Source of the DNA: Nitrospirales bacterium
Lineage (GTDB): Bacteria; Nitrospirota; Nitrospiria; Nitrospirales; UBA8639
Length of the DNA stretch: 64,000 nucleotides
Direction of reading: 5' to 3'
Assembly (NCBI GenBank): GCA_963555755.3
Contig: OY820905.2
Location: 3,456,001 to 3,520,000, forward strand
The position numbers and the translations under genes are program-made. The number at the start of each line of letters is the position of its first letter. Positions within the stretch are counted from its first letter, which is position 1. Of this stretch, positions 1-64,000 are shown piece after piece. The notes beneath the pieces were generated by a model that was given only the letters and a program-made list of their open reading frames with translations, did no database searches and had not been told where the DNA came from.

Positions 1-468
1 ATTAGCTATGCCACCCATGCGAGCTGGCAACAGGAAGTATGGGCTGCTATCGAGCGTTCGAGAAAGCACACCATCCGATGGCTGGATGGGCTTGTTGAAG
101 TCGAAAACCCGAATGCGGAAATACTCATTGTAGCTTCAGGGACCGCTGTTTCTCAGGGACGGGAAGCCATATCACTTTTGGAAGAAGATGGCATTGATGT
201 GGGACTCGTAAAAATTAAAGTACTGCGCCCATGGCCAGAAGATGAAATTCGGGAAGCCACGAAAAATGCTAAACACATCATTGTGCCGGAGTTTAACGTT
301 ACTGGTTGGTTAGCGAGAGAAATCAGAGCGACGATCCCCAATACCGAAAGAGTGTATGCCGGACCGCATGTCTGTGGTGGCATGACCCTGCCGCCGGAAA
401 TTATTGCGGCTGATATCAAAAAAGTTATCGGTATTAAGACTGCTGCGTTGGTTGGGCGGGGAAGTTGA
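1..468 (+). CDS. 2-oxoacid:ferredoxin oxidoreductase alpha subunit, 3' part (5' truncated by window)
   Basis: Frame 1 is open from base 1 (ISYATHASWQQEVW...KIKVLRPWP...PEFN...GGMT); lies directly upstream of the beta and gamma subunits. Confidence 0.9.
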   Translation: MSYATHASWQQEVWAAIERSRKHTIRWLDGLVEVENPNAEILIVASGTAVSQGREAISLLEEDGIDVGLVKIKVLRPWPEDEIREATKNAKHIIVPEFNVTGWLAREIRATIPNTERVYAGPHVCGGMTLPPEIIAADIKKVIGIKTAALVGRGS

Positions 469-518
469 AAGAAATTAACATTACAAATGGAGAGAAGATA
501 ATTATAGGAGGCCGCTAA

Positions 519-1424
519 ATGAGTAAAGAACGAATAAAAATAGCTCCGGAAATGTATGACATCATGCCGCCGGAATATCAGGACTTAGTTAACAAAGCCA
601 CGTATGGGAAAGAATCTCGAGGGTGGAAGGATATTGGTACTTCCAAAGAATTGATTGAAGAACATTCGTTATGTGCAGGGTGTCCGGAGTCAATGGCCTT
701 TCGGTACATTTTAGCATCCCTCCCTGCTCCCGAAGATACCGTGATGGTGGGTTCGACAGGCTGTACCAGTCTAGTTTTCCCCCACATCGCCATTCATAAT
801 ATTCACTCTCTCTTTGGAAACCAAAACGCGATTGCTTCCGGACTCAAGCGAGCGTTGACTGTGCGGTTTCCTGGGCAGGTCAAAGATGTCGTGGTGTTGG
901 CAGGGGATGGCGCAACGGTCGATATTGGACTCGATATGACCTTACAAGCGTGGTTCCGCCAAGAAAAGTTCACCACCATTTGTTTTGATAATGAACTCTA
1001 CGCCAATACCGGCGGCCAAGAAAGCGGATTGATGCAAAAAGGGTTTGTGGCAAAGATGGCTCCCGTGGGAAAGAACTTCGAAAAAGTTCGACTTCCTGAA
1101 ATTGCGAGAGAATCCGGCTGTCATTACATCGTGAATTGTACGGTCAGCAAACCAAACCTTGTGGAAAAAGTGATTAAAAACGCGATCTATGTAGCTCGCG
1201 AAATTGGGCCGACCTATTTGCAGCTGTATACTCCCTGCATTCTTGAAATTGGAAAAAACAGCATGGAAGGCCTTCAAGAAATGCGGGACTCGGAAAAACC
1301 CACCGAACGCTTTGCGTACAGAGAATATATCAGTGATCAGGCAAAAGAATTGTTGACCGAAATGGCCGCAAAAGAAAAAGAAAGAAAAGCTGCTGCCAAA
1401 AAGCAACTGGCAGGAAAAGCCTAA
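519..1424 (+). CDS. 2-oxoacid:ferredoxin oxidoreductase beta subunit (TPP-binding)
   Basis: CAGC, STGC and GDG..DIG...DNELYANTGGQ TPP motifs; RBS GGAGG. POR vs OGOR not resolved; the A-B-G-E order resembles forDABGE. Confidence 0.92.
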   Translation: MSKERIKIAPEMYDIMPPEYQDLVNKATYGKESRGWKDIGTSKELIEEHSLCAGCPESMAFRYILASLPAPEDTVMVGSTGCTSLVFPHIAIHNIHSLFGNQNAIASGLKRALTVRFPGQVKDVVVLAGDGATVDIGLDMTLQAWFRQEKFTTICFDNELYANTGGQESGLMQKGFVAKMAPVGKNFEKVRLPEIARESGCHYIVNCTVSKPNLVEKVIKNAIYVAREIGPTYLQLYTPCILEIGKNSMEGLQEMRDSEKPTERFAYREYISDQAKELLTEMAAKEKERKAAAKKQLAGKA

Positions 1425-1453
1425 CCAGCCAAGGTTGGTCAAGGAGGAACGTA

Positions 1454-2152
1454 ATGATCAAAAAGAGAATCAATATTCGAATGTCAGGCCTTGGAGGGCA
1501 AGGTGCGGTCACAGCAGCTCATGTGATGGCGATGGCGGCTTCTCGCGATGGGAAATTTTCGATCTCCAATCCATTTTTTGGCGCTGAAAAGCGGATGGCC
1601 CCGGCAGAAAGTTATTGCCGAATTGGGATCAACAAAATTTTTGACCGTGGAGAGTTGGTCTATCCTGATGTGATTGAAGTGTTTCACCCGCAAGTCATTA
1701 CATTGGGTAAAAGTTACACGATGCCATTTTATTCAGGCATCAAAGAAGGAGGACTCGTCATCATCAACTCGGACATGCCTCTTCTTACGGATGAAGATGT
1801 GAAGCGGTTGAAGGATTTAGACGTGGCGGTGTTTTACATTGCCGGGACTCAGGTTGCGTTAAAAGTTGCGGGTACCGAGCTTTCCACGAACATGACCATG
1901 ATTGGGTCGGTCGCCGGGATTACGAAATGTGTCTCTTTGAAGGGACTCGAGGGGGCTCTTCAGGAGAGGTTCGGCAAAAAGTTTGTGGCTTCTGGTGGTA
2001 CTGCTACCTTGGATGAAGCCATCAAAAAGAAATTCGCTAAAAAAGAAATGCTGTTAAAGAAAAATATGGATGCTATAATTGCTGCGTACGACATGGCGTC
2101 TGAATGGGCCGAAAAGAATAATTACGAACTAGCCGTCGCCGCCGCGGCATAA
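1454..2152 (+). CDS. 2-oxoacid:ferredoxin oxidoreductase gamma subunit
   Basis: GLGGQGAVTA and PFFGAEKR motifs. Confidence 0.92.
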   Translation: MIKKRINIRMSGLGGQGAVTAAHVMAMAASRDGKFSISNPFFGAEKRMAPAESYCRIGINKIFDRGELVYPDVIEVFHPQVITLGKSYTMPFYSGIKEGGLVIINSDMPLLTDEDVKRLKDLDVAVFYIAGTQVALKVAGTELSTNMTMIGSVAGITKCVSLKGLEGALQERFGKKFVASGGTATLDEAIKKKFAKKEMLLKKNMDAIIAAYDMASEWAEKNNYELAVAAAA

Positions 2153-2177
2153 AGAAATAGGGAAAAGGTAGTTATCA

Positions 2178-2456
2178 ATGTATAACGTAGCGCTTGTGAC
2201 TGGTGAAAAGTGTGTGGCTAAAAAAGGATGCCGATTGTGTATCATGTATTGCCCAGAGGCGAATACCTTGGATCTCGACGTCGAAAAGATGATTGCCATG
2301 GTGATCATTAACCGGTGTAAGGGATGTGAGTTGTGCATGGTCGTGTGTGATGCGGCCAAACACGAAGCCATTACCATGGTGGCTGTCAACGCCGATGGAA
2401 CATTAACGAGTTCGGCTGGGGAGGCCGCTGAGTTAGGGCAAGCCTATTCAAATTAA
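2178..2456 (+). CDS. 2x[4Fe-4S] ferredoxin-like (epsilon) subunit of the oxidoreductase
   Basis: CxxxxxCxxCxxxCP and CxxCxxCxxxC; last gene of the operon. Confidence 0.85.
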   Translation: MYNVALVTGEKCVAKKGCRLCIMYCPEANTLDLDVEKMIAMVIINRCKGCELCMVVCDAAKHEAITMVAVNADGTLTSSAGEAAELGQAYSN

Positions 2457-2470
2457 CGAGTAGATGATAA

Positions 2471-2517
2471 ATAAAGCCCCATGACATTGGTTTAAGTGAA
2501 ATGTCGTGGGGCTTTAT
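2471..2517 (+). terminator. Rho-independent terminator hairpin
   Basis: ATAAAGCCCCATGACAT...ATGTCGTGGGGCTTTAT inverted repeat after the operon. Confidence 0.75.
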
Positions 2518-2568
2518 TATGTCCAGTGGAATAAAGGCCAATTCCTAATTTAATTGTGAGAAAACCAA

Positions 2569-2832
2569 ATGAGCCAAGATCTTCGAGAATTAATGGATGG
2601 AATCCGCGATCGGATGACTCAATTTCATGAAAAGTTAGAAAGTCGAGCCCAAGAAATTGAACTCACGGGCGGAGACCATGATGTGGCGAAAAAATTAACC
2701 ATGGGCGCTGATGCGATGAAAGACAGCGGCAATATCTATGTGTCCTGGGCCCGCCATTATGTCGCGCTGTCAGAGGGTGGAGCTGCGGAGGCCGAGGAAG
2801 GGGAAGAGGATTCTGACGATTTTCAGTTTTAA
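2569..2832 (+). CDS. Hypothetical protein with acidic C-terminus
   Basis: 87-aa ORF with ATG start and protein-like composition. Confidence 0.7.
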   Translation: MSQDLRELMDGIRDRMTQFHEKLESRAQEIELTGGDHDVAKKLTMGADAMKDSGNIYVSWARHYVALSEGGAAEAEEGEEDSDDFQF

Positions 2833-2871
2833 TAAACGTGATACACTCTTTTTAGGAAAAATGCTGGCTTA

Positions 2872-3050
2872 GGACCTGAGAGAAAATAACTTGGACGTCT
2901 CGCATCCCATCTTTGGGCCACCTTTGAACGGGCCTCAATCGAAACACCTTCAACATAGCTGTGCTAGGCCTCGGGTTTTCCTCAATCGTTCCGTCCAAAT
3001 CCGACCCAAATCTTGGCCCGATATTGTCCAAGTTATTTTCTCTCAGGTCC
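2872..3050. mobile_element. MITE family A, copy 1 (179 bp)
   Basis: Terminal inverted repeat GGACCTGAGAGAAAATAACTTGGAC; TTA duplicated on both sides; second copy at 21725-21903. Confidence 0.85.
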
Positions 3051-3186
3051 TTAGCGTTTTTTTTGGTATTGATCAAAAGAACTCGCCAGTATATGATTTG
3101 AATGGCTAGCATTTAACCGCAATACACCGACTCCTTTTTTCACAGTTGTGTTCCTCGGTAGCTCAGTTGGTAGAGCGGTCGGCTGT

Positions 3187-3743
3187 AAGGAGACGTGGCC
3201 TGGTGGCAGAAAGGAGAAAATACGCTGATCGTAGAGAATATCTGATCAATGCCGTCTGAAAACGTCGCAAGGAAATTCGCCAAAAAGTAATACTCCATTT
3301 TGGCGGACGTTGTCAGCGGTGTGATTATGATCGGTGTATAGAAACATTGGAGTGCCATCATCTTGAGTCCTCAGAGAAAGATTTTGGAATTTCTAGCAAA
3401 GGGTATACTCGAAGCTGGAACCAAATCCTGAAGGAACTTGAAAAATGTGTGCTCCTGTGTGCCAATTGCCATCGAGAGGTTCACGCCGGATTGCAGCTTC
3501 CACAGGAAACTGTGGTTGAAAAATCGGGTGAATTCAGGGAAGCCTTCCCCGGGTTCGTGACGAACTCGGAATGGGAACCCTGAGCGAAGCCTGCCGAAGG
3601 GTCTCGTGTAGGCAGGAACGTGCAGAGACTAGAGGCTGAGGAACCCAACCCAATAAGGCCTCACAAGCGCCCGACACCCTCCCCTGATTGTTCAGGCGGG
3701 TGATGAGATAGTCCGAGCCCGGTAGAAATGCTGGGGGTACTCG
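3187..3743 (+). ncRNA. Group I self-splicing intron (557 nt, IA-like with P7.1 extension)
   Basis: Follows exon U and ends in G. P (AATTCAGGGAA 3531), Q (AACCCTGAGC ~3576), R (GCAGAGACTAG 3622) and S (GAGATAGTCC 3704); P3 TCGGGTG/CGCCCGA; P7 GACTA/TAGTC; guide TTGCAGCT 3491-3498 pairs with GGCTGT|AA with G.U at the splice site. Confidence 0.9.
3203..3583 (+). pseudogene. Intron-encoded HNH endonuclease with an in-frame TGA at codon 19
   Basis: GTG start after AAGGAG; MAERRKYADRREYLINAV*KRRKEIR...GGRCQRCDY...LECHH...CVLLCANCHREVH (CxxC..HH..CxNCH); TGA at 3257-3259. Confidence 0.8.
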
Positions 3744-3788
3744 TAACCGACTGGTCGCAAGTTCGAGTCTTGCCCGAGGAGCCAATTT

Positions 3789-3828
3789 AAAAAGGCCATG
3801 AGATAATTTCTCATGGCCTTTTATTTTT
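3789..3828. terminator. Bidirectional terminator between the tRNA and fdx
   Basis: AAAAAGGCCATGAGA-TAATT-TCTCATGGCCTTTT. Confidence 0.8.
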
Positions 3829-3860
3829 GTAGGGAGAAACTGTCTGCGGACCAAAGGATT

Positions 3861-4277
3861 TCAGTGACCTTCTTTTACCAAATTTTTATTCCACTCTGGA
3901 ATTTCTACGACAAGGTTTTTGGACCCATCCGGAATGCACTGGCAAGCCAATCGAGATTGCAGCGTGAGGGCCGGAGCTTCGTCCAATTGGTCTAACTCGT
4001 CATCTGTGGCTTCGTTACAGGTCTCCAGTCCTTCCTTTACAATAACGTGACAGGTTGAACAAGCGCATACCCCTCCGCACGCATGTTCCACATCCAGACC
4101 TGCTGCTCCCATGGCAATATCCAGAATACTCCCAGGTTGGCCGGTTGGGCCATAGGGAATTTTACTTGGATCAACCTCGACTACCACATTTTCTCCTGGT
4201 GTTTTGATCGTGACGGTGAATGGTTGTGTCGCGGCTTTTGCTTCAATTTGCTCTATATAAGGATTGCTCCCACCCAT
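3861..4277 (-). CDS. fdx: 2Fe-2S ferredoxin (ISC-type Fdx)
   Basis: HACGGVCACSTCHV...SRLACQ; start MGGSNP at 4277 after a GGAG RBS. Confidence 0.88.
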   Translation of the reverse strand: MGGSNPYIEQIEAKAATQPFTVTIKTPGENVVVEVDPSKIPYGPTGQPGSILDIAMGAAGLDVEHACGGVCACSTCHVIVKEGLETCNEATDDELDQLDEAPALTLQSRLACQCIPDGSKNLVVEIPEWNKNLVKEGH

Positions 4278-4502
4278 CTTGTTCTCCTTGTGTCGTATAA
4301 AAAATTTATACGTATTTATAAATTTTATGTTACTTTTCAATACATTATGTTAAGTTGTGTTAAGTTTCTGCAATCGCCGACTGATGTTATCTCCGACTAA
4401 ATTACTCTTGACTAGACGAGAATGTCAATGGTAGTATTTGTTCCGATGGTTTTGGTCGGAGACTTTATCAATCTGTGATTGGAATGAAGCGAAGAGGTTC
4501 CT

Positions 4503-4982
4503 GTGCTGAAGTTCTCCAAAAAGGCAGATTACGCGTTATTGGCCCTCCAATATATGGCCTCGGTTCATGGCAGTGGGGAACTACAACCGCGTGTGGTGAA
4601 TACCAAGGAAATTGCGGAAGAGCATTTCATGCCAGTTGAGCTGCTCGCGAAAGTTCTGCAAACCTTGGCACGGCATCAAATCATTGAAAGTCACCATAAT
4701 GGGCCCAAGGGTGGGTATGTGTTAGGCCGAGAGCCCAAAGACATTTCCGTCGCCCAAGTATTAGAGGCCATCGAAGGGCCCTTGGGCATAACAGATTGTT
4801 ACCACGAAAAAGATCAGTCGTGGTGTGACCAATTGGAACGTTGTAATATCCGAACACCATTGCTCAAAATTCAAGACAGCATTTATAAATTGCTTAACAG
4901 CATGTCGATTGAGGACATGCTGATGGATGAATCGCCTTTAATCATCGTCGAATCTTTAAAGCTAGAAGGAGTGAACTCATGA
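4503..4982 (+). CDS. iscR: Rrf2-family regulator (IscR-like)
   Basis: GPKGGYVL wing, three C-terminal Cys, first gene of the isc operon. Confidence 0.8.
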
Positions 4983-6193
4983 AGTTACCCATTTATATGG
5001 ACAACCATTCGACCACGCCCTGCGATCCTCGCGTGGTGGAGGCGATGCTCCCGTATTTCACCGAAAAGTTTGGCAATTCAGCGAGTCGCAACCATTCGTT
5101 TGGTTGGGAGGCTGAAGAAGGGGTAGACACCGCACGAAAGCAAATTGCCAAACTGATCAATGCGGATTCCAAGGAAATTGTCTTTACCAGTGGTGCGACG
5201 GAATCCAATAACTTGGCGTTGAAAGGTGTGGCGGAGATGTATCGCGAAAAAGGTGATCACATCATCACGAGCTCGACGGAACATCGTGCGGTGATCGACC
5301 CGGCCAAATCGCTTGAGAAGAAAGGTGTCAAGGTCACCTATCTTTCGGTGGATAAGACCGGCACGGTGAATCCTGATGATGTGCGCAATGCCATCACGGA
5401 TAAAACCATTTTGATTTCGATTATGTTAGCGAATAACGAAATTGGCACCATCAATCCCATTAAAGAAATTGGGAAGATTGCAAAAGAAAAAGGCGTGCTG
5501 TTCCACTGTGATGCGACTCAAGGCGTCGGAAAAATCCCGGTTAATGTCCAAGAGCTAGGCGTGGATCTGATGTCTTTTTCGGCGCATAAGATTTATGGGC
5601 CGAAAGGCATTGGCGCATTATACGTTCGGCGTAGGGCCCCTCGAGTCCGCTTGGCGCCGATGCAGGATGGCGGTGGTCATGAACGGGGCATGCGGTCAGG
5701 GACACTTCCTGTTCCATTGATTGTTGGTTTTGGAAAAGCCGCGGAGTTGTGCGAACAAGAAATGGCAACAGAGTCCGTTCGAATGATGGCTCTGCGCGAT
5801 CGACTGAAGGCCGGCATTATGGGGGCGATGGAAGAAGTCTATCTGAATGGGCATCCTACCGAACGGCTGCCCGGGAATCTGAATATTAGTTTTGCCTACG
5901 TCGAAGGCGAGGCGTTGCTGATGGGGGTGAAGGAAATTGCCCTTTCTTCTGGCTCGGCGTGTACTTCTGCGACACTCGAACCGTCTTATGTGCTTCGGGC
6001 GCTTGGCGTGGGTTCGGATTTAGCGCATTCGTCCATTCGGTTTGGGATCGGCCGATTTACCACAGAGGAAGAAGTGGACTATACGATTGATCGGATGCTT
6101 AAGGCTGTGAATCATTTGCGAGAGATGTCGCCATTGTATGAAATGGCCAAAGAAGGGATCGATCTCAGTACAGTCGAATGGGCGGCTCACTGA
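4979..6193 (+). CDS. iscS: Cysteine desulfurase
   Basis: [13 protein letters not shown] motif, SSGSACTS, C-terminal EWAAH. Confidence 0.97.
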
Positions 6194-6261
6194 ATTAGAG
6201 AAACAGGAAATATAGCCAATCGTGCTTTGCATAATTGTAAAAATCTAAGGAGGGTAGAATC

Positions 6262-6681
6262 ATGGCATACAGCGAAAAAGTGATTGACCATTACAACAAT
6301 CCTCGCAATATGGGGAGCTTTAAAAAGGACGAGGACGGTGTGGGGACAGGCATTGTTGGTGCTCCTGAGTGCGGCGATGTGATGAAGCTTCAGATTAAAG
6401 TCGAAAATGACACCATCGTCGATGCCAAGTTCAAAACCTTTGGATGCGGGTCGGCCATTGCCAGCTCAAGTTTGGCGACAGAGTGGTTGAAAGGCAAAAC
6501 CGTAGAGGAAGCCGGGCAGATTAAAAATACGGAAATTGTGGAAGAACTCAATCTTCCCCCAGTGAAAATTCACTGTTCAGTGTTAGCGGAAGATGCGATT
6601 AAAGGGGCATTGAATGATTATAAGAAGAAAGCGGAGCTGAAGTCACAGGAAGAAGCAACGGCTGCCTCAGCTAGTTCCTAA
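6262..6681 (+). CDS. iscU: Fe-S scaffold protein
   Basis: GAPECGD, FGCGSA, LPPVKIHC. Confidence 0.97.
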   Translation: MAYSEKVIDHYNNPRNMGSFKKDEDGVGTGIVGAPECGDVMKLQIKVENDTIVDAKFKTFGCGSAIASSSLATEWLKGKTVEEAGQIKNTEIVEELNLPPVKIHCSVLAEDAIKGALNDYKKKAELKSQEEATAASASS

Positions 6682-6712
6682 ATTGGTGAAGTTGGATTAA
6701 GGGAGAAGGAAT

Positions 6713-7066
6713 ATGGAGACGACACAAACGACAGAAACCCCCCTGGTGACCTTGACGGATGCCGCGGTTGAAGAAGTGAAGCGGTTGATGGATGTGCAAG
6801 ATCTCACCGAAGGTGGTCTTCGCTTGGGCGTCAAAGGTGGTGGATGTTCCGGTCTCAGTTACACAGTTAACTTTGATGACAAGATTGGTGAATTTGATAC
6901 GATTTGCGAAAAGGATGGTGTGAAAATCATCGTGGACGCAAAAAGCGCCATTTATCTTGAAGGCATGCAACTCGATTATCAAAAGGATCTTGTGAGTGGG
7001 GGATTCAAATTTAGTAATCCCAATGCCACCAAAACCTGTGGATGTGGAGAATCCTTCTCCGCGTAA
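6713..7066 (+). CDS. iscA: A-type Fe-S carrier
   Basis: GGGCSG...CGCGESF, within the isc operon. Confidence 0.92.
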   Translation: METTQTTETPLVTLTDAAVEEVKRLMDVQDLTEGGLRLGVKGGGCSGLSYTVNFDDKIGEFDTICEKDGVKIIVDAKSAIYLEGMQLDYQKDLVSGGFKFSNPNATKTCGCGESFSA

Positions 7067-7127
7067 AGACCCACGATAGTGGGGAAATGAAAATGATTCG
7101 AATTGGCGGGCATGGTGCAGTTGAACC

Positions 7128-7877
7128 ATGCCCGTTGTGCGAGTGCCGACGATGAGTACACAACCGACATCAGCTGATCGTGTGTCCCGCGAATTGCCCA
7201 TGGCGCGAAATATGTGCTGGCATTGCCAGTCCGAGGTCTCCGGAGAATACTTTTGCGGTCGATGTGTGAAGATTCAACCGCTTTCGAAAGAGTTGGACTA
7301 TTTTACCTGCATGAACCTTCCTCGCCTGCTTACCATCGATAAAAAATATTTGGAGGACACATTCTATTCGTTGAGTCGTACCTTTCATCCGGATTTCTAT
7401 GCCAATAAGGATGAAGGGGAAAAAGCCGTCAGTCTCGGGAATTCGGCACTTCTCAATACAGCGTATCGCACCCTCAAGGATCCGATCCAGCGGGCAGAAT
7501 ATCTGATTCGATTAGAAGCAGGTTCAGTCAAGGATATTCGTTCTGCCCCACCTGCTGATTTATTTGATGAAATTCTGGAGCTCCAGGAGGATTTAGAGGA
7601 GTTTCGTTCGCTATCCGGTGAGACCGATTCAGAGCGTGGACGAGAATTACGAAACAAGCTTCACACGGATCGAGAGACCCTTGAGGTCCGCCAGGAGCAA
7701 CTCAAGGCTGAACTGTTTGGGAAGTTTCAGGAATGGGATGAGCTTCAGGGCTCATCGGACGGCTCAGCAGACACTCGTGGTAAGAAAAATGACGTGATCA
7801 AAGAAATGCAGGAAATACTTTCTAATCGTACGTATGTACGAAATATCGTGAATGATCTCATCGCGGCCACGAGTTAA
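7128..7877 (+). CDS. hscB: Fe-S co-chaperone HscB with N-terminal tetracysteine domain
   Basis: HPD J-domain motif, N.AY.TL.DP..RA.Y, CWHC/CGRC; start may be 7152. Confidence 0.9.
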   Translation: MPVVRVPTMSTQPTSADRVSRELPMARNMCWHCQSEVSGEYFCGRCVKIQPLSKELDYFTCMNLPRLLTIDKKYLEDTFYSLSRTFHPDFYANKDEGEKAVSLGNSALLNTAYRTLKDPIQRAEYLIRLEAGSVKDIRSAPPADLFDEILELQEDLEEFRSLSGETDSERGRELRNKLHTDRETLEVRQEQLKAELFGKFQEWDELQGSSDGSADTRGKKNDVIKEMQEILSNRTYVRNIVNDLIAATS

Positions 7878-7900
7878 ACCTCAATATTGACAGGAAATTA

Positions 7901-9724
7901 ATGGCAAGAATAGTTGGAATAGACCTTGGCACCACCAATTCATTGGTCGCGTATATGGATGGAGAGGTTCCTCGTGTTATTCAAGGCAAACATGATGAGG
8001 CAAAAGTCCCGTCGATTGTTGGCCTGACGGATAACGGCATTATGGTTGGAGAACCAGCCAAGGAGCATTTGGTTCGGGATCCCTCGAGGACGATTTATTC
8101 CGTCAAGCGGTTTATGGGCAAGTCTTTGGCGGATGTGTCCGAGGAGTTGAAATATTTCCCCTACAGCCTTCAAGAAAAAAACGGGGTGATTCGCATTCAG
8201 GTCGGAGACAAAACGTACTCGCCCCCTCAAGTCTCTGCCATGATTTTGAAGGAACTAAAACTGCGCGCTGAAGCCCACCTTCGAGAAGACATTACCAAAG
8301 TTGTCATTACGGTTCCCGCCTATTTCAATGATGCCCAACGGCAAGCCACGAAAGATGCCGGCCTCATCGCCGGGCTGGAAGTGCTGCGAATCATCAACGA
8401 ACCGACGGCGGCATCCTTGGCTTATGGGTTGCAAAAGAAAACACAGGGCATAATCGCGGTCTACGATCTTGGTGGTGGGACCTTTGATATTTCTCTGCTT
8501 AAACTCAAAGATGGCATCTTTGAAGTACTGGCGACGAATGGCAATACCCATCTAGGGGGAGATGATTTGGATCGGCGACTGGTCGAAACTGTCATGAAGG
8601 ACCTCGACGCCAATCATGGGGTGAAGGTGGAAGACCTCCCCGAACTCATGCAAACGGTTCGGTTAGAATCCGAGCGGGTGAAGATTCGGTTATCCAATGA
8701 GGACAAGACGTCAATGTCCATTCCTCTTCCCGATGAGAGGGGAACGTACACCCGTGAATGGTCTCGAGAGGAATTGGAGTCTCTCACCGTGGACTTAGTG
8801 CGACAAACACTCGCTCCCTGTCGATTGGCGATGCAGGATGCCGAGTTGCAACTCAATGACATAGATGAAGTGGTGTTGGTTGGGGGAAGCACGCGCATGC
8901 CGTTGGTTCGTCAGTTAGTTGAAGAACTGTTTGGCCAGACGCCTCATAGCGAGCTGAACCCTGATGAAGTGGTGGCGCTTGGGGCTGCGGTCCAGGCCGG
9001 TATTCTCGCGGGTGATAACAAAGACATGCTATTGCTCGATGTCACCCCGTTGTCCTTGGGCATTGAAACCATGGGTGGGGTGATGAGCACGTTGATTCGA
9101 CGGAATACCACCATCCCGACGAGCGCCAAGGAAATGTTTACCACCTATGTCGATGGACAAACCTCCGTGGATATTCATATTTTGCAAGGCGAACGTGAGC
9201 TGGTGCAAGACAATCGGAGTCTTGCTCGATTTCAACTCAAAGTTCCACCTCTGCCTGCGGCGGTGCCACGGGTAGAAGTGACGTTCCTGATTGATGCCAA
9301 TGGCATTCTCAATGTCAACGCCGCTGATATCCGAACCGGAGAATCGCAAACTGTGCAAGTGAAACCCTCGCATGGTCTCACCGATGATGAAGTCGAAGGC
9401 ATGATCCGAGAATCATTCCAATTTGCCGCTCAGGACATCAAAGCCCGTCAGGTGATTGAAGCCAGGACTGAGGCGGGTGCCATCCTCGTTGCCACGGAAA
9501 AAGCCTTGAAGCGAGGGACCGATCTCATTACATTCGAAGAGGTCCAAGCGATTCACCAGGTTCTTGAAGATCTTCGGAGAGTCAAAGATCAAGATGATCA
9601 TCGCGTGATTCGGGCAAAGATTTCTGATGTCGAAAACGTCACTCATCATTTGGCTGAAGCTTTAATGGATGCCACGCTCAAAGAAGCGCTCGAAAACAAA
9701 AAACTCTCTGAAGTGACGGATTGA
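7901..9724 (+). CDS. hscA: Fe-S chaperone HscA (Hsp70 family)
   Basis: GIDLGTTNS, DLGGGTFD, LGIETMGG; follows hscB. Confidence 0.9.
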   Translation: MARIVGIDLGTTNSLVAYMDGEVPRVIQGKHDEAKVPSIVGLTDNGIMVGEPAKEHLVRDPSRTIYSVKRFMGKSLADVSEELKYFPYSLQEKNGVIRIQVGDKTYSPPQVSAMILKELKLRAEAHLREDITKVVITVPAYFNDAQRQATKDAGLIAGLEVLRIINEPTAASLAYGLQKKTQGIIAVYDLGGGTFDISLLKLKDGIFEVLATNGNTHLGGDDLDRRLVETVMKDLDANHGVKVEDLPELMQTVRLESERVKIRLSNEDKTSMSIPLPDERGTYTREWSREELESLTVDLVRQTLAPCRLAMQDAELQLNDIDEVVLVGGSTRMPLVRQLVEELFGQTPHSELNPDEVVALGAAVQAGILAGDNKDMLLLDVTPLSLGIETMGGVMSTLIRRNTTIPTSAKEMFTTYVDGQTSVDIHILQGERELVQDNRSLARFQLKVPPLPAAVPRVEVTFLIDANGILNVNAADIRTGESQTVQVKPSHGLTDDEVEGMIRESFQFAAQDIKARQVIEARTEAGAILVATEKALKRGTDLITFEEVQAIHQVLEDLRRVKDQDDHRVIRAKISDVENVTHHLAEALMDATLKEALENKKLSEVTD

Positions 9725-9753
9725 ATGTTCTGATACGTTCCAAGGAGAATTAG

Positions 9754-9969
9754 GTGGCTCAAGATTTAATGTGGGAAGACGTAGAAGATATTGGGATTCG
9801 GTTACAGGAAGAACATCCCGATCTGGATCCCCTCACGGTTCGATTTACAGATATGCATAGTTGGATTGTTGCCTGGCCGGAATTTAAGGATGACCCAAAG
9901 AGCTCTAACGAAAAGAAACTCGAGGCGATTCAAATGGCCTGGCACGAGGAGTACCAGGACGCTCAATAA
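9754..9969 (+). CDS. iscX: Fe-S assembly protein IscX
   Basis: W.D..DI...L...HPD.DP..VRFTD...LEAIQ.AW. Confidence 0.9.
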   Translation: MAQDLMWEDVEDIGIRLQEEHPDLDPLTVRFTDMHSWIVAWPEFKDDPKSSNEKKLEAIQMAWHEEYQDAQ

Positions 9970-10034
9970 TCCCCCGTGAAGCGTAATGCGTGAAGCGTAA
10001 GGGGAGAGGAGAGGGGTTCCTCTTTTACGTCTCC

Positions 10035-12386
10035 CTATTGTTCAAGCTGATCGAATTCGTAGAAATCTAAGGGGTCGGCTGTGCTCCGGGCGGGACGTTG
10101 TGGAACCGTTCCTTCGGCAAAGACTTCAGTTGTGGAGGTTGACGTCGGCTCGCTCACCAGGGTGCCGGTTTTTTGATCAATCTCCACGAATTGAATGCCT
10201 TCAGGGATGCTAAATGTTTGAACGGGTACGGACTTCAGCGCCTCAGCCACAAATTGAATCCAAATGGGCAAGGCGGCATGGGCTCCTGATTCTCTTTTTC
10301 CTAACCGTTCGACATCATCGAATCCTACCCACACGCCGACGGCCAAGTTCGGTGCATATCCGACAAACCAAGCATCTTGGAAATTATTCGTCGTGCCCGT
10401 CTTGCCCGCGAGAGGTCTTCCAATAGAGCGAGCCCGTCTTCCCGTCCCGCTTTGAATCACATCCATCATCATGTGCGTAATCAGATAGGCGGTTTCCTGA
10501 GAGACCACCTGGCGGGGTTCAAAGAGATGTTGCTCAAGAACTTTATCTTCTTGGTCTTTCGCAATTGAAATGGTATAGGGGCGTAAGGCTAAACCCTGAT
10601 TGGCAAAGACGCCAAAGGCGGAGGTGATTTCTACCAATGTGAGGCCCGATGACCCCAAGGCTAGGGAAAGGTCTTGGCTGAGAGGACTTCGGATTCCCAG
10701 TTTCCGGGAAAACTCCGTGACGCGACGCACCCCAATTTGTTCGAGGAGTCGTACCGTTGCCGCATTTCGAGAGTGACGCAAGGCCTCTCGTAGCGTGATC
10801 GAACCAAAAAACCGCTTTTCATAGTTTTCGGGTTTCCAAGTTTTTCCAGGATCCTCCTGCTCATATACGACTGGGGCATCCAAAACTAGCGTGGCCGGGG
10901 TCATTCCCCCATCGAGCGCCGTGGCATAGATGATCGGCTTAAATGCGGATCCTGGCTGGCGAAGCGAAAGGAGCGCTCGATTAAATTGACTTCGTTCAAA
11001 ATCATATCCACCGACCATGGCCCGAATGGCACCGGTTCGTGGGTCGATGGCGATAATCGCGCCTTCAACCCTGGGCGTTTGCTCAAGGAGGAACCGGATT
11101 TTCCCCTTCCTCCTCGATTTGAGGGACACTTCGATGACATCTCCAGGAAGTAACAATTGCTTAGCCGAGGTGATAGGGAAATTTTTGGCTTCCATGACGG
11201 GCGCATCTTTTGGAAGGCGGCGTTTAGCCCAGAGCATATCTTTGAGCGAGATGGTTCCGATGAGACCATTGACGACAACAGTTGCCTCTTCTTTTGAAAC
11301 CTCCGTCACGATACCTTCCAGAATGTCACCGTGTTCGGGAAGGTCGGGTGGTGGATCTTCGGGCAGTATGCCGAGGGGATCTTCGTGCCGAAGCGGGCCG
11401 TGCCACCCCTGCCGTTTATCTAATTGCCTCAGGCCGGTCTGGATTGCTCGTTCAGCTATACGCTGCAATTCAATATTGAGTGTGGTGAAGACTTGGAGCC
11501 CTCCTTTGTACACCATGGATTCCCCATAGGCCTTGCCCAAGTGTTGGCGGACGTTTTCCAAGAAATAGGGAGCCACGCGCTCAATAGATCGTCGTTGAAA
11601 GTTCAGCGTGGTGTCAATGGCCTCCTGTGCGAGGTCGGTCGAGATAAAGTTGGCTTGAGCCATGCGTCCGAGGACATGTTCTTGGCGTTTTTTCGCAAGG
11701 TCAAAATTTTTATAGGGAGAATAGGTGCTAGGGGCTTTGGGTAGGCCAGCCAGGAATGCGGATTCTGGCAAGCTCAGTTCGGCTAGGCCTTTTCCGTAAT
11801 ACGTGAGGGCAGCGCTTCCGATACCATACGCGCCATGTCCAAAGTAGATTTGATTCAAATACATTTCCAGGATTTGATCTTTGGTCAACACCATTTCCAT
11901 TTTAAGGGCAAGAATCAACTCTCGAATTTTTCGTCGAAAGGTGCGTTCTGGAGAAAGAAATAGCGTCCGCGCGAGTTGCTGGGTGATGGTGCTGGCCCCT
12001 TCGAATTTGCCCCCTCGCCTGAGGTTAGTCCAAGCAGCTCGAAAAATCCCCCAAATGTCTAGCCCAGGATGTTCAAAGAATCGGGTATCTTCAACGGCGA
12101 TGAGGGCGTTAATTAAATGCTGAGGCACTTCGGTGAGTCGAGCCAGAATTCTGCGTTCGACATAAAATTGTCCCATGACCTGACCGTTGTCAGCGTGCAC
12201 CTTCGTAATGAGGCTGGGCTGATATTCATGGAGAACTGCGAGTGAGGGCAGGCCTGTAGAAGCATACCAGGCCAGAGCGATAGCCCCACCCATGCCCAGC
12301 CCTGTTCCAACAAGGACGATGATCAGAAGAAATCGTGGCCAACGTCGGCGTGTGGTTTTCTGGGAAGGGCCTTTGGGTGATGCCAT
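10035..12386 (-). CDS. mrcA: Penicillin-binding protein 1A
   Basis: EDTRFFEH and GASTITQQL glycosyltransferase motifs; RQPGSAFK, SRN and KTG transpeptidase motifs. Confidence 0.93.
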   Translation of the reverse strand: MASPKGPSQKTTRRRWPRFLLIIVLVGTGLGMGGAIALAWYASTGLPSLAVLHEYQPSLITKVHADNGQVMGQFYVERRILARLTEVPQHLINALIAVEDTRFFEHPGLDIWGIFRAAWTNLRRGGKFEGASTITQQLARTLFLSPERTFRRKIRELILALKMEMVLTKDQILEMYLNQIYFGHGAYGIGSAALTYYGKGLAELSLPESAFLAGLPKAPSTYSPYKNFDLAKKRQEHVLGRMAQANFISTDLAQEAIDTTLNFQRRSIERVAPYFLENVRQHLGKAYGESMVYKGGLQVFTTLNIELQRIAERAIQTGLRQLDKRQGWHGPLRHEDPLGILPEDPPPDLPEHGDILEGIVTEVSKEEATVVVNGLIGTISLKDMLWAKRRLPKDAPVMEAKNFPITSAKQLLLPGDVIEVSLKSRRKGKIRFLLEQTPRVEGAIIAIDPRTGAIRAMVGGYDFERSQFNRALLSLRQPGSAFKPIIYATALDGGMTPATLVLDAPVVYEQEDPGKTWKPENYEKRFFGSITLREALRHSRNAATVRLLEQIGVRRVTEFSRKLGIRSPLSQDLSLALGSSGLTLVEITSAFGVFANQGLALRPYTISIAKDQEDKVLEQHLFEPRQVVSQETAYLITHMMMDVIQSGTGRRARSIGRPLAGKTGTTNNFQDAWFVGYAPNLAVGVWVGFDDVERLGKRESGAHAALPIWIQFVAEALKSVPVQTFSIPEGIQFVEIDQKTGTLVSEPTSTSTTEVFAEGTVPQRPARSTADPLDFYEFDQLEQ

Positions 12387-12673
12387 AGGATCTGGGGCTG
12401 AAGAAGAATGGAGGACCGGTTGCCCGTGCGAGGGCTTTCTTTTAGTGAATACCTCTTATTAAAGAATACGATAACCCCGGATCGCCCAAAAGACAAGAAA
12501 GGAATTTGAGGAATTATTTTCTTCAGGTTTAACCGGCTTGTTACCCAAAAGGGACAGCCTTTTCATGATCATGGCTCTTATGCTACCTTAACAAATATTC
12601 CGAGCACATGCTCTATGAAAAAACCCTTGCGAGCCGCGAGATTAGATTACTTTCACATTAAGGAGGCCGGTTT

Positions 12674-13144
12674 ATGTCTGATGTTGCTCAAGAAATCAAG
12701 GTTGGTGATGCTGCTCCCGATTTTACCTTAAAAGATCAGGATCAAAATGATGTCACACTGAGTTCGTTTAAGGGCCAAAAAAATGTCGTGTTAGCATTTT
12801 ATCCCTTGGATTGGAGTCCTGTGTGTGAAGGGGAAAATAAATGCATCACCGATGATTTTCCCAGCTTTTCCGATGCGAATTCAGAAATTTTCGGTATTAG
12901 CGCGGACAGCTTTTTTTCTCACAAAGCCTGGGCCGACTCGCTCGACCTCAAACACAAGTTGTTGGCTGATATGCATCGCACCGTGTGTAAATCCTATGGC
13001 CTGTATTTTGATGCCTTGAATTGTGCCAAACGCGCCACGGTTATTGTGGATAAACAGGGCAGGGTCGCCTATGTCAAAGTCCAAGAAATCAAAGTCCCAC
13101 GGGATGACAAGGACATTTTGGAAGCACTGAAAAAATTGAACTGA
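12674..13144 (+). CDS. Peroxiredoxin (AhpC/TSA, AhpE-like)
   Basis: [10 protein letters not shown] and RATVIVDK. Confidence 0.88.
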
Positions 13145-13181
13145 CAATATTGTAGGCATTCGAAGGGGATTCCTGAACTAA

Positions 13182-13338
13182 GGGCTCGCGCAAGAATAAC
13201 TTCCCATTTTGGGGTGACGAGACACCTGTCTGGCAAGGCGCGAGGACTGCGCATACTCTTGGTATGTAAGGGACGAGCAACGCCGCCAGACAGGATGGAT
13301 CGACGCTCAAAGATGGGAAGTTATTCTTGCGTGAGCCC
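13182..13338. mobile_element. MITE family B, copy 1
   Basis: Terminal inverted repeat GGG(C/T)TCGCGCAAGAATAACTTCCC, TAA duplication; further copies at 23974, 33975 and 51102. Confidence 0.85.
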
Positions 13339-13388
13339 TAACAGGAATCCCCTTCCTTTGTGAAAGGCTACCCAAGGAAAAAGTCTTT

Positions 13389-13724
13389 ATGGCTGGAACG
13401 GTGATTAGTGTTTCCGACGAGAATTATGAAGAATTTACGCAGGCCCCTGCAGCCATGGTGGCCTATGGTATTGGGTCTTGTCAGCCATGTGCCGAGTATG
13501 ATCCGATTTTAGAATCAGTTGCAGCAAAGTATGCTCATATTCGAATTGGCAAGGCTAAAATGCACGTTCCTGGCCGTTGCCGGGGCATTAAAAAACAGCA
13601 CACCTTTGAAACCTACCCCACCACACACTTCTTTTCAAACGGACAATTGTTATTGACGCGAGAAGGGAAGATTGAAGAGTCGGAACTTGCGACTCTTTTT
13701 CAAGAGCATTTTCCCAATCCTTAA
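13389..13724 (+). CDS. Thioredoxin-like protein
   Basis: CQPC motif and cis-Pro region YPTTHFF. Confidence 0.8.
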   Translation: MAGTVISVSDENYEEFTQAPAAMVAYGIGSCQPCAEYDPILESVAAKYAHIRIGKAKMHVPGRCRGIKKQHTFETYPTTHFFSNGQLLLTREGKIEESELATLFQEHFPNP

Positions 13725-13757
13725 TCTTTTCCCATTCCCTTGTTGAAAATAATTTTT

Positions 13758-13950
13758 GTGGGGTTTCGTCCCCACGCGACGAGTCACTTTTGTTTCGGCA
13801 AAAGTGACCAAAACCATTTTTGCCTGTGCGCGGAACCACGGGGGACTGGTCCGCCGCCCCGAATCAGGATGGCTCGGAAACTCGCTCCGCTCAAACAGTC
13901 CTCGCCGAAGGGGCCGATTCGGGGCAGCGGCCCAGCCGCGCCCAACGCAG
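13758..13950 (+). repeat. ~190-bp structured repeat, left copy flanking the cassette array
   Basis: Inverted homologue at ~16530-16848 (CACTTTTGTTTCGGCAAAAGTG...CTCGCTCCGCTCAAACAG). Confidence 0.75.
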
Positions 13951-14099
13951 TGAAAGGGAAATCCTTGAACGACAAATATCAAGAAATGGTCGGGAGCTTT
14001 GCCGATCTGTATAAGAGGATGTGATAACTGGCCAGACGGGGAGGAAGTCGTTGAGTATTAAAGGAATTCACAAACCCTCGACGGGAAATCCCGAAGCGT

Positions 14100-14161
14100 G
14101 TTATACGGATAGGAACTCAAAGATTCGCATCTTATGCGGATCCATCTAATCATTGTTAGGC
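14100..14161 (+). other. Candidate integron attI site
   Basis: TTATACGGAT/TTATGCGGAT direct repeats, then ATCTAATCATT-GTTAGGC core immediately before the first cassette. Confidence 0.55.
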
Positions 14162-14184
14162 GGTAAGAATATCGAGAACGAAAT

Positions 14185-14691
14185 ATGAGAAAAGTGATTA
14201 CTACTCTATTGTCATTATTTGGTTTAGCTGGTAACGCGGCGGCTTTAGATAATGCTGGAATCTATTTATCTTCCAAGTTTGACTTAACTGTCGCCCAGCT
14301 TTCCAAAATTGCGGTTGGTGCTAAAGTGGAAATGGTCGAAAATAATGAAGGGAATTCATTTCAGGTAAGTTGGCCAGATGTTTCCGTAACTATTAACACA
14401 AAGAACGTGTGGTCTGATCGAACCACCCAGATTAGCGGAATGACAAACTGGGCTAAATCTTTGGGGGGTAATAATTCATCGAGCTTTTTAAACAAAATTG
14501 CTTCCGCCACTGATATATTGGGCTGTGTAATTCAGCCCGGATATGACAAGGAACAAAAAGTGGCTCGCTTGGTTAACGAAATTGCCAAAAGATACGAAGG
14601 TTTTATTTTTACATATCAAAGTTTTTACAATGAGCGGGGGCATAAAATTGTTGGGCAAGCGAATGACCCTCAGAAAGTCGGAGGCGCCTAA
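14185..14691 (+). CDS. Gene cassette 1: hypothetical secreted protein (AT-rich)
   Basis: Signal-peptide-like N-terminus; stop codon overlaps attC R'' GCCTAAC. Confidence 0.75.
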   Translation: MRKVITTLLSLFGLAGNAAALDNAGIYLSSKFDLTVAQLSKIAVGAKVEMVENNEGNSFQVSWPDVSVTINTKNVWSDRTTQISGMTNWAKSLGGNNSSSFLNKIASATDILGCVIQPGYDKEQKVARLVNEIAKRYEGFIFTYQSFYNERGHKIVGQANDPQKVGGA

Positions 14692-14771
14692 CAATGCGCT
14701 GCTAGGGACTTGGCAAAGCTTTGCTTGAAAAACAGCAAACCTTTACCATGCCCAAGAGCTTACCGTTGGGC
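14686..14771 (+). other. attC site 1
   Basis: R'' GCCTAAC (complementary to GTTAGGC at 14155), imperfect inverted repeat, R' GTTGGGC. Confidence 0.75.
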
Positions 14772-14791
14772 GGCGTACGGAGGCGGCGTGC

Positions 14792-15592
14792 ATGGACTAC
14801 CCGTTTGAGCACCCTGATTTTCACGGCCGGAACCTTGCTCTTCGCACGTCGGGGTTCTTCGCGTCCGCCCGGTTGGTAGTTGATGGCGCCGAAGTCACTG
14901 CGACCAAAGGGAAGTTCGCCCTACACGACAATCAGGGACGCCCTCGGGAGCTCAAGCTCAAGGCGGGTTTTCTTGATCCGGTTCCGAAGGTAGTTCTCGA
15001 CGACACCACAATCGCTCTAGTCAGCCCTCTCAAATGGTACGAGTACGCATGGATGGCACTACCCATCGTGCTCGTGTTTAGCGGTGGTGCGCTGGGTGCT
15101 CTATTCGGAATTACTGCCGCGTATTCAAGCACTCGTATATTCAGAAGCGATCGTGGCGCCGCGGCCAAGTACCTCCTCTCCGGACTCGCTTCCATTGGCG
15201 CAGTTGCAGGGTTTCTGGCGAGTGCGACCGCCCTGCAACTTCTGATCTCCTGGAACACGGACCCCTCATCCGAGAAGGCCCTCGACGAAGTTGCTCGAGC
15301 CTCCAACAAGGAGCTGCCGATGATGATCGACGACCAGACCGAGTTAGTGAAGCTCGAGGGTCTCGAGGGTGTGCTCGTCTACCACTATCGCCTCACGACG
15401 ATCGCGCCGGGCCAAATTTCAGGCGAGGCGCTGGTACAGCGGCTTCGCCCGACAATCTCTGCGAACGCCTGTGCCCACGACGAGAGCAGGGAGCGATTCC
15501 TCGATAATGGCATTGCGCTTCGCTACGCCTACAGCGACGCGGAGGGCGGGACCATTGGTGCGTTCGACGTCTCTGCCAACGACTGCCTCTAA
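14792..15592 (+). CDS. Gene cassette 2: hypothetical membrane protein (GC-rich)
   Basis: 266-aa ORF with central hydrophobic segments and a GGAGG RBS; composition contrasts with neighbours. Confidence 0.75.
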   Translation: MDYPFEHPDFHGRNLALRTSGFFASARLVVDGAEVTATKGKFALHDNQGRPRELKLKAGFLDPVPKVVLDDTTIALVSPLKWYEYAWMALPIVLVFSGGALGALFGITAAYSSTRIFRSDRGAAAKYLLSGLASIGAVAGFLASATALQLLISWNTDPSSEKALDEVARASNKELPMMIDDQTELVKLEGLEGVLVYHYRLTTIAPGQISGEALVQRLRPTISANACAHDESRERFLDNGIALRYAYSDAEGGTIGAFDVSANDCL

Positions 15593-15665
15593 CAACGGTT
15601 CTTTGATGGCGTCGCGTTGGCCAGGCAGCATCCGCGCGGAGGTTCGCGCAGGCCGAGGCCCAGCC

Positions 15666-15795
15666 GCCCAACAAGGGCTTGCAGCGGACCGGCTCACGCT
15701 TTGAGCGAGGCAGACCGTGTTAGAATGCGAGATCTTCTAGCGCTTCAGCCTCGGTGGCAGAGCGCCGCCGGCCGCTGAAGCCCGATCCGCTAGGC
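15666..15795 (+). other. attC site 2
   Basis: GCCGCCCAAC complementary to GTTGGGCGGC; L boxes GGGCTT[G]CAGCGG / CCGCTGAAGCCC with an extrahelical G; R' variant GCTAGGC. Confidence 0.8.
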
Positions 15796-15811
15796 ATGTA
15801 AAAGGAAAGAA

Positions 15812-16276
15812 ATGCAGATAATCAAAAAAATACTCATTGGACTTGGTGTTGTGTTCGCATTATTTATTGGGTTCGTAATATTCATGTTTGGAGAGTCTGG
15901 TGATTTCAAAGAAAATAATGAACAGCTAGTCAGAGAGTATACTCAAAAGTTTAGTCAAAACTGGAGCATTAGTAGTGTTAGTGATCTCAGTACGAATGAT
16001 CTATTGTCCCAAATCACCACTCCAAATGGACAACATTCGTTAAGGCAATTTCAATCATTCGGAAAACTAGTGGAAATCGAAGATATTGAGATAAGTAACT
16101 ACAACACATCCACGGGAGCTGGAACTACCGGTGTGTTCAAATTTAAGGCAAAGTTTGAAAATTTAAATGCTTTGGTTACGGTGACGGTTCGTGAAAAGGA
16201 TAGTGTAGCAAAGGTTCATGGTTTCCACATTGATCCGCTGAGCGAGGTATCTCCACCGAAGGAATTTAATATCTAA
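15812..16276 (+). CDS. Gene cassette 3: hypothetical protein with N-terminal TM anchor (AT-rich)
   Basis: 154-aa ORF whose stop lies in the attC R'' position. Confidence 0.75.
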   Translation: MQIIKKILIGLGVVFALFIGFVIFMFGESGDFKENNEQLVREYTQKFSQNWSISSVSDLSTNDLLSQITTPNGQHSLRQFQSFGKLVEIEDIEISNYNTSTGAGTTGVFKFKAKFENLNALVTVTVREKDSVAKVHGFHIDPLSEVSPPKEFNI

Positions 16277-16386
16277 TCAGAGGTTGCAGCCGACCCAAAA
16301 CCCGCCACTTCGTTTTTCGCGTTGCTGTGCTCCATTTTCCCAAAAAAAAGCGTTGTATTTTGCGGGGCTGAACCTAAGCGTTAGAG
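16271..16386 (+). other. attC site 3 (degenerate R'')
   Basis: ATCTAAT...GGTT[G]CAGCC / GGCTGAACC...GTTAGAG. Confidence 0.7.
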
Positions 16387-16529
16387 CAAAAATGTAACGG
16401 AATGCCAATACGGTTACATGGAACCTGCCATTTCCTCGTGAAAACCCCTTAAACATTGGCTATTGAGTTTTAATTGGGTTTGCCTTTTACAACTCTAGTT
16501 TACTTGATTCGTTTCTTAAGTATTTCCTC

Positions 16530-16848
16530 CGCCTTCGGGCGCGGCGGAGCCGCAGCCCCGAATCGACCGCTTTGGCGAAGGCTGTTTGAGCGCAGCGAGT
16601 TCCTGAGCCATCTTATTCGGGGCGGAGGCGGAGGGACCCGGAAGAGAATGATCAAAACGTTCGTCAGCGGCGTTCTCGGCCCTTTGCCGTGCTCACGTAC
16701 TTAACGGTCACGCTGCGCGCGCCAAAGCGCCTGCGGCCTTGCTGACGAACGTTTTGATCATTCTCTGTAGGGCCGCGCACGGGTGGAAATGGTTTTGGGC
16801 ACTTTTGCCGAAACAAAAGTGTCTCGTCGCGCGGGGGCGAAACCCTGC
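16530..16848 (-). repeat. Right, inverted copy of the 13758 repeat, with a nested family D-like MITE at 16643-16766
   Basis: Reverse-complement similarity to 13758-13950; nested AGAGAATGATCAAAACGTTCGTCAGC inverted repeat. Confidence 0.75.
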
Positions 16849-16951
16849 ATCTAATAATTCTGGAAAATAATATTGCATGGGGGGAGATCTCTCGTTCTGC
16901 TCGAGACAAGGATTTCTCCCAAGGGTCGAAATGACAGAAGGAAAAACAGTG

Positions 16952-17782
16952 TCAGGAAACGATAATAGGAGTCCCCGTGTATTCCACACGGGTTTCATGC
17001 TGATTGTGAATGGTGATTTTTGCTAAATGTCCGCCTGAAATCGGTTCGAGCAATGGCCAGAGCGTTTGTGCCAAGGTGAGGAGGGTGGTGGGTTGGGATT
17101 GAAAGGCTGGATCTTGAGATAGGTCTTTTCCATTGAATCGGTCGAGTAGATGTTGGTGAACGAGATTGTCTAAAACGGCAATATCAGTCACCCGTCCAGT
17201 GGCTGGGTCGATGGTTCCAGCGACTGACACATCAACGAAAATGTGAGATCCCAGAGTTTGTATTGCATCGGCTGAAGAATTGATGTCCAGGGAATAGCGT
17301 CGGGTAATTTGTGCTTCGGAGGGTTCCGAATAGTCCGATGTGGAATCGGAAGATCCAGTGGTGTCTGGTGTGGCGAGTTCAGCCCACAGGTCTTCGCCTT
17401 CCGATAAACGAATGGTGTGGAGGTCCTGCGTCTCGGGTCGAGCACGAAATTTTCGCCAAAGCACCAAAGCGAAATTTTCCGTGGTCGGTATCGCGTGTTC
17501 GAAATAGGGTGTGTCCAAGTTCAAATGTTTATGGTCGAATTCTTCGAGGACGTCGGTGACAATGTGCTTAAGGTCGTACAGGTTGATGATCATGCCCGTA
17601 ACTGGATCTACTCTTCCACTCAGAGTCACTTCTAAGAGATAGTTGTGCCCATGCTCCTGATAGCAGGCGCCAAATGTCTGTCGATTCTTGTCAGCATCCC
17701 AATCGGGATTACGATAAAAATGCGAGGCTGAAAATTCTATCCGCTTAGTGAGTGTTGATTTTGGCATGGGAGGATATTTCAA
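16952..17782 (-). CDS. 6-pyruvoyl/6-carboxy-tetrahydropterin synthase-like protein (two domains)
   Basis: FSASH, HGHNY, DHKHLN and PTTEN motifs; degenerate second domain. Confidence 0.85.
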   Translation of the reverse strand: MKYPPMPKSTLTKRIEFSASHFYRNPDWDADKNRQTFGACYQEHGHNYLLEVTLSGRVDPVTGMIINLYDLKHIVTDVLEEFDHKHLNLDTPYFEHAIPTTENFALVLWRKFRARPETQDLHTIRLSEGEDLWAELATPDTTGSSDSTSDYSEPSEAQITRRYSLDINSSADAIQTLGSHIFVDVSVAGTIDPATGRVTDIAVLDNLVHQHLLDRFNGKDLSQDPAFQSQPTTLLTLAQTLWPLLEPISGGHLAKITIHNQHETRVEYTGTPIIVS

Positions 17783-17789
17783 AAAAAAA

Positions 17790-17945
17790 GTAACTGCTCA
17801 GGTTGCTTCAATTTTGGCTCAGGACAAGGCGCGAGGAGCGCAGAACCGGAGCATATTGAGCCTGTCCTGAGTACTCGAAGGATAAGGATTTGAGCACCGC
17901 AGCAACGCCGTCATGAGCCAAAAGGGGAGTGACCTGAGTAGTTAC
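17790..17945 (+). mobile_element. MITE family C, copy 1
   Basis: Ends GTAACTGCTCAGG / CCTGAGTAGTTAC; further copies at 22422 and 42313. Confidence 0.8.
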
Positions 17946-18022
17946 GAAAAAGGGCCAGGAATTTTGCCAATGGCTTGGCAAGATACCCGGCCCCGTTCGA
18001 TCCATTGTGACGGATGATTCAA

Positions 18023-18349
18023 TTAGGTGCTGAAGGAACTGCCGCAACCACAGGTGCTTTTGGCTTGGGGATTCTTAATCGCAAAGCCTGAGCCTTGGAG
18101 GCTGTCCACATAATCGACTTCCGCGCCATTCAACATGGGAGCACTTTGAGAATCGACAATGACTTTCACGCCGCCTTTTTCAATAATGGTGTCGTCATCT
18201 TCCATTTTGGATTCGAAGGACATCCCGTATTGGTATCCGCTGCAGCCTCCGCCTTTCACGTAGATCCGCAACCCAATAATTTCCTCTTCAGTTTCTTCAT
18301 CGACCAATTCTTTTATTTTTTCTTCAGCCATCGGTGTAATAGTGACCAT
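18023..18349 (-). CDS. erpA: A-type Fe-S insertion protein (ErpA/IscA family)
   Basis: LRIYVKGGGCSGYQYG...CGCGSSF. Confidence 0.85.
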   Translation of the reverse strand: MVTITPMAEEKIKELVDEETEEEIIGLRIYVKGGGCSGYQYGMSFESKMEDDDTIIEKGGVKVIVDSQSAPMLNGAEVDYVDSLQGSGFAIKNPQAKSTCGCGSSFST

Positions 18350-18507
18350 TATGCCCTCCACTCAATATTTAAGGTGATATCCCGTTGTTTTTCCACGTTT
18401 TGGATAAAATCGAGGAAACATGTCTTGTAAGAAACCTTGTAAGAAACAATGATAACCACCCACATGGTAGTTGTCAATTTATTGAAGGGAAAATAGATGA
18501 AAAAAAT

Positions 18508-19831
18508 CACTAGTGTCCGGTAAAAGTGACCAACACCCGCGCTAACTCCCTGTTCTAACAAAGGAAATCACGATTTAATGGGTGTTACCGATTTCGATTG
18601 TGAAAAATGCTGTGCTGAGGCACTCTCCGATATTTGGGGGGCACACCATGCACGAGGGGCAACTCATTTTTTCACAAGTCACCGATCATTTACCCCTGCA
18701 CACCTTTCGTCGATCTGTTCAGCGTTATCAAGGCGAACGCTATGTGAAGCAGTTCCGTTGTCTCGATCAGTACCTGGTCATGGCGTTTGCACAGTTGACC
18801 TATCGCGAAAGTCTTCGCGATATCGAAGCCTGTCTTCGTGCTCACCAAACCAAACTCTATCATATGGGGATTCGCACCACGATTTCCCGGAGCACCCTGG
18901 CCGAGGCCAACGAACAACGAGATTGGCGAATTTATGCCGACTTCGCTCAGGCCTTGATCCAGCTGGCCCGTCCCTTGTATGCCAAAGAGGACTTGGGGCT
19001 CGATCTCAACCATACCGTGTACGCGCTCGATGCCTCCACTATCGATCTCTGCCTGTCTCTTTTTCCCTGGGCACGGTTTCGTTCCACCAAGTCCGCCGTG
19101 AAACTCCATACCCTGCTCGATTTACGCGGCAATATTCCGACCTTTATCCATATCTCGGACGGCAAGCTTCACGACGTCAATGTTCTCGATATCCTTCTGC
19201 CAGAGCCTGGAGCATTCTATATCATGGATCGAGGGTATCTGGACTTCGAGCGACTGTTCACCCTCACGCAATCGGGAACATTTTTCGTCATTCGAGCCAA
19301 GAGCAATACGCAGTACAAACGGCAATACTCCCATGCCATCGACAAAGCTCATGGGTTGCGATGCGATCAGACAATCGTGCTGACTGGAGCCAATACCAAG
19401 CACGCCTATCCTCAGCCATTGCGACGAGTCAAATACCACGACAGCAAGACCGACAAGACGTTCAACTTTCTCACCAACAACTTTGCCACGCCGGCACAAA
19501 CCGTCGCCGATCTCTATCGCTATCGCTGGCAAGTGGAGCTCTTTTTTAAATGGATCAAACAGCATCTCAGAATCAAATCGTTTTTTGGCACCTCCGAGAA
19601 TGCCGTCAAGAGCCAGATCTGGATCGCCATCTCGATCTATGTGCTGGTGGCAATCATCAAAAAACGACTCGATCTCAAGGCAGACCTCTACACAATTTTA
19701 CAGGTGTTGAGCCTGACCCTGTTTGAGAAAATTCCATTGAATCAACTCCTTACGGATAAGCGCTACAATGAGGCGGCCTATGCCATGTGCAACCAATTGA
19801 ATTTGTTCGATAATTTAACCGGACAGTAGTG
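18508..19831 (+). mobile_element. IS4-family insertion sequence (1324 bp)
   Basis: Inverted repeats CACTAGTGTCCGGTAAAA / CACTACTGTCCGGTTAAA; 9-bp target duplication GAAAAAAAT at 18499-18507 and 19832-19840. Confidence 0.92.
18648..19829 (+). CDS. IS4-family DDE transposase (DUF4372-type N-terminus)
   Basis: ALDAST, MDRGY, YRYRWQVELFFKWIKQ. Confidence 0.93.
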   Translation: MHEGQLIFSQVTDHLPLHTFRRSVQRYQGERYVKQFRCLDQYLVMAFAQLTYRESLRDIEACLRAHQTKLYHMGIRTTISRSTLAEANEQRDWRIYADFAQALIQLARPLYAKEDLGLDLNHTVYALDASTIDLCLSLFPWARFRSTKSAVKLHTLLDLRGNIPTFIHISDGKLHDVNVLDILLPEPGAFYIMDRGYLDFERLFTLTQSGTFFVIRAKSNTQYKRQYSHAIDKAHGLRCDQTIVLTGANTKHAYPQPLRRVKYHDSKTDKTFNFLTNNFATPAQTVADLYRYRWQVELFFKWIKQHLRIKSFFGTSENAVKSQIWIAISIYVLVAIIKKRLDLKADLYTILQVLSLTLFEKIPLNQLLTDKRYNEAAYAMCNQLNLFDNLTGQ

Positions 19832-19848
19832 GAAAAAAATATGAAAAA

Positions 19849-20433
19849 TTAGGTTTTCAGGTCCCTTACCCATTCTTCTCTCATGGTGTCGGGCACTTGA
19901 GCCTCGTCTACGTAGTTCTCATGGGTGATGTGGATCGACGCGTTAGCCCCATGGTTTTGGAGCAGGGGAGTAAAGGATTGGGGCATCACAAAACGAATAA
20001 AATGGACCGCACTGATTTTGTCTTCTTTACTATGGCCGCCTTCGAATTGCGCATAGACGGTTTCATTCTGCACCCGGATCGACAGAGTGTTGGATCGGTC
20101 GAGCCCCTGAAAGGAGTCGAGGGTCTGTTTGATCTGGTCGTCATCGGTAATTTCAATCATTAAGGTGGCGCTGAGCTCACCAGGTTGAGGAAGTAGGGCG
20201 TTGTATACATCGAGTTCATCCTGGATTTTTGAGGGCTCAAATATGCGTTCCGCTCGAATCATTTCTTGGACTTGAAACCGAAGGGTCTCCCGGTTTTCAA
20301 AAAGCAAGGTGACGAGTGGCCCGACTTCGATGCGTCGCCGTTTTTTAAGGGCGATGATCTGTTGTAGAAGCGTCGGACGTGCCGCTTCATATTCGGCATG
20401 GGACATCAAGTCGGCTTGAGTGAGATGTTTCAT
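19849..20433 (-). CDS. DUF3501 family protein
   Basis: RR...GP....FEN...QVQEM...YN.L.P...SAVHF; typical partner of aerobic-type rubrerythrin. Confidence 0.85.
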   Translation of the reverse strand: MKHLTQADLMSHAEYEAARPTLLQQIIALKKRRRIEVGPLVTLLFENRETLRFQVQEMIRAERIFEPSKIQDELDVYNALLPQPGELSATLMIEITDDDQIKQTLDSFQGLDRSNTLSIRVQNETVYAQFEGGHSKEDKISAVHFIRFVMPQSFTPLLQNHGANASIHITHENYVDEAQVPDTMREEWVRDLKT

Positions 20434-21710
20434 GATGGCAATTGGTAGGCGTCCCGAATAATTTGAATGGGATGTTGTGTTGCCGGTCCTGTATCTGGTT
20501 GCGTCGCGCCGGCCTGATCAAGCTGAAGCGCCGAAAGTGGACAGTCTGATGCCACCAGATTCGGTTCGCTATTTATAATGGGGCGCACAGCCTTTTTGGC
20601 AATTTTCATGGAGAGGTCAAAGAACTCCACTTTGGCTCCCCACGAACCATCATGCCCCGAACATTTTTCGATGAGTTCAACCTGGGCGCCGGTGAGTTCC
20701 ATGAGCTCTTTGGACTTAAACCCGATGTTTTGATCACGAAGATGACAAGGAACCTGATAGGCAATGCGCTGTTTGGTTTGTACAAGATCGAGCGACAATG
20801 CCCCTTCTTTTTTTAGGCGCATCAGGTATTCGCAGACATCAAACGTTCGTTCGGCTAATTGATTCATGTCAGGTGTCGGCATCAAATAGGGATACTCGCG
20901 TTTAAACATGAGACTGCAACTCGGCGTGGGAATGATAAGATCAAAGCCTTGTTCAAGATAGGGCCGGAAGAGTTTTAAGTGGTGTTGGGCCGTTTGCACC
21001 ATGGTGTCGGTATCACCAACATCAAAGGATGGCATGCTGCAGCACCGTTGCCCTTCTGGAATGACCACTTCAACTCCATTTTTTTCTAACACCTGAACCG
21101 TGGCTTTGCCAATGTCCGTCGCTTGGTAATTCACCATGCAGCTTGGAAACAAGACGACCTTGCGTTGCGCTGATGGCTGTAGTGTGTTGCCCTTTCGTTT
21201 TCTCCACCACTGAGGAAAACTCTCTTTAGCGAAAAATAGCACGTTTCGGTTGCGATGAATCCCCAGGACCTTTTCAATCAATCCTCGTATCCACGGTGTC
21301 GAAAGAGACCAGTTGGTGATAGGCGCCGTCATGCTCCCCAGTTTTCCAATCAAATCCGTCTTGATCAGTAACCGATCACGCCATGAGGCTCCTTGTTCCT
21401 GGACTCGTTGCTTTTTCCAAGCCGCCATGAGCCGTGGAAAGTCAATTTCGTATTGATGTGGAGATGTGTAGGGGCAGTGGTTGTAGCAAAGTTTGCAGTA
21501 GTAGCATTCCTGTTCGATCTGTTCGTAGTCGGCTGCGGTGATTTTGGAAATATCACTGTCGTGTTCGTCAATACGATCCAAAAGGGTGTTAAAGGACGGA
21601 CAGAGGTTAAAGCAACGTCGGCATCCATCACAGATGTCAAAAATTCGATTGGTCTCTTGCTCGAGTTGCGAACGAGTCCAATCCGTGGAAAGGAGGTCAA
21701 TGCCTTTCAA
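20430..21710 (-). CDS. Fe-S oxidoreductase (GlpC-like, CCG domains)
   Basis: CDGCRRCFNLCP, CYYCKLC...CP, RCCSMP, CSGHDG. Confidence 0.88.
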   Translation of the reverse strand: MKGIDLLSTDWTRSQLEQETNRIFDICDGCRRCFNLCPSFNTLLDRIDEHDSDISKITAADYEQIEQECYYCKLCYNHCPYTSPHQYEIDFPRLMAAWKKQRVQEQGASWRDRLLIKTDLIGKLGSMTAPITNWSLSTPWIRGLIEKVLGIHRNRNVLFFAKESFPQWWRKRKGNTLQPSAQRKVVLFPSCMVNYQATDIGKATVQVLEKNGVEVVIPEGQRCCSMPSFDVGDTDTMVQTAQHHLKLFRPYLEQGFDLIIPTPSCSLMFKREYPYLMPTPDMNQLAERTFDVCEYLMRLKKEGALSLDLVQTKQRIAYQVPCHLRDQNIGFKSKELMELTGAQVELIEKCSGHDGSWGAKVEFFDLSMKIAKKAVRPIINSEPNLVASDCPLSALQLDQAGATQPDTGPATQHPIQIIRDAYQLPS

Positions 21711-21724
21711 TGTCTATCCTGTAA

Positions 21725-21903
21725 GGACCTGAGAGAAAATAACTTGGACAAAATTGCGCCAAGATTTGGGTCGGATTTGGACGGAACGATTGAGGAACAC
21801 CCGAGGCATAGCACAGCTATGTTGAGGGTGTTTCGATTGAGGCCCGTTCAAAGATGGCCCGAAGATTGGATGCAAGATGTCCAAGTTATTTTCTCTCAGG
21901 TCC
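21725..21903. mobile_element. MITE family A, copy 2 (opposite orientation)
   Basis: Same terminal inverted repeat as 2872-3050; TAA duplication. Confidence 0.85.
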
Positions 21904-21972
21904 TAATGGCGAAGGATGAAAAAAGAAAAAGCGGAGCAGGGCCGCTGCTCCGCTTCGACACATTAAATGCGA

Positions 21973-22398
21973 TTACGCGTCGTTCAACGATGCCAGGCCT
22001 TTCGTAAACCGGTTCGCATGCGAGCGTTCAGCTTTGGCCAAGGTTTCAAACCACTCGGCTAATTCTTCAAACCCTTCTTCGCGAGCGGTTTTGGCCATAC
22101 CCGGATACATTTGCGTGTACTCGTAGGTTTCGCCTTCGATGGATGCTTTGAGATTGGCTTCGGTGTTGCCGATTGGTTCACCCGTTGCCGGATCGCCCAC
22201 TTCTTTCAGAAAATCTAAATGGCCAAACGCATGGCCGGTTTCGGCTTCTGACGTATCGCGAAATAATCCGCCCACATCCGGAAAGCCTTCGATATCGGCA
22301 CGACGCGCAAAATAGAGATAGCGCCGGTTGGCTTGTGATTCACCGGCAAACGCATCCTTGAGATTGTCATGGCTCTTGGTTCCTTTAAGACCGCTCAT
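21973..22398 (-). CDS. Rubrerythrin (short, no rubredoxin domain)
   Basis: [28 protein letters not shown]. Confidence 0.93.
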
Positions 22399-22421
22399 GG
22401 TTTCCTCCTTGTTGATTGAAC

Positions 22422-22561
22422 GTAACTGCTCAGGTCACCCCCCTTTTGCCCCAGGACGGCGTTGCTGTGGTGCTCAAATCCTCACGTATTTCATATACGC
22501 TCCGGTTTTCCGCTCCTCGCGCCTCGTCCTGAGGCAAAATTGGGGCAACCTGAACAGTTAC
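22422..22561 (-). mobile_element. MITE family C, copy 2
   Basis: Reverse complement of the 17790 element. Confidence 0.8.
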
Positions 22562-23031
22562 GATTGAACATGATTACGACGAGGTGAAGAAATTGTTTTC
22601 CGAGCCTGTGCCTTTTGGCATGGAGAACAGTATCCATAAAACTCGACCTGGTGACTCAGTACCTGAAAGTCCTTGGGGATCTTCGCCTTCTGGCGAATCT
22701 GGTTTAAGGATTGGTCTTCGATATCAAAAATGGCACGACACTCTAAGCAAATCAGATGGTGATGCGGGGTCACATTGGCATCAAACCGAGTTCGGTCATG
22801 CCAATAATTCACCTCCTTGACGAGGCCGGCGTCTTTCAACGTGGACAGGGTGTAATACACCGTATTCGGCGAAATCATGGGATAATCTTTGGCGACCTGT
22901 TGAAACAAGGCTTCCGCCGTCGGGTGACTGGTTGTCTCCGCCAGGGCCTTGTAGATCGCAGCTCGCTGCGGGGTGACTTTTAGCCCCTGGGCTTTAAAAC
23001 GGATGCGAATGTCATTTTGGGAAATAATCAA
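22558..23031 (-). CDS. Fur/PerR-family regulator
   Basis: TPQR, HPTAE, HHHLICLEC and CSPC; upstream of rubrerythrin. Confidence 0.9.
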   Translation of the reverse strand: MIISQNDIRIRFKAQGLKVTPQRAAIYKALAETTSHPTAEALFQQVAKDYPMISPNTVYYTLSTLKDAGLVKEVNYWHDRTRFDANVTPHHHLICLECRAIFDIEDQSLNQIRQKAKIPKDFQVLSHQVEFYGYCSPCQKAQARKTISSPRRNHVQS

Positions 23032-23043
23032 AGGAATCCTTGT

Positions 23044-23058
23044 TAGGAATCATTCTTA
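23044..23058. promoter_or_regulatory. Candidate Fur/PerR operator (7-1-7 inverted repeat)
   Basis: TAGGAAT-C-ATTCTTA just upstream of the fur/perR start. Confidence 0.5.
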
Positions 23059-23208
23059 TGTAGCAAATCATCCGATATTCGTCAACGGGGACGACAAATC
23101 GGAAAATTTTTCTAGAAGAACTTGGGGTAAACGAGAAAAGGTAGAGAGAAAGATAAAAGAAAAGGAAGGGCCAGAATGCCTCTGACCCTTCCAGAAACTG
23201 GCCCTGCA

Positions 23209-23691
23209 TTAAAACAAAGGAGTGGGATTGTGTCCTGAGGCCGCCATAAAAAACAACATCGGAATTGAGAGTAAGGTGTTGGTACGGGAAGCCATGAGGG
23301 CCATGCGCCCAGCAGCCTTCTTTTCATCGGCCGTGGCTTCTTTCAGGCCAAGGACTTTTTTCTGGTTTGGCCAAATGATCCCCCAGACGTTCAAGAGCAT
23401 GATCGTGCCTAACCAGGCACCCATCCCGATCACGGCATCTTGGCCTTGAAGGGCAAATGCCGATCCGAAGCGGTGTTGGTTCATTAGCAGCGCGGCACCA
23501 AATACCCATGTGGCTAATGCCCCCCACCGGAACCACCATAGCGCATTTGGTACCAAATGTTTGAACGCTTCAGCCTTGGTTTCAGGAGTGACTTTGCCAA
23601 GAAAGGGAACCTGGATGAAATTGAAATAATACAAAATGCCGATCCAGGTAATGCCGGCGAGAAAATGTCCCCACGCTAACAAGGTTTCCAT
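23209..23691 (-). CDS. Membrane protein, urate hydroxylase PuuD-like N-terminal family
   Basis: H.LAGITWIG.LYYFN, LWWFRWGA, NVWGIIWPNQK, SRTN. Confidence 0.75.
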   Translation of the reverse strand: METLLAWGHFLAGITWIGILYYFNFIQVPFLGKVTPETKAEAFKHLVPNALWWFRWGALATWVFGAALLMNQHRFGSAFALQGQDAVIGMGAWLGTIMLLNVWGIIWPNQKKVLGLKEATADEKKAAGRMALMASRTNTLLSIPMLFFMAASGHNPTPLF

Positions 23692-23744
23692 ATCATATCC
23701 TCTTTTGGTTGTGATCGAATCAAGTGAGATTCAGCGTTGTGATG

Positions 23745-23834
23745 TCAGACGAGCATTTTAACGACAAAATATAACACGACAGTCAGCACGAACCCCGAGG
23801 CAATGGTTCCAGGGATCGAGTCGAGTGGATTCAT
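23745..23834 (-). CDS. 29-aa small membrane protein
   Basis: MNPLDSIPGTIASGFVLTVVLYFVVKMLV with a strong AAGGAGG RBS. Confidence 0.6.
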   Translation of the reverse strand: MNPLDSIPGTIASGFVLTVVLYFVVKMLV

Positions 23835-23973
23835 GGTGTCCTCCTTTATGTTGAACAGTGCACAGCGTTGTTTTTGTGTATTTGGCGTCTCGTGTGACCG
23901 GCCTAGGTTCGTCGTAGAGACGACGAGCTGACGCCTTATCGTATGGTTAGAGAAGCACCCTATCGTATTCTTA

Positions 23974-24131
23974 GGGTTCGCGCAAGAATAACTTCCCGTT
24001 TTGGGGTGCTGAGACACCCGTCTGGCAAGGCGCGAGGACTGCGCATACTCTTTGGTATGTAAGGGACGAGCAACGCCGCTAGACGGGATGAATCGACGCC
24101 CAAACAGGGGGAGTTATTTTTGCGCGAGCCC
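23974..24131. mobile_element. MITE family B, copy 2 (overlaps the mpg 3' end)
   Basis: Family B terminal repeats and core. Confidence 0.85.
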
Positions 24132-24677
24132 TAAGCAAAAACGCCACGGTTTTTTTGCCCATTCACCAGCGTAATTGACTCCTATCCGGGGTGAAGTGCG
24201 GATGGCTTGACGAGGAATAGGTTCCCCTCGATCTTCCATCCACAACGTGTGTCCAACAGTCATATCGAATCCATTCAGGTCTCGATTGATGTGCAGAAAC
24301 CGTGTCAATCGTCCTGGTCCCTCAATCCGAGTGGGTGGGCCGTCCGCGTTGCTCACGGTCACTTCAATGCCGCGAATCAGAATAGCCGCTGGAAAATCAA
24401 TTGACTCCGTGACGATATTCAGAAGATCGTACATGCCATAAATCAGATACACGTAGGTAACCCCGGCAGGACCGAACATTACTTCAGTGCGTTTGGTACG
24501 CCCTTTGGACGCGTGACACGCCAAATCTTTTTCTCCAATGTAGGCCTCAACTTCTATAATGCGAGCAGTAATACGGGTGTCGTTCGTATCTCGAATGAGA
24601 TATTTTCCCAACAGTTCTTTTGCAACGGATAACGTTGGGCGGTCAAAAAACGTGCGAGGAAGCGGCTTGGGTTTCAT
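24114..24677 (-). CDS. DNA-3-methyladenine glycosylase (MPG/AAG family)
   Basis: IIEVEAY, YVYLIYGM, GPGRL, PRIGV, PWRF. Confidence 0.92.
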   Translation of the reverse strand: MKPKPLPRTFFDRPTLSVAKELLGKYLIRDTNDTRITARIIEVEAYIGEKDLACHASKGRTKRTEVMFGPAGVTYVYLIYGMYDLLNIVTESIDFPAAILIRGIEVTVSNADGPPTRIEGPGRLTRFLHINRDLNGFDMTVGHTLWMEDRGEPIPRQAIRTSPRIGVNYAGEWAKKPWRFCLGLAQK

Positions 24678-24699
24678 CGTTCCTGGACTCCATCAGTGC

Positions 24700-26430
24700 T
24701 TAACGATCACTGTACGGGGGCAAAGTCGTGAGGCGATGATCTTCAACAGGGCCGCCGACCGTGAAATGATACAACGACTGAAACTGGGTGCTGGGATAAA
24801 AACCAAGCACGCGATGAACCGGATCGTCGAAAAAGCAGCCTATACCTGTTGAACGTACACCAGCCGCTTCTGCTTCCAAATAGAGCACTTGACCGATGAG
24901 GCCCGTTTCCCAAAACAGGCGACGATAAAACCACGGCCCATGGGTTTCTAACGCGGAATCAAACTCCGAAATCATTCCTAAAGAAAAAGCACTTTGTCCG
25001 CCAATCTCTTGCCCACAACTGACTTGGGTCGCAAGGTTTTGGGCATTCCCGTCTTCTAACAGATACAAGGGAAGCCCTCCTGGGCATCCCTCTGGCGTCT
25101 TCCATACGAATTGCTCGTGCATAGATTTTTGAAAATGTTCCTTGAGCTCAGGGTCAGATCTTCGAAGTAACAGGTATATACCTGGGAGCAATCCATCCAC
25201 CCGGTGTACGAACAAGGCGAGATGAATTGTGGGGTCCCACGGAATAGAGTCCCAGGGCATAGACCGTTGGCAAGCTGGCAAATGAGCGTGAGGAAAAACC
25301 CGCTCAAGCATGGTGAAGAAACGAATGGCTGAAATCGAAGTCTTTCCGTCTAAAGCCACCGCACTCCGGCGTTGATGAATAATTTGTCCAGCGGAAACAA
25401 CCGATCTTTCATTCTTGTCTGCACGGTCCTCGGGTTGAGTGGCGCCCCCTTCACCTTCACCTCTCCCCCCAATGGGAGGTGAGGGGTAAAAAGGAACGGT
25501 GGGAGATTCGGCGGAATGTTTCCATGAGGCCTTTGTGACCTCGTCAATGATTTCCCATGGAATAGGATTGTCTCGACTCAGTCGATTCGCTTTGCCCTTC
25601 CAGGTTCCTTGAGCGCAACTTTCCACAGCTTCCTGGTCAAGAGTTAACGGGAGTGATGCAAAAGAGAAGTCATGAGTGGTCAACACCGCAGCGATCAACT
25701 CCGGAAATTCCATCTCGGTCTGCTCAAATTCGTGCAAACGGTTCAGCCCAAGGAGGGCTCCAACAGTTGGATCATCCATGCCCGAAAGAATGATCATGTG
25801 CCAACCTAATGTGGCAGCAGCGATGCGCAGTGTGCCAATGGCATGGCCAATATCGTGCTGACAATAGCGAAAGGCTCGCTCGCCATACTTCCAGGCTTCC
25901 CGCCAGTGAATCGAGCTGAGTCCAACCAAAAATGTACGAGAGGGAAAAGGGGTGAGCAGGCGTTGAATCGACTCCTCCGAACAAGCGAGCCGATGCTCTA
26001 AGCCGTGCTCCTTTGGGGCATAGTGATAGAGGCCGGACTCAAAAGGCACCTCAGCCGACTGGCCGATGAACAAATATCCTTCGGTTGGATGAAGATTTCC
26101 GCTCGATGGATTGCTACGCAACGCCCATTTATTGCCGCCGTATTCTTTCCAGGCTGTGATCGACAGGGCGTACTCAAAAAACCGGGAAAGGCCGTGTAGG
26201 TTCAAAGTCTGGGGAGCAATCGTGTCGCGTTGATAGATTAAATCGTACGGAGGTGAGAGGGGATCGTCTTCCAAGCTGAGCAAGGGCAATTTAACCAAGG
26301 GTGCCCCTTCATATCGTCGAAAGGGATCAGGCTGGTTGGCCCAGTCCAAATACCCAAGAGATCGGGCATAATGATTAAATTCATGCTTGGTCTGCTCATG
26401 ATACTGTTTGACGAGTTCGAGGGGCTCCAT
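24700..26430 (-). CDS. Nitroreductase-like SagB/ThcOx-family protein (double domain)
   Basis: LDWANQPDPFR, RSNPSSGNLHPTE, WKYGERAFRY, GIGCFFDD. Confidence 0.85.
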   Translation of the reverse strand: MEPLELVKQYHEQTKHEFNHYARSLGYLDWANQPDPFRRYEGAPLVKLPLLSLEDDPLSPPYDLIYQRDTIAPQTLNLHGLSRFFEYALSITAWKEYGGNKWALRSNPSSGNLHPTEGYLFIGQSAEVPFESGLYHYAPKEHGLEHRLACSEESIQRLLTPFPSRTFLVGLSSIHWREAWKYGERAFRYCQHDIGHAIGTLRIAAATLGWHMIILSGMDDPTVGALLGLNRLHEFEQTEMEFPELIAAVLTTHDFSFASLPLTLDQEAVESCAQGTWKGKANRLSRDNPIPWEIIDEVTKASWKHSAESPTVPFYPSPPIGGRGEGEGGATQPEDRADKNERSVVSAGQIIHQRRSAVALDGKTSISAIRFFTMLERVFPHAHLPACQRSMPWDSIPWDPTIHLALFVHRVDGLLPGIYLLLRRSDPELKEHFQKSMHEQFVWKTPEGCPGGLPLYLLEDGNAQNLATQVSCGQEIGGQSAFSLGMISEFDSALETHGPWFYRRLFWETGLIGQVLYLEAEAAGVRSTGIGCFFDDPVHRVLGFYPSTQFQSLYHFTVGGPVEDHRLTTLPPYSDR

Positions 26431-26499
26431 GGCTGGAGGATTGTACCTTCCTTAGCCTGTCCTTACAAAGAAGGGGGAAATATCTCAGGCTTCGTAATG

Positions 26500-26621
26500 C
26501 CGGTTGTTCAAATAGGTTCGTCCAGCAAGGCCGCAGGTCTGTTGGCGCGCGGAGCGTACACGGAGTACGTGAGCACGACAACAGACCGAGAACGCCGCTG
26601 GCGACCTATTTCAACAACCGG
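26500..26621 (+). mobile_element. MITE family D variant
   Basis: CCGGTTGTTCAAATAGGT / ACCTATTTCAACAACCGG ends with the shared core. Confidence 0.7.
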
Positions 26622-26623
26622 GG

Positions 26624-28564
26624 CTACACATCCAAATTGTCGGCAAGGGTCGCATTCGCCATCAGAAATTCGTAGCGGGCTTCAGTGCGTTTGCCCATGA
26701 GGTCATGGAAGGTGCGGTCGGTGTGGAGTTCATTTTGCACTTCGACTTTGAGGAGTTGTCGCGTGGCGGGATTGAGGGTGGTCTCTTTCAATTGTTGGGG
26801 GAACATTTCGCCGAGACCTTTGAATCGGCTAATGGTCGGTTTGGCATTGGTACGGGCTTCAGAAAGAATGCGTGCTTTTTCTTCATCCGATCCTGCCCAA
26901 TGCACCTCTTTCCCAATATCGATTCGGTACAAGGGCGGCTGGGCAATATACACGTGCCCTTGTTTGATCAGTTCTGAGACATGCCGGAAGAAGAAGGTCA
27001 GGAGCAAGGTGCTGATGTGATAGCCGTCAATATCCGCATCCATGAGCAAAATGATTTTGTGATACCGTAGTTTCTTCAGATCAAAATCCTTCCCAATCCC
27101 ACAGCCAAGGACCTTCACCAAATCCGCCAGCTCTTTATTCTCGACCACCTTGCCGAGGGTGAGTTCTTCGGTGTTGAGCACCTTGCCACGAATGGGAAAG
27201 ATCGCTTGGTTCTTCAAATCACGTCCTTGCTTCGCGGTTCCACCGGCGGAATCACCCTCAACGATAAACAGCTCACTGACTCCAGGATCCGTGCTTTGGC
27301 AATCCGTGAGTTTCCCTGGCAAGTTCAGCCGATGGCTCACGGCGGATTTCCGCATGACGGCTTTCGAGGCTTCGCGTGAAGCTTCTCGTGCGCGGGCGGC
27401 TAAGATCATGCGGCCAACCAAGGTTTCGGCAATGGTTTTATTGACGTTCAAAAAATTCTCCAACGCGGGTCGAATGGCATTATCGACTAAACCATGTACT
27501 TCGGTATTGTTGAGACGCTCTTTGGTTTGCCCTTGGAATTGAGGATGTAAAATAAGCGCGCTCATGACACAGGCCAATCCCTCCCGGATATCTTCTGCCT
27601 GAAGGCTAAGGCCTTTCGGGGTGAGGTTGTGGGTGTCCATGTAATTGCGGACAGCTTTCACAATGCCAGCTCGCAACCCCAATTCATGGGTGCCCCCACT
27701 GCTTGTGGCCACACCGTTCACATAGCTGCGCACAAACTCCGCAGGTTCGTCAGTCCATTGCAAGGCGACTTCCATCGCAAAGCCATCACCATTGGTCGCG
27801 AGGTGATCGCCACCGTTCAATTTTTTATCCAGATAAAACACAAAGTCCGCAGTCGGTTTTTTGCCTCGTTCGCGGACGAGTTTGGTGAGATATTCTTCAA
27901 TGCCCTGTTCATGCACGAATTGGTGCGTGTGCCCTGTGGTCCCATCTTTGAACGTCAGCTTCAATCCTTTGTGAAGATACGATTTGGCCTCAAGGGTTTC
28001 ATGCAGCAGGGTAGGGTCAAAGGGGGTGTTTTTCCCGAAAATGGTTGAATCAGGACGAAAGTATACTGACGTGCCGGTCCCACGAATCACCCCACCTTTT
28101 TTGACTGGGCCTTGGGGTTTTCCAGCTTGATACGATTGCATCCATTCATGCCCATCGCGTTTCACCGTGACTTCCAAGTGGCGTGATAGGGCATTCACCA
28201 CTGAAGCGCCCACTCCATGTAATCCGCCAGAATGAATGTAACTGCCCGTTTCAAATTTTCCGCCAGCATGCAACGTCGTCATAATAATTTCCAATGCCGA
28301 CTTTTTATATTTCTTGTGCTGGTCGACAGGAATCCCGCGCCCATTGTCGGTGATGCGAATGCCATCCCGACTTTTATCGAGTTCCACGATGATCGTCGTG
28401 GCATACCCATTAATCACTTCATCAATCCCGTTATCCAAAATTTCCCACACGAGACGATGCAGCCCAGTCTTATCCGTACCCCCAATATACATCGCGGGCC
28501 GCTTCCGAACCGGCTCAATGCCTTCTAAAACAACAATGTCACTCGCGTCATATTTTTTGGCCAT
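26624..28564 (-). CDS. Type IIA DNA topoisomerase subunit B (GyrB/ParE-like)
   Basis: VRKRPAMYIG, DNGRGIP, SGGLHGVG, VEGDSAGG, DADIDG, RFKGLGEM. Confidence 0.93.
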   Translation of the reverse strand: MAKKYDASDIVVLEGIEPVRKRPAMYIGGTDKTGLHRLVWEILDNGIDEVINGYATTIIVELDKSRDGIRITDNGRGIPVDQHKKYKKSALEIIMTTLHAGGKFETGSYIHSGGLHGVGASVVNALSRHLEVTVKRDGHEWMQSYQAGKPQGPVKKGGVIRGTGTSVYFRPDSTIFGKNTPFDPTLLHETLEAKSYLHKGLKLTFKDGTTGHTHQFVHEQGIEEYLTKLVRERGKKPTADFVFYLDKKLNGGDHLATNGDGFAMEVALQWTDEPAEFVRSYVNGVATSSGGTHELGLRAGIVKAVRNYMDTHNLTPKGLSLQAEDIREGLACVMSALILHPQFQGQTKERLNNTEVHGLVDNAIRPALENFLNVNKTIAETLVGRMILAARAREASREASKAVMRKSAVSHRLNLPGKLTDCQSTDPGVSELFIVEGDSAGGTAKQGRDLKNQAIFPIRGKVLNTEELTLGKVVENKELADLVKVLGCGIGKDFDLKKLRYHKIILLMDADIDGYHISTLLLTFFFRHVSELIKQGHVYIAQPPLYRIDIGKEVHWAGSDEEKARILSEARTNAKPTISRFKGLGEMFPQQLKETTLNPATRQLLKVEVQNELHTDRTFHDLMGKRTEARYEFLMANATLADNLDV

Positions 28565-28699
28565 AGGGCTTCCTTGATTGTCTTTTGAATCGGGAGAGTA
28601 GATTATTTCTTAACTTGTATTGCCTCAATTTTCAAGGGCGAAAGATGTTCGGCTAAAGCGGCCTCCAAGAGTCGATTGTCAGCTGCGGCAAATTGCATG

Positions 28700-29230
28700 G
28701 GCAGATGGTCCAACCCCTACGAAGAGATTTCTCCTTCCACTCGAAATGACAGAGGGGAACTTCTGATAACTCATCGCGAACAAGCTTGCAACTTAGCCCC
28801 GCCCCGCCTGTTGTCATGTTGCCCCTCCTGTTGTCATTTCGACCCTTGGGAGAAATCTCGCCGTTCCTCCCACGCGTGGGCAGACGGGCCAACCCCTACA
28901 AAGAGATTTCTCCTTCCACTCGAAATGACAGAATGGGATTCCTGCTTGGTCAGCTCGAACAAGCTTGCAACTTAGCACCGCCCCGCCTGTTGTCATGTTG
29001 CCCCTCCTGTTGTCATTTCGACCCTTGGGAGAAATCTCGCCGTTCCTCCCACGCGTGGGCAGACGGGCCTACCCCTACAAAGAGATTTCTCCTTCCACTC
29101 GAAATGACAGAATGGGATTCCTGCTTGGTCAGCTCGAACAAGCTTGCAACTTAGCACCGCCCCGCCTGTTGTCATGTTGCCCCTCCTGTTGTCATTTCGA
29201 CCCGTGGGAGAAATCTCACCGTTCCCACCA
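28700..29230. repeat. Tandem ~179-bp repeat (~3 copies) built from inverted REP-like palindromes
   Basis: Alternating GAGATTTCTCCTTCCACTCGAAATGACAG and TGTCATTTCGACCCTTGGGAGAAATCTC. Confidence 0.88.
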
Positions 29231-29284
29231 CGCTGAAGGAAACATTCCACCCCCTCGTTACGATCGCTAATCTTGGACCGGTTC

Positions 29285-30298
29285 CTAGGTCAGCGCCCCA
29301 CTACAGGAAGAACCAGCACCAGCAGTACAACCGAAGCAGTGTTGGGCCATAATGATCGGGCGATGCGCCAGGGATTGATGGTCAAACTCAGGAATCGTCT
29401 GAGGCATCCCGTCGGATAAGGAGATGTCCAACATTTGATGAAAATCGCAATCGTACAAACGCCCATCCCATCCTACACTCAATAACGTTCGGCACATCAC
29501 GGTTTCCGTGGAGGCAGGATTGAAGCTATTGATGAGTAAGGCCATGTATTCATCAAGTTGGCCGGTGGTTCTCAGGTCATCGAGAAACCGGCTAATCGGC
29601 ATGTTCGTGATCGTAAACAATTGATTAAACTCAATGCCAAACCTGGTGCGCAGCTCGTGCTTAAAGTCGATTTCCAATTCACTCTGGTCAGGAGGAAGCT
29701 TGGGCCCCAACGGGTTATACACCAAGTTCAAGATTAAGCCTGTTCCTTCCTTGCCATACCCCAACTGGTTGAGCTGTTGTAAAGCCGTCATGCTCCGCTC
29801 AAACACACCTTTCCCACGTTGTTGATCCACATTGTCCTCTGAGTAGCAGGGCAAGGAGGCCACAATTTCGACTTGATGCTCGGCTAAAAATTGTGGAATG
29901 TGTGACTTCCCTTTCACAAAAAACACGGTGAGGTTGCAACGATCGATCACCTTGCGTCCCAGAGCCCGACATTCAGCCACCAAGTATTCAAAGTGCGGAT
30001 TCATCTCAGGCGCACCCCCAGTGATATCAATTGTCGTAATGCCAGGATTCTGCCGGATCACGGCGAGGACGACTTCAATGGTTTCGCGAGTCATGTTTTC
30101 CGTTCGAGTGGGCCCCGCGTCTACATGACAATGCGAACACGTCTGGTTGCACAACTTTCCAATATTAACCTGGAGCGTATGAATGCCCTTTGCTTCTAAC
30201 GGCTGAATTCCATGGTCCGCCAATGTTTGGCGGAACGACATGTGAGTATTGGCAAGGGTGGAGATTGGGGTGTCGGAAAGAGTCTGAAGAGTTTTCAT
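29285..30298 (-). CDS. arsS: Radical SAM protein, ArsS/DUF3641 family
   Basis: CNQTCSHC, DITGGAPE, YDCDF, HCFGCTAGAGSSC. Confidence 0.85.
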   Translation of the reverse strand: MKTLQTLSDTPISTLANTHMSFRQTLADHGIQPLEAKGIHTLQVNIGKLCNQTCSHCHVDAGPTRTENMTRETIEVVLAVIRQNPGITTIDITGGAPEMNPHFEYLVAECRALGRKVIDRCNLTVFFVKGKSHIPQFLAEHQVEIVASLPCYSEDNVDQQRGKGVFERSMTALQQLNQLGYGKEGTGLILNLVYNPLGPKLPPDQSELEIDFKHELRTRFGIEFNQLFTITNMPISRFLDDLRTTGQLDEYMALLINSFNPASTETVMCRTLLSVGWDGRLYDCDFHQMLDISLSDGMPQTIPEFDHQSLAHRPIIMAQHCFGCTAGAGSSCSGALT

Positions 30299-30356
30299 GA
30301 ATGAGGTATCCGAGTATGAATTCCCATCACTATGATACCTGGCCTCATAGTTGAGA

Positions 30357-31541
30357 TTAACAACATCCGCCCGTTGGCTCGCAAATGACGGCGTCATGTT
30401 CCCCAGGTTGGGTCGCACGATTGATCACCCCAAAATAAGGCCGATAGGCATCATGTTGGAGAACACGATGCGTTTTGGAACAAATCTCCTCGGGAACGCC
30501 GCATCGAAACGTATGGTCATCATCATCCTGTGCTTCGAGAAACGGGCCGGTAAGCATCGCGAAGTGACCATCCCACACACACGTGATGTCTTCCGGAAGG
30601 ACTTCCGTCCATTGCGCATCGGAACGCGTGAATCCCATAGCTGTTTCAGACAATACGAACAACCCCTGGTAGAAGGGCGATTCTAGGAGTGCGGCGGTTT
30701 CCCTATCGATCGGTTCGGGAATCCCCCGCTTAAAGGCATGGCCCAGTTCATCCGTCACTTGGCTAAAAGGCCCTTTCAATGTCGCAAAGGCACTGGTCGT
30801 GGCTGGAGGATTGGTGAGCTTATAGCCTGTCAGGGTAATCGAGAGGAAATGAATCCCGTCGATCACACGCCAAGGAATGAGGTTCACCTGATGAATGCCC
30901 AAAAATCCTGCTGCGCGAAGCCCATTCCAATATTCATGGAGCGGCAGGGCGCCTGACAGACAGTCCCCCCATTTCTCTTTGTCGTGAATCATGTAGTTGG
31001 GAACGTTTTGATCCGCAACAATATCCGAAATCGAAAACCGACCTCCTCGACGGAGAATGCGAAACATCTCTTGGAAGACCTTGGGCTTATCCGGAGATAA
31101 ATTGATGACGCAGTTGGAGACAATCAAATCCACGTCTTCATTTTTAACAGGCATGGCTTCAGCTTGCCCTTTTCGAAAATCGACATTCGTTTCCGAATAG
31201 CCGAGATTTGTCGCGACGGTCGGAGCATGGGTTCGAGCAAAGGCCAGCATTTCCTCTGTCATGTCGATGCCGATGACTCGTCCCGTTGGCCCGACTCGAC
31301 GCGAGGCTTCGAAGCAATCAATCCCGCCACCCGATCCAATATCCAAGACGGTTTCCCCAGGCTGGACCGTGGTCAACCCCACGGGCGTCCCACAGCCATA
31401 GGACACCTTCAGGACAGGTTCCGGGATGAATGTGCGCAAGTCCTCATGGTCATAGCCTGTCGGACAACACATTTCTTCCCCATTGGTCACTGCCCGGGCA
31501 TACCGTTCACTCACAGCTTGGGTAATCACATCGGATTCCAT
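30357..31541 (-). CDS. ArsM-like SAM-dependent methyltransferase
   Basis: SYGCG, LDIGSGGG, SNCVINL, CLSGAL, C-terminal CC. Confidence 0.82.
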   Translation of the reverse strand: MESDVITQAVSERYARAVTNGEEMCCPTGYDHEDLRTFIPEPVLKVSYGCGTPVGLTTVQPGETVLDIGSGGGIDCFEASRRVGPTGRVIGIDMTEEMLAFARTHAPTVATNLGYSETNVDFRKGQAEAMPVKNEDVDLIVSNCVINLSPDKPKVFQEMFRILRRGGRFSISDIVADQNVPNYMIHDKEKWGDCLSGALPLHEYWNGLRAAGFLGIHQVNLIPWRVIDGIHFLSITLTGYKLTNPPATTSAFATLKGPFSQVTDELGHAFKRGIPEPIDRETAALLESPFYQGLFVLSETAMGFTRSDAQWTEVLPEDITCVWDGHFAMLTGPFLEAQDDDDHTFRCGVPEEICSKTHRVLQHDAYRPYFGVINRATQPGEHDAVICEPTGGCC

Positions 31542-31715
31542 AAATACTCCTATTCAATTATTCGAGACATACCTGATTATTTGGGTATAAACAAAGTGAC
31601 TTCGCTTCGTCAATTTCGTTTCAGAAACGATGTATCTCAAGATGATACCTGAAAAGACGATTGTTGTCTTTTAGCCAACTCACAAATACGCGGCTTGGAG
31701 AAGTAAATCCTCAAT

Positions 31716-31905
31716 GGGGCTGTTGAATAATTCGCGTCAATATCCAATAAATGCTCCAGATGAGCCCCACATCGTCAGTGGGTGGGAATGTTCAAAAAAG
31801 TCCGTCCAGCAAGGCCGCAGCCCTTTTGACGCGCGGAGCGTACTCATAGTACGTGAGCACGGCAAAAGGGCGAGAACGCCGCTGGCGGCTTTTTTCAACA
31901 TTCCC
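31716..31905 (+). mobile_element. MITE family D, long form
   Basis: GGGGCTGTTGAA...TTCAACATTCCC, flanked by a 5-bp TCAAT duplication. Confidence 0.8.
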
Positions 31906-31986
31906 TCAATGGAAATACAGTCGCGGTTCGTAAGGTTTCATGACAGCCATTTGGATGGAAAGCTCGAAACGTCCTTTAAACCTGCT

Positions 31987-32751
31987 TTACGATGGTGCGC
32001 GAGTGGAAAGATTTCGTGCAGCTTCTTGATCGAGGAACCAAGTCAATTGGCCGAAAATCGGACGTATAGCCTGGGATGGCAACATTTCCGGCTGAAACGG
32101 ACCTTCCATCACCTCTCGCAACACCTCGGCCTTTCCCACACCGGTGATCAAAAAGGTGACCTGCCGGGCCTGATTGATAATAGGAGGGGTCAAGGTGATT
32201 CGAAAGGTTTGAAATTTTTCCACCCAAGGAGCCGCGACGAACCGAGCCGATTCGTGAACGGCATCAGTGCCGGGAAACAAAGAGGCCGTATGCCCATCGG
32301 GACCCATTCCTAATAAAACCAAATCGATACAAGGAATGGGGGAATCGGAAGACCCTAACCGATCCCGAAGCCGGTCTTCATACTGATCTGCGGCTGCTTG
32401 GGCTTGTGGCAATTCGCCGTGTATCCGATGAATCTGTTTTTCAGAAATCGCGAGAGGCGAAAGCATGGCTTCATGCGCCATTCGATAATTGCTTTCCGCA
32501 TGGTCAGGTGGCACGTGCCGTTCATCGCCCCAGAAAAATTCAATCTTTCCCCAATCGATGCGGGTTCGGTACTCGGGGTTGGCGAGCAGTGCATATAAAC
32601 TCTTCGGGGTCGAACCTCCGCCCAGGGCAATCGTGAACCTCCCCCGAGTACTAATGGCAAGGGAAGCCTGCTGGATCACGTGTTCAGCGGCTGCATGCGT
32701 AAAGCTTGGCGTGTCCGGAAACACACGAATTTCGGATCTTGCAGAAGTCAT
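31987..32751 (-). CDS. pgl: 6-phosphogluconolactonase
   Basis: GGSTP, GDERHVP, LGMGPDGHTASLFP, RITLT. Confidence 0.93.
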   Translation of the reverse strand: MTSARSEIRVFPDTPSFTHAAAEHVIQQASLAISTRGRFTIALGGGSTPKSLYALLANPEYRTRIDWGKIEFFWGDERHVPPDHAESNYRMAHEAMLSPLAISEKQIHRIHGELPQAQAAADQYEDRLRDRLGSSDSPIPCIDLVLLGMGPDGHTASLFPGTDAVHESARFVAAPWVEKFQTFRITLTPPIINQARQVTFLITGVGKAEVLREVMEGPFQPEMLPSQAIRPIFGQLTWFLDQEAARNLSTRAPS

Positions 32752-32789
32752 GGGTATGGGAATAAAGATCAAGAACCACGAGAAGAAAC

Positions 32790-33101
32790 CTAGCAACCCG
32801 AATATTTCGAATCTTCTAGTTTTCCTTCTTTATCAAAATCCAGACTGATTTGGCATTCGTTGGGCTCGTAATTAAAAAAAGGAAACGTCGTTTTTCCACC
32901 AGCCATGCGGAAGTAGCTCCAGGTTTCCCCACCAAAAAACCGTTGGGCTTTGGCGCTGGGCTTGCCCCAATTTTCTTCGAACCACGATTGGGGTTTGCCC
33001 TGAAGTTCTGCGGGATCCAACGAAGCGTCCAAGTAAGGATTCCCTCCGCATCCTGCCAAAAGTAAGACAGCACTGATAAGAACAATTTGAGGGATTGACA
33101 T
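32790..33101 (-). CDS. Small lipoprotein (BamE/SmpA-like fold possible)
   Basis: LAGC lipobox; WG.P and W.Y pattern. Confidence 0.7.
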   Translation of the reverse strand: MSIPQIVLISAVLLLAGCGGNPYLDASLDPAELQGKPQSWFEENWGKPSAKAQRFFGGETWSYFRMAGGKTTFPFFNYEPNECQISLDFDKEGKLEDSKYSGC

Positions 33102-33267
33102 GAGGGCCCCCTTTTGAAAATTGGTCGGGTAAAAACCCAAATCCGGAATTAATTAAATCTCTTGAAAAATTCTAACCCTGGCCTCCACCGCAGTCAAATC
33201 GACCGGGCGAAGGACAGGCCTTACCGAAGCAAGGCCCGTTGTTTCTTCACGCTTCACGCATTACTCA

Positions 33268-33951
33268 TCACCCTTCTACCAATTTTCGCGCGTGTTGAAA
33301 CACGCCATGAAACATGGGGCGGGTAAGCCTCCCAGTGAAGGTATTTTGTTGGCTTGGATGATATGATCCTAGGAGGGTCACCCCCCACGGGGCTGGATAC
33401 ACAGACCCATGTCCAAACTTCGGTAAGGGCTTGCTCAATGAATGCCCTAATGCCCTGCACGACTTCAAATACTCATCAAACGCAATTTTCCCCAAGACAA
33501 CCACGACCGTCATATTTTTCAACAGTCGAAGTTCATCCAGCAAATAGGGACGACAGGTATTAAACTCTTCTTTGGTCGGCTTATTGTCTGGCGGCGCACA
33601 ACGCACCGCCGCGGCCACATAACAGTCGTGCAATTTCAGCCCATCGCCCCGATGTGTTGCTTCCGCTTGGTTGGCGAATCCAAATTGAAATAATGCATCA
33701 TAAAGCCAATCCCCACTGCGATCCCCGGTAAACACCCGTCCTGTGCGATTTCCACCATGAGCGGCAGGAGCCAATCCCAGAACATAGAGTCGGGCCTTGG
33801 GATCACCAAACCCTGAGATCGGTCGTCCCCAATATTCCCACTCCTGAAACCGTTTGACTTTGGTTTGCGCGATTCCTCGCCGGTAAGTGTTTAATCGAGG
33901 ACAAAGAGTGCAATCTGCAATCGTCTGGTGTAAAACCTTGAGGGCTCGCAT
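33268..33951 (-). CDS. Uracil-DNA glycosylase, family 5 (UdgB-like)
   Basis: GLAPAAHGGNRTGR.FTGD, RCAPPDNKP, YHPSQQNT. Confidence 0.92.
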   Translation of the reverse strand: MRALKVLHQTIADCTLCPRLNTYRRGIAQTKVKRFQEWEYWGRPISGFGDPKARLYVLGLAPAAHGGNRTGRVFTGDRSGDWLYDALFQFGFANQAEATHRGDGLKLHDCYVAAAVRCAPPDNKPTKEEFNTCRPYLLDELRLLKNMTVVVVLGKIAFDEYLKSCRALGHSLSKPLPKFGHGSVYPAPWGVTLLGSYHPSQQNTFTGRLTRPMFHGVFQHARKLVEG

Positions 33952-33974
33952 GGATTAGATCGTAGCATAGCTTA

Positions 33975-34131
33975 GGGTTCGCGCAAGACTAACTTTCCTT
34001 GTTTGGGTGCTGAGACACCTGTCTGGCAAGGCGCGAGGACTGCGCATACTCATCGTATGGAAAGGACGAGCAACGCCGCCAAACGGGATGGATCGACGCC
34101 CAAACAGGGGAAGTTATTCTTGCGCAAGCCC
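33975..34131. mobile_element. MITE family B, copy 3
   Basis: Family B terminal repeats, TTA duplication. Confidence 0.85.
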
Positions 34132-34179
34132 TTAATCCTGCGAGAACACTGGCAAAGTTCTGTTCGAGATGTCGCCAAA

Positions 34180-34321
34180 CTCGAAATACGAATGTCGAAA
34201 TACGAAACAAATTTGAAGTGCAAAACTCGAATACTGCAAACAGAGAATTCCCAATTTTCCACGGTTTTTTATTTGGTCCTTGAGATTTGTTTCGGATTTC
34301 GATATTCGAGTTTCGGATTTA
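34180..34321. repeat. Inverted pair of 7-nt periodic repeats
   Basis: CGAAATA-CGAATGT-CGAAATA-CGAAACA ... TTTCGGA-TTTCGAT-ATTCGAG-TTTCGGA. Confidence 0.65.
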
Positions 34322-34378
34322 TCCACGAATTTCTGGGCAGAAACATAGCTTTCCCATGGTAAGGACAGACAAACTCCG

Positions 34379-35734
34379 ATGGCGACAAACATGAAGATCA
34401 ACATCAATTTCCACAACCGAAAAGTTCGGACAATCCTGAAACAATTGCTCCAAGAGGGACTTCACGCGGCAGATCCGATTCTTGCCATGAAGAAAGCCTT
34501 GTCCGTTGAGGGATCAATGCTTCGAGTGGGGCGTCGCCAATACGACCTTAAAAAGTTTGACCGGATCGTGTGTGTGGGCGCGGGGAAGGCATCCGGCATG
34601 ATGGCCATGGCGCTGGAACAACGATTAGGGTCTCGCCTATCCGGAGGCCTTGTCGCGGTCAAAGATCACTCCGGATACAAGACGAAGTATATTCGGGTCG
34701 TTGAAACACGTCACCCCATTCCTGATGGACGAAGTGTCCGAGCAGCCAAGGAAATCTTCACTCTTGCTCAATCGCTGACCCGTCGGGATTTGCTGGTCGT
34801 TCTGATTTCCGGTGGAGCATCGAGTCTTCTCGCAGTTCCAGCATCGGGGTTGACCTTAACGGACAAGAAACACACGACAACCGAGTTGCTTTGCAGCGGA
34901 GCCACTATTCAAGAAATCAATACGGTTCGGAAGCATCTTTCCGCGATCAAAGGGGGGCGACTCGCAGCGGCTACCTCCGCCACAATCGTATCTCTCGTCC
35001 TATCTGATGTGCTGGGCGACGATCTGGCGACCATCGGTTCCGGACCAACTGCTCCTGATCCAACGACATTTCAGGATGCCCGAGGCATCCTGAAAAAATT
35101 TCAGCTTTGGCCGCGGGTATCCACGGCCGTGCGAGTTCATCTTGAGAAAGGCATCGATGGGCACATTGCCGACACGCCAAAAACCCAGGCAGCCGAGTTC
35201 TCCAGGGTCCACCATGCCATCATTGGAAATAATCGACTGGCGGTAGACGCCATTGTCAAACAGGCTAAAGATTTAGGTCTTCATCCCTTAGTGCTCACCA
35301 CCACCCTTGAAGGCGAAGCGCGAGAAATTGGCAAAATGATTGGTGCCATGGCCAAGAAAATTCAGGCTTCCGGGCAACCCGTGCAAAGACCGGCCTGTCT
35401 GGTATGGGGAGGCGAGCCAACCGTGACTGTGAAGGGAAAGGGGAAAGGAGGCCGAGCCCAAGAATTGGTATTATCAGCCGCGATTCAGGTTGCTGGACTC
35501 CCGAACATGTATGTGGCAGGGTTCGGAACGGATGGCAACGATGGCCAAACAAACGTGGCCGGGGCAATCGTCGATGGCCTCACGGTTGAAAGAGGCATAA
35601 AACAACACGTCGATCCTTGGGAAGCGCTCAACCGCAACGACAGCTATAGCTTCTTTAAGAAGATCGGCGGCCATATTCACACAGGCACAACCGGGACCAA
35701 CGTGAATGACGTGTATGTTCTGCTTGCGTTGTAA
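34379..35734 (+). CDS. Glycerate 2-kinase / MOFRL-family protein
   Basis: GAGKA, ISGGASSL, RKHLSAIKGG, GGEPTV, TGTNVND. Confidence 0.9.
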   Translation: MATNMKININFHNRKVRTILKQLLQEGLHAADPILAMKKALSVEGSMLRVGRRQYDLKKFDRIVCVGAGKASGMMAMALEQRLGSRLSGGLVAVKDHSGYKTKYIRVVETRHPIPDGRSVRAAKEIFTLAQSLTRRDLLVVLISGGASSLLAVPASGLTLTDKKHTTTELLCSGATIQEINTVRKHLSAIKGGRLAAATSATIVSLVLSDVLGDDLATIGSGPTAPDPTTFQDARGILKKFQLWPRVSTAVRVHLEKGIDGHIADTPKTQAAEFSRVHHAIIGNNRLAVDAIVKQAKDLGLHPLVLTTTLEGEAREIGKMIGAMAKKIQASGQPVQRPACLVWGGEPTVTVKGKGKGGRAQELVLSAAIQVAGLPNMYVAGFGTDGNDGQTNVAGAIVDGLTVERGIKQHVDPWEALNRNDSYSFFKKIGGHIHTGTTGTNVNDVYVLLAL

Positions 35735-35755
35735 AATATTGGAAGTTTACAAAAT

Positions 35756-36127
35756 GGGACCGTTGAGTAATTGAAAAGTTTTCATAATGCCGTTCACATG
35801 TGACTCATCTTATGAAACGCCAAGAGCAACAGGGGATGTTCAAAAAGGTGCGCTCAGCCAGATGGTCTCCAGGCTTCCCATCTGGCTTTCCCAGGGGCTC
35901 CGCCCCTAGGACGGCCCGAACAGCAGGGCCTATGACCCCTCGAAGGGGGAACACCCCCTTCGAGCATCCCCCACACCGAGTGATACTAAACACCCGGTGT
36001 GTAAGGCCGCAGGCCCTTTGACGCGCGGAGCGTACTCATAGTACGTGAGCACGACAAAGGGCCGAGAAGGTCGCTGGCTTGTCTGCCGTAGCCTTGGCGA
36101 AGGCTGACGCCCTTTTTCAACATTCCC
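35756..36127 (+). mobile_element. MITE family D, long form with nested inserts
   Basis: Family D ends and core, with ~145 bp extra at ~35858-36002. Confidence 0.7.
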
Positions 36128-36157
36128 CAAAAACAGGGAACGAGGGAGGAGAACAAC

Positions 36158-36541
36158 GTGTACGAAGCACAACAGATGGTTCTCGAATTTCACAAAGAAT
36201 TTAACATTCATGTGGCGAACGTACCCACCGTGCCTGATGGGAAAACCCACGCCTTGCGTGTTCGGCTGATTCAAGAAGAGTTTGACGAACTGAAAGAAGC
36301 GTTGGAAGCAAAGGACTTACCCAACATCGCGAAGGAACTCGCCGATCTCTTGTACGTGGTCTACGGCACAGCGATGTCTTATGGCATTGATATGGAGCCG
36401 GTGTTCCAAGAAGTCCAGCGGTCCAACATGAGCAAAGTCGGCGGCTACAAACGTGAAGATGGTAAATGGGTCAAACCCGCCACGTACTCACCGGCAGACA
36501 TTGCTCCTATTCTGGCATCCCAGACAATGAAAGATATGTGA
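36158..36541 (+). CDS. MazG-like/PRA-PH nucleotide pyrophosphohydrolase
   Basis: LIQEEFDEL, KELADLLYV, SNMSK, DGK..K. Confidence 0.85.
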   Translation: MYEAQQMVLEFHKEFNIHVANVPTVPDGKTHALRVRLIQEEFDELKEALEAKDLPNIAKELADLLYVVYGTAMSYGIDMEPVFQEVQRSNMSKVGGYKREDGKWVKPATYSPADIAPILASQTMKDM

Positions 36542-36604
36542 GATGAGACCACGACTTTTTTTGGCTCTTCTCCAAATCGTGTGGGTAACTTCTGGGGTTT
36601 TTCA

Positions 36605-36778
36605 CTCCCCTCCTTTGTAAGGAGGGGTAGGGGAGGTAGAGGGCCACGACAGCCGCTCAGGTCGCTCTTGGAGCACCCCATCCAGATTCGTGACCACGTT
36701 AGCAGCCTGCTGTCGAATTTCAGCATGGCTGCAGCTCGTTCCTTGCTACGGGCTCAGCCTCCCCTTACAAAGGGGAGG
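36605..36778. repeat. Inverted REP-like pair
   Basis: CTCCCCTCCTTTGTAAGGAGGGG ... CCTCCCCTTACAAAGGGGAGG. Confidence 0.7.
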
Positions 36779-37012
36779 GATGATCAGGGTGAAGCCTCAA
36801 GAAAGCCTGGCCACTTTTCCCACGGTCGAAAAACCCACCAACCTCTTCTCCAGCAAGCCTTTCAGGAAATTACTCGCCCAAATTTACCCACTCACTTGGG
36901 AGTAGACCCTTATTTTATGGTAAAACTCTTGAGGCTGGTTCTAAAAACCCTCGAACTTTAATACCGGGAGGTATAGGAATCTCGGATATCCTCGAAACAA
37001 GAGAATAAACTG

Positions 37013-38398
37013 TTATTCCTGAGATTCCCGAACCAATTTCTTATAGATCATTTTTCGTCCTATAACAATAAGGAGGATCGATAACCCTAAGGTGATGGGG
37101 ACAAACACGCCAGAGGCGACTGACGCGCTCGAGATCCAGCCTATTTTTTCCAAGGCCTTGAACACGTAACTCCCGAGGCCGCTCAGATAATACGAAATAA
37201 CAATGACCGATAATCCCTCGACCGTGCGTTGGAGAATGGCTTGGCTCCGGGTGGTTTTATCCACGCTGCGCAAGAGTTGTAAGTTCTGATCCTGGAGTGC
37301 CAAATTTTGGTCTTGGAGTTGTAGCTCGACCTTGGTCCGGATCACCGCAATGGAGCCTTGGAAATCATTCACCAACGCATTGATTCGCTTGACTAGCTGC
37401 TGGTAACCATCGGCCACCCCAATGGTTTTCCCATCCACGTATTCGGATATCTGGCGGCAGCCTGGTACCGCTTGTTCTTGAAGCGAGACTAAGTTTGATC
37501 GAATGATACGGTCGTAGGGCACGGAGGCCGAGAGCCTAAATCGCATGGACTCCGCCAGACGACTGACTTTCATAAAATCTTGCGTGAGCACAGTGAGCCA
37601 GTGCTGGAGCTTTTCCGGCCTAGAGGCTTCTATCTCCGTGGTGATCAAACCGCGTTGGTAGAGATGGCGTTGTTCAAACTGATGCACTTGGTCGATGGAC
37701 TGGGCAAAAGCCTGAAGCGGGAGTAGGATCAGATGTGTATAATTTTCAATGGCCACGAGCGTATCGATGGTTCGAGCCAATTGATTGAGCAACACATCAA
37801 ACGACGGTGACATGACGAGATAGCGTTCGCGTTGATAGTCATCCGGGGTAAAGGTGGTCATCACGGAAATATCATGTCCGAAAATACGGCTGCCATAAAC
37901 CTGAGGGCCGGGCATGGTATTTTTAACTTCCTCAACCGTGAGGGTGGTGTGCGGCAAGACCAAGATGTCCAAGGCATTGACTTGAATTCCCAAGGGCGAC
38001 AAGGGCATCGCATAGTCAGGAAACATGAGCGGCCCGAATTCGAGTGGTTTTAATTTATCGTCAGGCATATGCCACACCTGATAACTGTAATATTCGGTGT
38101 GAGCCTCCCATGTGACTAACAATCGATCGCCATTCGAAGCCACTTTGGCCCCATGGCCAAACTTTTCATGAATGACAGTATGCTCTTCGGGGATACCAAG
38201 ACATTGGAGCAGTTGCTGAAACTCTTGCCGGCTTTGCGGCCGATCCATGGGTGGATTGGCCATCCGATGCGCGACGTGGTGGATATGCGCAGGCACATCA
38301 AACCATTCTTCCAAATATTTTTTGGCGGGTTCGTGAAGATGCCGGAGGAAACTGTGGGTGGATGCTGGTTGTTTTGGGCTCATGGTCTTTTGCTTCAC
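37013..38398 (-). CDS. DUF3422-like membrane-anchored protein
   Basis: WE.HTEY, IENY, LQRTVEGLSV..ISYY, C-terminal TM pair. Confidence 0.8.
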   Translation of the reverse strand: MKQKTMSPKQPASTHSFLRHLHEPAKKYLEEWFDVPAHIHHVAHRMANPPMDRPQSRQEFQQLLQCLGIPEEHTVIHEKFGHGAKVASNGDRLLVTWEAHTEYYSYQVWHMPDDKLKPLEFGPLMFPDYAMPLSPLGIQVNALDILVLPHTTLTVEEVKNTMPGPQVYGSRIFGHDISVMTTFTPDDYQRERYLVMSPSFDVLLNQLARTIDTLVAIENYTHLILLPLQAFAQSIDQVHQFEQRHLYQRGLITTEIEASRPEKLQHWLTVLTQDFMKVSRLAESMRFRLSASVPYDRIIRSNLVSLQEQAVPGCRQISEYVDGKTIGVADGYQQLVKRINALVNDFQGSIAVIRTKVELQLQDQNLALQDQNLQLLRSVDKTTRSQAILQRTVEGLSVIVISYYLSGLGSYVFKALEKIGWISSASVASGVFVPITLGLSILLIVIGRKMIYKKLVRESQE

Positions 38399-38627
38399 GG
38401 GATATCGCCAGTCATTTCCTTAGACACGTTCTACCCAATCCCTCCGAAGGGATCAAGGGGAAAAGGGTATGCCTGTTTTTGAGAGCATGGGAAATTAACC
38501 GTGCCTGAGGGGTTCATGGATGCCCCACGGGCCTTGACTGGTGAAATTAGTCTGACTAGAGTTCCATCTTTTCCATCAAAAACATATCTATTCTAATCGA
38601 GTCATCAAAAAAAAGGTATGCTAAATC

Positions 38628-39533
38628 ATGAATGATGTGTGGAAATCTCCAGCCGTGATTGAAACCAACCTTGCCGGCCTTGGCCAGAAGCGGCAAGGCA
38701 AGGTGCGCGATATGTACGATTTGGGCGATTGCTTGTTATTGATTGCCAGCGATCGGATTTCGGCTTTTGATGTCGTGTTGCCGGAAGGCATCACTGGCAA
38801 AGGCTATGTGCTCACACAACTGTCAAAGTTTTGGTTTGAACGTTTATGGCAAGAAGGGGGCTTAGTGCCACATCACTTGAGGACGATGAATCCTGATGAT
38901 TTCCCTGATTCGTGCAAACCGCATATGGACCTGTTGGAAGGCCGCAGCATGATTGTCGAAAAAGCCGAGCCGTTGCCGGTGGAATGCATTGTCCGTGGCT
39001 ATCTGTCCGGGTCAGCGTGGAAAGAATATACAAAGCAGGGCACTGTGTGCGAACAACCCTTGCCTGCGGGTTTACGGGAATCCGACAAATTCACCGAGCC
39101 CCTGTTCACCCCTTCGACGAAAGCCACCGAGGGGCACGATGAAAATATTTCGTTTGAAAAAATGAAAGCCCTCATTGGCGACGAGTTGGCCGAACAAGTC
39201 AAGACGGTCAGTCTCACGATGTATCAACGGGCAGCGGCCTTAGCCAAAGAGCGTGGTATCATCATCGCCGATACGAAATTTGAATTTGGGCTGCATCGGG
39301 GCACGAAGCAGCTTTTGGTCATCGACGAGTTGCTCACCCCCGACTCTTCCCGCTTTTGGCCGAACGATCGCTATGAAGCTGGCACGTCGCAACCCAGTTT
39401 CGATAAACAATTTGTTCGGGATTATCTGGATTCGGTGGGCTGGGATCATAACCCGCCGCCGCCTCACTTACCGGAAGAGGTCGTGCGGCAAACAAGTGCA
39501 AAGTATCGTGAAGCGCTAGAACGTTTTGTCTGA
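38628..39533 (+). CDS. purC: SAICAR synthase
   Basis: GKVRD, SDRISAFD, IADTKFEFG, DELLTPDSSRFW. Confidence 0.96.
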   Translation: MNDVWKSPAVIETNLAGLGQKRQGKVRDMYDLGDCLLLIASDRISAFDVVLPEGITGKGYVLTQLSKFWFERLWQEGGLVPHHLRTMNPDDFPDSCKPHMDLLEGRSMIVEKAEPLPVECIVRGYLSGSAWKEYTKQGTVCEQPLPAGLRESDKFTEPLFTPSTKATEGHDENISFEKMKALIGDELAEQVKTVSLTMYQRAAALAKERGIIIADTKFEFGLHRGTKQLLVIDELLTPDSSRFWPNDRYEAGTSQPSFDKQFVRDYLDSVGWDHNPPPPHLPEEVVRQTSAKYREALERFV

Positions 39534-39702
39534 TTCCGGCTATTGAACCTAGGAGCCTGCCCTCCGCTGAAGCGGGGGTGGCACCAGCCATGCTCCCCAT
39601 GCCATCCCTATCCTCTCCCAGGTGTCTTTATTGCCCCACCGTTTTCAAACTTGTTAGGATTGTATCTTGTCTCCTTCAACGTGTGACGTTTTTTGAGTAA
39701 TC

Positions 39703-40494
39703 ATGATGGTGTATCGATTCCTTGTTTCTATATTGATCCTGTGGCTGTTGACGAGTTGTACCACAGCACCACCACGAATCGTCGATTTAACCTATCCGTT
39801 CGACGAACAGACGGTGTATTGGCCCAAGAACAAACATTTTCACCGGCAAGACACGGCAAGAGGCATAACCGCCAACGGCTATTGGTATGCATCCGGGACA
39901 TTTTCCGCATCGGAACATGGCGGGACACATCTCGATGCACCCGTACATTTTTCCTCTTCCGGAATGAGCCTCGATGAGATCCCGGTGAAGAGTCTTCTGG
40001 GACCTGCCATTGTCCTCGATATTCACGAGGCATGTCAGGAAAATGCTGATTACGAACTCACGGTGCAAGACATTCACAATTGGGAACAGCAGTATGGTCT
40101 CATTGAGCGGAATGACCTTGTACTCCTTCGAACCGGATGGGGAGCCTATTGGCCCGACCCACAACAATACCTTGGCAGCACAACACCGGATAATTCTCAA
40201 ACCTTGCATTTTCCAGGTTTTTCAGCAGAGGCCATGGCCTTTCTTGTCCACGAGCGGCAGATTCGTGGTGTAGGAATTGATACGGCCAGTATCGACCCTG
40301 GACAATCAAAGCATTTTCAAGCGCATCAAATTTTAGGCAAAGCCAACAGGTACGGCATCGAGAATGTGGCGTATTTAGACCACTTACCTCCTCGCGGAGC
40401 CACAGTGTATGCGCTGCCTATCAAGATCAAAAACGGGACGGGCGGCCCCGTTCGAATAATTGCCCTGATTCCCCAACAACCCTGGACCTTCTAG
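39703..40494 (+). CDS. Cyclase/kynurenine formamidase-family protein (lipoprotein-like N-terminus)
   Basis: EHGGTHLDAP.HF, GIDTASID, IENV. Confidence 0.87.
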   Translation: MMVYRFLVSILILWLLTSCTTAPPRIVDLTYPFDEQTVYWPKNKHFHRQDTARGITANGYWYASGTFSASEHGGTHLDAPVHFSSSGMSLDEIPVKSLLGPAIVLDIHEACQENADYELTVQDIHNWEQQYGLIERNDLVLLRTGWGAYWPDPQQYLGSTTPDNSQTLHFPGFSAEAMAFLVHERQIRGVGIDTASIDPGQSKHFQAHQILGKANRYGIENVAYLDHLPPRGATVYALPIKIKNGTGGPVRIIALIPQQPWTF

Positions 40495-40532
40495 AGATAG
40501 AAACAACATCCGAAAAAAAAGAGGAACAACCG

Positions 40533-40808
40533 ATGATCACAATTTCCCTCATGGGACAATTAGAAACGGCCGATGGCGAGCGCAGCTTCGCCTGTGAGAT
40601 CGAAGACGCCATGCCGGTCAAACAATTACTTCATCGGCAGGGGCGCAAGCTTCGTCAGGTCACGAGGCTGCTACGGGAAAAACGGGTCATGGTGACCGTG
40701 AACAGACGTGTGGCCAGTGAAGATACGCAGGTGTATGACGGCGACGAGATTAGTCTCGTCGCCCATGATGGTGGGAGTACAAAAGGACTGAATCCATCAT
40801 TTTTTTAA
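40533..40808 (+). CDS. MoaD/ThiS-like ubiquitin-fold protein with C-terminal extension
   Basis: VTVN...DGDEISL...GG followed by STKGLNPSFF. Confidence 0.7.
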   Translation: MITISLMGQLETADGERSFACEIEDAMPVKQLLHRQGRKLRQVTRLLREKRVMVTVNRRVASEDTQVYDGDEISLVAHDGGSTKGLNPSFF

Positions 40809-40950
40809 ATCCTGCCCTCTCCCCCAAGGCGCAGGTCCTAAGCGATCGTCATGAGGGGGTGTGGGTTTGAGCTAGATGTTTCGATCGTGTGGAGCGAATA
40901 GTGGGACTCATCAACGAAAACGGGGAAGGTATTCTTGCGCGAACCCTAAG

Positions 40951-40994
40951 AAACACCAAAGGGCCGCTACGGTAGTAGTGGCCCCTTGGTGTTT
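40951..40994. terminator. Bidirectional terminator
   Basis: AAACACCAAAGGGCCGCTAC / GTAGTGGCCCCTTGGTGTTT between convergent genes. Confidence 0.75.
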
Positions 40995-41082
40995 ACTTAA
41001 AAATGAAGCCTAGTTAGGTTTCGGTAAAGGGTCTCTGGCAAAGCAGACAGAAATTCAAAGATCGGACTACCCAATCCAACAA

Positions 41083-41373
41083 TTACTTCTTCACACCGAG
41101 GATCGAATCCTTTGCCGCTTTGGCCACTCTGAATTTAACCACTTTTTTGGCTGGGATCTTAATCGGCTCTCCCGTTTGGGGATTCCGACCAATTCGGGCC
41201 TTGCGGTGAGACAACACCAATTTCCCAATCCCTGGAAGGGTAAAGGCATTTTTTGCTTCCTTGTAAGCCAGTGCTGCCAAATTGTCTAGTAACTCTGTTG
41301 CGGTCTTCTTGGTCACACCAGATTTACCAGCAAGGTGATCAGCGATCTGGGACTTGGTCATCGCTTTTCCCAT
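41083..41373 (-). CDS. hup: HU-family DNA-binding protein
   Basis: RIGRNPQTGEPIKIPA. Confidence 0.93.
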   Translation of the reverse strand: MGKAMTKSQIADHLAGKSGVTKKTATELLDNLAALAYKEAKNAFTLPGIGKLVLSHRKARIGRNPQTGEPIKIPAKKVVKFRVAKAAKDSILGVKK

Positions 41374-41686
41374 ACAGACCTCCTCTTCATGAGTGTAAGA
41401 TGATGTGGGTAGCGCTCAACAAAATTGAGAACCAACAGTGGCCAATCCACTGATTTATGAATCGAACTTCGTATTGTCCCAAGTGAATCCAGAAACTAGA
41501 TGAGATGGGGCGAGATATTACCGAAAGCATCCTACCCTGTCAACCACAAAACACGCATGAATGCAGGAAAATGTTCCATTCAACATTCAACACCGAATCT
41601 ATTCTTCGCTTGATGGTCAGACGCCTGACACGGTAGAGTGGAAATTCGACGATCCTTGTCACCCTTTGAACGAATTGAGGTCCAGC

Positions 41687-42280
41687 ATGGGTAAAGAAAT
41701 TCCTGTATTTTCCGCGACTAAGACGGATGAGGCTGGTGATACGCTCATCTATTGCCGGGTATTTTGCCAACGAGAAGAGCCGCCCCCGTTGCGCTTATTA
41801 CTCGACTTTTTGAAATCCAAAAGCCAAGTGCCCCTTGTCCCCAAAATGGATCCCGAAGCGCTTGAGGACTGGAGCTGGGTACAAATTGCCTTGGGCTACC
41901 ATCGTGATCGGAAACCGATCCAACTTTTTTGCGTTCGCAACCAAGGCACCTATCAAGATGTATTTGAACAAGAGCAAACCGGATTCAGTAAACAACTCTC
42001 CGCCTTTGGTGAGCAGGAAGCCGAACTTGCCCGGGAGTTTGTGGTTCGAGCCAAGTTTATTTTGACGGCTCGACTCAGTAAGAACGATATCACGGACGAA
42101 GGGTACGATTTTAACGGGTGGATTTTAGAATTTTTCCAGGACAACTGTACGGGCATTGTACAAATCGATGAACAAGGGTTTTTTTCCCCCAAAGGCGAAC
42201 TGATCGTGAATTTGCAAAGTGACCCAGAGGAGGATTTTTCCGTCCCGCAGATCAAACCCTCAAAGGATAATGGCTCTTGA
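41687..42280 (+). CDS. Hypothetical protein
   Basis: ORF with a GAGG RBS before ATG 41687. Confidence 0.65.
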   Translation: MGKEIPVFSATKTDEAGDTLIYCRVFCQREEPPPLRLLLDFLKSKSQVPLVPKMDPEALEDWSWVQIALGYHRDRKPIQLFCVRNQGTYQDVFEQEQTGFSKQLSAFGEQEAELAREFVVRAKFILTARLSKNDITDEGYDFNGWILEFFQDNCTGIVQIDEQGFFSPKGELIVNLQSDPEEDFSVPQIKPSKDNGS

Positions 42281-42312
42281 GGATTTCGTGATCCGTAATG
42301 CGTGATGGGTGG

Positions 42313-42453
42313 GTAACTACTCAGGTTGCTTCAATTTTGGCTCAGGACAAGGCGCGAGGAGCGCAGAACCGGAGCGTATGTGGGAATACGTGAGGATTTG
42401 AGCACCACAGCAACGCCGTCATGAGCCAAAAGGGAAGTGACCTGAGTAGTTAC
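42313..42453 (+). mobile_element. MITE family C, copy 3
   Basis: GTAACTACTCAGG...CCTGAGTAGTTAC. Confidence 0.8.
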
Positions 42454-42550
42454 ATGGGTGGAAGAAACACCTCTGGTTTTCCCCTACGCTTCACGTCCCC
42501 AAAGAACGCCGTTGGCGGACACTCAGGTTGGTTCAACAGCCCAATTTCCT

Positions 42551-43858
42551 CTAAGAAGGTGGGGCAAGACTGTCACGAACAGTAGACCCAAAGGTTCGTT
42601 GAGGAATATCGGCCACGGCCCCTCGATACCCAATTCCGTCTTTGATCACTTCGACCAACGCGTCTTGGTCGAATAAGGCCGGATTCTCGATCACATCACT
42701 GGCACTCAGGAGAAGGTCGGCCCGTTTTCCCGGCACGAGACTCCCTGTATCATCCTGCCCGATTCGCTCAGCTGCCAATCCTGTCCCCGCATACCACGCT
42801 GAAAGCGGAGAGAGGCCATCCTGAATCAACGACACGACTTCCATGTAATTGCGTCCGTGCATGTTCGGCAAAATAGGATCGGTGCCCGTCAACATTTTCA
42901 GTCCGCTTGCGTGAGCAATCCGAACGGCTTCCGCATGAACCTCTGAAACTTGTTGCACTTTCTCCATCACAAAGGGCGTGAGCCCTTCAGCCGAGGATAA
43001 GGTTCGGCTAATCCAGGACGTGGGGGTCACGGTACACCCTTTGGCATACGCCCGTTCTGCCAAGTCCTGATCCATAAAAGAGATATGTTGAATATCCTGC
43101 ACCCCACAGTCGATGGCTAGACCAATTCCTCGCTTACTGTGAGCATGGGCCGCGACCATGAGGCCTCGGCCCGCAGCCTCATCACAAATGGCGTCAATCT
43201 CCGCTTGAGTAAAATCGCGGTCCTCTAATTTATCAGAAGGTGAGACCACTCCAGGGCTGGTACAAATTTTTATGAGATCGCCACCACATGCTGCGATCTC
43301 TCGCACACGCTTTCGACATTCCCAAGGCCCATCCACAATACTCGACGGCTGACCGGGACCAGGCGGCCACAATCGCGACACCGCGGCATGACACCGATCC
43401 GGCCCACGAAAATCCGCATGGCCACCGGTTGTCGACAGCATGCAAATGGCAATTTTCAAACGAGGGCCAATGATCATGCCCTCCTCCACCATGCGTTTCA
43501 AAAAATGTGTGGCCCCACCGACATCACGGACTGTCGTCACGCCGCCGTTGACCAGCGTGGCATATAAAATACGCTCGGCATACAACAACCCCGCCTGCGT
43601 ATTCATCGTATCCATATCCTCACTGCGGATGCCCACCACCGTCACATGGCTGTGGCAATCAATCAGGCCCGGCGTCACGGTATACGAGGAGCAATCCACT
43701 CGACGGATCTCCGAGCCAGTGGGACCTTGAGAATCGTGCGGTTTCACGGCGTGAACCTTGCCTTGATCAATCCAAAGATCCACACCTTCATGAACCGCTT
43801 TCGGAGAGGCTGATGTCCCATCATACAATTTTCGAATATTGGCAAGAACGATCATCAC
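42551..43858 (-). CDS. Metal-dependent amidohydrolase (Xaa-Pro dipeptidase-like)
   Basis: PGLIDCHSH, GVTTVRDVG, AAHAH, GTD, GKRADLL. Confidence 0.88.
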   Translation of the reverse strand: MMIVLANIRKLYDGTSASPKAVHEGVDLWIDQGKVHAVKPHDSQGPTGSEIRRVDCSSYTVTPGLIDCHSHVTVVGIRSEDMDTMNTQAGLLYAERILYATLVNGGVTTVRDVGGATHFLKRMVEEGMIIGPRLKIAICMLSTTGGHADFRGPDRCHAAVSRLWPPGPGQPSSIVDGPWECRKRVREIAACGGDLIKICTSPGVVSPSDKLEDRDFTQAEIDAICDEAAGRGLMVAAHAHSKRGIGLAIDCGVQDIQHISFMDQDLAERAYAKGCTVTPTSWISRTLSSAEGLTPFVMEKVQQVSEVHAEAVRIAHASGLKMLTGTDPILPNMHGRNYMEVVSLIQDGLSPLSAWYAGTGLAAERIGQDDTGSLVPGKRADLLLSASDVIENPALFDQDALVEVIKDGIGYRGAVADIPQRTFGSTVRDSLAPPS

Positions 43859-44085
43859 TTCACCTCATAAGAACCAAACTTCTTCTACTCACCATCCTCT
43901 ATCGCATTCGAGAGAATTTCTCAATGCCGTCAGCATTCCAACCGATTGAAACACCAGAATATTTTGATTAGATCGGCAAAAATAACCCTTCTATCGCACG
44001 GGTTTGTCAACCAAAGCCGATAGTACACGTTAGAGGAGTTATAGGGGGACGATTTCACAAATATTTTTTTCACTTGGAGGGATTC

Positions 44086-44658
44086 ATGATTAAAACACAA
44101 TGGCTCTGGACATTAACGTTGATCGCAGTACTGGCGGTTTCACCTGCCTTCGCTCAAGAAAATCGAGTAGATCGCATTGGGGATCGGATTGATCACCGAC
44201 TTGATCGCAAGGGAGAAGGAATCGACAATCGGCTCGATCGACGAGGAGACCGTCTCGAAGAACGTTTTGATCGGAAAGGGGATCGGATTGAAAACCGATT
44301 AGATCGCAAGGGAGAAATAATCGACAATCGGTTGGACCGAAAAGCCAACCGGGCACGTGAAGCAGGCCAGGACCAACTGGCTGATCGGCTCGATCAAAAG
44401 GGAAATCGTATTGAAAATCGGCTGGAACGAAAAGGAGACCGGATTGACAGACGGTTGGATCGTAAAGGAAACCGAGTTGGCCGGCATTTGGATCGAAAAG
44501 GCGATCGGGTGGAACAACGCATGGACCGAAAAGGTGACCGAATCAACAATCGATTAGACCGACGAGGGGAACGCCTCGGGGGGCAACGAGGTACGCCCCG
44601 GCAACGCCCAGCCAGGTCTGCTCCACAGCGCGCCCCCCATCGTAGCGGACGAAAGTGA
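44086..44658 (+). CDS. Secreted protein with 11-residue repeats
   Basis: Signal peptide ending AFA-Q, then about ten (D/N)RI(D/E)xRLDRKG units. Confidence 0.8.
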   Translation: MIKTQWLWTLTLIAVLAVSPAFAQENRVDRIGDRIDHRLDRKGEGIDNRLDRRGDRLEERFDRKGDRIENRLDRKGEIIDNRLDRKANRAREAGQDQLADRLDQKGNRIENRLERKGDRIDRRLDRKGNRVGRHLDRKGDRVEQRMDRKGDRINNRLDRRGERLGGQRGTPRQRPARSAPQRAPHRSGRK

Positions 44659-45128
44659 GGAGTGAAATTCCTCTGGCTTCTTGAGGTCAATCAGGCATGA
44701 CCTCGTGGCTATTGGGTGATGTGGGAGGCCGACGACTCTGGAAGCACCTCAGGCATTGGACTATTTTCTGGCTGGAGTAGAGCGGCGCGCCTTCCGTATG
44801 GCCCAACTGGCCACTGAAGATCAGGCTGAGGCATTGGACATTGTCCAAGATTCCATGGTCAAATTAGTTCAAAAGTATGCCGGTCGCCAAGAATCAGAAT
44901 TGGGTCCCCTCTTTCATACTATCGTTCAGAGCCGCATTAAGGATTGGCACCGAAGAAATTGGGTTCGAACCCGGTGGCGAGTCTGGTTTACCGGAAGCAC
45001 TCAAGCGGAGGAGAATGAAGGGGACAATCCGATCCAGCAACTTCCCGACACCCTATCTGCTGACCCAAGTGAGCAGACCGAAAGAACGCAAGCCATGGCC
45101 GTTCTAGAACAATCATTGCGCACACTTC

Positions 45129-46116
45129 CCTGCATACCGGCTTAACTCCAGTTGCTACTAGATTTTGTGGGTCCTCTGAATTTTTTGGAGCGGAGCCGGG
45201 TCGACTGCGATAGCATTTTCCAGGAGTCGATGAAACAAGAGGCCCCGAGAGCGCGAGGTCCGACGATTGAATCGAAAGATAAATTCATTCAGGTAGGCGT
45301 CGAGGTACTTATGATCAAGGCGTCCCTGGTATGTGCCCAGTAGCCAACGTTTCACCAGCGAAATGGCACGGTGGACTCGTGGCAACAGGTTGTCCGCGTC
45401 TGGGTCGTGATTTCCCCCAACATCGGACGTTCGCATTGGTTTGTGCCCATACCCTTCGTCTGCCAGACAGCAATAACTTGTGAGTCCGTCGGTTATAATC
45501 GTACTGCCAGGCTCAACATGCTGCTGAACGAAATTCTTGACATCCGCGCTCGTCCGGCCCTTAAGCGTTTGCCTTCGCATTCGCCCACTTCCTTTGTCTT
45601 TGATTTCCACGGCAACGCCAACAAGTTGCTTGTTTCCTTCTCCACCCAAATAGGCTTCAGCCACTTCAACTGGCCCGGCAAGACGGTTGCGGGAGGGGCG
45701 ACCCATCGCAACCCGTAATTTATGAAGCATGAGCCACGCAGGCTCGTGACCGCTCATCCCCAACACCCTTTGCAACGTTTGAGCACTCGCGCCATTTTTC
45801 TGGCTTGTAAACCACCAGATTGCCTGAAACCAAATGCGCAACGGGATACGAGAATCTTGAAAAATCGTTCCGGCCAAGGGTGACTGCTGATATTGACAGC
45901 TGGAGCACATCGACAACCCTCGCTTGGTTTTCCACCTCTTTTGATTCCCACATTTCACACAGGTATACCCGTCTGGCCATCGAAGCTTCTCAATATGGGT
46001 GGGACAGGCCTCCTCAGTAAAAAAACGGGTCATCAGATCGGCCATGTCCTTGGGGTAACTCACCATGTCGCAAAACACTACATAGTGGGACAACTGGAGT
46101 CAAGCCGGTATGCAGG
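45129..46116 (-). mobile_element. IS1595-family insertion sequence (988 bp)
   Basis: 26-bp inverted repeats CCTGCATACCGGCTT(A/G)ACTCCAGTTG; 8-bp target duplication CACACTTC. Confidence 0.92.
45158..46093 (-). CDS. IS1595-family transposase (probably catalytically defective)
   Basis: N-terminal Zn ribbon (RWPDG..C..C...C..C), TDG, YLNEF.FRFNRR; VEVAE in place of VEVDE. Confidence 0.88.
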
Positions 46117-46278
46117 CACACTTCCACTCAGGCAACAACAAGCTTTCTTGCTACGAGCGTGGGAAGGATGCGATGTCGCGGAAACCGCACAAGCCATGGG
46201 GTGCTCAGAAGGCAGTGTCAAAACCCATTATTCCCGCGCCGTGCATTCGTTGCGAAAACACTTACAAGAGTTTGGACC

Positions 46279-46632
46279 ATGACCCCTGCTGAACACGAAG
46301 AAGCTCTTGTCGCAAAGGTCAAAGACCAACTGAACCAAAGTGTCGAACAGTTGGATGCAGAAGTCGTGGCACGATTACGGAGTGCTCGATACGAGGCGCT
46401 GCATAGCCAGCCTCAACGGACTCCCTGGTTGTGGCCCGTCTCGGGTTTGGCCACCGCCTGCAGCGCCCTTCTGGTGGCTTTATTGTGGTGGGGTTCTCCT
46501 CTGGAACAAGCCCCGCCCGAAACCGCACAAATCATCGAAGACGTAGAGGTGCTAATAGCCGATGACCCATTAGATTTGTATGAAAATTTGGAATTTTATG
46601 GATGGTTAGCGGAACAGGAGCATGCGAGTTAA
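46279..46632 (+). CDS. Putative anti-sigma membrane protein (DUF3619-like)
   Basis: ATGA overlap with the sigma stop; RL..AR..AL, one [13 protein letters not shown]. Confidence 0.75.
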
Positions 46633-46657
46633 GGGCTCGTGGTAGGGGTATCTCCCC

Positions 46658-47137
46658 ATGAAAGTGCCATTCATGAATAGACCGTTGATCCAGGCCTGGA
46701 TATTCGTTCTGGCGACGCTGGTCGCTGGCCACGCCTGGGCTCAATCGGGTTCGGCTACCATCCCCTGGAGTCAACTATCCCCCAGTGAGCAAAAAGTCCT
46801 CGCTCCGCTTAAAGAATCTTGGAATCAACTCCCCGCCGTTCGCCAACACCGGATGCAAAATGGAGCCGAACGTTGGGCAGGTATGTCAGCCGAGCAACGG
46901 CTAAAGGCACAAAAACGGCTTAAAAAGTGGAAACAATTGGGACCGGAGCGAAAAAAACGCATTCGGGAGTCGTTCAAAGAGTTTAAGGAATTACCCATTT
47001 TAAAAAGACAATTTCTTCGTGAACGACGAAGAATATTTCAAAACCTTCCTAGGGAACACCAAAGACGACTCCGCGATAAGTGGCAGAAGCGAGGCTTAAG
47101 ACTCAAGGGCACCTCTAAAAACCGTCCTTTTCCGTGA
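46658..47137 (+). CDS. DUF3106-like periplasmic protein
   Basis: Signal peptide; W..L(S/P)..(Q/R) repeats. Confidence 0.75.
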   Translation: MKVPFMNRPLIQAWIFVLATLVAGHAWAQSGSATIPWSQLSPSEQKVLAPLKESWNQLPAVRQHRMQNGAERWAGMSAEQRLKAQKRLKKWKQLGPERKKRIRESFKEFKELPILKRQFLRERRRIFQNLPREHQRRLRDKWQKRGLRLKGTSKNRPFP

Positions 47138-47247
47138 TGGCGGCGTCAGCCGCGTGCTCACATCCTCATGTATTCGCCCATACACTCCGGTTTTCCGCGC
47201 GCGGCTTCCTTGCCCTCACAAAAAATGCCTGGTTTGTAGAGGTGCCC
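47107..47247 (-). mobile_element. MITE family E, copy 1
   Basis: Ends GGGCACCTCTAAAAACC / GGTTTGTAGAGGTGCCC, TCAA duplication; inverted copy at 50618. Confidence 0.8.
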
Positions 47248-47636
47248 TCAAGAAACGGTTTGATGCAGGCAGAGGGAACAATCAAGACTAAAAATGAACA
47301 ATTCGATCACTTCCAAATTTAGGCCCATGATAATTCCTGCATCTGCCTCTGAGCAGAAAGAATTATCCTTCTTTACGGAATTGAAAGTACCAATAAAATC
47401 GAGCCCATGCCAATCAACTTGGCAGGATTTATTCAACCATGATACGCTAACCTCATGGTAATCAGATTCGATTGAACACGCCTGTCATTTCTGCCAGGAC
47501 AACAAGATCTCAAACTCAAAAACATCCCTTGAATTCCCTTCAGCCTCAAACCAAAATACCCATTCCCCAAAGGGTGCAAGAATAGAGGGACCTGTTTGTT
47601 TCGATACCCTTGTGACACTATGGTGTTGGAACACAC

Positions 47637-50531
47637 GTGATGGCTACTCAAACTGGACATAATTGGTTCTTTGAGCCAGAGACCTTCCCGGCCAGGCATA
47701 TTGGTCCCACAGAGACAGAAATCCAGGAAATGTTGGGTGTGTTGGGATTAGCCTCCCTTGATGCCTTAGTGCAAACCACTATTCCCGATGACATTCGGCT
47801 TAAGCAACCGCTGAACCTCCCATCACAACGAAACGAACACGAGGTACTACGTGAACTCAAAGGCTTAGCCCAGCAAAACAAAGTTTTTCGATCATTTATT
47901 GGGATGGGGTATTACGATTGTTTCCCGCCACCAGTCATCCTTCGAAATATTTTAGAGAACCCGGCTTGGTACACCCAATACACCCCCTATCAAGCAGAAA
48001 TTGCTCAAGGACGATTAGAAGCCCTCCTTAACTTTCAGACAGTGATCACCGATCTCACGGGATTACCGTTAGCCAATGCCTCATTATTGGATGAAGGAAC
48101 TGCTGCCGCAGAAGCCATGGCCATGTGCCTCGCCATTGGAAAATCTTCCCGAACTAAATTTTTTGCCTCCCAAGGGTGTCACCCCCAAACCCTGGCGGTG
48201 CTTAGCACGCGGGCTAGCTCACTGGGGATTTCGCTAGATATTGCCCCCGTTGATAGCATTGATTGGGAACAGAGCTCGTACTGTGGCCTTCTTCTCCAAT
48301 ACCCGACGACCGACGGGTATCTTCGCGATTATCAGGATTTGACCCAGCGCGCTCATGATGCTGGAACAAAAGTCGTTGTGGCCACGGACCTGTTAGCCCT
48401 TACGCTATTGAAACCACCAGGAGAATTTGGTGCGGACATTGCGGTGGGATCGAGTCAACGATTTGGGGTCCCTCTTGGCTTTGGGGGTCCCCACGCAGCC
48501 TTCCTGTCAACCAAAGAAGAGTATAAACGGCAAATACCGGGACGGATCGTCGGAGCATCCAAAGACGCCAACGGTAAGACCGCCTATCGCCTTGCCCTCC
48601 AAACGCGCGAACAACATATTCGCCGGGATCGGGCCACAAGTAACATCTGCACAGCTCAAGTGCTGTTGGCGAATATCGCCGGTTTCTACGCCGTGTACCA
48701 TGGTCCCAATGGGCTCAAACGTATCGCGGAACGGGTGCACGGACTCACACAGGTTTTGGCTGAAGGCTTGACACGACTCGGATGGCAAGTCACCGACGAA
48801 CTGTTTTTCGATACGATGCGCGTTTCATCCGGGCCGTTAAAGCTGGAGAAACTGATCAAGCAAGCCACACATCATCGCATCAACTTTCGACATTTTGATG
48901 ATGGCACGTTCGGCATATCGCTAGACGAAGCCACGACGCTGGATGACCTCGATATTCTGTTTAAAACCTTCTCCAAAGATGGGCGCCTCTGGTTTTCTGC
49001 TAAAGAACTGGCTGAGCAGACAACCGTCTCTATTCCGGCGCCTTTTGCTCGAACCACGCCTTTTCTAACCCATGAAGTTTTTAATCGCTATCACTCGGAA
49101 CACGAGCTGTTGCGATACATGCATCGACTCCAATCCCGAGATCTTTCCTTGGTGCATTCGATGATTCCATTAGGATCGTGCACGATGAAACTCAATGCGA
49201 CGACTGAAATGATCCCCGTGACCTGGCCTGAATTCGGCCGAATTCATCCGTTTGCACCAAAAAACCAAACCACCGGGTATGATCAACTCTTTCAACAACT
49301 CGAGTCTTGGCTGGCGGAAATCTCGGGCTTTGCCGCAGTCTCGCTACAGCCGAATGCGGGATCTCAAGGGGAGTATGCCGGCCTAATGGTTATCAAGGCC
49401 TACCAAGTGGACCGAGGGGAGGGTCAACGGAATGTCTGTCTCATTCCTGTGTCCGCACATGGAACCAACCCAGCCAGTGCGGTGATTGCCGGACTCAAAA
49501 TGGTCCCGGTGTCCTGTGACGAACAGGGCAACATTGATGTCGCCGATCTACAGGCGAAAGCCAGCCAACATAAAGAAAATCTTACGGCCCTGATGGTGAC
49601 GTACCCTTCAACACACGGCGTGTTCGAGGAAACCATACGTGATGTATGTCGCATTGTTCATGAACATGGCGGGCAAGTCTATATGGACGGGGCCAACATG
49701 AATGCCATGGTCGGCCTCTGTCGGCCTGGGGACATGGGGGCCGATGTCTGTCATCTCAATTTGCATAAAACATTCTGCATTCCTCACGGCGGGGGCGGAC
49801 CGGGCATGGGGCCTATTGCCGTTGCTGGGCATTTGGCGCCATTCTTACCAGGGCACCCGATTCACAACCCCAGCGGAGATCAAGCCATTGGCGCGGTGTC
49901 AGCAGCACCATATGGCAGTCCCAGCATCCTGCCCATTTCCTGGGCATTCATCGCTCTGATGGGGGGAGATGGGCTTACGTATTCCACACAAGTCGCCATT
50001 CTCAGCGCCAACTATATGGCGAAGCGCCTTGAGAAAGACTACACGGTGCTGTACAGGGGCAAGGGTGGATTGTCGGCGCATGAGTTTATTCTTGACCTAC
50101 GCCCATTTAAAAAATCAGCGGACGTCGAGGTCGAAGACGTGGCCAAACGCCTCATGGATTTTGGCTTTCATGCGCCAACGATTTCTTGGCCGGTTCCCGG
50201 CACCATGATGATCGAACCCACGGAGAGCGAGTCAAAGACCGAGCTGGATCGGTATTGTGAAGCCCTGATTACGATTCGCAGAGAAATTGAGGCCATTGAA
50301 GAGGGCCGACTCCCTCGAGATGATAATCCCTTGAAGAACGCCCCCCACACCATCGAAGTGGTCAGCAGTTCCCAATGGACCCATCCATATACCCAGGAAC
50401 AGGCTGCGTTTCCCGTGCCCTGGTTGCGTGAGTACAAGTTCTGGCCATCCGTCTCGCGGATAGATAATGCCTATGGCGATCGGAATCTGGTGTGTACCTG
50501 TCCACCAATGGAAAGTTTTCAGGACTCGTAG
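47637..50531 (+). CDS. gcvP: Glycine dehydrogenase (decarboxylating), P protein
   Basis: [38 protein letters not shown]. Confidence 0.97.
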
Positions 50532-50617
50532 TCTCCACCCCCACCCCCCAGAAGCCTGTCAAAAGGCTATCGTTTAATGGGTAAGGAACATCATTGCCCA
50601 GGGGCACAACCCCGCTA

Positions 50618-50758
50618 GGGCACCTCTAAAAACCAGGCATTTTTTGTGAGGGCAAGGAAGCCGCGCGCGGAAAACCGGAGTGTATGGGCGAATACATGAG
50701 GATGTGAGCACGCGGCTGACGCCGCCATCACGGAAAAGGACGGTTTTTAGAGGTGCCC
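50618..50758 (+). mobile_element. MITE family E, copy 2
   Basis: Near-exact reverse complement of 47107-47247. Confidence 0.8.
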
Positions 50759-50788
50759 ATTAGATAGAAAAACAAAAAAATCCCTAAG

Positions 50789-51097
50789 AGGTCTGTTGAA
50801 TATTTCAGGTCAAGGACCCAAAGATGCTCCAGGAAAGACGGCTCACATCAGTGGGAGGGAATGTTCAAAAAAGCATGCCCTGAGTCTTTCCGAAGGGTCC
50901 GTCCAGCAAGGCCGCAACTCTTCCCGGCCTTCGTAGCTCACTTCGGCGGAGTAGGCTTGACGCGCGGAGCGTACTCTCAGTACGTGAGCACGACAAAAGG
51001 GCGACCTGCCTGCGCGAAGCCGCTCCGGCAGGCAAGGAACGCTCTGGCTTGTCAGCCGTAGCTTTACCGAAGGCTGGCGGCTTTTTTCAACATTCCC
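50789..51097 (+). mobile_element. MITE family D, long form with several small hairpin inserts
   Basis: CTAAG duplication; family D core. Confidence 0.75.
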
Positions 51098-51101
51098 CTA
51101 A

Positions 51102-51258
51102 GGGTTCGCGCAAGAATAACTCCCCATGTTTGGGTGCTGAGACACCTGTCTGGCCAGGCGCGAGGACTGCGCATACTCCTCGTATGGAAAGGACGAGCAA
51201 CGCCGCCAGACGGGATGGATCGACGCCCAAACATGGGGAGTTATTCTTGCGCGAACCC
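51102..51258. mobile_element. MITE family B, copy 4
   Basis: Family B terminal repeats, TAA duplication. Confidence 0.85.
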
Positions 51259-51797
51259 TAAGGGTTGGGCGCGGACCATTGCGGGATGCGAGAGGGTTGG
51301 TTTTCTAAATGACTGGTATCGTAAATCCGTTCTTCCCCGGTAATGCCATCTTCATGAGGATCGGACCACATTTCGCCTTTGGACGTTTCAAATTCCCCAT
51401 TGCCATTGAGATCGACCCAATAAAACAAGGGGGACCCGACCGTCACTACCACGGGCGTTCCAAATTCATCGAGCCACACTTTGTAGGTTCGCCGGGCGGT
51501 CATGTAATCCACGTGGCCCGACCCGTTCATATCGAATTCACGGAAGAATAAATCGTTGCGCCAATCGTAATACGCTTTGACCTCTCGATCATCAAATTCA
51601 TCGGGCTCTTGAGGGATGGGGGAATAATCTCGAAGGTGTTTGCCTCGGTTGACCTCCGGATGTGTTTCACTCTTCCCATCTATGGATGCAGAGGGTGAGG
51701 TCTCTTCACCCAACACAGGAGTAATGGGTAGACAAATGACAAGCAAAAGACTCGCCATTGAACATGCGACTAGTGATGCCACTTGTTTTTGATTCAT
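51258..51797 (-). CDS. Hypothetical secreted protein with DxNxxG-type motifs
   Basis: Signal peptide; DMNGSGHVD and DLNGNGEFE. Confidence 0.7.
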   Translation of the reverse strand: MNQKQVASLVACSMASLLLVICLPITPVLGEETSPSASIDGKSETHPEVNRGKHLRDYSPIPQEPDEFDDREVKAYYDWRNDLFFREFDMNGSGHVDYMTARRTYKVWLDEFGTPVVVTVGSPLFYWVDLNGNGEFETSKGEMWSDPHEDGITGEERIYDTSHLENQPSRIPQWSAPNP

Positions 51798-52004
51798 GAA
51801 TCAGGTTAGCGATTTCAGTTGAACATTTAATTGATACATTCGGGGAACCTGCTTGGGACTCATATAATCGCCTAGCCACCCTTGCTCTTTGAGTTCATCT
51901 TACCACAAAACCGGCAGTGTCCCGCAGTACCCGAATAGATGGTGGGCCATCTTTTCCTTGTCACATTGTGAGCTTATCCCCGGTCTGGCACAATGTGCAT
52001 CCTT

Positions 52005-54278
52005 ATGCCACCGATCTTTGCTGAAGTTATTTTCCCTCAACGCGTATCGCAATCTTTCACCTACCGGGTTCCAGCTTCTTGGCACGAATCCCTGAAGGTC
52101 GGCCATTGGGTTTTAGCTCCGTTTGGACACACCGCCCGTCCAGGCTTTGTGGTAGCTATGGCAGAACACCCATCCGACCCCACCCTGCCCGAAAACCGAA
52201 TCCGCGAACTTGAAGAACATCTTTCTGCATCACCTGACTTTGATGTTGATCCCACACTAATTGCCCTCGCTGAATGGATGGCGGACTATTACATCGCGCC
52301 GTTGGGTGTATGCTTTCAACTCATTCAGTCACCTCGCCTTCCGTTTAAAACCTCATCGCGACTCCAGATCACACCCTTGGGACAACAGGCCATGGAAAGG
52401 GGTCGATTATCCGACTCTGCCAAAAACCTGTTGGAGGCATTAAACCGGAGAGCAAAAGGGTTGACCCTCGCCTCTCTTAAAAAGATCGTCACAACGGCTT
52501 CTACAACTGTCACTCAGCTCAAACGGAAGAAATGGCTCGAAGAGATTCACACCTACACCATCGCCTCAGGCTTTGAAGAACTAAGACCGGATGCCAAAAC
52601 CTTTCGCCCTTCACAGAGCAAGAAGGTTTCCCCCCGAGAAAAAAAATTAACCGACGCACCATCTTGGTGGAAGGACTTTCAACAACACCTCACTCGGAAA
52701 TCTTTCGGAGAGTATTTCACGAATGATACGGGTCGGCAATTCACCACCCTTCTCGACCGTATGATCCGAGAAACCCTTCACCAAAAACGAACGGCCCTAA
52801 TCATTTTGCCTGATATTAACCAGGCCACATCATGGGCTCATATCTTGGGTACAGACTTGGGAATCCCAGTGGGAATCTTCCATAGCGGATTAACGGACAC
52901 GGCTCGAATGAAAGAATGGCAGGCGATCAATCAACGACGCTACCAAGTGGTCGTCGGAACCAGGTCAGCGGTGTTTGTCCCGATTTCTTCCTTGGGCCTC
53001 ATGTGTCTCAGTCATGAAGAAGACTTCTCCTTTAAAGATGAACAAAGCCCGTATTATCACACGCGCGAAGTGGCGAGGAAACGAGCACGACTGAGCCATG
53101 GCACCTTACTTCTGCACTCTCCTCACCCATCATTGGAAACGGTTCATCACTTCTCAACATCCACCAAACCGGACAATGAAGTTTCCTGCGAGGCCCGCAG
53201 TGAAGAGAACTCCATCCAAGTCGTGGATCACCATCACATTCCTTATGGTACGACGATTTCTCATGAGATGCGACAAGGAATCGAACACGCACTCTCGACT
53301 GGTGGTGGGATTGTGATCTTCCACAATCGAAAAGGATTTTCCTCCTCAATCGTGTGCCGGGATTGCGGAACGGCTGCGCAATGTGCAAGCTGCCAGATAC
53401 CCTTTGGGCTCCTCGCGGCTCCACCGCAACTGCGGTGTCCATATTGTGGGATCACGGAATCGGTTCCGGTGGTGTGTCCGGCCTGTTCTGGCTCCCTCCT
53501 CGACCCCAGCGGCTTTGGCACGGAACGGCTCGAACAAGAATTACGGCGAGAATTTCCAGACGCCACGGTGGGACGATTGGACCGCAATAACGTTCGAACA
53601 GAATCTGCTGCCCGGAGCATCCGTGCCCAATTTTGCCAGGGAGCCATTCAGATACTCGTCGGCACGGAAATGTTGTTCCATGGAACGCCCCTATCGCCCG
53701 TACGATTTGTCGGCATCCCCTATGCTGACGCCGGACTTCATCTTCCCGATTTCCGTTCCGCTGAACGGGTCTATCACCACATGCAATCAGCGATCAATCT
53801 CATGACGGACTGGGGCAAGATTGGCCAAGTTGTCATTCAAACTCGCCTACCATCTCATCATGTGATGCAAGCCATTACCCGACAACTTCCGTCATTCTTT
53901 TATAACCACGAGCTGGCCTTCCGTGAAGCCGTCGGGTATCCACCCTTTGTCCACTTTATTCAGATGGCCGTGTCAGGAAACAATCAGGGCTTGGTACAAG
54001 AGGCAGCGGGGCAATGGGTTCAATCCTTGGCCAGTCAGGTCGCACACGGCTTGTCGAATCGACCATTCAATCTGGCTGTAGACACAAACATTTTAGGACC
54101 GATCGCCTCGCATACGTTTAAGCATCGACGGCTTCATCGTGAAACCATTCTATTCAAAGCAGTTGATGTTGATCAGGCTAGGACCGCCATTCGCCGCACG
54201 TATGCAACAATGGCCGCAAACAAGCTCTACAAGGGATTGCAGTTTGGCATCAACGTCGATCCGATGCAGATGTTGTAG
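52005..54278 (+). CDS. priA: Primosomal protein N' with degenerate helicase motifs
   Basis: FTY.VP...PFG, W.A.YY, VVGTRSAVF, NRKG, four CxxC, GTERLE, YPPF, VDP. Confidence 0.88.
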   Translation: MPPIFAEVIFPQRVSQSFTYRVPASWHESLKVGHWVLAPFGHTARPGFVVAMAEHPSDPTLPENRIRELEEHLSASPDFDVDPTLIALAEWMADYYIAPLGVCFQLIQSPRLPFKTSSRLQITPLGQQAMERGRLSDSAKNLLEALNRRAKGLTLASLKKIVTTASTTVTQLKRKKWLEEIHTYTIASGFEELRPDAKTFRPSQSKKVSPREKKLTDAPSWWKDFQQHLTRKSFGEYFTNDTGRQFTTLLDRMIRETLHQKRTALIILPDINQATSWAHILGTDLGIPVGIFHSGLTDTARMKEWQAINQRRYQVVVGTRSAVFVPISSLGLMCLSHEEDFSFKDEQSPYYHTREVARKRARLSHGTLLLHSPHPSLETVHHFSTSTKPDNEVSCEARSEENSIQVVDHHHIPYGTTISHEMRQGIEHALSTGGGIVIFHNRKGFSSSIVCRDCGTAAQCASCQIPFGLLAAPPQLRCPYCGITESVPVVCPACSGSLLDPSGFGTERLEQELRREFPDATVGRLDRNNVRTESAARSIRAQFCQGAIQILVGTEMLFHGTPLSPVRFVGIPYADAGLHLPDFRSAERVYHHMQSAINLMTDWGKIGQVVIQTRLPSHHVMQAITRQLPSFFYNHELAFREAVGYPPFVHFIQMAVSGNNQGLVQEAAGQWVQSLASQVAHGLSNRPFNLAVDTNILGPIASHTFKHRRLHRETILFKAVDVDQARTAIRRTYATMAANKLYKGLQFGINVDPMQML

Positions 54279-54372
54279 GGGGGGAAGCGTAACGCGTGAT
54301 GCGTGATGAGAAAAAACCAGTATTCTTTTCTTTACGCTTCACGGATCACGCGTTACGCATCACGAAGGTTTC

Positions 54373-54816
54373 CTACCGTTTCTTTCTCCGTTGTGCTTTG
54401 GCCTGGTTAGCCGATAGGGATTCAATCGATGAAGGATCTTCGACTTTGGGTCGAATGCGGCGAAAAATTCCATAGGCAAACGTTAACCAGAAGACACCGG
54501 AAAACACCCCAAACATGACGGCGGTAAAGACACGTTGCATGTCTTCGAGCGGAGGTTCCGGGCCAAATTGTTCCAGCTCTCCTACCATTTGAAATGGCCA
54601 GGACAAACTTTCCAACCCTAAAAGCATGGTTGACCACATCCATATATGCCCGGTAGTCGGGCACACCTTGGCATAGAGGATCGTCAATCCGACAATCATG
54701 ACGACGGTAATCGATGAAGAAAGATCTCCTTGAAGAAACCATAGCCCCACAGTCACAGCTATGGCTCCAAGAACAGCGTTGATTAAAAAGACAGGGGTAT
54801 TCGGCATGGAACGCAC
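54373..54816 (-). CDS. Hypothetical membrane protein
   Basis: About four hydrophobic segments. Confidence 0.7.
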   Translation of the reverse strand: MRSMPNTPVFLINAVLGAIAVTVGLWFLQGDLSSSITVVMIVGLTILYAKVCPTTGHIWMWSTMLLGLESLSWPFQMVGELEQFGPEPPLEDMQRVFTAVMFGVFSGVFWLTFAYGIFRRIRPKVEDPSSIESLSANQAKAQRRKKR

Positions 54817-54876
54817 CTTATCACATTAATTCTTGCTTCCACACGGAGCCCATGCCTGTTCTGGGAAAGTTAAAAC

Positions 54877-55066
54877 GGGCCGGTTGAACATTTCACTCCA
54901 ACAGCCAATAAAAGCTCCAGATGAGCCACGCATTGTCAGTGGGAGGGAATGTTCAAAAAAGTTCGTCCAGCAAGGCCGCAGCCGTTTTGACGAGCGGAGC
55001 GTACTCATAGTACGTGAGCACGGCAAAAGGGGGAGAACGCCGCTGGCGGCTTTTTTCAACATTCCC
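54877..55066 (+). mobile_element. MITE family D, long form
   Basis: 5-bp AAAAC duplication; family D ends and core. Confidence 0.8.
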
Positions 55067-55143
55067 AAAACGGAATCTGAAAAACGATGCAAAAAACCCA
55101 AGGACAGGTCAGACTCAAAGATACGGCTGTACAGAGAAGGAAG

Positions 55144-55860
55144 TTAGACAATATCCGAAGACAATGGTTCTTCTTCGGCAGAGGTATGAGAGGAAAGCCC
55201 AGTCGAAGGCAGTTCTTTGGGATGGATCAGGGTCAAGCAATCTTCCGCCACAGGGTCTTTGTGGAACAGGGCATAGATTGGAAATATTTTAGACGCATGG
55301 CCTCCCTGCTGAGAAGGCAATAACACTGGGACTTCTACCCACGGTGAGGGTGTATCCAAACTTGCCAAGCGAAGGCGAACGGCTAACAGCATATCTCGGA
55401 TTCGGGTCTCTCCCTCAGGAGTCCCAACTTCCGATGAATCGGCGATACTCCGACTCCACAAAGACTTGGTGATGCCAACGGCCAAATTAAATCCTACACC
55501 TTTGGCCTTCTTGCTCACATCGATAAGCAGACCTGCATCAATCGCTTCCTGGCGAGACGTAATGTGACGAGAAGGCTCCTGTGCCTCGGATGCTGGGATC
55601 ACCGTCTGTTCTTCCGATGATGCGCCAAGATTTAAGGTTTCTTCGAAAAGCCCCTCCGCCCCCACCGGGATCTCGATTGAATCAACATCCGTTTCAACTG
55701 GCTCGAAGGAATCAACGGTTAAGCCTCTCGCATGCAACACTCCGTCATACACGGCCCGGGCCGACTTGGACCAAGACGAATGAAAGGGCCTTCCTTGGTA
55801 CGCCGCTTCCGCCGCTTTTTTCTCATCATGGCTCAAGGCACGTGGTAGTTTCATATCCAT
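55144..55860 (-). CDS. Hypothetical protein (C-terminal DUF6573-like segment)
   Basis: SRQEAIDAGLLIDVS..A...GF...V.IT..LW pattern, recalled rather than verified. Confidence 0.6.
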   Translation of the reverse strand: MDMKLPRALSHDEKKAAEAAYQGRPFHSSWSKSARAVYDGVLHARGLTVDSFEPVETDVDSIEIPVGAEGLFEETLNLGASSEEQTVIPASEAQEPSRHITSRQEAIDAGLLIDVSKKAKGVGFNLAVGITKSLWSRSIADSSEVGTPEGETRIRDMLLAVRLRLASLDTPSPWVEVPVLLPSQQGGHASKIFPIYALFHKDPVAEDCLTLIHPKELPSTGLSSHTSAEEEPLSSDIV

Positions 55861-56035
55861 ACTTCAAATTAATAAGGCTCAGAGATCCACAAGTCAAGGT
55901 CTGTGCATTTTTAAACTTGACAAATATTCATGTTTATTCACAGCCCCCAATTATACGATGTGGTTTTCGCAATGAAAAATAAGGAAATCCGCGTAAAAAA
56001 TGGGGCATTGGGCAACAAACACATCTATTCAGACT

Positions 56036-57544
56036 TTACGGAATGAGGCCTGGGGAAGATTGGGCAAATTGTACTCCACCCACCTGGTTCACCAAATGCG
56101 TGACACTGGCATCCATCATTTCCATCAATGGACCAGGATACAGGCCAATCCACAGCACGAGGACGGCTAAGGGAATGACCGTTGCTAATTCACGATAGCT
56201 TAAGTCAGGGAGAAGCGAGGCGGCTTTTGTATTGGGCTCACCCAGGGCCACTCGTTGCAACATCCAAAGCATATAGGCCGCAGCCAAGACGATGCCCACC
56301 ATCGCGAGTAACACCATCACAAAACTTTTGAAGGAGGTACCGATGAGTACCAAGAATTCACCGATAAAATTACACGTACCCGGCAGGCCAAATGACGCAA
56401 TGGAGAAAAGACAAAACAACGTCACAAACCGAGGCATGGTTTTGTGAAGGCCGCCATAGGCACTGATGTCGCGATTGTGTGTCCGGTCATACAACTGACC
56501 GACTGCCAAAAATAGGGCTCCTGTTGTAATACCATGATTAAACATCTGAAGAATCGCGCCCTGAATGCCCTGGCTATTGAAGACAAAAATTCCAAGCGTC
56601 ACAAATCCCATATGGGAAATCGAAGAATAGGCGACCAGCTTTTTAAGATCCGACTGTGCCAAGGCCATGTACCCGCCGTAGATGATAGCCGCGATCGACA
56701 ACCATAAAATAAACGGCGCAAATTGTGCTGAAGCCTCTGGAAACATAGGCAGGCAAAATCGCAAAAACCCATACCCGCCCATTTTCAACAACACTCCAGC
56801 GAGAAGAACACTTCCCGCGGTTGGGGCTTCCGCATGGGCATCAGGCAACCACGTATGGAAAGGCAGCATGGGTATCTTGATGGCAAAGGCTAAAAAGAAC
56901 GCTAAGAAAATCCAAAACTGTACATCCGATGAATAGGTGTGATTGGTGAGGGCCACAATATCAAAAGTGCGGCCCCCTTCGAGATACAGACCTAAAATCC
57001 CCACGAGTAACAACAAGCTACCCGTGAGGCTGTACAGAACAAACTTGATGCCTGCGGCAATCCGGTCGGGTCCTCCCCACAGGATAATCATGAAATACAT
57101 GGGAATCATGGTGATTTCCCACAGCATGAAGAAGAGGAAAAGATCCAGTGCGGTAAAGACCACAATCATGGCGCCTTCAACTAGAAGGATCAGCATCATG
57201 AAGGCTCTGACCCTCGTGGTGATGGACGTCCAAGAGCAGAGGACACAAAGCGGACAGAGAAGAGCCGTTAACAAAACCAGCAGGATGCTAATTCCATCGA
57301 CACCCACGGCATACTGAATGTTGAAGGTGGGCATCCACTGCATACGCTCAACGAACTGCATGCTATGCTGTCCGAAATCAAAACCAGACCAGAGCATGAG
57401 GGACAGCCCAAAATTTAGCAGGGTAGCAGCGAGCGCCGTTCGACGAATCCACTCTTGATTTTGAACGAATGCCAGAGCGGCAATTCCAAGAACAGGAATG
57501 GCAATCATCCAACTAAGAATGTGATCGGCAAAGATAAAGCTCAT
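56036..57544 (-). CDS. NuoM-like antiporter-type membrane subunit
   Basis: GVDGIS, FFMLWE, KIPMLPFHTWLPDAHAEAP, LLKMGGYG, AYSSISHMG. Confidence 0.9.
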   Translation of the reverse strand: MSFIFADHILSWMIAIPVLGIAALAFVQNQEWIRRTALAATLLNFGLSLMLWSGFDFGQHSMQFVERMQWMPTFNIQYAVGVDGISILLVLLTALLCPLCVLCSWTSITTRVRAFMMLILLVEGAMIVVFTALDLFLFFMLWEITMIPMYFMIILWGGPDRIAAGIKFVLYSLTGSLLLLVGILGLYLEGGRTFDIVALTNHTYSSDVQFWIFLAFFLAFAIKIPMLPFHTWLPDAHAEAPTAGSVLLAGVLLKMGGYGFLRFCLPMFPEASAQFAPFILWLSIAAIIYGGYMALAQSDLKKLVAYSSISHMGFVTLGIFVFNSQGIQGAILQMFNHGITTGALFLAVGQLYDRTHNRDISAYGGLHKTMPRFVTLFCLFSIASFGLPGTCNFIGEFLVLIGTSFKSFVMVLLAMVGIVLAAAYMLWMLQRVALGEPNTKAASLLPDLSYRELATVIPLAVLVLWIGLYPGPLMEMMDASVTHLVNQVGGVQFAQSSPGLIP

Positions 57545-57585
57545 GGGATCCCCTTCTCCCTACACAAGTTCCAATAGGGTTCTCA

Positions 57586-59760
57586 TTACACAAGCCAATA
57601 GAAAAGCCCTATAGCTGCCACTAACCAAAAAATCATGACCAATAAATGGTGCTGAAGCGTCCGTGGTTCGATTCTCTGCAAAAGATGACCTGTTGCATCG
57701 GCCTCCCGTCCCAACCGTTCGACATTCTTTTCAATCCCGCGAATATCGATAACCTGCCAGAGCCACTGAGCCAGGTTCACGGTTTGACCACCAATCCCAA
57801 CTACCCTTCGATCAATGCCTTTGACATCCACTACTTGCCACAGCCAACGAGCGAGGCTCACGGTTTGACGCCCAATCCCAACCACCCCGCGATCTATTCC
57901 TCTGACATCTACAACCTGCCACAGCCATCTGGCCAACGTAACCGATACCCCAGCAATACCACTAATGAAGCGATCAATACCTCCAAGATCAACAGTCCGC
58001 CATAACCATGTGGACAATCGAAGTGTGGGTTGAATCACATAGACTTCGTAGATCTCATCAAAATACAATTTATTCAAAAAAAGTACATACAAAGTTTTTC
58101 CCCATTCCGACTGTGCCAGGAATGATGGTCGGGGTTTGATATGAAGGAAGTAGGCAAAACCCCATCCGCAAAATGCCACGACAAGCGGTAACATGATCCA
58201 CAAAGAGATTCCCCCAAACGTGGTCTGTTCATTGAGGAGTGGAACAGGCTGCCCCAATGCCGGTGCCAGGAATTGAACAAACCACCCCCACAACACCATG
58301 AGAACGCTCACCAACATCACGCCCGCAACGAAAAGTCCTACGAGGTGTGAAGGCGAAAACAACTGGGGCTGGACGACAAACGATTTCCCACCTTCCACAT
58401 CTCTGACTGAGGGTCCGCCCTGAAAGAATAAGAGGATTCCCCGAAAGAGATACATCGCCGTAAAAAAGACAGTGGCTAAGCCCATCACCCAAAAGACAGT
58501 TTTGGCTGAAGCAAAATTATGCACGGTCCACAAATATTCATAAGGCCCTGAAAAGATCACGAAAGGAGGAATGCAGGCTAACACCAGTGCGCCAACAGAC
58601 AAAGACCATGCTGGCCTCGAGGTCGGCCCATGGCCAACATCAGACTGAGGATGGCCGTGGGCTTGAACCGACCGTAGGGCGTTCCCTGTAGACAGGAATA
58701 AAAATGCTTTCAAACATCCATGAGCTAACACATGAAACGTCGCGGCCACAAACGCCCCAATGCCGCAGGTCATGATCATGAACCCAATTTGACTGATCGT
58801 GGAGTAAGCGAGAATCTTTTTAATATCGGTCTGCGTCAGTGAGACAATCGCCGCGAACAGAGCCGTCACCGCACCGACAACCGCGATGACGGTCATAGCC
58901 AGTGGCGAGAAAACAATCAACGGACTTAAACGAATGAGAAGGAAGGGCCCCGCATTCACCATGGTTGCCGCATGGATCAGCGCTGAGACAGGGGTGGGCG
59001 CTTCCATGGCAAACGGCAACCATACATGGAAAGGAAGTTGCGCGGACTTTCCCATTGCACCCATCAACAATAAAAGGGAAATCACTGTCAGGGTGTGAAC
59101 TGAGTATTCAAGCCCTATCCATCCCAACAGATTCATCGTATGCCCACGCATGCTGTCCGCCTGAATCAAAATTTGTTGAATGTCGAGAGTCCCAAATGTG
59201 GCAAAGGTCAGGATGATTCCGAACCCGAGTCCAACATCCGCAACGGCGTTGACTAAAAACGCTTTCGTGGCGGCCTGGCATGCTGATTGTCTTTGAGCAT
59301 AATGGGAGATCAAGAGATAGGAACAGATCCCCATGATCTCCCAACAGATAAACAACATGAGCAGGTTGCTACTCATCACCAACATCACCATGGAAAAGGT
59401 AAACAACGCGATGACCGCGAAGAAACGATTGTAACGGGGATCCCCGATCATGTATCGGGAAGAGTAGATGTGAACGATGCTGCTGACCCCTGTGACCAAC
59501 ATCAACAAGAGGACGGTGAGTTGGTCGATATACAGACCAAGGTCGACGACGAGATTTCCGGACTGAATGAAGCGGTAGAGAGGAACTGATATGGCTCCGT
59601 TCCTTACAACCTCAATGAATGCGCCTACCGACAATCCGAAGGATACACCTATCGCAGGAATCGCAACTTTGTGGCTTTTCTCTCCCACCCACCGCCCGCC
59701 CAACGCGAGAGTAAGAAACGCCACCAAAGGAAGAAGCGGGATCAGAACGTAAACTGACAT
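57586..59760 (-). CDS. NuoL/MrpA-like antiporter-type subunit with extended C-terminal helix
   Basis: WEIMG, GKSAQLPFHVWLP.AMEAPTPVSALIHAATMV, AYSTISQIG; 27-aa repeats at the C-terminus. Confidence 0.9.
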   Translation of the reverse strand: MSVYVLIPLLPLVAFLTLALGGRWVGEKSHKVAIPAIGVSFGLSVGAFIEVVRNGAISVPLYRFIQSGNLVVDLGLYIDQLTVLLLMLVTGVSSIVHIYSSRYMIGDPRYNRFFAVIALFTFSMVMLVMSSNLLMLFICWEIMGICSYLLISHYAQRQSACQAATKAFLVNAVADVGLGFGIILTFATFGTLDIQQILIQADSMRGHTMNLLGWIGLEYSVHTLTVISLLLLMGAMGKSAQLPFHVWLPFAMEAPTPVSALIHAATMVNAGPFLLIRLSPLIVFSPLAMTVIAVVGAVTALFAAIVSLTQTDIKKILAYSTISQIGFMIMTCGIGAFVAATFHVLAHGCLKAFLFLSTGNALRSVQAHGHPQSDVGHGPTSRPAWSLSVGALVLACIPPFVIFSGPYEYLWTVHNFASAKTVFWVMGLATVFFTAMYLFRGILLFFQGGPSVRDVEGGKSFVVQPQLFSPSHLVGLFVAGVMLVSVLMVLWGWFVQFLAPALGQPVPLLNEQTTFGGISLWIMLPLVVAFCGWGFAYFLHIKPRPSFLAQSEWGKTLYVLFLNKLYFDEIYEVYVIQPTLRLSTWLWRTVDLGGIDRFISGIAGVSVTLARWLWQVVDVRGIDRGVVGIGRQTVSLARWLWQVVDVKGIDRRVVGIGGQTVNLAQWLWQVIDIRGIEKNVERLGREADATGHLLQRIEPRTLQHHLLVMIFWLVAAIGLFYWLV

Positions 59761-59863
59761 AGGCTATCTAAAGAATGAACGATTATGAAATTGTTGAACA
59801 ATTCATTTTTCTGACATCAACTGTGCTATCTGATCGATTAAGATAGATTGCCAAGTAGGAATG

Positions 59864-59984
59864 GGGAATGTTCAAAAAGGTTGTCCAGCAAGGCCGCAGG
59901 GCCTTTGGCGCGCGCAGCGTACACGGAGTACGTGAGCACGACAAAGGCTCGAGAACGCAGCTGGCGGCCTTTTTCAACATTCCC
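59864..59984 (+). mobile_element. MITE family D inside the mrp/nuo cluster
   Basis: GGGAATGTTCAAAAAGG...TTTTTCAACATTCCC with the shared core. Confidence 0.75.
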
Positions 59985-59991
59985 CTTAAGA

Positions 59992-61461
59992 TTACAGCCC
60001 CGCGGGCAGAGCTGAATCAAGCAAAAACCCTACAATGGGATCACTGAACAACCCTAAAAGGATGATCGCGGCTGACACAACACCTATACTCACTTTCATA
60101 GATAATGGCGCCTCAACAGAAATGATCCCTGAAGATGGTTGAGTATCACGAAAAATACGTTCAAAGAGCTTAATGAAATAGGCCAACGTCAAAACAGTAG
60201 AGATGATCACCGCCGCAACCGCGAGATAATTCTGGGCTTCAAGAGCGCCAAGGATGATATACCATTTGCCAAAAAATCCACCGGTTGGGGGAAATCCAAC
60301 CATCGACATGGCCATGATGATGAGCGCACCCGTCATCCATGGCGCTTGTCCTCGCAAACGGCCCAAATCCTCGATGGTCCGAACGCCATACTGATACATC
60401 GCGGCACCTGCCAGGAAAAAGAGGGCGGCCTGCATAACCGCATCATTGATTAAATAAAACACCCCTCCTGCAAAACCCGTCGGATTTCCAATACCGACCC
60501 CGATGAGGATCAACCCAATATGAGAAATCCCACCATAGGCGAACATTCGTTTAACTTCATGTTGTGTCAATGCCAGAAATGCCCCAACCACTGCGGCAAG
60601 GGCCCCCAACTCCACCAGAAGGAACAGGACTGGAACATGTTCAATTTCCGCATTCGCACCCACCACCCAAAACATGATCCGGATCCAGGCGAGTAAGGCC
60701 ACTTTGGTGACCAAAGAAGCGAGGAAAGGTGAAATGGCGTCCGGTGCATGAGTATAGGCATCAGGCAACCACCCATGAAGTGGCATGAGTGCCATCTTAA
60801 TTCCGAGGCCGAGGAACATGAAAATCAACCCTCCAACGATGGCTTTGGAAGTTAATAATTCAGGCACTCGCTGAGCCAAGTCCGCCATGTTGAGCGTTCC
60901 CGTCGCCGCATAAAAGTAGCCCACCCCTAATAAATACAAGGAGGCCCCAAGCGTGCCCAAAATGAGATATCGAAAGGCGGAGACGAGAGCTTTCCCACCT
61001 GCAACTCCTACCAGGGCATACCCGGATAACGCGGCAACTTCCAGGAACACAAACACGTTAAATAAATCCCCAGCGAAGACGATCCCTGTAACCGCTGCAA
61101 TCAACAAAAGGATCAAGGTGTAGTAGGGCACAATCCGTTGTCCAAGCGCAGAAGACGATGTCGGACCTGCATTGATCAAGGAAATCAATGCCAATAGGCT
61201 GAGGGTCACCATGATGACACTCGCCAGCCCATCATCGACCCATTCAATGCCAATGGGAGGCGCCCAGCCGCTGAAGGCATAACGAATTTCTCCTGAATCC
61301 ATGACGACGACAATATTGGCAATCGATGCGACACTCATGGCAGAGACAGCCGCTATTGCCATCGGTTGACACCACTCACGATGTTTCAATCCGACCATGG
61401 GCAAAGAGATGGCTGTCAAGAAGGGAAGCAGGAAGAGGAGCGCGGGAAGGTGATGACTCAT
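59992..61461 (-). CDS. mrpD: Mrp antiporter subunit D
   Basis: GWAPPIGIE, DLFNVFVFLE, TGTLNMADL, PLHGWLPDAY. Confidence 0.87.
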   Translation of the reverse strand: MSHHLPALLFLLPFLTAISLPMVGLKHREWCQPMAIAAVSAMSVASIANIVVVMDSGEIRYAFSGWAPPIGIEWVDDGLASVIMVTLSLLALISLINAGPTSSSALGQRIVPYYTLILLLIAAVTGIVFAGDLFNVFVFLEVAALSGYALVGVAGGKALVSAFRYLILGTLGASLYLLGVGYFYAATGTLNMADLAQRVPELLTSKAIVGGLIFMFLGLGIKMALMPLHGWLPDAYTHAPDAISPFLASLVTKVALLAWIRIMFWVVGANAEIEHVPVLFLLVELGALAAVVGAFLALTQHEVKRMFAYGGISHIGLILIGVGIGNPTGFAGGVFYLINDAVMQAALFFLAGAAMYQYGVRTIEDLGRLRGQAPWMTGALIIMAMSMVGFPPTGGFFGKWYIILGALEAQNYLAVAAVIISTVLTLAYFIKLFERIFRDTQPSSGIISVEAPLSMKVSIGVVSAAIILLGLFSDPIVGFLLDSALPAGL

Positions 61462-61835
61462 TCCAATCTCTTCAAAATTTCATCTTCATCCAAGGTGCCA
61501 TATTTCCGATAAATCGCCGCGACCAAGGCCAAAGAGACGCCCAAGGTCGCGACCTGGACCACGATCGCCGTTAACGTCAAGACATGCGGTAATGGATTGG
61601 TATAGGTGGCAGCTTGGACTGGGCCTGTTCCGGACAACAGAATAGGAACCGTGGCTCCTGTTTTCGCACTGATTGCCACGAGAAAAAAAATCACGCTGGT
61701 CTGCACGATGTACATGCCAATGAGCTTTTTGACAAGGTTATGGTGGGTCACCATGATGTAGAAGCCCCAGAGAAACAGGATCACGAAGGCAATAAAGTTT
61801 GACCGGTGAAGCCACGTCTCAATGAGTTCAAGCAT
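61458..61835 (-). CDS. mrpC: Mrp antiporter subunit C
   Basis: NLVKKLIG, NPLPHVL.LTAIVV. Confidence 0.87.
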   Translation of the reverse strand: MLELIETWLHRSNFIAFVILFLWGFYIMVTHHNLVKKLIGMYIVQTSVIFFLVAISAKTGATVPILLSGTGPVQAATYTNPLPHVLTLTAIVVQVATLGVSLALVAAIYRKYGTLDEDEILKRLE

Positions 61836-62277
61836 GTGAGTCCTCGTCGTTGTCGTTGGACGACAAACTAAACACAATAGAGATAACCGTCACGGCGACA
61901 TCGACCGCTACACCAATTTGTGTCAGCATGATGCCCACATAACGGCGTGAAGCGACCTCGAGGCCGTAGATTTCGAGGGCGGCGTAATTCAAAAACTCCC
62001 CTCCCCCGATCAGACACAACCCACCGACCCCAGCAAATATCAGCAAACCAAGCCCATCACCATGCACCACCTTCTGCGCCACATTGCTATACGAAGCGTG
62101 AGGACCAAAAATGAGGATCGATAAAATCATACTCGTGCCAAAAATCACCCCACCCACAAATCCTCCCCCGGGGCCATACTGTCCAAAGAACAGCACATAC
62201 AATCCATACAATTGCATTAAGGGAATCAAGAGTCGTCCTAACATGAGAACAATGACACTATCGTGCGCTTGGATCAT
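61828..62277 (-). CDS. mrpB: MrpB/MnhB-domain subunit
   Basis: GPGGGFVGG motif. Confidence 0.82.
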   Translation of the reverse strand: MIQAHDSVIVLMLGRLLIPLMQLYGLYVLFFGQYGPGGGFVGGVIFGTSMILSILIFGPHASYSNVAQKVVHGDGLGLLIFAGVGGLCLIGGGEFLNYAALEIYGLEVASRRYVGIMLTQIGVAVDVAVTVISIVFSLSSNDNDEDSHA

Positions 62278-62804
62278 GCCTTGTTTCTCCTGAGCAACAA
62301 GGCACAGGCAATCCCGGCTGTAAAAATCACAACGGTCTCAAGCAACGTATCGAAAGCGCGGTAGTCCATAAGAACCGAGGTCACGACATTGGGGGTAAGG
62401 GTATCGTGCATACTGTTTTCCAAGTACACGGGAGAAATATGAACGCTTGCAGGAGAGGCAGGATCTCCAAATTTGGGAAGATCCTCGGCCGCATACAAGA
62501 GGAGAAAGCCAAGCAGAGGCAATCCGATCAACGCGGCCCAGGGAGGGGGCGGACGATGAAGGCGAGTATCCTTTGGAGCTGTCTCAAATAGCGTCAAGAG
62601 AAAAAACACCGTCCCCAAGCCCGCGCCCACGACTGCTTCAACAAACGCCACATCTACAGCTCCAATCCATGCCCACACCAACGCTAAAAAGAAACTGTAG
62701 GACCCCAAAATAAACACCGCTGGCACCAAGTCTTTGACCAGAATGGCTCCACCCGCTGTCAGAATCAGGAGAATCAGTAGAGGAATTTCAAATGAAAACG
62801 TCAT
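62274..62804 (-). CDS. DUF4040/MbhE-type Mrp subunit (split MrpA C-terminus / MrpB N-terminus)
   Basis: A.DVAF.EA.VGAG, PNVVT.VL.DYRAFDTL.E. Confidence 0.82.
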   Translation of the reverse strand: MTFSFEIPLLILLILTAGGAILVKDLVPAVFILGSYSFFLALVWAWIGAVDVAFVEAVVGAGLGTVFFLLTLFETAPKDTRLHRPPPPWAALIGLPLLGFLLLYAAEDLPKFGDPASPASVHISPVYLENSMHDTLTPNVVTSVLMDYRAFDTLLETVVIFTAGIACALLLRRNKA

Positions 62805-63100
62805 GGTTGTTCTCGCCCCCAAGGTTTGAGGCCAGAGCGAAGCGCCGCGCGAATGGTGGCATGTGAAACGACAGGATTCAATAGATACAGAAGAGCCAGA
62901 ACCACGAGAATTTTGAGCAGGTTCAAGCTGAATCCTTGGTAAATGGCCAACCCTGCCAATACCAGAAACGCACCCAAGGAGTCAGTCAGTGAGAGGGCAT
63001 GTGAGCGGGTAAACACATCTGGCAAACGCAGCATGCCAATGGCCGCGACGATCAGAAAAAACAATCCTGCGAGAATAAAAACGATGGCAATCAGAGACAT
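62801..63100 (-). CDS. mrpG: Mrp antiporter subunit G
   Basis: G.LRLPDVFTR.HA. Confidence 0.87.
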   Translation of the reverse strand: MSLIAIVFILAGLFFLIVAAIGMLRLPDVFTRSHALSLTDSLGAFLVLAGLAIYQGFSLNLLKILVVLALLYLLNPVVSHATIRAALRSGLKPWGREQP

Positions 63101-63367
63101 TTACGCCCTTCCTCGCTGTTCAAGAAATTTGGCAATGGCCAAGGCACCCACGAGATTGAGCAAGGCATATCCCGTGGAGATATCCACGAACATGTCCACC
63201 CGCCCATATACGGTCCCGATCACCACCAGCAAAATAATGGCTTTCGTCGAGATGCCATTGAGGCCCAACACTTGGTCAAACACTGTGGGGCCTTGGACCA
63301 CACGGTACAAATACGCCAAAATTAAGATCACAAGGACGATCAACACGAACAGAAAAAAGAATTTCAT
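63101..63367 (-). CDS. mrpF: Mrp antiporter subunit F
   Basis: R...GPT..D motif. Confidence 0.85.
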   Translation of the reverse strand: MKFFFLFVLIVLVILILAYLYRVVQGPTVFDQVLGLNGISTKAIILLVVIGTVYGRVDMFVDISTGYALLNLVGALAIAKFLEQRGRA

Positions 63368-63861
63368 GCTGAACCCTCTTGCTGCCGAAACACCTTGGCA
63401 ATTTTTTGTTCGAGCCGTTGACTGGTCAAATCATCGCCAGATGCATCATCCATCGCATGGACGATGAGTTCCTGAGCATTCACTTCAGCCGTGATCGTGC
63501 CAGGAGTCAGCGTAATGGAATTTCCTAGAAGAACGATGGCGGCTTGGCCCTGCAACTTGGTTCGGTAGTGAATAAGCTTCGGATCAATGGGAAGAGCAGG
63601 ATGAAGAATGAGGGCAGTCAGATGAAGACTGCTGAGCACAATGCGCCCAAAGAGCCACGGGAAATACCCCAAAATTCGCAACAGGGGTAAGTTTCGGAAA
63701 GGAGAGTCTGCGTGGCCTGAATTCAGCCAAGCCACGCCAAAAGACACCACGAGCCCGAGGCCCATATGAAACGGGTTATATTTTCCTGACAAAATGAGCC
63801 AAATGACAAAAAAAACCAAACTCTTCAAGATGAGTGTTTTATAGAGGCTAGAGTTCATCAT
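63364..63861 (-). CDS. mrpE: Mrp antiporter subunit E
   Basis: NSITLTPGTI, VHA. Confidence 0.88.
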   Translation of the reverse strand: MMNSSLYKTLILKSLVFFVIWLILSGKYNPFHMGLGLVVSFGVAWLNSGHADSPFRNLPLLRILGYFPWLFGRIVLSSLHLTALILHPALPIDPKLIHYRTKLQGQAAIVLLGNSITLTPGTITAEVNAQELIVHAMDDASGDDLTSQRLEQKIAKVFRQQEGSA

Positions 63862-63882
63862 GTTTCTGGGTCTATGAAAATC

Positions 63883-64000
63883 CTACCCACCCGCGGTCAA
63901 CGCCATGTGTTCCCAAGTTGCATCAGGGTTATATCGATGAATCTCAAAGGTGTTGGGGTCCAGTGCAATAAGATTAAGCCATTGGTTATGGAAAAGCTGC
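63883..64000 (-). CDS. 3' end of a probable DUF2309/DabA inorganic-carbon transporter subunit (truncated by window)
   Basis: Manual translation QLFHNQWLNLIALDPNTFEIHRYNPDATWEHMALTAGG* resembles the recalled DUF2309 C-terminus (LxxNxWlxLxxxD). Confidence 0.6.
   Translation of the reverse strand, partial: QLFHNQWLNLIALDPNTFEIHRYNPDATWEHMALTAGG

Follow-up and report, generated by a model that had tools for sequence, protein, structure and literature searches.

Introduction

Intron-split bacterial tRNA genes were distributed over 21 classes by K. P. Williams (2020; bioRxiv 10.1101/2020.01.27.920355), who noted that introns above about 400 bp may hold genes. In that scheme the classical bacterial tRNA introns, Leu.3Ug, Arg.5Ug, fMet.2Ug and Ile2.5Ug, are all marked IC3. 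More recently, Nakagawa, Amikura, Omae and Suzuki (2025; bioRxiv 10.1101/2025.07.03.662931, listed in PMC12641178) reported group I introns at a "novel insertion site" in tRNA genes of Patescibacteria. Between them, these two studies likely cover the site between positions 35 and 36 of tRNA-Asn, which is the subject of this report.

The Patescibacteria introns are said to lie at position 35/36 of tRNA-Asn and tRNA-Asp, to belong to subgroup IA and to splice in vitro; they are reportedly rare elsewhere and mostly without an endonuclease. In the literature that we searched, most subscription papers and the preprint supplements being outside our reach, no paper was found on Asn introns of Nitrospirota or on the HNH family described below.

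We analysed a stretch of 64,000 nucleotides, hereafter the window, from a Nitrospirales bacterium (assembly GCA_963555755.3, contig OY820905.2, positions 3,456,001 to 3,520,000, forward strand; coordinates below are those of the window). The original prediction, made from the letters alone, was that a tRNA-Asn(GUU) gene is split here within its anticodon by a group I intron. The element is real, yet common in its lineage and in many bacterial phyla; it is a good new instance of a kind already known, and no rarity. Our reading, to which we give a probability of about 85%, is that a self-splicing intron occupies the sole tRNA-Asn gene of the host, from which it cannot be imprecisely lost, and that in this strain it is now past the homing stage. 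Splicing, cutting and homing are steps that we infer.

Results

An intron in the only tRNA-Asn gene of the host

The 5' exon (3152..3186, + strand) covers tRNA positions 1-35, ends in ...GGCUGU with U35 as the -1 U, and agrees with the intron-less tRNA-Asn of sister genomes. The 3' exon (3744..3784, +) covers positions 36-76, from UAACCG to an encoded CCA. When the exons were joined by script, excision of 3187-3743 gave, as predicted, a 76-nt tRNA-Asn(gtt) with a complete 5-bp anticodon stem. The insert is indeed preceded by a U and its last base is a G, and among 72 registers tried this was the only one that also gave a sense anticodon; alternative splice registers (Thr, Tyr, Leu, Stop) were ruled out by the U/G rule and by the guide.

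The host, suspected to be Nitrospira-like, does belong to the Nitrospirales. Its genome (4.62 Mb in 2 contigs, 99.4% complete) was checked for a second tRNA-Asn: ARAGORN found 46 uninterrupted tRNAs, none of them Asn but including all other tRNA types, and neither exon was duplicated according to BLAST. With its one tRNA-Asn gene interrupted, the cell likely cannot do without splicing, and the roughly 27,000 Asn codons of the long ORFs likely rest on this gene. The suggestion of an essential single-copy tRNA relying on splicing thus holds for the copy number and is likely for the dependence. The further claim that standard tRNA callers would miss the gene is true of ARAGORN with default settings, but the intron option of the same program does recover it. 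The other genes that this option calls as split (SeC, Glu, Arg, Leu) lack an RF00028 match and look spurious. Two tRNA-Ser(GCU), and a tRNA-Arg(UCG) alongside Arg(ACG) and Arg(CCG), were also present in the host tRNA list.

The gene is flanked by a 2-oxoacid:ferredoxin oxidoreductase operon and a ferredoxin/isc operon. Upstream, a sigma-70-like promoter candidate (TTGATC-17-TATGAT, 3069..3097, +, 9/12 matches) is at chance level, with 1 found for 0.9 expected, and is suggested by its position alone; downstream lies a terminator-like 14-bp hairpin with a 5' A-tract and a 3' T-tract (3790..3822, +). Upstream of the tRNA we noted an inverted pair, each copy some 45-50 nt long (window 2891-2935 / 3003-3053: AAAATAACTTGGAC... 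/ ...GTCCAAGTTATTTT); region 3000-3055 draws very many contigs of other organisms in every run compared, like a widespread intergenic repeat. Between porD and the tRNA is a gene for an 87-aa protein (2569-2832) that has no Pfam or NCBIfam family and is kept in 61/61 family loci examined, at 54-85% identity.

Anatomy and class of the ribozyme

The intron (3187..3743, +, 557 nt) begins with AAGGAG and ends with ...ACUCG, the omega-G being at 3743. The group I covariance model RF00028 matched 3430-3735 with 69.7 bits (gathering threshold 50; E 2e-16), its sole match in the host genome. The internal guide sequence, i.e. the 3' strand of P1, is found where it had been placed (3491..3498, +): GCAG at 3493-3496 pairs with the exon CUGU, putting G3493 in wobble with U3186, and UU at 3491-3492 pairs with the first intron AA. 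Pair probabilities in the guide were 0.96-1.0 (0.99 for U3186.G3493), and 0.46 and 0.27 for the two outer pairs. The P2 hairpin, CCACAG-GAAA-CUGUGG with its GAAA loop (3500..3515, +), was recovered as well. The catalytic core, delimited from aligned relatives and pair counts, spans 3524..3714 on the + strand and contains P3 (3524-30/3668-74), P4 (3534-39/3578-83), P5 and P6, P6a (3590-95/3611-16), P7 (3625, 3627-31/3709-14), P7.1 (3632-37/3657-62) and P8 (3675-79/3698-3702); it is followed by P9.0 (3715-17/3740-42, +) and the P9 hairpin (3718-3735, +).

These helices were examined in 115 intron cores, 114 of them distinct, after exclusion of one copy with a bad junction, of one without a located guide and of duplicates; the pairing model was drawn from the window's intron, itself among the aligned sequences and hence somewhat favoured. 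Over the 114 distinct cores, pairing reached 100% for P2 (with a compensatory change in 6/6 pairs), 98% for P3, 100% for P4, 99% for P6, 96% for P6a, 100% for P7, 98% for P8, 98% for P9 and 81% for P9.0. Most of these helices had compensatory changes, among them P2, P3, P4, P6a, P8 and P9, and controls slid by 1-2 columns paired at 0-65% (18-65% for these six helices; 88% for P6 at +2). P7, including the G-binding pair, is nearly invariant, and G3627-C3713 is invariant. P7.1 was paired at 81%, with a compensatory change in 5/5 pairs and slid controls at 42-56%. Pairing of the P7.1 loop with the 3' end in a pseudoknot was not supported, only 25-44% of the aligned cores being paired there. The fold of the precursor had a z of -5.7 against 20 shuffles, and the U/omega-G junction is identical in 44/44 Nitrospirota copies. 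The insert is confirmed as a group I intron at position 35/36 of tRNA-Asn.

An extra helix P7.1 between P7 and P3' is a mark of subgroup IA (in part after PMC3428280), and in IC3 introns, the classical tRNA introns, nothing is inserted between P7 and P3'. The window's intron is IA-like, because P7.1 stands between P7 and P3', P2 is present and P5abc is missing, as is P2.1; the 36-nt insertion carrying P7.1 does not fit IC3. PMC3428280 gives P7.1 plus P7.2 linked by GUA as the mark of IA2; the aligned cores have a single covarying helix between P7 and P3', without P7.2.

Known group I chemistry, applied to this anatomy, suggests how the tRNA would be made. Pairing of the guide GCAG with the exon CUGU would place U35 in a G.U wobble; a free guanosine bound in P7 would cut after U35, omega-G 3743 would then take its place, and U35 would be joined to U36, restoring the GUU anticodon. 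In four of the six RNA runs listed, the contigs had no 3186-to-3744 joint, but such contigs are incapable of showing a mature tRNA or of excluding DNA; one RNA contig was unspliced from 3286 through the 3' exon. In DNA-type runs, 3186-to-3744 joints had a short side of at most 36 nt, and were read as intron-less relatives.

A broken HNH gene in loop L1

The first reading had overlooked both a gene in L1 and its nonsense codon. An HNH endonuclease frame of 126 codons (3203..3583, +), with a GTG start and a TGA at codon 19 (3257-3259), occupies the 5' ~300 nt of the intron, and its last 30 codons cross the guide, P2, P3, P4 and P5, ending with a stop at 3581-3583 in the 3' strand of P4. A putative Shine-Dalgarno-like AGGAG lies 10 nt upstream of the GTG (3188..3192, +). 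The frame has the motifs CxxC, HH and CANCHREVH, and among 56 open relatives the CxxC, HH and CxNCHxExH residues are invariant. It matched a PHROG HNH family (E 2e-25), while its Pfam HNH score was under the cut-off (13.7 versus 21.4 bits); searching solved structures by sequence gave weak HNH matches (McrA, E 0.006). The structure model of an intact relative (pLDDT 89) has strands at 49-53 and 82-86 and a helix at 87-95, and a fold search with this model had HNH nucleases among its top matches, with a best Z of only 4.8.

A closing stem of L1 is predicted between 3194..3209 (+), which spans the start codon, and 3466..3485 (+), which holds the C-H-R-E-V-H-A codons. Such a stem, of 16 bp in the window, is predicted in 63/71 introns of HNH length; the 8 others are 7 Patescibacteria-titled loci and one untitled locus grouping with them. 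Deleted intron forms retain just the closing-stem hairpin. The stem would loop out the 300-nt nuclease gene and bring the guide to the splice site; it would also bury the HNH start codon.

Relative to seven relatives, dN/dS was 0.07-0.11 (two further relatives were saturated), which suggests purifying selection on the HNH gene until recently and, likely, a recent break. From its location, dN/dS and patchy spread, the frame is likely a homing endonuclease gene, whose intact product likely cut intron-less tRNA-Asn genes and thereby drove copying of the intron into them.

The TGA is genuine and no sequencing error. It was found in contigs of five runs (X1, X3, X10, X11 and X14), of which two, one possibly the source sample, are identical to the window over 3025-3900; the T is also present in the three others, two of which show 4-7 further differences. 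Two RNA runs (X17 and X18) have CGA at codon 19, and one of these contigs has a one-base insertion downstream. The X10 contig, where an identical 5' half of the intron follows a foreign upstream flank, was rejected as a case of transfer, since the 39-nt shared exon can falsely join graphs. In an Acidobacteriota copy (L056), a stop at the same HNH codon is followed by another three codons on, an independent break. Reading of TGA as a sense codon, through a code 25 donor or read-through, was also rejected: TGA is the normal stop of the host, ending 632 of the 1848 long ORFs, and at this position relatives encode R, Q, K or others.

Could the protein nevertheless still work, by read-through of the TGA or by restart at TTG 3347, or could it serve as a splicing helper rather than as a homing nuclease? 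The remaining HNH frame is intact and conserved, an ORF from TTG 3347 does exist, and the TGA allele is common to strains in several runs. Yet read-through would have to overcome a common stop codon, restart at 3347 would drop the N-terminal helix and the first CxxC, and relatives are broken differently, by a frameshift in G127 and by a His-to-Arg change in G022. We sorted 44 Nitrospirota introns by the state of their HNH, an automatic and approximate sort: 6 were intact, 1 had a nonsense codon, 2 were frameshifted or deleted, 1 was motif-changed, 1 partial, and 33 had a remnant or none. That the core is kept in these 33 ORF-less introns implies that splicing needs no protein encoded in cis, against the helper role. 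We consider a functional protein very unlikely. In our preferred reading, the homing stage is likely ending in this strain, with the nuclease gene decaying and the ribozyme kept because the tRNA is essential.

Distribution among genomes

The intron was expected to be unusual outside Patescibacteria, which is contradicted by its presence in 25/115 genomes of the host family (100/115 had a tRNA-Asn match) and in 38/401 Nitrospirota; within this Nitrospirota sample, the sister family had it in 13/90. All 44 of the 44 Nitrospirota copies sit at Asn 35/36. An ORF-less intron variant was found in two sediment runs.

In genus g4, 18/38 genomes have the intron. Fifteen of these 18 introns (L115-L132) carry an L1 remnant of 30-33 nt and three one of 97 nt, and they are interleaved with empty alleles on the host tree, a pattern that suggests either many precise losses or spread without a nuclease of their own. 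In another genome (L258, G069:C1:266049-268845), two sets of tRNA-Asn exons, both uninterrupted, are separated by about 2.7 kb, which suggests that the gene was duplicated or that an island has integrated there.

A scan of species genomes returned 250 HNH relatives. Among the best 80 of the 250, ranked by likeness to the window's protein and hence no measure of prevalence, 76 lie in introns at tRNA-Asn 35/36, and the other 4 had no tRNA call and are near contig ends. Nine of these best 80 are Patescibacteria-titled loci, and the titles further include Nitrospirota, Acidobacteriota, Elusimicrobiota, Omnitrophota, Bipolaricaulota, Deltaproteobacteria, Actinomycetota, Bacillota, Bacteroidota, WOR-3 and others.

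Evolutionary history of the intron

The tRNA-Asn locus is orthologous in the host family, with porD and the small gene upstream in 61/61 genomes. A host tree was built from 534 columns of locus neighbours, covering each of the 25 genomes with the intron and 36 of the remaining 75. On this 61-genome tree, intron presence requires 16 changes, at least 13 of them forced by well-supported branches; with shuffled labels, the mean was 19.6 and 40/500 shuffles were as low as 16. Alleles of every kind, whether intact, broken, remnant, ORF-less or empty, are dispersed over the tree, in agreement with the Goddard-Burt cycle (PMC8393795). Most of the scattered genus g4 copies have no nuclease, and homing alone is insufficient as an explanation.

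The intron might instead be an adaptive regulator of tRNA-Asn supply, as is reportedly proposed for Patescibacteria in the preprint of Nakagawa and colleagues. The persistence of ORF-less introns with a conserved core in genus g4 would agree with a benefit to the host. However, close relatives are empty at the locus, including 3/3 same-genus genomes with an assembled tRNA-Asn; presence is scattered much as if labels were shuffled; and an essential host gene would conserve the core without any benefit. We consider such a role very improbable, and keep to an intron retained through its essential host gene.

In the intron tree, whose free search was suboptimal and which has long branches and possibly mislabelled bins, a single clade was not rejected for the host family or for Nitrospirales (AU p 0.97 and 0.86), but was rejected for all Nitrospirota (AU p 0.0025). 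The second result implies that transfers between lineages occurred; the first, that the scatter could reflect an old gain followed by many precise losses, with little new homing. So the intron has probably resided long in Nitrospirales, with frequent precise loss or re-invasion and some inter-lineage transfers.

A comparison with Patescibacteria introns had been called for, and it does not indicate a donor there. A recent and rare import from Patescibacteria could have been argued from the rejected Nitrospirota clade, and from the host tRNA, the site and the HNH family, all of which also occur in Patescibacteria. Nevertheless, the nearest cores are those of family members (90-93% identity), followed by Nitrospiraceae, Rokubacteria and Bipolaricaulota (up to 86-88%), whereas Patescibacteria cores are 53-64% identical, and Patescibacteria HNHs form a separate clade (SH-aLRT 97) without the L1 closing stem; such an import is hardly credible. 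Lastly, a dead insert or an artefact of assembly, with a working tRNA-Asn in unassembled DNA, can practically be dismissed: RNA contigs that cannot show a spliced joint had none, and the genome is in two contigs, but two runs gave identical contigs over 3025-3900, a genome this complete has every other tRNA type, and the core helices are all intact.

Phage relatives of the nuclease

We found 65 viral loci encoding HNH relatives, 52 of which have tRNA genes within 2 kb, and the closest viral relatives are free-standing genes in phage tRNA clusters. One of 20 viral loci scanned had a group I match: L140, a viral contig of 26.9 kb that terminates in a full HNH-bearing intron with a tRNA-Asn 3' exon. 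This end could be flanking host DNA or the attachment site of a prophage. We set aside the idea that phages carry the intron itself, this single match possibly being of host origin.

The other 64 viral loci formed 38 clusters at 65% identity, still related to each other; 28 have tRNAs and 17 have tRNA-Asn. In 12 of these 17, tRNA-Asn is a nearest tRNA neighbour, against 4.6 expected when labels were shuffled within loci (p 2e-4). A quick HNH tree of 78 columns had 3 changes between phage and intron labels, at a resolution that gives no direction of capture. The phage pattern is compatible with what PMC2988022 summarises as "collaborative homing".

Two viral contigs have an insert in a tRNA-Asn near an HNH relative. 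In L143 (2257-2379), a free-standing relative is immediately followed by a tRNA-Asn whose 35/36 site holds a hairpin-like insert of 48 nt (GGCUGU / AG...G / UAACC). This insert is far below the size of a group I core and could be an intron remnant, another type of intron or a target-protecting insert. In L151 (2506-2665, minus strand), a tRNA-Asn beside an HNH relative has an 84-nt structured insert in the anticodon loop, with no group I match.

Discussion

A practical consequence is that, annotated with default tools, about one host-family genome in four and one sampled Nitrospirota genome in ten will appear to have no tRNA-Asn. The tRNA-Asn 35/36 intron class is no speciality of Patescibacteria, and is often equipped for mobility. 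One family with intact-looking, broken, remnant, ORF-less and empty alleles offers a testable bacterial example of the homing cycle. What the present locus adds is this snapshot of the cycle, the closing stem and the tie to phages.

Tentatively, and at somewhat less than even odds, we propose a single HNH lineage specialised on the anticodon arm of tRNA-Asn. In phage tRNA clusters its genes would stand free beside tRNA-Asn; once captured into loop L1 of the Asn 35/36 intron, such a gene would have lent its start and active-site codons to a ribozyme stem, and the composite would still be homing across many bacterial phyla. If so, this would be a clear case of collaborative homing in a chromosomal tRNA gene, with the whole cycle visible in one Nitrospirales family, including a stop allele for which marine populations are still polymorphic. 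Were the phage link to hold, it would point to the likely source of the nuclease, and to a small enzyme (about 100 aa) whose predicted target lies in a very conserved gene.

Several known systems share parts of this organisation. T4 SegB and mycobacteriophage HNH enzymes are free-standing endonucleases of phage tRNA clusters (PMC2988022, PMC6409571), and the nearest viral relatives of our HNH reside in such clusters; SegB differs in being a GIY-YIG enzyme that cuts between tRNA genes, and the accessible text of these two papers states no tie of one HNH lineage to tRNA-Asn. Phage IA2 introns with an HNH gene, such as that of I-PfoP3I (PMC3428280), likewise have the gene in a group IA intron with a frame overlapping core helices; they are described in phage protein genes, with P7.1 and P7.2 and no P2, whereas the window's intron has P2, has its ORF in L1 and gives support for P7.1 alone. 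The classical tRNA introns and the Azoarcus pre-tRNA-Ile intron (PMC13168695) are of the same self-splicing type, in the anticodon loop of a chromosomal tRNA, and form P1 from the 5' exon and the guide; they occupy another tRNA or position, and the window's intron has in addition P7.1 and a 300-nt HNH loop in L1.

Closest are the two descriptions that likely cover the site itself. In the naming of Williams (10.1101/2020.01.27.920355), the window's intron is Asn.4Ug, a U(-1)/omega-G intron in the anticodon loop, and its insertion pattern is CUGU / ...G / UAA, restoring tRNA-Asn(GUU); the main text of that preprint never says "Asn", and describes no HNH family, homing cycle or phage link. With the Patescibacteria introns it shares the host tRNA, the site, the HNH family (in loci found in this analysis) and the IA-like anatomy. 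It differs from them by its Nitrospirales host, by a core only 53-64% identical, by an L1 closing stem that is absent there, and by being common rather than rare within Nitrospirota.

Follow-up and report, generated by a model that had tools for sequence, protein, structure and literature searches.

What kind of machine is encoded where the gene for a DabA protein stands at the head of a run of Mrp antiporter genes? Ten such genes lie at one end of the 64,000-nucleotide stretch of a Nitrospirales genome analyzed here (the window). The reading that we favor, with confidence about evenly balanced for and against, is that the ten genes encode one ten-subunit, proton-driven machine coupling CO2 hydration to cation export. 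It is likely that what passes for a salt-tolerance antiporter in the annotation of marine nitrite oxidizers is a large ion-driven carbon pump.

Organization of the Cluster

A preliminary description gave the order dabA–mrpE–F–G–DUF4040–B–C–D–nuoL-like–nuoM-like. That order is present on the minus strand (window positions; NuoL* and NuoM* denote the NuoL-like and NuoM-like proteins):

63883..64000, minus strand: 3' end of dabA; the gene continues to G000:C1:3523029 (PF10070, 888 bits; aligns with DabA2 9RD0_A)
63364..63861, minus strand: mrpE, 165 aa, PF01899
63101..63367, minus strand: mrpF, 88 aa, PF04066, Asn at the sodium-path Asp of solved Mrp/MBH
62801..63100, minus strand: mrpG, 99 aa, PF03334, TIGR01300 above cut-off
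62274..62804, minus strand: DUF4040 protein, 176 aa, PF13244 and PF20501, NF009159 above cut-off
61828..62277, minus strand: mrpB, 149 aa, PF04039, PGGGF motif
61458..61835, minus strand: mrpC, 125 aa, PF00420, NF005624 close to cut-off
59992..61461, minus strand: mrpD, 489 aa, PF00361, full Glu/Lys proton axis
59761..59991, no strand: repeat element in the mrpD–nuoL* gap, 231 bp, a genome-wide repeat outside the machine
57586..59760, minus strand: NuoL*, NuoL-like, predicted DabB equivalent, 724 aa, TIGR01974 above cut-off
57685..58008, minus strand: four 27-residue units of the NuoL* lateral helix, WLW at residues 585, 612, 639, and 666
56036..57544, minus strand: NuoM*, full-length NuoM-like, 502 aa, TIGR01972 626 bits, in DabC's place

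The dabA stop is separated from mrpE by 21 bp, as first estimated, and the remaining gaps, in order from mrpE, are −4, 0, −4, −4, −8, −4, 231, and 41 bp. The 231-bp repeat has 289 blastn matches genome-wide, 222 of at least 100 bp, and mrpD and nuoL* overlap or abut in many relatives. No terminator is listed within the 21-bp dabA–mrpE gap; a promoter scan gave 14 promoter-like sites against 15.9 expected; and among the RNA contigs of four public runs, which are short pieces at low depth, none listed spans dabA–mrpE. A SulP carrier gene and mpsC (PF10057) lie near the cluster. No hydrogenase or NuoB/C/D/H/I gene was found beside it (ORFs of 3,500,000–3,550,000 by eye, 14 of them Pfam-scanned), in agreement with the preliminary description. 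The oxidoreductase genes also mentioned there are two 2-oxoacid:ferredoxin oxidoreductase subunits at 519–2152, about 54 kb from the cluster and not members of it.

DabA

The DabA call had been made from 38 residues, and the full gene confirms it: the PF10070 match covers positions 1–747, and the protein, 1048 aa from a GTG start or about 1012 from the first ATG, aligns to DabA2 9RD0_A with an E value of 5e-117. The hallmarks of a DAB enzyme are in place, with a Cys2–His zinc site and Asp–Arg dyad (C539/D541/R543/H737/C752, numbered from the GTG start), an acidic membrane finger (D638), and the DW...RPEWGL motif (W866, L875). The zinc-site residues, D638, and the W866 and L875 motifs are invariant in 70/70 relatives.

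DabA is a single-copy protein in this genome (99% complete). A canonical DabB hidden elsewhere was considered; none exists among the genome's ten PF00361 matches, because seven of these sit in two nuo clusters and three in the dabA cluster. The membrane partner of DabA must come from the dabA–mrp cluster. No β-carbonic anhydrase was found in the genome; two α-type carbonic anhydrase matches were, so DabA would not be the sole CO2 hydrator.

NuoL* as the Partner of DabA

Judged by its residues, the “NuoL” of the cluster is neither a true NuoL nor an MrpA. The TM12 pair K399/D400 is absent from 67/67 NuoL* and 32/32 DabB1 sequences and present in 8/8 true NuoL; the TM12 Lys is also found in the single MrpA control (L134). 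The position of T260 is Asn in 66/67 NuoL* and 32/32 DabB1, and Arg175 is likewise missing from NuoL*. An arm of the complex I or hydrogenase type would combine a NuoL bearing K399/D400 with a linked redox module; neither is seen here, and the nuo clusters are located elsewhere. The TM12 Lys/Glu proton entry of an MrpA-type subunit is lacking in all 67 NuoL*; in MrpA the TM12 Lys is required at that site (PMC9568556).

The PF00361 partner in a DAB lacks the TM12 Lys/Asp and keeps the proton residues of TM7, TM8, and TM11, and this is what NuoL* displays. A DAB partner further belongs to the DabB clade and is without E144 and the long lateral helix. NuoL* differs on these points: E144 is kept in 67/67, and the lateral helix is extended to four 27-residue units, where the tail of canonical NuoL has space for one. 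Placement of NuoL* within the DabB clade is unsupported by a tree of 44 rows (19 of the 67 NuoL* and 12 of the 32 DabB1 selected), in which NuoL* forms a separate clade (support 94/92) whose position relative to NuoL versus DabB is left unsettled. In a fold search, the NuoL* model alone matched NuoL/ND5 best, DabB2 being absent from the best 50.

Prediction of the DabA–NuoL* complex gave a score of 0.72, the best of three controls (no true NuoL among them) reaching 0.00; the pair resembles solved DAB complexes, and close cousins can pass. Of 157 solved pairs, 116 reach the mark used for such scores, as do 2 of 215 mismatched pairs; these figures are approximate for the alignment used. Contact agreement between runs was at least 82%, and partner pLDDT at least 74. 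In the predicted complex, Asp638 of DabA sits in the gap left by the TM12 Lys/Asp, touching H343 of NuoL* (H334 of NuoL). The finger residue Glu444 of DAB2 substitutes for K399/D400 in the same way (10.64898/2026.03.13.711513). NuoL* is the likely DabB of the cluster, an assignment that follows from the existence of a dabA–nuoL*–nuoM* form without Mrp genes.

It is very improbable that the locus encodes nothing more than a conventional Mrp antiporter with three pumps, serving salt and pH control, beside which dabA is a mere bystander. The nuoL/M-like genes are read in this way in PMC7784846 and PMC12342949, and the complete set of Mrp small subunits is consistent with it. However, it would leave DabA partnerless, NuoL* lacks the Lys that MrpA needs for proton entry, and two further facts discussed below run counter to it: nuoL* lies downstream of dabA even where mrp genes are absent, and arm loss is accompanied by decay of dabA.

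The Mrp Subunits

MrpB, C, D, E, F, and G and the MrpA C-terminal part, which together characterize a group-3 Mrp, are all present; the DUF4040 protein is a stand-alone version of the C-terminal part (MbhD+MbhE-like). Its acidic sodium-exit residues are invariant in 63/63. MrpD has equivalents of NuoN E133, K217, K247, and K395 in 67/67, and the proton axis of NuoM* (E144, K234, K265, E407) is complete in 61/61. The sodium path is altered, which counts against the favored reading, with MrpF Asp replaced by Asn in 64/64 and MrpC His by Thr in 61/61. MrpF Asn with MrpC Gln/Thr was considered as a signature of a sodium-free DAB arm and rejected, the same replacements being found in a DabA-free group-3 Mrp. 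A homologue search with MrpF gained no further context.

In group-3 mrp operons that have no DabA, mrpC is followed by three antiporter-like genes (3/3); in the dabA cluster, NuoL* and NuoM* occupy the two distal places. It had been proposed that DabA docks on a full Mrp-type module. The link between DabA and mrpE is real, but the predicted dock is NuoL* rather than the small Mrp subunits; from gene content, we infer that the Mrp proteins belong to the same complex as DabA–NuoL*.

Conservation and Joint Loss

Conservation of the dabA–mrpE neighborhood is borne out by a synteny survey. Among related loci, which come from several phyla, 60 are informative, and mrpE lies downstream of dabA in 59 of them (69 loci in all, nine too short to inform); the two are adjacent in 45 and separated by a DegP-like gene in 10, a DAB1 operon in three, and a helicase in one. 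The complete nine-gene set is visible in 49 of the 69. Searches starting from NuoL* found dabA upstream in 9/9 newly retrieved loci; of 80 metagenome loci retrieved, 54 are informative, and 52 of these have dabA upstream. The locus is present in Nitrospinota as well.

Twenty of the 80 metagenome loci, and genome G042, carry dabA–nuoL*–nuoM* without Mrp genes. E144 had been considered a contact mark for MrpD in NuoM*, a notion dropped because it is kept in 10/11 of these Mrp-free forms. The core can therefore do without Mrp, and there is no residue that signals coupling to MrpD.

The Mrp-free core favors a less probable alternative, in which one operon encodes two machines. One would be a DabA–NuoL*–NuoM* DAB in which NuoM* serves as DabC at full length; the other, standing apart from it, would be a small group-3 Mrp (E, F, G, DUF4040, B, C, D) that clears an acid load or supplies Na+ to SulP. 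It is consistent with the alignment of DabC of DAB1 to NuoM helices (PMC13684180) and with the unrelated genes between dabA and mrpE in 14/60 loci. Yet such an Mrp would be left with one antiporter subunit, against three in the DabA-free operons, and the lateral helix of NuoL* can span at least two further subunits, whereas DabB2 has no such helix (10.64898/2026.03.13.711513).

The pattern of loss within one genus (g4; 18 genomes, 97–100% complete) also argues against separate machines: mrp genes and nuoL*/nuoM* disappear jointly. In the eight genomes without mrpE and NuoL*, the cluster-type dabA is absent (two), internally deleted (four), or frameshifted (two), although these genomes are related by descent, one deletion is common to three, and the frameshifts may be assembly errors. 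All eight retain DabA1 of an ordinary DAB1. Intact dabA is found in 9/10 arm-bearing genomes. Two genomes count against the single machine: G032 has an intact dabA 263 kb from the arm, and G160 an intact arm adjoining a frameshifted dabA.

The preliminary description also tied the locus to the rTCA cycle. The source genome has ATP-citrate lyase, and rubisco was not found in it. Neither enzyme was found in 4/4 cluster-bearing non-nitrifier bins of unstated completeness; a special tie is not supported, and the cluster is not confined to rTCA autotrophs.

Proposed Mechanism

In the single proton-driven machine that we favor, the prediction is that NuoL* receives DabA the way DabB does, the finger of DabA inserting so that Asp638 completes the NuoL* proton path. 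Protons would flow inward along NuoL*–NuoM*–MrpD, driving one-way CO2 hydration, and the same influx would drive export of a cation, probably Na+, via the small Mrp subunits; the direction of flow is taken from DAB and Mrp. The subunit order would be L*–M*–D–C–(DUF4040, B, F, G, E), with the lateral helix acting as a brace. Exported Na+ may assist the neighboring SulP carrier in bicarbonate import. Bicarbonate would supply biotin- and PEP-dependent carboxylases, with CO2 trapped inside the cell.

The same architecture, on identical evidence, could run on sodium: Na+ would enter via Mrp, and the arm would expel the CO2-hydration proton, as in redox-powered NDH-1/Cup. The invariant sodium-exit residues agree with this, as do the mostly marine or saline carriers described in PMC12342949 and the sodium use argued for MpsAB (as cited in 10.64898/2026.03.13.711513). 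We nevertheless judge it unlikely: characterized Mrp complexes export sodium, DAB2 is sodium-independent (10.64898/2026.03.13.711513), and what may be the same locus, as an Mrp locus, is reported from acidic-soil Nitrospira too (PMC12516955).

A more elaborate version, which we consider quite improbable, is that the ten genes encode a vectorial carbonic anhydrase whose gear can be adjusted. DabA would cap a complex-I-like arm with a lateral helix that grows in 27-residue steps, to one to five units of about one subunit width each. The product of the single nuoM* gene would accordingly be placed in the arm once or several times in tandem, and this number would set the ion cost of each CO2 hydration and each Na+ transfer. 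That helix length follows gene number is unsupported: tails are 77–190 aa in Mrp-linked NuoL*, despite a single nuoM* at each locus, and 90–143 aa in Mrp-free forms. If true, the machine would be a main carbon-entry route for marine nitrite oxidizers and an extant link in a series that runs from the Mrp arm through the three-gene core and DAB1 to DAB2.

Much of the carbon fixation in the dark ocean is due to Nitrospinota. If DabA sits on a complete Mrp-type arm, carbon capture and sodium and pH control would be united in one machine, which would permit a direct test of how lateral charge transfer along a complex-I-like arm drives a non-redox reaction. A locus so far taken for a salt adaptation of marine Nitrospirales would have to be reinterpreted, and the cluster bears on carbon uptake in rTCA organisms, an open question posed by PMC10880623. 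Hosts exist in culture, and E. coli complementation assays exist and are simple.

Comparison with Known Systems

To our knowledge, every DAB pump characterized so far is built from one to three subunits. The cluster shares with DAB1 (Thermocrinis albus DabA–DabB–DabC, cryo-EM, PMC13684180) the zinc site, lid, and membrane finger, the motifs NNPY..DCGACGG and DW...RPEWGL, and a NuoL-like partner beside a NuoM-like neighbor. It differs in having a full NuoM* with proton residues instead of a half-size DabC, in adding seven Mrp genes with dabA first in order, and in the E144 and long lateral helix retained by NuoL*. The contact of DAB1-type Glu704 of DabA with a His/Arg of DabB is missing from both DabA and NuoL*, and the flexible arm from most members. 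With DAB2/MpsAB (H. neapolitanus, PDB 9RD0; 10.64898/2026.03.13.711513) it shares loss of K399/D400 with substitution by an acidic finger residue, one broken ion pair, and a nearby mpsC. There are ten subunits here and two in DAB2; in DabB2, E144 and the long lateral helix are missing, and in NuoL*, R175 is missing and the helix is extended.

COGNAT “clade C” (PMC5700660), in which ybcC/COG3002 precedes a gene homologous to nuoL and SulP and NuoM are also encoded, has the same dabA–nuoL–nuoM order and sulP and is probably the Mrp-free form found in the metagenome loci; its description, in the accessible text, includes neither Mrp small subunits nor a carbon function. The Mrp+nuoL/M locus of Ca. 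Nitrospira alkalitolerans and lineage IV Nitrospirales, as given in the accessible text of PMC7784846, PMC12342949, and PMC8115632, shares the E–F–G–DUF4040–B–C–D order, two extra antiporter-like genes, and a SulP/BicA neighbor; there it is taken as a Na+/H+ antiporter, and DabA is unnamed. The two loci are described apart in the accessible literature, and our search found no paper connecting them. Relative to group-3 Mrp, the distal pair here is NuoL*/NuoM* and the block is headed by dabA. MBH/MBS and cyanobacterial NDH-1/Cup also mount a soluble catalytic module on an Mrp-like arm, and the nearest solved counterparts of the small Mrp subunits are those of MBH/MBS. In contrast to both, the cluster encodes no redox module, which leaves an ion gradient as its necessary source of energy.

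Locus and identity of DabA

The nine membrane genes, whose NuoL-like and NuoM-like products are here called NuoL* and NuoM*, and the adjoining features are arranged as follows.

Window 56036-63861, minus strand: mrpE, F, G, DUF4040, B, C, D, nuoL*, nuoM*, in that order
Window 59761-59991: repeat element in the 231-bp gap between mrpD and nuoL*, inside the operon
Window 55144-55860: DUF6573-like gene and priA, downstream of the operon in many relatives
L001:13221-19999 (just past the window end, upstream of dabA): divergent mpsC (PF10057), then SulP carrier, Tll0287-like heme protein, two-component pair

The upstream gene stops 21 bp before mrpE, six junctions between mrpE and mrpD overlap or abut, and 41 bp separate nuoL* from nuoM*. 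The repeat has 222 matches of at least 100 bp across the genome; similar text also occurs near window 54900-55100. By eye, several ORFs downstream (L002:3175-14522 and G000:C1:3544489-3545457) resemble transposases and one resembles a reverse transcriptase.

The preliminary description had called the upstream gene dabA from 38 residues, and extension of the DNA beyond the window bears this out: the frame of 1048 codons spans the whole of PF10070 (888 bits), and its product aligns with DabA2 (9RD0_A). It is the only DabA in the genome (99.4% complete), which contains ATP-citrate lyase and gave no match to rubisco. All 70 distinct relatives, counted after removal of duplicates and of proteins shorter than 850 aa, share C539, D541, R543, H737, C752, W866, L875, and the acidic finger residue D638. 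Judged by its sequence, this DabA is intact. Some Mrp-linked DabA proteins (L010, L034, L115, L117) have 1242-1266 aa and retain the long cytosolic arm of DabA1; they may be intermediates.

In COGNAT, COG3002 precedes a nuoL homologue in a neighborhood that also has SulP and NuoM, and the accessible part of the text mentions neither Mrp subunits nor a role in carbon supply (PMC5700660). Three other papers, in their accessible parts, take the Nitrospira locus to be an Mrp antiporter supplemented by nuoL/M-like genes (PMC7784846, PMC12342949, PMC8115632). The available N. marina tables give 1-6 spectra for a 'hypothetical protein' of 1006 aa whose identifier is two before that of mrpE and whose length fits DabA; the nine membrane proteins are undetected in them (PMC8115632). 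A DabA-Mrp connection is absent from the accessible portions of 10.1101/476713, PMC12516955, PMC13399641, and PMC10880623, and a literature search whose coverage mostly excluded subscription journals found no paper joining DabA to Mrp.

Conservation and loss of the linkage

Of 69 loci with this DabA, 60 are informative and 9 end too early. The proposed conservation of dabA beside mrpE holds: mrpE lies downstream in 59 of the 60, directly in 45, past a DegP-like gene in 10, past an operon for the known pump DAB1 in 3, and past a helicase gene in 1; it is missing from the remaining one. All nine membrane genes are visible in 49 of the 69. Among 52 loci, a SulP gene occurs in the 5 kb preceding dabA in 31 and mpsC in 18. 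Close relatives carry the label Nitrospirales; other host labels are Nitrospinota, Myxococcota, Gammaproteobacteria, Deltaproteobacteria, and Acidobacteriota. A search of four non-nitrifier bins of unstated completeness gave no match to ATP-citrate lyase or rubisco in any of them.

A NuoL* query of 251 genomes of the phylum yielded nine new loci, all with dabA upstream. In metagenomes the same query returned 80 loci. Of these, 32 have dabA and mrp genes; in 20, dabA immediately precedes nuoL* and mrp genes are absent; 26 are truncated at contig ends; one carries a DAB1/SulP insert at its edge; and one is an orphan. An mrpF of the cluster's type was found in 33 of 60 relatives but in none from two DAB1-carrying families, yet G244, a member of those families found later, has the operon.

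The DegP/HtrA-like protease gene between dabA and mrpE (L015:7769-9310 and nine more loci) belongs to one lineage, and in G032 it has been relocated together with dabA. Whole DAB1 operons, reversed, lie between dabA and mrpE in L016, L019, L023, and L033; DAB1 and the Mrp-type system occur together in many genomes. DAB1 operons at L024, L025, and L178 carry dabB twice in tandem. At L223:9980-12080, NuoL* is encoded beside a SulP gene, with no dabA or mrp genes upstream and no nuoM* downstream.

Within genus g4 (18 genomes, 97-100% complete), mrpE and NuoL*, representing the membrane arm, are absent from 8. In these 8 the dabA of this type is absent (G019, G024), frameshifted (G189, G226), or internally deleted (G009, G174, and G220 by one common deletion, G276 by another), and DabA1 is retained in all. 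Where the arm is present, dabA is intact in 9 of 10 genomes and frameshifted in G160; in G032 it lies 263 kb from the arm. These genomes are kin rather than independent, and errors of assembly may account for the frameshifts. The pattern is consistent with a DabA that has no use in the absence of the arm and for which DAB1 can substitute; that dabA is a bystander in the cluster seems highly improbable. The arm deletions are bordered by the DUF6573-like gene and priA.

The probable membrane partner of DabA

The genome has ten PF00361 genes. Read by sequence, they form one canonical nuoL-M-N set, one nuoL-M-M-N set, and the cluster's three; none encodes an ordinary DabB. In DAB2, according to the accessible part of the report, finger Glu444 of DabA occupies the place of NuoL K399/D400 (10.64898/2026.03.13.711513). 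With E. coli NuoL as reference, all 8 true NuoL proteins retain K399/D400 and one MrpA has the Lys, but the pair is gone from 67 of 67 NuoL* and 32 of 32 DabB1; at T260, 66 of the 67 NuoL* and all 32 DabB1 have Asn. K229, H334, and H338 are present in all 67 NuoL* proteins, counted without those shorter than 620 aa. NuoL* also has E144, which DabB lacks, and has lost R175. In these aligned residues, NuoL* bears the DabB signature: TM12 K399/D400 loss and T260 replacement by Asn. A 44-row tree gives NuoL* as a separate clade (94/92) with its position relative to NuoL and DabB left open, and a fold search with the NuoL* model alone matches NuoL/ND5.

Complex prediction for DabA 495-1035 with NuoL* 78-535 scored 0.72 against 0.00 for the best control. 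Among solved pairs 116 of 157 attain the mark applied, among mismatched pairs 2 of 215, and these rates carry over only roughly to the alignments used. Contact agreement is at least 82% and partner pLDDT at least 74; D638 is predicted to contact NuoL* H343, the equivalent of H334. Because the predicted complex resembles solved DAB complexes and the controls include no true-NuoL cousin, it supports binding of DabA to NuoL* but is no proof.

One machine or two

The Mrp-free operon dabA-nuoL*-nuoM*(-sulP, -mpsC), found at L159-L177, L188, L229, L231, L237, and L127, reads as a three-subunit DAB with full-length NuoM. Its existence shows that the core does not depend on Mrp, and its NuoM* still has E144 in 10 of 11 cases; both points count against a single ten-subunit machine. 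We consider two separate machines, DabA core and Mrp, rather unlikely. In each of the three DabA-free group-3 mrp operons compared, mrpC is followed by three antiporter-like genes, and NuoL* and NuoM* fill two of these places, which argues for one machine, as do the entire Glu/Lys axis kept in NuoM* (61/61) and MrpD (67/67) and the long lateral helix of NuoL*, at least equal to that of three-pump complex I.

Tail lengths in 67 NuoL* proteins, counted from a fixed motif, are 77-79 (6), 104-107 (7, one cut by the locus end), 132-134 (36), 160-161 (13, the class of the window's NuoL*), and 190 (1); of the remaining four, one tail (98) is truncated at a contig end, one (143) belongs to Mrp-free G042, and two are unmatched. 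The canonical NuoL tail is 75-78, and that of the genome's NuoL from the two-NuoM set is 110. A 26-residue insert for each additional pump subunit has been described, and so have inserts without additional subunits (PMC9040806, in part). Each operon has a single nuoM*, so the alternatives are multiple use of NuoM* and neutral helix repeats; gene number does not follow tail length.

Along the sodium path, with roles as assigned in the accessible parts of PMC7419157 and PMC9568556, the exit-side acids are invariant (63/63), Asn replaces Asp in MrpF (64/64), and histidines are missing from MrpC. Identical MrpF/MrpC changes in one DabA-free group-3 Mrp mean that these residues do not identify the ion. 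The group-3 Mrp of Aphanothece is a Na+/H+ antiporter, as far as the accessible text goes (PMC5703873). One machine running in a sodium-driven direction is distinctly improbable.

We infer a ten-subunit assembly with ion coupling. In the mechanism we propose, whose chances we judge about even, protons would enter through NuoL*, with DabA D638 completing its outer half-channel, and also through NuoM*/MrpD; this entry would switch the buried DabA site to one-way CO2 hydration, as proposed for DAB1 (PMC13684180, in part). A cation would leave through the distal Mrp module and could then power the adjoining SulP. That the cluster is a conserved DAB system with an unusual partner is well supported.

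Follow-up and report, generated by a model that had tools for sequence, protein, structure and literature searches.

The window analysed here is a stretch of 64,000 nucleotides from the genome of a Nitrospirales bacterium, and towards its far end it carries an Mrp-type operon on the minus strand, with the gene order dabA-mrpE-F-G-B1 (MbhD/E)-B2-C-mrpD-nuoL-nuoM. Its Mrp genes comprise MrpB, C, D, E, F and G together with the parts of MrpA, which here is divided between two genes, one NuoL-like and one MbhD/E-like; NuoM is added to these. The operon is bounded by dabA and by an unrelated open reading frame (ORF), and genes for NuoA-K or for quinone and Fe-S modules are absent from it. Its features are as follows:

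63883..64000, minus strand: 3′ end of dabA (PF10070), which runs past the window to G000:C1:3523029
63364..63861, minus strand: MrpE, by profile search
63101..63367, minus strand: MrpF, by profile search
62801..63100, minus strand: MrpG, by profile search
62274..62804, minus strand: MbhD+MbhE-like subunit, corresponding to MrpA's C-terminal part and encoded by a gene of its own, by profile search
61828..62277, minus strand: MrpB (MnhB domain), by profile search
61458..61835, minus strand: MrpC-like subunit, by profile search
59992..61461, minus strand: MrpD-like subunit of 489 aa, by profile search
59863..59985, no strand assigned: MITE-like element of 123 nt that has terminal inverted repeats of 18 nt and separates mrpD from nuoL; it falls outside the protein finding
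57586..59760, minus strand: NuoL-like subunit of 724 aa (TIGR01974, 505.9 bits, above the cut-off; alignment)
57946..58026, minus strand: helix unit 1, aa 579-605, which is the ancestral module for NuoM docking (its D591 aligned to Paracoccus Nqo12 D648)
57865..57945, minus strand: helix unit 2, aa 606-632, an extra module, by alignment
57784..57864, minus strand: helix unit 3, aa 633-659, an extra module, by alignment
57703..57783, minus strand: helix unit 4, aa 660-686, the last module, by alignment
57586..57669, minus strand: last part of the lateral helix, from E698 on, followed by TM16, the C-terminal anchor helix, by hydropathy and a model of the tail
56036..57544, minus strand: the sole NuoM-like subunit of the operon, 502 aa (TIGR01972, 625.9 bits)

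At the head of the operon, dabA, which is carbonic-anhydrase-like, matches PF10070 at 888 bits, is present in single copy in the genome and encodes the Cys-Asp-His-Cys zinc-site motifs. Beyond it lie a short, divergent ORF and a further ORF (together G000:C1:3523221-3526121), both of which recur at related loci; we take the first to be DUF2294/MpsC-like and the second is presumably SulP-like. At the other end, downstream of nuoM, a 238-aa ORF (55144-55860) has a weak match to DUF6573, below the Pfam cut-off. The 123-nt element has 302 BLAST matches in the genome, 218 of them of at least 100 nt, and the nuoL ribosome site downstream of it scores weak. At three related loci (L044:1-5468, L053:424-6484 and L096) a separate cluster of dabB, a short NuoM-like gene (357-438 aa) and dabA adjoins the mrp operon; at the first two it is divergent and stands in place of an in-line dabA. 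The axis residues E143, K223, K254, H311, H337 and E396 of NuoM are the same in all 87 aligned sequences. The NuoL-like subunit keeps the Glu of TM5 and the Lys of TM7, and is without the Arg of TM6 and the Ser-Lys-Asp motif of TM12; the latter is found in none of 57 relatives, as against 19 of the 20 canonical NuoL proteins fetched.

Near the NuoL-like subunit's C-terminus, the triplet WLW starts at residues 585, 612, 639 and 666 (window positions 58008, 57927, 57846 and 57765), with a period of exactly 81 nt between starts, and each is followed by xxxDxxGI(D/E). The four units are in register along the lateral helix, at 57703-58026. A first-pass annotation had described four tandem 27-aa units with an exact 81-nt period at this place, and the ORF positions agree with it, as do TRF, which returns a period of 81 with a score of 242, and the BLOSUM autocorrelation of the protein, which at a lag of 27 is 3.36, a value reached in none of 5000 shuffles (the top shuffle gave 0.57). 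An assembly artefact was ruled out as the source of the array: 56653-59913 is spanned with zero differences by contigs from two runs belonging to different studies, one of which may be the assembly's own source. The Trp and Asp residues W612, W614 and D618 of unit 2 are invariant among 61 aligned sequences, W639, W641 and D645 of unit 3 are invariant too, and unit 3 is 81% identical to unit 2 in amino acids and 74% in nucleotides. In unit 4, D672 is kept in a fraction of about 0.83, and the C-terminal half is more polar and variable. Across 303 internal units both Trp are present in 0.98, the docking Asp in 0.97 and the second Asp in 0.94, fractions that are biased toward conservation because the underlying proteins were retrieved with the array region as query.

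The nature of one unit is indicated by its alignment to known structures. Unit 1 aligns to the single lateral-helix module of Paracoccus Nqo12 (8qby_L), and D591, D618, D645 and D672 of units 1-4 all align to Nqo12 D648. We take P564-N566 of E. coli NuoL to be the spot equivalent to this docking Asp. In E. coli the helix kinks and contacts NuoM at those residues (PMC3274701), while in Paracoccus complex I the D648 of the helix is coordinated by H239 and Y315 of NuoM, a link to which PMC9802314 gives a structural role. On the NuoM side of our operon the corresponding docking partners, H230 (TM7) and Y306 (TM10), matched to H239 and Y315 by the numbering of PMC9802314, are invariant in 87 of 87 aligned NuoM rows. 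The best 19-residue window of the repeat region has a hydropathy of 1.27, compared with 2.54 for TM16. On a plain alpha-helix reading the hydrophobic moment turns by about 180 degrees at every Asp motif, so a kink or bulge is needed in each unit; the amphipathic phase resets at each motif, with a periodicity peak of 93 degrees across 86 four-unit tails. A model of the tail alone consists of helices of about 25 residues with breaks at 617-618, 644-645, 671-672 and 697-698, at low confidence (pTM 0.23, mean pLDDT 64), and the model of the full-length subunit is helical across the units, with pLDDT below 50 over most of units 2-4. Hydropathy and the two models, both of low confidence in this region, rule out a transmembrane fold of the repeats, and the pTM of the tail model rules out a globular or compact one; neither of the outcomes that the first-pass annotation had set against its own reading, membrane helices or a soluble domain, was found. 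A fold search returned NuoL, ND5 and NdhF chains only, among the 50 matches listed. The region has the properties of the NuoL/ND5 lateral helix, being amphipathic and non-transmembrane, lying between TM15 and TM16 and carrying a conserved Asp at the kink. From the alignment to the Nqo12 helix, the docking Asp and the kinked-helix profile, it follows that the units are NuoM-docking helix modules.

Within the lateral helix, constraint is strongest on the extra units, which are not decaying. Among 15 close four-unit orthologues, whose pairs are not independent, pooled dN/dS is 0.186, 0.059, 0.077 and 0.134 for units 1-4, and 0.052 and 0.045 for two membrane-core segments of the same proteins. Between units 2 and 3 of the window, the fraction of sites that differ is 0.65 for synonymous and 0.12 for non-synonymous sites, and the two are therefore kept alike by selection rather than by recent duplication; the synonymous divergence rules out a recent neutral duplication of these two units. 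Young duplications of units do occur at four other loci (L014, L019, L036 and L048).

Tail length was taken from the YxDE anchor of NuoL to its C-terminus, the anchor being located in 185 of the 191 sequences used, a partly redundant set made up of 120 proteins from databases and 71 ORFs from loci or genomes. Within this genome, the tail is 77 aa in canonical NuoL, 109 aa in the NuoL of the 2M complex I and 159 aa in the NuoL-like subunit, and the first-pass annotation had rightly equated one module with the step from canonical to 2M NuoL. Across all sequences, tails cluster at 76-77, 103-109, 132-137, 159-161, 185-189 and 211 aa, which is a 27-aa grid; tails of 80 and 89 aa, and a few more among metagenome loci, fall off it. 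The operon is spanned from mrpE to at least 1.6 kb beyond nuoM at 63 of 151 loci, and these were taken for counting; the other 88 comprise 48 unspanned or without mrp, 19 without a full L, 15 short downstream and 6 without a tail. One unit is found at seven of the 63 loci, two at five, three at 23, four at 22, five at five and six at one. Whatever the unit count, from 1 to 6, exactly three antiporter-like genes are present in 62 of the 63 operons, the lone exception (L096) having the separate DabB-type cluster adjoining. A lack of correlation between repeat number and subunit number was what the first-pass annotation had named as refuting its reading, and at the level of genes repeat number indeed does not track subunit number. 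On a quick tree of tail-less cores (57 rows) unit number has changed at least 13 times, and the closest relative of the window has three units. The canonical NuoL proteins fetched from 20 of the 41 genomes that were compared for NuoM-like matches have a 77-aa tail in all 19 that could be measured. The 2M controls are as published: the 2M NuoL of this genome and Chloroflexaceae L062 and L066 (both with 105-aa tails) have two modules and two nuoM, in L-M-M-N clusters. The array is real, under selection and variable in copy number; it is made up of NuoM-docking modules and lies in an Mrp-type operon that is linked to DabA and has a single nuoM.

Several further observations concern particular lineages. 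Two-module tails (103-104 aa) occur in L-M-N clusters with one nuoM at L060, L061 and L070, and at L060 a second L-M-N block lies directly downstream of the first. In the lineage of L093 (P0113), L096 and L097 the later units are of 26 residues rather than 27, and L093 has the longest array found, with six units. A one-unit clade (L049, L052, L055, L058 and L126-L135) is nested among three-unit lineages and has a degenerate tail motif; its MrpD, NuoM and small Mrp subunits are more diverged. Its excess distance is 0.10 for L, 0.27 for M and 0.64 for D; with NuoM and MrpD both accelerated, and MrpD more so, the signal is not specific to NuoM. A sister operon, dabA-nuoL-nuoM (L047, L101, L104, L107 and L112), has sulP downstream and is without mrp, nuoN or mrpD nearby; its helix has one module, with a tail of 89-106 aa, at least the length seen in complex I, and thus one slot without a gene there too.

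One way to account for the constant gene content is that the complex is assembled 1:1:1 as L-M-D, with one unit docking NuoM, the rest looping out as Trp-anchored amphipathic surface helices that stabilise the complex or bind lipid, and the count drifting by unequal crossing-over. We regard this as unlikely, yet several points speak for it: the three antiporter-like genes of 62 of the 63 operons, the intact operons of the one-unit relatives, the 13 or more changes of unit number, and the fact that quantised lengths arise from crossing-over between 81-nt repeats alone. In the literature, the NuoL of Manganitrophaceae has 26-aa inserts without an extra gene (PMC9040806), and simulations have put the head group of a lipid at the docking Asp (PMC9802314). 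Such drift is harder to reconcile with extra units that are under tighter constraint than the ancestral unit and keep both Asp, with the retention by each position of its own sequence although synonymous sites between units are near saturation, and with the fixed tail of canonical NuoL in the same genomes.

The first-pass annotation had expected further subunits either to lie upstream or to be used in multiple copies, and the first of these did not hold. The genome is 99.4% complete and has exactly ten PF00361 genes, all of which are accounted for by three complexes (L-M-N, L-M-M-N and the present D-L-M); as dabA directly adjoins mrpE, there are no further subunits upstream, and extra antiporter genes there or elsewhere are ruled out. 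The same annotation had predicted up to three more antiporter-like subunits than in complex I; the length of the helix leaves room for them, but no further antiporter-like genes exist to encode them. The slots might instead be taken by NuoM paralogues that belong to the cell's own canonical or 2M complex I and are borrowed from it, and the 57% identity between operon NuoM and canonical NuoM is compatible with this. We think it very improbable, since in this genome each paralogue belongs to a complete L-M-N or L-M-M-N block, and since 27 of 41 genomes have five NuoM-like matches (matches, not copy numbers), among them genomes with one, two, three, four and five units.

A conserved NuoM-docking Asp would most simply be paired with NuoM itself, and one gene alone is there to supply it. 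In the model to which this leads, the four units serve as a ruler along which about four copies of NuoM are lined up head to tail, with the NuoL-like subunit on one side and MrpD on the other, in what is predicted to be a DabA-capped Mrp-type pump for inorganic carbon. We put forward this ruler model tentatively, at not quite an even chance. DabA would dock on the NuoL-like subunit in the manner known from DabB, each helix unit would bind one copy of NuoM, and TM16 would close the arm at MrpD/MrpC. The arm in this genome would be L-M4-D, and its length (L-Mn-D) could be reset by adding or removing an 81-nt unit, with no gene duplication required. The role of the NuoL-like subunit as dock for DabA is suggested by its loss of the TM12 motif, as in DabB, together with the finger Glu that takes the place of these residues in DAB2.

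Evidence bearing on the ruler model comes from several sides. In its favour are the alignment of the Asp of all four units to Nqo12 D648, the invariant H230 and Y306 on NuoM, the 27-aa grid of tail lengths, the low dN/dS of units 2 and 3, the docking Asp in 0.97 of internal units, and the amphipathic phase and tail model, which reset or break at each Asp. Among complexes of known structure, the length of the helix agrees with the number of subunits (PMC7684303 and PMC8165549). In the 2M NuoL of this genome the second module is without the motif, and its two NuoM paralogues are 30% identical; the internal modules of the NuoL-like subunit are unlike this in being similar to each other, as expected if their partners are identical. 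The ribosome site of nuoM in the window is strong, but raised nuoM output was not seen in the codon score, which at -0.029 is below those of nuoL and mrpD (about 0), and across 46 loci ribosome-site strength does not track unit number, the one-unit clade being equally strong. No convergence of NuoM on NuoL (toward 16, away 34) or on MrpD (toward 36, away 33) was found at any region. Codon, ribosome-site and interface comparisons lend the model no support. NuoM evolves slowly relative to NuoL, at a ratio of 0.70 compared with 1.00 in canonical complex I; it is about equally slow relative to MrpD or NuoN, with tree-length ratios of 0.66 and 0.72, so faster evolution of NuoL explains the 0.70 equally well. 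RNA contigs are sparse, with a depth of about 3, which is too thin to rank genes. Also against the ruler model, unit number changes at least 13 times on the 57-row tree, a lability that would be surprising in a stoichiometry. A single proton at a normal motive force ought to be enough for bicarbonate to accumulate strongly, which leaves no clear need for six modules. The lateral helix of E. coli also tolerates several short insertions (PMC3274701), which counts against the model. In the proteome of Nitrospira marina the mrp-nuoL-nuoM cluster has zero spectral counts in six of six samples and hence yields no stoichiometry (PMC8115632).

The extra units could alternatively bind some other partner, namely a second protomer, DabA, or the SulP transporter that is often encoded nearby. 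In MBS the lateral helix provides a dimer contact (PMC7684303), Mrp likewise forms a dimer (PMC7419157) and sulP adjoins many of the loci; nevertheless the motif that is retained is the NuoM-docking one, and a fixed partner is ill-suited to one to six units with unchanged gene content, which makes this explanation improbable.

As in the 2M complex I of Nitrospira and Chloroflexota, the lateral helix is lengthened by a module, here as a 27-residue step taken three times; the likeness is one of length only. The 2M insert is traced to Chadwick et al. 2018, via PMC9040806 and PMC6606698. Unlike 2M complex I, there are three extra modules rather than one, a single nuoM with no second nuoM in the cluster, no nuoA-K redox genes in the operon, and near-identical tandem units that number from 1 to 6. 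In 'Ca. Manganitrophaceae', NuoL and MrpD2 carry 26-aa helix inserts, as does NuoL in the other forms of complex I there, and PMC9040806 reads the insert as a capacity for extra subunits, or as a transition toward or away from them. Two-unit helices without an extra gene are already published in that paper, in whose accessible text we found neither a proposal of a multi-copy ruler nor a test of selection; the present arrays differ in having up to five extra units rather than one, and in belonging to a redox-free DabA-Mrp operon rather than to complex I.

The operon resembles the vectorial carbonic anhydrases DAB1/DAB2 and MpsAB (10.1101/476713, PMC13684180 and 10.64898/2026.03.13.711513) in that dabA stands at its head, with zinc ligands and conserved motifs, and the NuoL-like subunit is like DabB in being without the TM12 Lys/Asp. 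In DAB2 a Glu on the DabA finger replaces the TM12 residues (10.64898/2026.03.13.711513); that the finger has a proton role is contested in the work on DAB1 (PMC13684180). DabB is described as having a short lateral helix and forming a dimer or trimer; here, in contrast, the partner is NuoL-like with a long helix, is closer to NuoL than to DabB (E 2e-86 for 8qby_L and 4e-38 for DabB2) and is accompanied by NuoM, MrpD and six small Mrp genes. In the Group 3 Mrp cluster of 'Ca. Nitrospira alkalitolerans', mrp genes are likewise followed by two nuoL/M-like genes downstream of mrpD; the cluster was read as extra mrpA/D-like genes for pH homeostasis, in an account whose accessible text is without DUF2309/DabA or helix repeats (PMC7784846). 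Related work includes PMC10579370 and PMC3046159. In the literature searched, outside of which lie subscription papers and preprint supplements, we found no report of arrays of three to six units or of multi-copy use of one nuoM.

How many pumping modules a complex-I-like machine has is normally judged by counting its nuoL/M/N-type genes, and the lateral helix is said to agree with that count. Here helix units and genes are apart by as many as five modules, and purifying selection is strong; this means either that the rule of matching does not hold or that a single pump subunit enters the complex more than once. The natural series of one to six units with identical gene content makes this question directly testable, and could show how the gear ratio of such pumps is tuned or might be engineered. 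In its general form the ruler model would have one nuoM supply a head-to-tail polymer, with 1-6 copies set by 81-nt units as by a tape measure, in a CO2-hydrating Mrp-type machine of at most eight antiporter-like subunits; we hold this general form a little more doubtful than the model for the four-unit arm. If it is true, ion-pump stoichiometry in the complex I superfamily would not be readable from gene counts.
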